Below the pieces are notes generated by a model. That model saw only the letters and a list, made by a program, of their open reading frames with translations, ran no database searches and was not told the origin of the DNA. DNA of 64,000 bases, from contig OZ024740.1 in the NCBI GenBank assembly GCA_964016885.1, forward strand, positions 361,460,001-361,524,000. Direction: 5' to 3'. The stretch's first letter is position 1; every line of letters starts with the position of its first letter. This stretch comes from Eledone cirrhosa. Its lineage: Eukaryota. Positions 1-64,000 of the stretch are shown here, one piece after another. The position numbers were made by a program, and so were the translations under genes.

Positions 1-1908
1 CTTTATGATCTGAGTTCAAATCCCACCGAGGTTAACTTTGCCTTTCATCCTTACGAGGTCGATAAAATAAAACACCAGTAATACACTGGGATAATTGCTG
101 GCCTTGTGCCAAATGTAGAAACAATTATTATATCCTATACCCATTATTCCATCCAGATTTTGCGGGCAAAACCAACCTGCAGGAGACCCAGGGATAGACC
201 CCGAACAAGATGGTTGGATAACACACATGAGCTTGGCTGGTCTCGCTTGGGGATCCAGCCGGGTCAGTTGGAGACGGTTGCTTCTGAAAGGACCAGCTCG
301 AAGGAGTGTTTGAGGACTCTTCTTCCACGAAACTCTCAGGATAAGTGGGCGAAGAAGAAGAAGAAGAAATACCTATTATTCTATCTATCTTTCTATCCAA
401 CTATTGTCCCCCTGAACTTCTGATGGAGTCACATTGGTTCCACCGTGATATATGTCGTGGATATTCTAAAACCTAAGCTATACCGTCAAACCAAGAGAGT
501 AGAGTTTGCTGTGCAAGGTGGATTGGCTGATACAGCGGGTATCGCTGGCTCTTCTCCGCTGCAATGATTTCGCTATCTTGTCCATGTGGCGCAGCTGAGA
601 TCTACCATCCAGCCAAGGGGGTAACATTTTCTTTCTCCATCTCCAACTTTTCTTTTCCCCTTCTTTTTCTTTCTGTTTCTTTTGTTCCCTCTTTTGTTTT
701 GCCAATTATGATACTTACGGGGTCGATAAAATAAAGTACCAGTAATGCACTGGGTAATTGCTGGCCTTGTGCTTAAAGTAGAAACAATTATGATACTGTA
801 ATTAATATCTTAACATGCCGGACTGGAAAGATTCATTGATAGATTCATTTCTTCGAGAAATGAAATAAGAAGCGACAAGTCAAATGAAAGGAATATGACA
901 AACGTTTTTTTTTTTATTTTTTAATTTTTTTTATTAATAATAATATTTCAAAAATACCTTGTAGTTTTTTTCTTTTTTTTTTTTTTCCCTCTATTTGCAT
1001 TTCAGTTGGTAGAATAATAGTTAACTGAAAATATCTAATATTTATAACTATTTTCTTTAGTTTCAATTCTTCGTGCATTTGAGGCGGCGAATTGGCAGAG
1101 TTGTTAGAACGTTGGAAAGAATTCTCTGCGTTTATCTCGCCGAGGTCAACTTTGTCTTTCGAGGTCGATAAATAAAGTACCAGTCCAGTACCGGGGTTGA
1201 TCCTTCTCACTCTCACTTTCTCTCTCACTTTCTCTCCTCTTTCTCTGGAAATATTCGGCTGTGCTGAGACTTGGAAAGGGATGGACTCCACCTAGTTTAA
1301 AATGTCCACGACACGCCGTGTATCACGACGGCGCCCATACGACTGCTTCGTGAGATAAAAAAAGAATCATGTATTCAAACATGAATGATTTCAAGTCTCT
1401 TGGGAAATTTATGTTAATTTTAGCTTTAAAACGTTGCTGTTACGTTTTCTTTCTTTTTCCCTTTTTTTAAATTTTCATATTTCGTTGACACTCTTCAAAC
1501 ACGGGTTGTAGACAAGGACAGTATCATTAGGGTGTACAACGAAGTGTTTCATGGAATTTCATCCAACTCTTTACGTTCTGGGTTCAAATCCCGCCTTTTG
1601 TCCTTCCAGATTTAATAAAATAAACTACCAGTTAAGTACTGGGGTCGATGTAATTAATTTTCCCCACCCCACAAATTGCTGGATTTGAACCTAAATTAGA
1701 AATCATTATATAAGGAAGACAGAAATGAGTGATTTATGAAAATGAAGTGTAGTTTGTATATGATATTGTAGTTGTATATGATAATGTAGATTTTTTTGTG
1801 TCTTTTCGACTCTTTCGAACAATGGCCATACTTTCTGGACTGTTTAAGAAAATTCTTGTTCACTATTTTAACGGATGCTTCCAACATATCAAACAACAGG
1901 TTGTGACA

Positions 1909-34101
<32,193 letters not shown>

Positions 34102-35182
34102 TTTTGGTAAGACTGCGTTCTCTTCGCAAGAAGATAGCTGAAGGAAAGAAAGAAAGGAAGAAATGAGACGAAAGGAAGCGAAAGAAAAAGCAAAACAAAA
34201 CAAAAAACAAACAAACAAAGAAGCATAAATATATTAATGAATAAAATAAAAAGTTTGTCTCTTTAATGAAAATTCACAGACCAATGAAAGTTGAGCAAAG
34301 GACAATCCGTGAGATAATTAAGTTGATATGTTTTTTTCTTCCTTTTATCTTGTGATATGATATATATCCCCCCTCTTTCTCTCTCTCTTTCCCTCACTAT
34401 CTGTTTCTCTATCTCATTCTCTCTAACCCTGACTCTGATTTCTTTTTCTCCCCCTATCTCTCTTACACACCTATATTTATACATACTCCTATGATTACAC
34501 ATTAAAACGCCTCACATACACGCACACATACACATACATATACACATGCACACACTCACACCTATTTTATTGAAATGGCTTACATTTTTTTAACAGGATA
34601 TCTTACTTTCTTCTTCTTGCTTTTTTTCTTCCTTTCTTTTTTCTTTCGCTTTTTTCTTCTTTGTTCATTCATGTCTCGTGTCACGTGACGTACCAAACCT
34701 TTTCCCTGACAAAATTCTACGGCCAGAATTCTCTCACCTCTTTCTGTTCAAACCAGTCATAACTGGCTGCTCATACTGATGTTAAGGTATTGTTCTCAAA
34801 ATAAATGACATCAAAATCTCGTAGATTTGATATTACATAGATAATTATGTAAAATAAAGCCTTTACCACAAAAATACAGTAGTAAATATAGAATGATGTA
34901 AATGCTAAAGGGTTAACTTAATTGCTATAGATTAATGTTTTGTCTCTTGTCTCCTACTCCACTGGACAGCGTTTGGCTTATGTGACCCCGGGTGGACCAG
35001 TAGTACTGTAGGTAAGGGTCTAAACTGCCAAAGTCCATCTCAACGGCTGATGACCATAGAGTTCAGTGTCCCTCGTTTGTATTTTTATTTTTTAAAAACA
35101 ATTTTAAAAGATTTTCCCTTAAAAAAATGTTTTGCGCTTTGTTTTGTTTTCATTCGTTGTCTTGTCCTCTTTTGTTAATTTT

Positions 35183-35221
<39 letters not shown>

Positions 35222-36480
35222 TTATAGGAGCCCACTTGAATATATATCTATTGATGGTATACAAGCTCCTACATAAATTGGTATAATTTCACCCAAATTG
35301 TAGGAATCCTATAATGAAACGAGACGTCCGTCTGGGAAGAGATATATTAGATATGTCTCATTTGAAATAATACAGCCAATTTTCCACGCAATACTTTTAG
35401 TTAGCACCCCGAACACATAATTGGAAATATAACCACTTATTTCCTAATGTTTGTTGAGTGAGTTGGAATTTGGCCGGAGTATCGCTAAAAAGCTTTCTCC
35501 GATATTGTATTTATATATATATATAGTCCTGTAGAAGCCATTTCTATATTAAACATATATATATATATATAAAACAAAGAAAGTGTTGTAAGGAACCAGG
35601 TGGACCATAACGCACCAGAGTACTCGATACTTAGGGTAGTAGAGTGGGTAATAGGAAAAAAGAGTCAGGACCCCGACGGCTGAGCTCCGGCCGTTTCGAC
35701 AGCCGTCCTAATACTGCTGTGTTAGTTCGGATCTAGCTGTCGAAACGGTCGGAGCTCAGCCGTCGGGGTTCTGACTCTTTTCCTATATATATATATATAC
35801 ATATATATATATGATTCAGTGGTGGGGAGAGGAAGGGGGGGATAGATGACAGGATAGAGGGGTTAGGGTTGGAGGTCATATAAGTATGGGTGGTGACGGC
35901 AGGCGAGGAGCGGAGAGAGTAGAGTTTGTGGTTTTTTATGGAAGTGAGGAAATTGAAAAGGAGGCGATTGAGGTAAAGGATGAATTGGATAAGGGATTGG
36001 GCGAGGAAAGGGTGGCAAGTAGAAGAGAGATGGAGGTAGGCGTTGGGGGGATCTCGGTCGAAAGAACGGATTTGGACGTGAGTTGATCGAATGGTCGCCC
36101 GCATGAGCTGGCGAGAGGAGAAGGTAAGGATGGGCTCAGTGGTGGGAGCAGAGAAAAGGGTGGGGTGGAACTTGAGACGGAAACCGCGGGGAATGAGGTG
36201 GTGGTGGAGACAGCAACTTAAAAAGGTAATGTGACTGTTGTATTTTGTTTTGGTGAAGATGTGGTCGGAGAGATGCAGGGAATATATATATAGGAAAAAG
36301 TATGACCCCGACGGCAGAGCTCAAGCCGTTTCGACGGCTATTTCTGAACTAGAAATAGCTGTCGAAACGGCTTGAGCTCTGCCGTCGGGGTCATACTTTT
36401 TCCTATTTCCCACTCTACTACCCTAAGTATTGAGTACTCTGGTGCGTTATGGTCCATCTGGTTCCTTACCACAATTCCTT

Positions 36481-36512
<32 letters not shown>

Positions 36513-37508
36513 GTTTAATATAGAAATGGCTTCTACAGGACTAGAACTGTTTCACTCGAAGGAAATCACCAGGAGAGCTGACTGTCAATGTGATATGGTA
36601 TTTCTACATTTTCTGGTGGTAGGGGAGGATGGTGATTGGGATGGGTAGAGGTCATTGGTCGATGGATTTAAAGACTAAGGGCGGTGGAATATTATTATTA
36701 ATATTCGAAAAGCTCAGATTACATTTATTGTATTCAGCCATGTAGAGCGAAAAATCCTTTTTTTATTTGAATATGGCAAAGCCGGTCATTCATCGCTCGT
36801 ATACAGGAAACTGACTGGCCAGTCTGCTGATATGCAAATCTGACTGATGGATCTGCTAATATGCAGATTTGACTGATCAGCCAGTCTGCTAATATACAAA
36901 TCTGGCCGATCAGTCACTGTATAATTTCGAAAATAGCATATATTTTCACTAGCTCTGAGAGTTGGCAGGTGAACAGTGAGCTGTACTGATGAAGGGCGAT
37001 ACCCAGAAACATTAGTGTCTGCAGTTATGTTTACATGCCAACATGAGAGCAAGAATGAGGGGCTCATTCTACTGACATGGCTTTAAAAATGAGACTTGTT
37101 TGCATAATTGCAAACGAATCGAAAATTATTATTAATATTCGAAAAGCTCAGATTACATTTATTATATATATACATATATAATAAAAAAAATTTAGCTCTA
37201 CATGGCTGAATAAAATAAATGTAATCTGAGTTTTCGAATATTAATAATAATATTCTATTCGTTTGCAATTATGCAAAGAAGCCTCATTTTTAAAGCCATG
37301 TCAGTAGAATGAGCCCCTCATTCTTGTTCTTGTGTTGGCATGTAAACAGAACTGCAGACACTAATGTTTCTGGGTATTACCTTCATCAGTACAGTTCACT
37401 GTTCACCTGCCAACTGTCAGAGCTAGGGACAATATATGATATTTTCTAAAATATACAGTGACTGATCGGTCCGATTTGCATATTAGCAGACTGGCTGATC
37501 AGCCAGAT

Positions 37509-37580
<72 letters not shown>

Positions 37581-38044
37581 TAGATAAAATAAAGTACCAG
37601 TAACACACCGCGGTCGATTTAATTGACTTTCTCCGCCACCAAAATTGTTAACCTTGTGCCTAAATCAGAAACCATTATAATATAGATTGTAAAACAAAAC
37701 AAAACAATTTTTTCTGCAAAAATTTCTCGACATTCATTTCACACAGTTCTTAAGAAAACCCACTGTACTAATAGGAAATGGGAGAGGGAGAGAAGGGGGA
37801 GAGAAGAGGGAGAGAGGGGGAGGGAGAGAGATGTAGGAGGGAGGGAGAGAGAGGGAGAGAGAGAGAGAGAGAGAAAGAGGATATATATATATATTTAGGT
37901 TTGTTGATAGAACTGGTCATTCCGGATGGTAAACCTTGAGGGCGGTTGACGGGGCTGGTAGCTGCTAAAATGGTCGGCCGCCCTCATGTCTCTGATTTTC
38001 AGCACAATGGATTTTGTCTATTATATTCCTTTGTTATATTTCGA

Positions 38045-38102
38045 ATACCTGATGATGTCACCGGATTCATACTGAACCCAGTCATTGAAATGATCATAGT
38101 AT
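38045..38102 (+). ncRNA. Minimal hammerhead ribozyme
   Basis: AUAC-CUGAUGA-(31 nt hairpin)-GAAA-UGAUCA-UA-GUAU, with palindromic stem III. Confidence 0.6.
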
Positions 38103-38156
38103 AATAAACCTTTTAAGGAATTACACCAGTCCAGCCTCCTGTTATTTTATAATATA

Positions 38157-38189
<33 letters not shown>

Positions 38190-38235
38190 TTCTGGCAATA
38201 TTATAACAATATGATCCTCCCCAAATATAACAATA

Positions 38236-41200
38236 TCTCTCTATATATAAAACGGTAGATGTCTGTCTGTGTGTGTGTTGATTTTTATGCATTTCCACAT
38301 TTCTCTACCGATTTTGATGATTTTTTTTCCAATGTGCTCCAAATTTACCAGGGCAGTTCAACGTGTAATTACTTTTGCCAAAAGTTTCCTGCTTCTATGA
38401 AAAAAAATCGATAAAACTAAATACATGCTATAACCCTCTCTCTTACACGCTTCATTCCTCTCACTACCCTCAATCTCCTCCGCAACTCTCTTTAAAAGGT
38501 TACTACCTCCGTCTCTGAAGGAACGCGACACAAACTTTGATAACCCTCTCTCTTACACGCTTCATTCCTCTCACTACCCCCAATCTCTTCTGCAACCCTC
38601 TTTAAAAGGTTACTGCCTCCGTCTTCATTACAGTTTAGAACAACAACAAATCTTCTCTCTCTATAATAGATAATTCACCCTCTTCGTTCGTCATACATCA
38701 ATATCAAAATTTAAAAAGCCGATAACACTAAATACTTACTGCTCTCTCAACGTTACATTTTACATCAAATAACAATTCAAAAGCAACAGATGAATTTATA
38801 AAACAATAAACGTAACAATAACGACGCTTAAGCGTTCATTTACTTGAATCTCAACAAAGACATTATATTTTATTGTTGTCCTTTTTGTAATTTTTCTTTC
38901 TTTGTTTTTCTCAATATGAGACAAAAAATTAATGAGAAAACTTTTTTAACGAACGTCTGATTTCGATGATTTATTTTTCAGTGTGTTCCAAAATAACGCT
39001 CTTGTTTTCGCTCTTTTGTGCTATAACTCAGACAGGCTTGGCTTACAGGTTTGACCTATTATTTGACGTGCATTCTTCATAGATCTTACTTAGTACTCAT
39101 TTTCCACTTACTCACCGTTCAATTGAAAGTTTTGGCTACTCTCCCTTTCATGCTCCATTACCTGCATAAATATTTACGTGTTCGGTCCTGCTACAATATA
39201 GTACGCACTTTAAACTAATTCAAAGTTCATTTGAAAATTTTCACTACGTTTACGGTCATGCCACCCCCCAAAAGACCACGACTTAGTCGCCAAACTAAAG
39301 CTGCTTCTGCTGCCAAACGAAGAAGAGCTACAGAGTTGTCCGTAGAAAAATTGACTCGGTTGTCACAAAATGCAACTCGAAATGCAATTACCCGGGCAAC
39401 CGAGACAGAAAAAAAGAGGAGCATCCGCCTTTCCGGAAATGCATTTGTAACTGCAGCGCAAACTGATGAACAACATTCTCGACGACGAAGCAAAAATGCG
39501 GCCTCCACCGCTGCAGCACGTGACGGTGAGGACGAAGAACACCGTTACAGTCGACGACGAAGAGATGCCGCCTCAACTGCTGCGTCACGTGCTGCCGAGG
39601 ACGAAGGGCAGCGTTCCAGACGTCAACGTACGGATGCCGCTTCAACAGCTTCCGTTCGCGCATCAGAGACTGCGCAAATTCAATTACAAAGGCTAAACGC
39701 CAACGCACTCCGCAGGAGTGCTAAACGAGGTATACAGAGGATCAGTTGCACTCAGTAGTCTCATAAGGCTTTCCACTATGACCCAACAGTAAACTATGCA
39801 CTGATGCCAGAAGTTCAGATTGGATCCATGTCTGTCATTTGCCAATATTGTCGGGCAAAAAAATGGCCTGGGGAGACTTCAGGGATGTAATGCTCTGACG
39901 GCAAAGTGAAATTGCCTCCTCTACAGGAACCACCACAACCTTTGAAGTCTCTACTGACCGGTGCCACAGCGGAGTCGGAACACTTCCTTCGATGTTCCAG
40001 GAGATACAACGCTGCCTTCCAAATGACCTCTTTCGGAGCTAACATCGTACGAGAGGACGGCTGCATGCCTACCTTTAAAGTTCAAGGACAAATTTACCAC
40101 AGAATCGGTTCGCTACTGCCCACGACAGACGGACAGCCCCAGTTCCTACAGCTATACTTTGTCACTGAATATTTGGACCAAGGGGAACGACGCGCTTCAA
40201 TTTCGCCTGGTACAGGCATGAAAATTCTGTTGCAACTCGAGAGAATGCTGCACGAAAACAACTACATTCGCAGTTTTAAATGCGCTTTGGAGGCTGCTCC
40301 GTTGCCAAATTTTGCTGTTATAATCGACGCTGACAGGAAACCACCAGGCACCCACGCCAGACGTTTTAACGCTCCCACGTGCAATGAAATAGCTGTGCTT
40401 CTTCACGGAGAACAGTACAACAAGCGGGACATCATACTTCAGTGTAGAGACAATAGTCTGCAACGGATCAGCGAGACGCATAGGTCCTACGACGCATTCC
40501 AATATCCCCTACTTTTCCCATTCGGTGACGACGGATACCACTTTGGAATTCCTTTGTGCAACAGCAACAAAACTGTTTCCTCTATGCAATTCTACACCTA
40601 CCGATTCATGGTCCGTGAATGCTGCTTTAACCAACTCCACCGTGCAAGAGTACTCTTCAACCAGCTTGCTGTAGACGCGTGCGCAAAGATGGAATCTGAA
40701 AGGCTGTGCTACATAAGGAACAATCAAGCACGCCTTCGTTCGGACAGCTACATTCACTTACGGGATGGAGTAAGGAATGACGTCGATCCCGAGAACCTTG
40801 GAAAATATTGTATCCTTCCGTCGACCTTCATCGGGAGTCCCCGATACATGAGTGAACGCACACAGGATGCTATGACGTACGTGCGTCTCTACGGCAGACC
40901 GGATCTCTTCATCACTTCAACATGCAACCCTAAGTGGAATGAAATTACGGCGGAATTATTCCCCGGACAAAGGGCGTCAGACAAACACGATCTTACGGCA
41001 CGAGTCTTTCACTTGAAGTTGACAAAACTTATTGAACTCCTAAAATCAGGTAAGGCCTTTGGACCTGTTAGGTGCTACGTATACACCGTTGAGTGGCAAA
41101 AGAGAGGCCTGCCACACGCTCACCTACTCATTTGGCTGATAACGAAAATCAACGCAAGCAACATTGACAGCATCATTTCAGCAGAAATACCCGACCCAAA

Positions 41201-44024
41201 ATTGGACAGAGAACTCCACAACATCGTCACGGCTCACATGGTTCATGGGCCATGCGGAAACGGTTTCAACATAAATTCTCCATGCATTAAAGAAAGAAGG
41301 TGCACCAAGAGGTATCCTAGGCCATTCCTCCGAGAAACTCGGACAGGTGGCGACGGTTATCCATTATACCGCCACAGAGAGCCAGCGGACGGAGGAATTG
41401 TTGCTAAAACACCACATCACAACGTCGACAACCGGTGGATTGTACCCTACTGCCCACTTCTGCTTAAATTGTTTAACGCCCACATTAACGTTGAATACTG
41501 CCACTCCGTCAAATCGATAAAGTACGTCTGCAAGTATATCAATAAGGGGTCCGATGCTGCGTCCTTTGGTCTTACAATGGAGAACAACCGAGACGAAGTA
41601 ACTCGATACCAGGTCGGCCGATGCATCAGCAACAATGAAGCATTCTGGCGATTCTTCCACTTTGTAATACACCATAACTAACTACCCCCCCCCCCAATCA
41701 AACAGTTGGCGGTGCACCTTGAAAACGGTCAAAGAGTCTACTTCACCGCCTCCACCGCTGCTGAGATAGCAGAGGAACCCAAGGACACCACACTTACGGC
41801 ATTTTTTAAGTTATGCCGAAACGATCCCTTCGCCAAGACCATCTTCTACTCTCAGGTGCCATCATACTACACATGGAACACAGACAACAGAATTTGGTTA
41901 AGAAGGGTGAAAGGACAACCCGTCGAGGGACATCCAGACATTAAAATGTCCTCTACCCTTGGGAGAGTGTACACCATTCATCCTAACAAACAGGAATGCT
42001 TTTATCTCCGCCTTCTACTGCATGAGATGGTAGGACCGACATCTTTCAACGATCTGAAAACAATCAACGGAGAGCTTTGTACTTCATTCCGCGCAGCCTG
42101 CCTTAGACGGGGTCTACTGGAAGATGGCGCTCAGTGGGATGCGACATTGGCGGAGGCAGCTACAATACGCTAAGCGCGAACTCTTCGGCAACTCTTTGCG
42201 GTGCTACTGCAGACATGCGAGTTAAGTGACCCTGCATCCTTATGGGACAAATACAAAGAGGACCTTTCTGATGACTACATACACCAAGGACAACTGCTAC
42301 TCCCTCATTCTGACGTACGACTCAGCGACGAATTCTTCAACAAAGCTCTCATTGACATCGAGGACAAAATCCTAACTGCCGGCGGAAATGACCTTCCATT
42401 CTATGGACTGCCAAAAGTTCAGCGAACGGGCTCCGACAAACTTCCGACGGGCATAATTCAGGAAACTGCCTACGACGTCCACGCCCTCGAACTGTTCATC
42501 AACGAAAACGAGCCGAAATTGTTGCAGGACCAACGGCAAGCGTATGACACAGTTTGCACTTCCATTCGTCAACGCAGAAGAGGTATCTTCTTTTTGGACG
42601 CCCCAGGAGGAACTGGTAAAACATTCGTCAATAAACTCCTCCTCGCCAAAGTGCGACAGCAGAAAGGAATCGCCCTGGCTGTGGCTTCTTCTGGCATTGC
42701 CGCAACTCTGCTGCCCGGAGGTAGGACAGCTCATTCCGCATTTAAACTGCCATTCAACACGACTTCAGACGACACAATAACCTGCAACATCACCAAGGAC
42801 TCTGACAAAGCAGAAGTCTTGAAAAGATGCCACCTAATTGTGTGGGACGAATGCACAATGGCCCATAAAGGGTCCCTTGAGGCGTTAGACAGGACTCTAC
42901 GAGACATCAGGGAATACAACCGGCCGATGGGAGGAGTACCTCTACTGCTGTCTGGCGATTTTCGACAAACTCTTCCAGCTGTGGGGGCTTGCATTAAGTC
43001 ATCTCCCTGTGGCAGGAAGTGACAATCCTGACCCTCACAACAAACATGAGAGCCCAACTGCTCAGCGACCACTCAGCAGCCGACTTCTCAAAGGACCTCT
43101 TAACAGTTGGTGACGGCACTGCACCTTCAGATGCAGCTGGAGAAATGGCAGTCTCGCAAGTAGGCACCGTTGTCGACACTGTTGACGACCTCACAGCTTC
43201 TGTCTTTCCCGATATGGCCACCAACTACAAAAACACGAGTTGGCTATGCGATAGAGCCATATTGGCTCCAAAAAATGTCTCAGTTGCAAAAATCAATGAG
43301 GACCTTCTGCAACGCATTCCTGGAAACCTCCGTACCTACAAATCTGTGGACAAAGTTGAGGTTGACGATTTTCCAACAGAATTCCTCAATTCCTTGGACC
43401 TCTCTGGACCGCCACCTCATGAACTGCGCGTCAAAGTTGGAACTCCAGTCATGCTGTTGAGGAACCTGGAACCACCGCGTCTCTGCAATGGAACACGGTT
43501 AGTGGTAAGAAACCTCCTGCCGCATGTAATTGAAGCCACAATTCTCACGGGCTGCGGCGCTGGGGAAAATGTCTTCATACCCAGAATACCATTAACTCCA
43601 TCAGGTACGGAATGCCCCTGTACTCTGCGCCGACTTCAATTCCCCGCTAAACTTTGCTTCACGATGTCAATAAACAAGTCCCAAGGCCAAACGCTATCAA
43701 CGGCAGGCCTGCATTTAGCCCAGCCGTGCTTCTCACACGGCCAATTATACGTCGCATGCTCAAGAGTGGGATGCAAGCAGAACTTATTCATACTTGCGCC
43801 CAAAGGCAGAACAAAAAATGTGGTCTACATAGAGGTGTTGTGACTCCTCTATTCAGCACCATTGCAGTCTTGCCGGTCTGACATATAGTGAGTAGATGCT
43901 ATTGTTGTATATTTTCAAACTTACCCGTATTTACTTTCAATGCCTCAATATTCATAATTGAGTGGAATCATTAAAAGTACTTTAAAGCAATTAAACTCCG
44001 AGCAACGCCGGGCACTTCTGCTAG
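38236..44024 (+). mobile_element. Full-length Helitron (rolling-circle transposon), about 5.8 kb, coding region disabled
   Basis: A|TC 5' end, a 3' GC hairpin (ccgagcaacgccggg) followed by CTAG|T, and an internal Rep-Helicase region. Confidence 0.93.
39258..43843 (+). pseudogene. Helitron Rep-Hel (HUH endonuclease + Pif1 helicase), broken into several ORFs
   Basis: Motifs YTVEWQKRGLPHAHLL, YVCKYINK, DAPGGTGKT, IVWDE, GDFRQ, MSINKSQGQT and HGQLYVACSRV. Stops near 39756, 39888, 41679 and 42171; frameshifts near the C-run at ~41685 and at ~43000. Confidence 0.92.
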
Positions 44025-44461
44025 TATATATATAAAAATGAAAGTGTCTGTCTGTATGCAGTCGATGCATTTCCACAATTTCCATTTAATTTTGTTCAAA
44101 TTTGATACATAAGTTATTTAGCCCCCGGAGCATGTCAACGTATAGTTTAAATCTTGCTCTCCCTTAAAATAGCAGAGTTCTGGGGCTATTTAAAGATGGT
44201 CATATTGAGGAGAGAGGTGGGTCTTTATTTACAGTGGCGAAAGGTGTGCCCGGCAACGACGAGCTCTTTTTATAGTATATAATAACTGATAACTTTGATA
44301 GGTTTCGGCCAGTATGTTTTCTGAACATTTTATAGTGCAACGAGCTAAACTAATCACTACACCTAGATTGACTAAATTTGGCCTCCCTCCCCAATTCAGA
44401 AATGCTTCCACTGCCCCTGTGTATATATATATATATATACATACACATAAATGTATATATG

Positions 44462-44539
<78 letters not shown>

Positions 44540-44544
44540 CATTT

Positions 44545-45600
44545 CGTTTCTGAATTTGTTTAGCAAGATTCTTTATCTGAAAACGTGTGTTGAAACCGAT
44601 ATTGTTATACTCTGGGAGGGTCATGTTGCCAATAAGAAACACACGCACCAGTTGCTTTCACTCCAATTTATTATAAATTAAATTATAAATTAAATTATAA
44701 ATTAAATTATAAATTAAAAAAAAAATTTATAAATTTCCGGTTGGTTCCGCAACCGGACGGTTGTTCATATATTGTCAAAATTCTTTCGTCACACATTCTG
44801 TGACCTCTTCAGTGACTGGGGATTCTTTTTTTTGTTTTGTGCCTCTCCTTTGTTCTGTCCTACGTCATCTTGTTTTTGTGTGTGTTGTGTGCTTAGTTTG
44901 CGCATGTGTTACATCCGGGTGTCTGTGTGTGTTTTTATTTGTTTATTTATTTGTTATTTACATGTTACTGTTTGGTTGTTTGTTCTATGTGTGTGTGTTC
45001 ATTTTGTCCTTAATTGTAAGTTGTGATGTTGCTATTCCATTCATGTTGTCTATTTAATTTTGGTTGGAATTCATTTATGTTTATTGCCTCTGTGATTTGT
45101 CTAAACATTGCGTCTTTTCTGTGTGTAGATTTTATTTTTATTTCTATATTCTCTAATTTGCCCTTATGTTCTATTTTAGCATGTTGGTGGAGTACTGATG
45201 ATTCTTTTCTATCTTGAAGCTCTCGCCAGTGTTCATTTAATAGTTCTCCTATACTACGAGCTGTCTCACCTATGTACACTATATTCTTATATTTTCATTG
45301 TCCTTCAGTACATCTTATGCTATATCCTATGTTTCTAGTTTTATAGTTAATATGGGGGCTTCGTTTACAGATTATGCATTTCTTATCTATACAAGGAGGT
45401 CTTTGATGAAAAGGGTATTTATACTAAATAAGTTCTGAAAGGGTATGTATTAACTAATAAGTACTGAAAGGTATTAATTACTAAAAAGTTACTTTATCAT
45501 ATTCCATATTATTGCTCTCATTATGTTCTCGATCTTCATACTCTATGATTACTCTCTGATTGTACCAGAGAACTGCATCGTTGATGAAGTGTAGTTCTCT
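44545..45600 (-). mobile_element. Penelope-like element 3' part: GIY-YIG endonuclease + pseudo-LTR with hammerhead
   Basis: YIGETARSIGELLNEH...RQITEAINI...LN in ORF 45010-45279, followed by an HHR motif at 44774-44816. Confidence 0.85.
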
Positions 45601-45956
45601 CTAGTTTCTTTGACACGTTCTCCTCACCCTACCTGACAGAAATAGCCGTCCGAACGCTTGAGCTCTGCAGCTGCCGTCGGGTCTTAACAATTTCCTATAC
45701 CCACTCTACTACCCTAAGTATTGAGTACTCTGTGCGTAATGGTCCACTTGGTCCTTACCACACTACCTCGTTATTATAATATATATATATATATAGAGTG
45801 TGTGCTGTGTGTGTGTTGCGTGCGTGTGTGCTTATATACATAGATATGTCATTAACAATTAACAGCATGACCAAAGAAACCTTGATCGTTATGTCTAGTA
45901 ACTCGAGAATTTATTGCATATCCGGTTTAACTCACTTCTCTCTCTCTCTCTCTCTC

Positions 45957-45990
<34 letters not shown>

Positions 45991-46679
45991 ATATATATAT
46001 ATATAAGGCCTTCATATTGGGGTCGACTAGAAAAACTCGAACTTTATCACTTCCAACTCCTCCGTGAGCACTACATTATCTGCATGATTGAGAAATACAC
46101 ACATCACATTGCCCAAATGAAATATATATAATAAAACATATATATTGATTATGTGAACGTCATTTATTAATATTTGAATAATATATATATATAGGAAACT
46201 GTGTGACTCCGACGGCAGAGCTCAAGCCGTTTCGACTGAGTATTGAGTACTCTGGTGCGTTATGGTCCATCTGGTTCCTTACCACACCTCCTTCGTTATA
46301 TATATATATATATATATAAAATTAAAGTCGATTGATATATATGTATATAAAATAAACAAATCAAACAAATACATGGATAATTTGTAGAGTGTAACCACAC
46401 CTAGTTTCTTCAATAGAATATATAGAAAAGAGATTAATCATTATTGCAAGGTCTCCATATGCAAGGTTTTCGTTAATATTAATGTTACCCTCCATAACTA
46501 GGGGTGTTCACACTCTTTACAAATTATCCCCCTGTAATTGTTTGATGTGTTTTATTTTATTTTATACATATACTGTATATGTCATTCAACTTTTAATTCA
46601 ATGTTAATAAATGGTCGGATTTATTACTTGGAATCTTTGAGCTTATTCCACAGGTGATATGGCGCATGCTTCCGATATT

Positions 46680-46784
<105 letters not shown>

Positions 46785-47093
46785 CCATGAAACGGAAAAA
46801 GAAATTTTCGTGGAAATTATTGGATTTTTTCCAAATTTAAAGGTTTCATAGGAACTTTCAATGTTTATGGTTTTACCGTCTGGAGAGCTCAGGCTATCAT
46901 AAACGTCCCTCAGTGGAATATGTATAACGGAGTTTCAAATAAACCTGAATGCACTGAATATGGCCTCCTATCTTTTACTAATTTATATGTATGTATATAT
47001 GTATATATATGTATATTGTGTTGTTCACTTTCTAATTAAATAGCTCTGTTCTATACATAGAGCACTCTTCTTTCCTTTTCCTTCGGAATTATC

Positions 47094-47138
<45 letters not shown>

Positions 47139-47720
47139 ATATATTATAATATATAAATATATAATATATATTATAATATATATGTATATATATATAATAT
47201 ATATATATATATGTATATATATATAATATATATATAAGTGTTTCTACATTTGGCACAAGGCCAGCAATTACCCAGTGTATTACTGGTACAGTATTTTATC
47301 GATCCCGAAAGGATGAAAGGCAAAGTTAATCTCGGCGGGATTTGAAACTCAGAATGGCAAGGGCCGTAACTCTATGCGTCAAAGCATGGTGTCCGACCCT
47401 CTACCGATACTGCCAATCCTCCGCCCTTATAATATATATATAATATATATATATATAATATATCATATGTAGAAGTTCTATTTAAATTGTTGGGATACAA
47501 CAAGCAAATATTTTTATAACTGATATAAAGCACTCAACAAATAATTGGAGTAAAAATACGATATTAACAAATGGAAACTATATTTATAAAACCATATTTA
47601 TTTCATTATATTTTATCCAAGGTTGACTTTGCCTTTCATCCTTACGGGGTCGATAAAATAAAGTACCAGTAATGCACTGGGTAATTTGCTGGCCTTGTGC
47701 CTAAAGTAGAAACAATTATA

Positions 47721-47779
47721 TTTTATCTGATGAAAGCACACCATAATTTAACTGTGTCCTTGAAATATGTATAATGAAA
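47721..47779 (+). ncRNA. Minimal hammerhead ribozyme
   Basis: UUUUAU-CUGAUGA-(AAGCACAC...GUGUCCUU)-GAAA-UAUGUA-UA-AUGAAA. Confidence 0.6.
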
Positions 47780-47849
47780 TAAATATGGTTTTATAAATAT
47801 AGTTTCCATTTGTTAATATCGTATATAATATATCATATTTTTTTTATGT

Positions 47850-48721
47850 GCATAATATGCCTTGAAATTTCGGGAAAATCGGCTAGACGTAACGCCTCCA
47901 AAAAGCCCTAAAAATGCGGGCCCTAGGCCATAAAAAAGTTGGATTTTCTTTGCTCACGGTATGAAGAAGAGACTGACTAATACAGTTACAATTTCAAGGA
48001 AATCGGTCTGACGTAACGCCTCAAAAACCCCCTAAAAAGCTTAAAAACGCAGTTTTTTCACCTAATGCGGGCCCTAGGAGATCAAAAAGTTGAATTTTAT
48101 GTAACCTACCCGAAAACATAAGTAATACACATGTAAAGTTTGAAAAAAAATCGGTTGGGTACTTCTCGAGTTTTAGGGATTCAAACTTACAGACACACAG
48201 ACAGACATCCTCAGGGAAGTGACGTAATGCAGACAGTCAGACATACAGACAGATATTATAAGGGCGCGACGTTTATATGTATGTATCTATCTAAAAAGAG
48301 AAAAACTAAGAATTATAGAGAGAGATCGCTAAATCGCCTAATGCAGTCCCTAAGGCATTGACATTTTTTTTTTGCTCAGAACACTCCCTGAAAAAAAAAA
48401 GTATTACATGTGTAAAGTTTGAAAACAGTCGGTTGGGTGCTTCTCTAGTTTTGGGGATTCAAACTCACACACACAGACATCCTCAGTTTTATATATATAG
48501 ATTATATATATATATATTATATATTTTTTTGATGCCCTGAGGTGAAAACCTACATTTTTCCTGCTTCATCGAGGAAAATCTTAAAGATTATCCAGCCATC
48601 AGAGTATTCGGTTTATTTTCTTTACATATTGTCCAGGCATGCAGTTTTTTCCACGATTAGGTCTGTTGGCGGCCCGCCTTCCAAAATACCTTATCCCGTG
48701 CAACGCCGGGTACCACTGCTA

Positions 48722-48722
<1 letters not shown>
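47850..48722. mobile_element. Helitron fragments: minus-strand 5' end near 48500 and plus-strand 3' end (hairpin+CTAG) at 48722
   Basis: Minus TCTATATATATAAAACTGAGGATGTCTGT and plus cccgtgcaacgccggg...CTAG|T. Confidence 0.6.
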
Positions 48723-48809
<87 letters not shown>

Positions 48810-48959
48810 AGGTACGTATTTGCACTTTGATTTATACTTTTAATTATTGTGTGTCTACTTTGCCTTCCATGGGCTATAGATCCCATACACTGGTGGTTTT
48901 TCCTTGTTTGACTGATGGCGCATTATCTCCCTCGCTGGTGTGTTATCTTTTTTACATAT

Positions 48960-50207
48960 TGTATTATATAATATATATATATATATATATATAATATATA
49001 TGTATATATAATATATCATATATAATATATATTATATATATATAATATATATATATTATATATGTATATATAATATATCATATATAATATATATATATAT
49101 TATATATATATAATATATATGTATATATAATATATCATATATAATATATATATATTATATATATATAATATATATGTATATATAATATCTAATATCTAAT
49201 ATATATATATTATATATATATAATATATATGTATATATAATATCTAATATATAATATATATATATTATATATATATAACATATATGTATATATAATATAT
49301 CATATATAATATATATATATTATATATATATAATATATATGTATATATAATATCTAATATATAATATATATATATTATATATATATAAAATATATGTATA
49401 TATAATATCTAATATATAATATATATATATTATATATATATAATATATATGTATATATAATATATCATATATAATATATATATATTATATATATATAATA
49501 TATATATATTATATTATAAAATATATATGTATATATAATATATCATATATAATATATATATATTATATATATATAATATATATGTATATATAATATATCA
49601 TATATATATATTATATATATATAATATATATGTATATATAATATATCATATATAATATATATATATTATATATATATAATATATATGTATATATAATATA
49701 TCATATATAATATATATATATTATATATATATAATATATATGTATATATAATATATCATATATAATATATATATATTATATATATATAATATATATGTAT
49801 ATATAATATATCATATATAATATATATATATTATATATATATAATATATATGTATATATAATATATCATATATATATATATTTATATATAATATATATGT
49901 ATATATAATATATCATATATATATATATTTATATATAATATATATGTATATATAATATATCATATATATATATATTTATATATAATATATATATACGTAT
50001 ATATATATATATATATATATAATTATATATATACGTATATATATATATTTATATATATATATATACGTATATATATATATATCATATATATAATATATAT
50101 ATACGTATATATATATATATCATATATACGTATATATATATATCATATATATATATATATACGTATATATATATATCATATATACGTATATATATATATC
50201 ATATATA

Positions 50208-50245
<38 letters not shown>

Positions 50246-50334
50246 TATATATATATATTATATATATATATATAATATATATATATATCATATATATATA
50301 ATATATATATCATATATATATATAATATATATAT

Positions 50335-50369
<35 letters not shown>

Positions 50370-50420
50370 TATATATATAATATATATAATATATATATCA
50401 TATATATATATAATATATAT

Positions 50421-50456
<36 letters not shown>

Positions 50457-50770
50457 TATATATATATATATAATATATATAATATATATATCATATATAT
50501 ATAATATTATATATATATATTATATATATATATATATATATAATATATATATATATATCATATATATATATATTATATATATATATATATATATAATATA
50601 TATATATATATTATATATATATATATATATAATATATATATATATCATATATATATAATATATATATCATATATATATATAATATATATATCATATATAT
50701 ATATATATATATATAATATATATATATATATAATATATATAATATATATATCATATATATATATTATATA

Positions 50771-50808
<38 letters not shown>

Positions 50809-50935
50809 TATATATATCATATATATATATATTATATATATATATATATATATAATATATATATATAATATATATATATATATATAATATATCATATATA
50901 TTATATATATAATATATATATATATATCATATATA

Positions 50936-51022
<87 letters not shown>

Positions 51023-51048
51023 ATATATCATATATATATATATAATAT

Positions 51049-51082
<34 letters not shown>

Positions 51083-51108
51083 ATATATCATATATATATA
51101 TATAATAT

Positions 51109-51142
<34 letters not shown>

Positions 51143-51181
51143 ATATATCATATATATATATATAATATATATATATATAAT

Positions 51182-51216
<35 letters not shown>

Positions 51217-51385
51217 ATATATCATATATATATATATAATATATATATATATATATAATATATATATATATAAATATATAATATATATATATATAATATA
51301 TCATATATATATTAATATATATATATATAATATATCATATATATATATATAATATATATAATATAATATATATATATATATATAT

Positions 51386-51433
<48 letters not shown>

Positions 51434-51439
51434 TATATA

Positions 51440-51478
<39 letters not shown>

Positions 51479-51529
51479 TAATATATATAATATATATATA
51501 TATAATATATATATATATATATAATATAT

Positions 51530-51582
<53 letters not shown>

Positions 51583-51648
51583 TATATAATATATATAATA
51601 TATATATATATATATAATATATATATATATAATATATATATATAATAT

Positions 51649-51680
<32 letters not shown>

Positions 51681-51685
51681 AATAT

Positions 51686-51717
<32 letters not shown>

Positions 51718-51734
51718 ATATATATATATATCTA

Positions 51735-51765
<31 letters not shown>

Positions 51766-51843
51766 ATCTATATATATATATTATATATAATATATATATA
51801 TAAATATCTAATATATAATATATATATATAATATATATATATA

Positions 51844-51896
<53 letters not shown>

Positions 51897-51950
51897 ATAT
51901 ATATATAATATATATATATAATATATATATATATAATATAATATATATAT

Positions 51951-52003
<53 letters not shown>

Positions 52004-52007
52004 ATAT

Positions 52008-52103
<96 letters not shown>

Positions 52104-52105
52104 AT
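48960..52105. repeat. ~3-kb (TA)-derived low-complexity/satellite block
   Basis: Almost pure A/T with higher-order units, ending at the assembly gap. Confidence 0.95.
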
Positions 52106-52305
52106 NNNNNNNNNNNNNNNNNNNNNNNNNNNNNNNNNNNNNNNNNNNNNNNNNNNNNNNNNNNNNNNNNNNNNNNNNNNNNNNNNNNNNNNNNNNNNNN
52201 NNNNNNNNNNNNNNNNNNNNNNNNNNNNNNNNNNNNNNNNNNNNNNNNNNNNNNNNNNNNNNNNNNNNNNNNNNNNNNNNNNNNNNNNNNNNNNNNNNNN
52301 NNNNN
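52106..52305. other. Assembly gap (200 N)
   Basis: Run of N. Confidence 1.
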
Positions 52306-52693
52306 ACACACACACACATGTATATATATATATATATATGATGATGATGGCTGCAAACTAGTGTTCGAACATTGCCATCGCCCGATAAAATGCTAAAAAA
52401 TGTGAGGCACGAATGTGCCTCTTTAAACCAACCAAAGACTTGCACCCTGTCACATACATGGCAACTTTTGGGACTTTCCATTGCTTTGTTCTGGCTGTGT
52501 TTCTCATGTGTCTTTTAAGACCTCCCATGCTTGCACATTCCTTGCCATATTCCTTACACCTTTTCATAATCTACATGAGGTCTATTGATATGACTTTGTT
52601 CGTATCTAATCAAACTAGTTTTGCTCAGGCAAAACTCGACCACAGTGTTGGCAAACCAAGGGATGCTCAAGAGCAGGCAGTTCAGAACAGTCT

Positions 52694-52764
<71 letters not shown>

Positions 52765-53029
52765 TTCATACATATATATAAATCTGCCAGCCAAACAACA
52801 ACTCTTCTCCGATTACTCTTTAAATACCTATACACGGGCCCTCTTTTGAGAATGGATTTTAAATCGGAAAATATTTGAGATCCATAAAATTGCTAAGGTA
52901 ATAATCTACCGCTCTCACTCTTTCCCCAGTCCTTTATTCTCTATAACTCCTACTATCTTAGCACTTTTAATCTTGCACACACTTGGGATTCCAAATATTT
53001 AAACTTATTTAAATTTGTATTTCTTATTC

Positions 53030-54700
53030 CATATTCCACAATTCTTCAAGCAAACTACAACACTTCGATTGAGCACTCTTCAGACTTTTAACCAATATGC
53101 AGAAACATCTTAATATTTCTAAGAAAAATATACCCCTACCTAGCAGGAAGACATATTTAAAACTTCTTATACAAAAAACGGATTCGTTCCTTAAAAGAAT
53201 GCTTTGGCGCACCTATTTCGACAACCAGGATAAAGCGGACAGAAACCAGGATCAGTTTGGTTTTAAAACCTAGCTTTGTTACCTTTCAAAAACGACGTAC
53301 TGGAACTCATACGGAGAATCAAATTTCGAAACAGAAGCAATTCCTTCCAACAAGACTTGAAGAATAGAATTCGACTGATAAAGGATTCTAATACCACGCA
53401 TGTCCACTCCAATAAAACTGGTAATCTATACCAAGTAGAGAGAAATTTCCATCAACTGTTACATAACGATGTGACAAGGATTACCGAAAAACCATTCTGA
53501 GTGTTATTAACGACATCAACGATGCTGGTTTAAAAATCACTTCGGAACTTAACATCTAGGACCGGACTGAACTTCTGGACCCATTTTCTCCCCATTTTAC
53601 TCCGAAGGATCATAAACCCAATTTCGCTAACAACCCATCTATTCGGCTTATTAAGCCTACTAAGTCTGATTTAGGTAGACTTAATAAAAGAATTTTAGAT
53701 AGAATTATACCAAAAATTGGTATGGCCCCTCTAGCCATGTGGAATAATTCTTTCGCAGTTCAATGGCATATGCAACAAGGAACATTGCCGTTTTATCCAA
53801 TTTGACACCAACAACTACTAATCTTCCATTACTTTACCACTTCTTAGAGCTATTAATTTCGCCCAAACTCTCACGGTGGTTAAGGATTTCGAAGTTGATG
53901 TCATCTTAAATGCTCTTTAGTCTGATAAATTTCGACGACTCTATTTGGCTTAAAAAATCTAATAGTATCCCATTTGACGTGAGTATGGGTACCCACGATT
54001 CGGTGAAGATCACAGACCTCATTGGCCTATTCTTACTATTTTCAATCGAGGAGGAATTTCCCAATGCAAGCGGAGGCACGTACCACGCTATCAACCTTCT
54101 CATTCAAGTTGACGCCAATCTTTCAGTCGTGAACTTCCTCGATGTAACACTCAACTTGTCGAATGGCTTGTACTTCCCATATAAAAAGTCTAATGATACG
54201 CTAACTTACATTAATAGGCATTCTAACCGTCCAGCCAGCATAACCAAGAACCCGGTGAAAAACGTTTCTTTGAGGCTTTTCCGTCTATCTACTAACGAGC
54301 ATATCTTCATCGATCACTCCACATATTACAATGAAGTCCTATCTCGGAGCGGATTTGTTGATAAGGTAGAATATACTAAGTAAGAGTATAAACCTAGGAA
54401 AAATAGATCCCGACGTATTATATGGTATAACCCATCATATAATATGGAGGTGCCCACACCAATAGTAAAAATCGTTCTCTCTTTAATTAAGAAGCATTTC
54501 CCCTTAGCACACAAATATAATAAGATATTTAATAGAAACTCCGTTAAAATATCTTACTCAACAACTCCAAACTTCGCACATATGACTGCATCTAATTTAG
54601 CCAAATTACTAGCCGTAGTAACACAAAAAATCCAGTAGTTAGTCCTAGCTGTAATTGTAGGAATCGGGAAGGCTGCTGCCCTCTATCTGGGAAATAGTCT
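53030..54700 (+). mobile_element. Degenerate Penelope-like element reverse transcriptase
   Basis: RLIKPTKSDLGRLNK, FDVSMGTHDS, VNFLDVTLNL...YINRHSN, IIWYNP, KHFP...KIFNRNSVKISYS, with many stops and frameshifts. Confidence 0.8.
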
Positions 54701-55109
54701 ATATTTATTTATCAGACTATATTTATCAGTAATATAGTCTATATTTATTTGTATATGTATCTACACCTTATCCGTATGTTTACGTATGTGTGTATATATG
54801 TATACGTATGTATATATGTATGTATGTAGGTGTGTATTTATATATATGTGTGTGTGCGCATGTGTGTGTTTGTGTGCATGGGTATATGTACATATATATA
54901 TATATATACATGGAATTCACTCTCCAGAGCCAAATCATATGAAAAATAATAACCAACTTTGTACTATATAGGGTCACTATATTCTTTTTGCACAACCCAA
55001 TTATTGAATTGCCATGCAGAAAAAAACTCCAAATTGCACCCACGGGAAATTTCCCCGAACTGTCCATCTCACACCATTAACAATTGCATTCATCTCTAGA
55101 TTATATCTA

Positions 55110-55910
55110 TGATTGGGTGATCCGAACCTGCTCGACTCGGACGAGGTTTTGGTGGCTGTCTCCCACCTCAGGCACTCGTGGAGAGTCATCACCAGGATCC
55201 CCCAAAGCTGCCCGCACTCCCGTGGCCGAAGTACTATCGAAGTCAATCGGTTGAGCGCTTGACTCTGGTGACCCGCATGAATGGACCAAACTATTCAGTT
55301 TTGCGACCCTATACTCGGGATACCGAAGGTAGGGAACCTGACGGCGAGAGAGAGATCGAGCCTCTTCCTGACTTCGGGGCTCAAAGGCAATATCGCTTCT
55401 TTCTGTGACCCTTCGCCAGCGAGCTTCTCGCCCCTCTCGTGCTGCCCACTAGTGCCGACACAGCGCTCGCATTCCACTTTCGACAGCACGAAACGTCTCC
55501 GGGACAGGGCAACCTCAAACGAATTGAGGGTGACGTTTCGGCGGCGGTATGAGTGGTGGCCTCGAGCGAAACTGTACTCCGGCCCACACCGGATGTCTTA
55601 CCAGCGCTTCGCCACAAACATCCGGACCTCCCCAGCTGACATCAGGCCACAAACGCCGGTAGTGCGGCCTGCAATGCAGAGGGCAATGCAGAGGAAAGGA
55701 CGACAAACACATATCGGGATTGTCCTGCCGTTTCCTGTTCGCACCGGTCGCCGTCGAGATTTGGACCCGCACTACCGAGCTCCTCCGGAAGATCAGAACA
55801 TCAGCAGCCCATCTGTGGAAGGACCCCGCGAGGTGGGGTGGCTGTTGCAGAGGTGTCGCTGGCCATTGTCCGCGGGAATGCTCTTGCGGTCTTGTGGCCC
55901 TAGAACTATT
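55110..55910 (+). mobile_element. Degenerate CRE-clade non-LTR retrotransposon fragment
   Basis: GC-rich island with RFLFAPVAVE...ELLRKI. Shares aactattcagttttgcgac with 62467. Confidence 0.6.
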
Positions 55911-55949
55911 TCCGTTTTTAATTAATTAATAAAGAAACATGTGAGCAAG

Positions 55950-56595
55950 TCCTACATATTCTACTAGTTATTGGGAGAGCTATCTACATATTCTACCAGT
56001 TATTGGGAGAGCTATCTACATATTCTACTAGTTATTGAGAGAGCTATCTACATATTCTACTAGTTATTGGGAGAGCTATCTACATATTCTACTAGTTATT
56101 GGGAGAGCAAATCCTACATATTCTACCAGTTATTGGGAGAGCTATCTACATATTCTACTAGTTATTGGGAGAGCTATCTACATATTCTACTAGTTATTGG
56201 GAGAGCTATCTACATATTCTACTAGTTATTGGGAGAGCTATCTACATATTCTACCAGTTATTGGGAGAGCTATCTACATATTCTACCAGTTATTGGGAGA
56301 GCAAGTCCTACATATTCTACTAGTTATTGGAGAGCTATCTACATATTCTACCAGTTATTGGGAGAGCTATCTACATATTCTACTAGTTATTGGGAGAGCT
56401 ATCTACATATTCTACCAGTTATTGGGAGAGCTATCTACATATTCTACCAGTTATTGGGAGAGCTATCTACATATTCTACCAGTTATTGGGAGAGCTATCT
56501 ACATATTCTACCAGATATTGGGAGAGCTATCTACATATTCTACCAGTTATTGGGAGAGCTATCTACATATTCTACTAGTTATTGGGAGAGCTATC
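55950..56595. repeat. 32-bp minisatellite (gggagagctatctacatattctacyagttatt), about 20 copies
   Basis: Head-to-tail units with no spacers. Confidence 0.95.
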
Positions 56596-56658
56596 TTCTA
56601 CACTTGCGTGTAGGAGAGAAGAAGGGGAGGAGTGAAAAGTCGTTGTTAAGAAACACAG

Positions 56659-56782
<124 letters not shown>

Positions 56783-57077
56783 GAAGAGATGGATCATTTA
56801 TGACGTCAGAATGAAAGTGATGACGCCATAACAAATTGACCTATTTCAATCTTTCATTAGAAAGCGTCTTCTCTGAAGTTCACAAGGGTGTTATCCATTT
56901 GTGAAATTCATCGATTTATATAAAACAGTAGTATTGAAATTGTTTTTAATCTTCACCGAGAAGGTCAATCTAAACATTATTTGAACAATTTATGAAGGTG
57001 CATACATGATTAACCAATATTTTTACCGAGAGCGTAGCGACGGGGTTTTACTAGTAATTATAATAATTACATAATTA

Positions 57078-57370
57078 CTAGCTGAGGTACGCAGCTTCGC
57101 CTTGGTAAACAGATAAGAGAAGACCGGTAGAAGAGAAGACGACTGTATTGGATGTGTTGTTTGGTTTACAGTATGAGACGAGAACGTGGTTTGTGTGTGA
57201 CAAAACAAAATCTGTCAAAAATCTTCCAGATACACCTACACCAGATTCTTCGTTTCCAATATAACTGTCCATGAGTAAAAACTGATTCTCTCATATTCAA
57301 TCCTGCAAGATTTTGACCTTGAGCTTTACTTATGGTCGCAGCAAAACTGGCTCTAACGGCAACTCGGTAG
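57078..57370 (-). mobile_element. Helitron 3' remnant with Pif1 helicase C-terminus
   Basis: SFAATISKAQGQN...VFTHGQLY in ORF 57166-57492, ending in a hairpin and CTAG|T at 57078. Confidence 0.7.
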
Positions 57371-57574
57371 AGAAAGAGATGAGATGAATCTTGGGAATAA
57401 ATACATTTTCTCCTTGATGGTTGTCTCCAAGAATATTGACCTCTAGGAGATGATCCATTATCCGCCTGACTGTTAAGCGTGTGCCATTGCATAGACGTGG
57501 CTTGTCCAGGTCTCTCAGAAGGAGGATGGGAGTTCTAATCTTTTATATTATATATAGATATAAATAATTTTATT

Positions 57575-57802
57575 ATGTCCAAGTATAAGCCGCTTGTGGA
57601 TAAGTTTGTGGTAGAGCCTGTAGCAGTTGAGACTTCCGGCGTTCTTGGCCGCCGGATCACATCTGTACTCACGGCAATCGGAGCGGAGTTGGCCACCCGC
57701 AGGTGCGAGTCCCGCGAGGTGGAGTGGCTGTTTAAGCATGTCTCTCTCGCTGTTCTCCAGGACAATACATTCTCCATCCTGTCGGCCGGGACCCAGAGGT
57801 AG
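57575..57802 (+). mobile_element. CRE-clade LINE restriction-like endonuclease C-terminus; related pieces at 58540-58810 and 59490-60110
   Basis: KYKPL...EPVAVETSGVLG...REVEWLFKHVSLAVLQDN; DSFGHHPLSCRYSAGRLPRHAVLNEVIK. Confidence 0.75.
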
Positions 57803-58007
57803 AGGGTAAGTTAGTTGATAGGAGGATACTCGCTCGGACGTCACTTGTATTGAGTGCCGTTTTGAATTCATTCATTTCATCTAATAAACTATTTGTTTAC
57901 TAAAAAAACCACACAATAATACCCGGTGGTTCTGAAGGTTATATTTATTCAAAACACGCAAAAACCATAGGTAAAACAAATTTCCCCTTCAAAGATAATT
58001 ATATGTG

Positions 58008-58109
<102 letters not shown>

Positions 58110-61100
58110 CCAGCGTTCGATTCCACGGAGACGTTGGCCGCGAATCACGATCATCGCCGACAAGGCAGAGAGAATCCCTTATGGTTGTCTCGCAGGATGC
58201 TAGAAATAGCAGTCTTCTTTGATGTTATAAAATTAGTATCAATAAACCTTCCTGGATATACCCTTATTCCATTGCTGCACTTACTTTTCGATTGTCGGTT
58301 TTCATTTTTGTGTGATGCGCGAAGGAACCAACCAACATCTCTCTCTTATATTATGCATAGATAATTACATCATCTCACACAGAAAATCTTAAATAATTCT
58401 CCTTTCAAGGAAGCTGTAAATAACAATACATCTAGATTTGAAATGACGTTTAAGATTTAACACAACAAAATAAGAGCGACTAGTTATATTTATGATTTAG
58501 AAGCCATGGCTATATGGTAGAAATCACGCAGCTTGTTAATGATAGCCTGCGCCTCGAGGTTCCCACTACAGACTCTTTCGGCCACCACCCGCTGTCCTGT
58601 CGCTACAGTGCCGGCCGCCTTCCACGCCATGCCGTTCTCAACGAGGTAATAAAGCATGATTTGGATACTGCAGGCTTCTCCTCCCAGTACTTGGATACTG
58701 CAAACTTCTCCCAGCTCGAGCCGGCGGAATGGACCGAGGCGACGGCAGAAGGTCAGATGGCATGACCATCTTCCCGTTGCGCGGTGGCAATCCGCTCATC
58801 TCGGATGCCACATGCTTTAAATCATAGTTTAGAAACCGGAACATTTTTCTCTGAAAGTTCCTTATACTCTGAAGAAGGGAATTTTAGGTCCCGAAATATT
58901 AGGACAGAAGAAAGAACAGCAATAACAAAACAAAAAAGGTATCTTATTTTTTCGTTACCTTCATCTTACAGTCCATTTTGCATTGTTTAGCCTTATAGCT
59001 TTTTCCATATATATCATATGCTTCAAGCAATCTACAACATTTTATTATCACTATAGTTTACTTTCAAAAGAGCTGTGGACAACTGGTATTCACAGCCACC
59101 TTAGATTACATCTATATTAATCTTGTGTGCCTCTCTATGCTTGTAGTGGGTGGCTGCACGTGGATGAGTATGAGGGTGTCCGAAGATGGGTGTACGGGGA
59201 TTAGTGTGTGGGAAAACATACTCCTTATAGAGTGATAAATCCCGAACTAATACAATATCTCATGTCAATGTACTGAGAATGTTTCATCGTTGATACCTTA
59301 ACACTTCTGGGACCGATATCTCTTTTAATAGACACGCCGAAAAGGGCCACGCCTTTCTTGAACTAATGATTCTGTAGCGGTCCCACCTATTCATAAATTT
59401 GAAGGATTGTCAAATCACTTTCCTATCATGCCCCACTTTTGAAAACATCCCCAATACAAAGCAACTAACACAGTAGGACTAGCAGCTTGAACAGCAATAT
59501 CTGGCATGTTTTCGGGTCGGTCTCCCACCCCAGTGCTATCTGGCCTAACGAAATACCCTCGCTATCAACCGGTACTCAGCTGGTCAGCGACTGTATGCGC
59601 ATCTGTCTCCAAGAGGCTCGGAATCCGGATCTGCGAGCTAGACAAATGCCGCTGTGGATCCACTGTAGATCCATTGTGGACTCTTTCGGCTTTCACCCAC
59701 TATCATGCCGCTACAGCGCCGGATGTCTCCCACACCATCTCGTTCTTAACAAGGTCATAAAACATGGCTTGGACACTTCCAATTCCAGCTTGAGTCGGTG
59801 GAGTTGGACAAAGGGGAAGCCAAACGGCCTGACGGTATCATGATCTTCGCGTTTAGCGGTGGTTAGCTCCTCACCCGGGACGCAACCTTCTCCAGTGACA
59901 ACATGTCAAGTTAAAGATTCCAAGCTGTCGAAGTATCAGTCACTTGACAGGTTTGTCTTCGAACATGTAGTAGTGGAGACTTGCGACATTATTAGTTCCA
60001 GGACAACCACAACTGTCGTGGTGGAGTTGGCTATTCCAACGCGGCTCCCTCACCATCCTCCGGGACATCGTTTTCTCCATTCTGTCTACTGGGACTACAA
60101 GGCGGCCGGCATTTGGCCTCTCACACGCCCGAGAATTCTCCCCACATTGTCTAAGCCCATATTATTTGGGTAGTGATGTTTGAGCAACTTTTGGGACTTA
60201 AGGCAGTCTTATTACAACAGCCGTTACTTCCCACTTTCATATTGAAACTAAGATTCAAGTTCCAGCAAGAAACCATAGAATCTTGGCGAAATAAGGGGAT
60301 CTTTATAAAACTTCATAAAATACATATATCTACTATAAAAGAGGTAGTAAAAATAAGACATCTCATGATAAGACTGTGAGAGTCTGAACGTTGATTAAAT
60401 TATGGCTATAGGCGCGTTGTTCCAAACGGACTGTAGAGGCTTTATTAGACAATACCAAAAGGTTCTCTCTCACCTTTCCCATCTTTAAAGAAAAAAAATG
60501 TAAATAATGAACAGGAGAGGTGACAGTACGCACCCTTGGCGGAGTCCGACTCCCACTTTGAATGGTTTCAGTTTAGCACCATTTATCTGAACACAAATAC
60601 TCGGGCATTCGTATAGAGACACCAGGGCAGCAAGAAGCTGACCTTATATAGAATAGCGATATATTTCTGTATGATAAAAAGATAAATGCTAGGAAATCGC
60701 CATTTCTTAGCGACGCTGAGATGAGAATTTAAAAAAAGTTGCATTAGTGTTGGAAGACAGAGCGAAGATAAGTGAAATTTTCAATTTCCTGATTTCTTTC
60801 GATGTTCATATATATATGTATTGATATCTATGATTATATATATAGCTGCATATATGTTGTGTACGTGTGGGAGTGTGCGTGTATATATACGCAACGTAAC
60901 CTTATATAGAATAGCGATATTTCTGTATGATAAAAAGATATATGCTAGGAAATCGCCATTTTCTAGCGACGCTGCCTTGCGAATTAAAAAAAAATCAAAC
61001 GCGCCCATCCCACCTCCACCACCTTCCGGTATAAATGCCTGACGCTGTACGCTAACCACCCCCTCGTGCATATAGCACCTTAAACCAAGTTATACTCAGA

Positions 61101-61559
61101 GCAGACACGGGGCGGACGGAGGCTCCGTAAGCCGTAGAGTAGGCAACCCGTCTAGGAGAGCTACCTCTCCGAATAAATTGGTGCGGGGTGGAGAAGCCCT
61201 TTTAAGTCCAGTAAGACGACTTCGCTAGTGCTAATGGCACGAATAAAAGCACCCGGTCCATGCTGTAAAATGGAGGTAATGGTAGTATCATTCAGCCATT
61301 AAAAACCATGCCAAAGTATGGGGTGGAGAGGGCCCCTGAGTCCAGTAAGACAACCGCTCTAGCGCTGGTGGCACGAATAAAAGCACCCACTCCATGCTGT
61401 AAAGTGGTGCTGGTGATAGGAAGGACATCCAACCAGTGTCTTAATGCCAAAACAAGTATGAGCACAACAAATATATATCGCAAGCTGGCCATCAATTCCA
61501 TGAAGTAATGCGCCAGCTTCAGTATTCAGTAACCAGAAGAAGGGAGGTAGGCGTAAAAA

Positions 61560-62030
61560 CCAAACTGGCTGTCTTCAATTCGGTTTTCGTGCCAACCTTT
61601 ATCGCCATGAATCTTAGGTAATGACCGAAAGAATACGATCACGAATATAAGCGGCCGAAATGGGGTTCCTCCGAAGGGTCTTTGGAGTAATGTTACCCGA
61701 TAAAGTGCGTAGCTCGGAGATCAGAGAGTCACTCCAGGAAGAGCCGCTACTTCTCCAAATTGAGAGATCACAGCTCCAATACTATGGGGATGTGGTTAGA
61801 ATGTCTCAGGAAATAATCGCTGGACAGATTTTACGGGCGAAACCAACAGGCAGGAGACCCAGGTGTAGACCCTGAGCAAGATGGTTGGATAACATCCATG
61901 AGCTTGGTTGGTCACGCTTGGAGATCCAGCCAGATCAGTTGGAGACGGTTGCTTCTGACAGGACCCGTTGGAGGGAGTGTTTGAGGACTCTGCCCCCACG
62001 ACCCTCTCAGGAATAGGTGGGCGAAGAAAA
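61560..62030 (+). mobile_element. RTE-type LINE 3' end; same family at 150-360(+), 4590-4980(+), 27675-27975(-)
   Basis: ERSQLQYYGDVVRM...GRRPR and a shared 3' UTR ending in (gaa)n. Confidence 0.85.
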
Positions 62031-64000
62031 TAATAATAAAAAATATATCTATGTGCATAAGTTTTATGTAGTTTTGTGTGCAGGTATGTGGGTGGGCGTA
62101 TGTATATACCAAAAGAAACGTCTGAAATAGAAATGTCTGTGGCTACGTATAAAAACATTATTCCAACAACAATTCTTTCCACTCTATCAACTCAGACAAA
62201 CATGACTACCCCACCACTAACTATATCATACCGATCAACACCAGTACACAACCCATCACCAAATTACAACATCTCGTCACAAATCTAACAAGATCGCTTT
62301 CTCGCATGGAACTCCTCAGCTTCGGCGCAAAGATCTTAAGACAGCGATTCGTCGCCATAGGTAGACACTAGGTTGGGCTTAATGTTGATAAAAACGTCTC
62401 GACGTTAAATGTAGAGTCAACGGCACTTCTTTACTCGTTTAACACCAACAGCCCCAAAAACGAACAAACTATTCAGTTTTGCGACACTCGCACTTAAGAT
62501 CCCTGACTTCGAAGCTCAGAGGGCCCCACTCCAACTAGCCTCTCCCTTCTGCTGCTGCCCACCGGCGCCAACATCGTATATGCAGTCTCCATCCGACTAT
62601 AAGAAACGCATGCTCGACCCTTCTTCCTGTAATCTGCGCTCCCACATAGAAAGAAACGTAGAAACGCATTCACAGACTCAAACATACAGAAGCATTTCTC
62701 ACTTAGCGTTGTATAGAATGGTTGCTATGACAATGTAACTGCTTTTTTGTGTATTTCAACTTCAGCTATTGAAGATGAGATTCAGTTTTTTTAATGAACA
62801 GATACATATTTTCACAAATAATTTCATATATATTTGATACACACACATACCACACACACATACAATGTCAATACAACCAGACACACTTAAACGCCTTTAA
62901 GGATAGACCACTCCACCATGTTGAGGCAACATCTCGCGCAGAGCATCGAAAAAGACGCTTGCAGCATTCGGAGATGCCCTGTGGGAATACACAACCACAG
63001 AAATTGGCAACAGCAGCAATACAGGACCAATATGCCTAAGAGACCTTGTAGTGTATGAGTTGAATTTAGCGTGCGGAGCCAACTAGATTGGTTCCACAAA
63101 CGTCAACTTCATAACCTAATACTCGAACATTTTGAAAATGCGACGCCTCCGAACGCAATGTTTCAACACAAAGAAATATGTGGAAGAAGAATAACCATAA
63201 AAATCCTTGCGGAGCTAAGATATACGGTCGACCTAAGAAAAGTGGAGGTCCATTTTATTAGGAAACGGGTACCTAAACAGTCGGAGTGAAGTGGACATAT
63301 AGAAATACCTAGGTAACGGATTTGCCAAGCTGGGAATTAGATTAACATATTCTGAAAAGGGATTATATAATCTAAAAGTGCTCACTATCAAGTGAACAAT
63401 ATTAACCCAGTAACAAATCTTGTAGACTGTAGCCACGTGACCGTTCACGGTAACTATTCTAACAATAATACTAACACTATCTTACCTTGCCCTGAACCGC
63501 ACGCACTAAGGAAAAACTACACAATCCACCACCTTCTCTCCTCAACCTTCAGCGCCTTGGCCTCGCCACCACCCGTGACAATGCTGCGAGCGTATTTAGA
63601 TAACACTTAGTGGTGAATGCACCCCTCCCCTTCATTTCTTAATGTTTTCTTCATCTCTCTTTTATGCATTTATATTTGTATATATCATTTGTGTTTGTGT
63701 TTTCGTTCTGTCAGCATTATATTATTTCCAGATAATGTGTTTATATGTAAATAAAAGTAACTTACTAATTTTCTTCCCCCTCCTAACCCAATCCATCGTC
63801 CAATTCTTCCTCCACCCCAATCACCTCTTCAATTTTATCATCACCGCCAAGAAACAAAAACTTGATACACCCCGCTTCCTGTCTACCGTCAACACATACA
63901 CCCACCTCACCTTCTGCCCTAACCCTATTATCCCGTCACCTACGACTTTCTCATCGCCCCACCACTTCTCTCCCCAACACTGACTCCACACACGCCACAC

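Follow-up and report, generated by a model that had tools for sequence, protein, structure and literature searches.

The question raised by this locus is how part of an intron and of an exon of an ETS-family gene came to be duplicated some 14 kb away, joined to a repeat that carries a hammerhead ribozyme motif. The window is a stretch of 64,000 nucleotides from Eledone cirrhosa (contig OZ024740.1, positions 361,460,001 to 361,524,000, forward strand), and all coordinates below are positions within it. The original prediction held that ETS pre-mRNA had been reverse transcribed from an intronic Penelope terminal repeat (pLTR) and reinserted nearby as a case of host exon capture. We found that the 555-base piece at 37195-37749 combines an independent ribozyme-motif retroelement with approximately 300 bases of ETS intron and exon in one chimera. 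It was likely produced in a single event, when the template was switched during insertion, and is likely without function. The features are listed here, with family H as the name used for the high-copy repeat that includes 22845-23168, and A and B as its two subfamilies.

22845-23168, minus: source element, a 5'-truncated subfamily-A copy of family H in the ETS-gene intron; core at 23006-23040, 3' end at (TA)n
23169-23414, minus: source intron with (CA)n, a SINE-like piece at about 23241-23351, unique sequence, and the donor GT at 23414-23413 (predicted from sequence)
23415-23672, minus: predicted exon for the SAM/Pointed domain of the ETS gene, present once in the genome; boundaries from splice consensus and phase
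36515-36680, no strand assigned: unrelated high-copy repeat (3094 candidates)
36687-37167, plus: separate family-H insertion of subfamily B, with three additional markers; core at 36986-37019, tail-to-tail with the copy
37161-37194, no strand assigned: (TA)n and A-rich tract between the 3' ends of the two H elements, the likely target site
37195-37397, minus: first part of the chimera, the 3' part of a subfamily-B family-H element; core at 37357-37389
37398-37469, minus: crossover interval (equivalent to source 23049-23120), from the last B allele to the first source-specific allele
37470-37712, minus: second part, a copy of source 23121-23379 with the element 5' end, (CA)n, the SINE piece, and unique intron
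37711-37749, minus: third part, 39 bp from the Pointed-domain exon (23470-23508), following a skip of 92 nt; the original acceptor and donor are missing
37750-37780, plus: fourth part, a 31-bp piece of a Penelope-like ORF, followed by a (GA)n tract

The local copy and its source

The source exon codes for a SAM/Pointed domain (PF02198, E = 1.8e-15); 7178-7438 contains an Ets exon (PF00178). Because the Ets exon is nearest to EHF/ELF3/ELF5 among solved structures, the gene is EHF/ELF3/ELF5-like and not of the ETS1/2 type; Pointed is used here as the name of the domain, not of such a gene. The Pointed-domain exon had been numbered exon 2, but acceptor-like and donor-like sites farther upstream suggest that it is a later one. 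Longer homologues of the exon were sought in a weak search, and none was found. Elsewhere on the minus strand, 12957-13664 contains a long poly-glutamine coding stretch with a basic motif at its end; it is likely one of the middle exons of this ETS gene.

Local BLAST and alignment confirmed the predicted duplication: 37195-37749 is a copy of 22848-23508 minus 92 nt. The interval 37161-37712 matched 22811-23379 at 90% in direct orientation, 37708-37749 matched 23467-23508, and the exon piece (37711-37749 against 23470-23508) was identical at 39 of 39 bases. The gene, the source element, and the copy all lie on the minus strand, with donor and copy 14.35 kb apart in direct orientation; the order exon, intron, and hammerhead motif on the gene's sense strand is as predicted, source element and gene being both on the minus strand. 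When the non-repeat interval 23345-23660 was used as a query against the 3.0-Gb genome, three matches were obtained, namely, the source and two pieces of the copy. The intron and exon piece derives from the local gene. The deletion at T-run microhomology had also been correctly described: the 92-nt skip, between 23378-23469 and 23380-23471 depending on register, has a 2-nt exact T match within T-runs, removes the end of the exon together with the predicted donor GT (23414-23413), and is non-GT-AG in every register.

Many sites, and the subfamily, distinguish the copy from the source. In the sequencing reads of runs X1 and X2, which are one sample and possibly the assembled individual, a 58-bp contig with zero differences extended over 37683-37740 and spanned the deletion junction. 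Its depth was 6.4 and 7.3, respectively, the level of single-copy sequence, and it reached 28-30 letters to each side of the junction, below the 31-letter bridging rule. No copy-specific contig crossed the right junction (37749/37750) in the read runs screened, and the RAD run X7 and the small run X4 gave no coverage at the unique junctions. Neither an empty site nor an intermediate allele was found in any read run searched; a contig of run X5 that resembled an empty site at 37750 was rejected as another copy of the Penelope family. No target-site duplication was seen by eye, both flanks of the copy being simple repeats. The gene is single copy, and no remnant of the unique sequence of 23509-37194 was found in 37750-64000 or in the next 30 kb. 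A surviving tandem gene duplicate was rejected, with no second exon or promoter present.

The region 36510-37160 had been read as the inverted 5' duplication typical of Penelope-like elements (PLEs). It consists instead of an unrelated repeat and a separate H insertion. The fragment at 22745-22812 belongs to the same repeat family as 36515-36680, which accounts for the match at 36490-36578, and the element at 36687-37167 carries three markers absent from both copy and source. In addition, this inverted element adjoins the 3' end of the copy, not its 5' end, and 3'-side inversions were seen at 0 of 54 family loci. Conversion of the copy by the adjacent inverted element was rejected because the copy lacks the three subfamily markers and the private alleles of that element.

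Several other repeats surround the chimera. To its left, 35524-36543 comprises inverted repeats (82%), each arm with an internal palindrome, around an open frame of 195 codons; the frame had no Pfam match, but by its motif it resembles the N-terminus of another Penelope-like element. To its right, 37880-38150 is another high-copy repeat (2165 candidates) with a hammerhead-like core from 38049, often found in inverted pairs elsewhere in the genome. A Helitron, whose Rep and PIF1 helicase frames are interrupted by stop codons and a frame change, spans approximately 38240-43900, immediately upstream of the ETS gene; capture by it was rejected because it appears to start near 38240, to the right of the copy. 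At 48950-52305, approximately 3 kb of degenerate (TA)n satellite runs up to a 200-N assembly gap.

Family H and the two ancestries of the copy

With the source as query, family H gave 3615 candidates genome-wide, of which the best 40 were scored. For comparison, 54 other copies were aligned, 28 drawn from the best matches to the source and 26 from those to the copy, with duplicates and the two loci themselves removed; the sample is thus non-random. Family-H copies have a fixed 3' end, mostly at a TA-rich tract, and variable 5' truncation points, and inverted segments occurred on the 5' side of 21 of the 54 loci. A second 3' motif was present at seven of the 54 loci, at a spacing of 420-445 (six loci) or 580 (one). 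By our own descriptor, the type I hammerhead core was intact in 46 of 57 rows, with 6-8 of 8 pairs in stem I, and type I hammerhead-like cores lie on the gene's sense strand in the source (23006-23040) and in the copy (37357-37389, with stem II shortened). An Rfam search gave no hammerhead match in family H, and minimum-energy folds lacked the hammerhead conformation (z -0.7 to -1.7), neither result being a measure of activity. Because of the fixed 3' end, 5' truncation and inversion, tandem units, and type I core, family H fits a non-autonomous Penelope derivative or a non-LTR retrozyme. The name pLTR is putative for it, since the element could not be linked to a Penelope ORF: no autonomous partner was found in a young PLE array or at the 54 loci, family H had no similarity to that array, and PLE ORF pieces occurred within 1.5 kb of only four of the 54 loci at inconsistent positions.

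At three of the 54 loci (L004, L021, and L068), the 5' end of H abuts the end of the same SINE-like repeat at a similar position, probably through a shared target preference. Pieces of the young Penelope family described below lie up to approximately 300 bp from the 5' ends of other H copies (L008, L010, and L012); H and young PLE sequences are thus joined or nested at other loci too. Two pairs of family-H loci (L028/L029 and L014/L022) resemble segmental duplicates.

The alignment separated the two haplotypes A and B. The A state was found at all 12 A/B columns in the source and the B state at 11 of them in the copy, where the remaining column reflects an alignment offset; the 12 columns amount to about five independent features. 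Over 22866-23050, the source ranked 51st of 56 as a relative of the copy, with 21 of 182 sites different, but over 23100-23166 it ranked first of 54. Among 13 rare source alleles in 22850-23050 (present in at most 15% of the family), 12 were absent from the copy. Past the crossover, copy and source have in common a GGTCCG variant found in none of the 54 others, as well as the junction to (CA)n. The two differed at 21/182 sites ahead of the crossover and at 6/219 beyond it (Fisher p = 0.0005). Genome-wide searches agreed: among the best 40 of 3615 places, five distant family-H copies matched the source better than the local copy did, and with the copy as query, the source was absent from the best 40 places scored.

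On these alleles, 37195-37397 is assigned to subfamily B and not to a derivative of the source, and the part from 37398-37470 onward is assigned to descent from the source locus; the crossover maps to 37398-37469 (72 bp), within sequence common to the new element and the resident copy. The element part of the copy had been thought to come from the intronic element, which its rank of 51 of 56 and the single shared rare allele contradict. Simple priming of a reverse transcriptase from the intronic element fails for the same reason, since the 3' approximately 200 bp of the copy belong to the other subfamily. The only contrary allele is a G at 22931/37278, present in copy and source inside the B part and in one of the 54 others, possibly through homoplasy or patchy conversion. 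Private changes were similar in the B part and in the source-derived part (about 2-3%), which fits one event. Changes since copying lean to the copy, 7-8 against 1-2 (p = 0.04-0.18), an excess that the favoured model below does not require.

At the far junction, the exon piece is joined without microhomology to 31 bp (37750-37780) that are identical at 31 of 31 positions to some copies of a young Penelope-like element, after which the (GA)n tract follows. The piece is ORF sequence from just before the GIY-YIG region, with the plus strand as its coding strand, opposite to H. The young family has similarity to reverse transcriptase and GIY-YIG, 5065 genomic matches to the adjacent 30-mer, and tandem units of 4147 bp at 99-100% identity. 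No further copy of the 31-mer was found in the window or in 50 kb of fetched flanks. Among 12 loci read for breaks at this point, only this one departs from the Penelope family sequence. The filler could be a separate, later event.

Arrays at G000:C1:14378001-14398000 (L108 and L109) and at L115 belong to this very young Penelope-like family. They contain three tandem 4147-bp units at 99.9-100% identity and inverted 5' segments, their frames are broken at different places in the two, and the terminal repeat has a hammerhead-like core. The family is a candidate for recent activity.

Candidate routes to the chimera

We favour, at about even probability, a homology-guided switch of the growing strand of a B element onto the intronic copy, with chromosomal DNA as the probable template, leaving what is likely a neutral relic. 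A subfamily-B RNA would have been reverse transcribed at the (TA)n tract 37161-37194, with the strand growing rightwards. After 200-275 nt, this strand would have paired with the source element within 23049-23120; the crossover itself is observed in the mosaic, and the pairing is its proposed cause. Copying would then have continued through the element 5' end, (CA)n, the SINE piece, and the intron, slipped by 92 nt at the T-runs, and ended after 39 nt of exon, of which the product, including the skip, is present in the sequence. Finally, the end would have been joined across the break with the 31-nt Penelope ORF filler, likewise present, at a time that the model places last. The same product would result if a B element had inserted first and a later break in it were repaired from one side, and this course is included in this reading. 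The order of the steps, their union in a single event, and the template are the model's proposals. Pairing by homology predicts direct orientation and nearness, which match the donor and copy 14.35 kb apart. The sequence itself is compatible with either a DNA or an unspliced RNA template. DNA is favoured over pre-mRNA on three grounds: a DNA template directly accounts for the nearness of the donor, the skipped stretch is no splice product, and A-to-G changes show no significant excess. As predicted, a Penelope-type process is probably involved.

The recurrence screen covered 20 kb on each side of 20 among the 54 family loci, which were selected by visual inspection for 5' flanks other than microsatellites. 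Local capture adjacent to the junction was found at 0 of 20, a weak bound from a small screen, and only three of the 20 neighbourhoods contained another family copy. The other matches in the screen were a tandem repeat (L018) and a 31-bp match 305 bp from the junction (L071). As background, 20 of 300 random 500-bp pieces had a duplicate more than 1 kb away.

It is unlikely, in our estimate, that the reverse transcriptase switched from B-element RNA to nascent unspliced ETS pre-mRNA, jumped 92 nt, and stopped in the exon. Such a switch requires the source element and the gene to share their sense, as they do, but this has a one-in-two chance of occurring anyway. Precedents exist in the available portions of two reports: Penelope elements retain introns, and an intron-containing host gene was moved in a rotifer (PMC3846280), and one L1 insertion carried co-inserted local pre-mRNA (PMC10191854). 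Of the 7-8 changes specific to the copy, 2-3 are A-to-G on the sense strand, but this share is not significant (p = 0.07 for 3/8; 0.22 for 2/7), and in the family as a whole neither strand was favoured (43 versus 44). The Penelope ORF piece at the far junction also speaks for such a process, but it is opposite in polarity and cannot derive from the same strand copying sense RNA. The switch would further require germline transcription of the ETS gene, and the deletion is non-GT-AG in any register. No RNA signature was found for the pre-mRNA template of the original prediction. The complete sequence of events, in which a Penelope reverse transcriptase moved within one insertion from ribozyme-element RNA to the nascent pre-mRNA of a neighbour and the end was closed with Penelope ORF sequence, we consider rather improbable.

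Unequal crossing-over between the source and an inserted B element, as direct repeats, followed by deletions that left the first 280-350 bp, is quite improbable. It would yield exactly the crossover junction observed, and local duplicates are common, as the random pieces and the two segmental-duplicate-like family pairs attest. By contrast, it needs at least two further events, a deletion of approximately 14 kb and the 92-nt deletion, leaves the 31-bp filler unexplained, and is accompanied by no surviving second exon, promoter, or B-element 5' end. Very doubtful, too, is copying of the whole piece from the source locus, for example, from pre-mRNA, with its 3' 200 bp later overwritten by a B element. 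The shared G inside the B part and the stop of the copy at the usual family 3' end are consistent with overwriting, but the absence of 12 of the 13 rare source alleles is against it. The adjacent inverted element cannot have been the donor because its three markers and private alleles are absent from the copy, and two events of similar age would be required. An assembly artefact, for which the right junction without a copy-specific contig would speak, is extremely improbable given the many site differences, the second subfamily, and the error-free contig over the deletion junction.

Consequences and relation to known systems

The term exon capture overstates the result: the 39-bp exon piece is internal and has neither its acceptor nor its donor, so no working exon was captured. 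Zero differences in 39 bp are expected at this divergence, and there is therefore no sign of constraint. Judged from splice-like sites, the piece probably lies approximately 2.5-3 kb upstream of the start of the ETS gene. On the minus strand of 37650-37770, AG dinucleotides from a (TC)-rich tract and the Penelope piece stand upstream of the exon fragment. A weak GT in the SINE piece results from two changes at 37650-37651 that are specific to the copy; a cryptic exon arising there by chance is conceivable. The event was most likely a neutral one-off.

In a Penelope-type family, the locus preserves a homology-guided switch and a multi-template junction as a clean natural record, and subfamily alleles place the crossover within 72 bp. 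It leaves current knowledge unchanged, being a single, old, non-coding event without sign of function or recurrence. It would gain weight if many such chimeras existed genome-wide with donors biased to sense-oriented intragenic copies. If the switch onto pre-mRNA were the true course, thousands of intronic copies would open a way to the local shuffling of introns and exons, and such relics would record how PLE insertions are resolved; the completion of the 5' end of Penelope-type insertions is still described as an open question in the sections available of two papers (PMC8557442, PMC11167929).

The class of event is already known from templated insertions of L1. A literature search, with most subscription papers and supplements outside its scope, found no PLE case of exactly this kind. 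The accessible text of one study describes 22 templated L1 insertions in which cDNA pairs with nearby homologous DNA in a manner like synthesis-dependent strand annealing (SDSA), mostly with less than 250 bp copied from within 15 bp of the target (bioRxiv 10.1101/2024.08.27.596794). Another, as far as its available part extends, reports L1 insertions with locally templated DNA, including two templates in opposite orientations (PMC11702581). As in those cases, a local genomic duplicate is here joined to the 5' side of a new retroelement copy, and several templates were used per insertion, one of them in opposite orientation. Unlike them, the element here is a non-coding hammerhead-motif repeat of approximately 430 bp, and the switch went through 90% homology to a resident copy, with a donor 14 kb away instead of within 15 bp. 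The single described L1 switch to local pre-mRNA (PMC10191854, in the portion available) resembles our locus in the co-insertion of gene sequence adjacent to the target, but here the template type is putative and neither a target-site duplication nor poly(A) accompanies the insertion.

Family H has the traits given for retrozymes and PLE derivatives in the parts of the sources consulted, namely, a type I core with a short helix III and partial tandems of 420-445 bp, together with the lack of an ORF, low GC, 5' truncation and inversions, and TA-rich targets (PMC7229834; PMC4209133; bioRxiv 10.64898/2026.07.22.740005). Its short tandem unit falls within the 150-450 bp of non-LTR retrozymes and PLE derivatives. 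Unlike retrozymes, the copies in our sample are mostly monomers, and they have an extra A before G12 that was not met in the literature consulted. The mobilisation of intron-containing host genes by Penelope elements in Adineta vaga (PMC3846280) likewise linked a Penelope-type terminal repeat to introns and exons of the host. In the rotifer, two direct pLTRs enclose a complete gene, and the target-site duplication measures 8 bp, whereas the Eledone chimera has a 39-bp exon fragment, a single element end, no target-site duplication found, and an element ancestor that differs from the donor.
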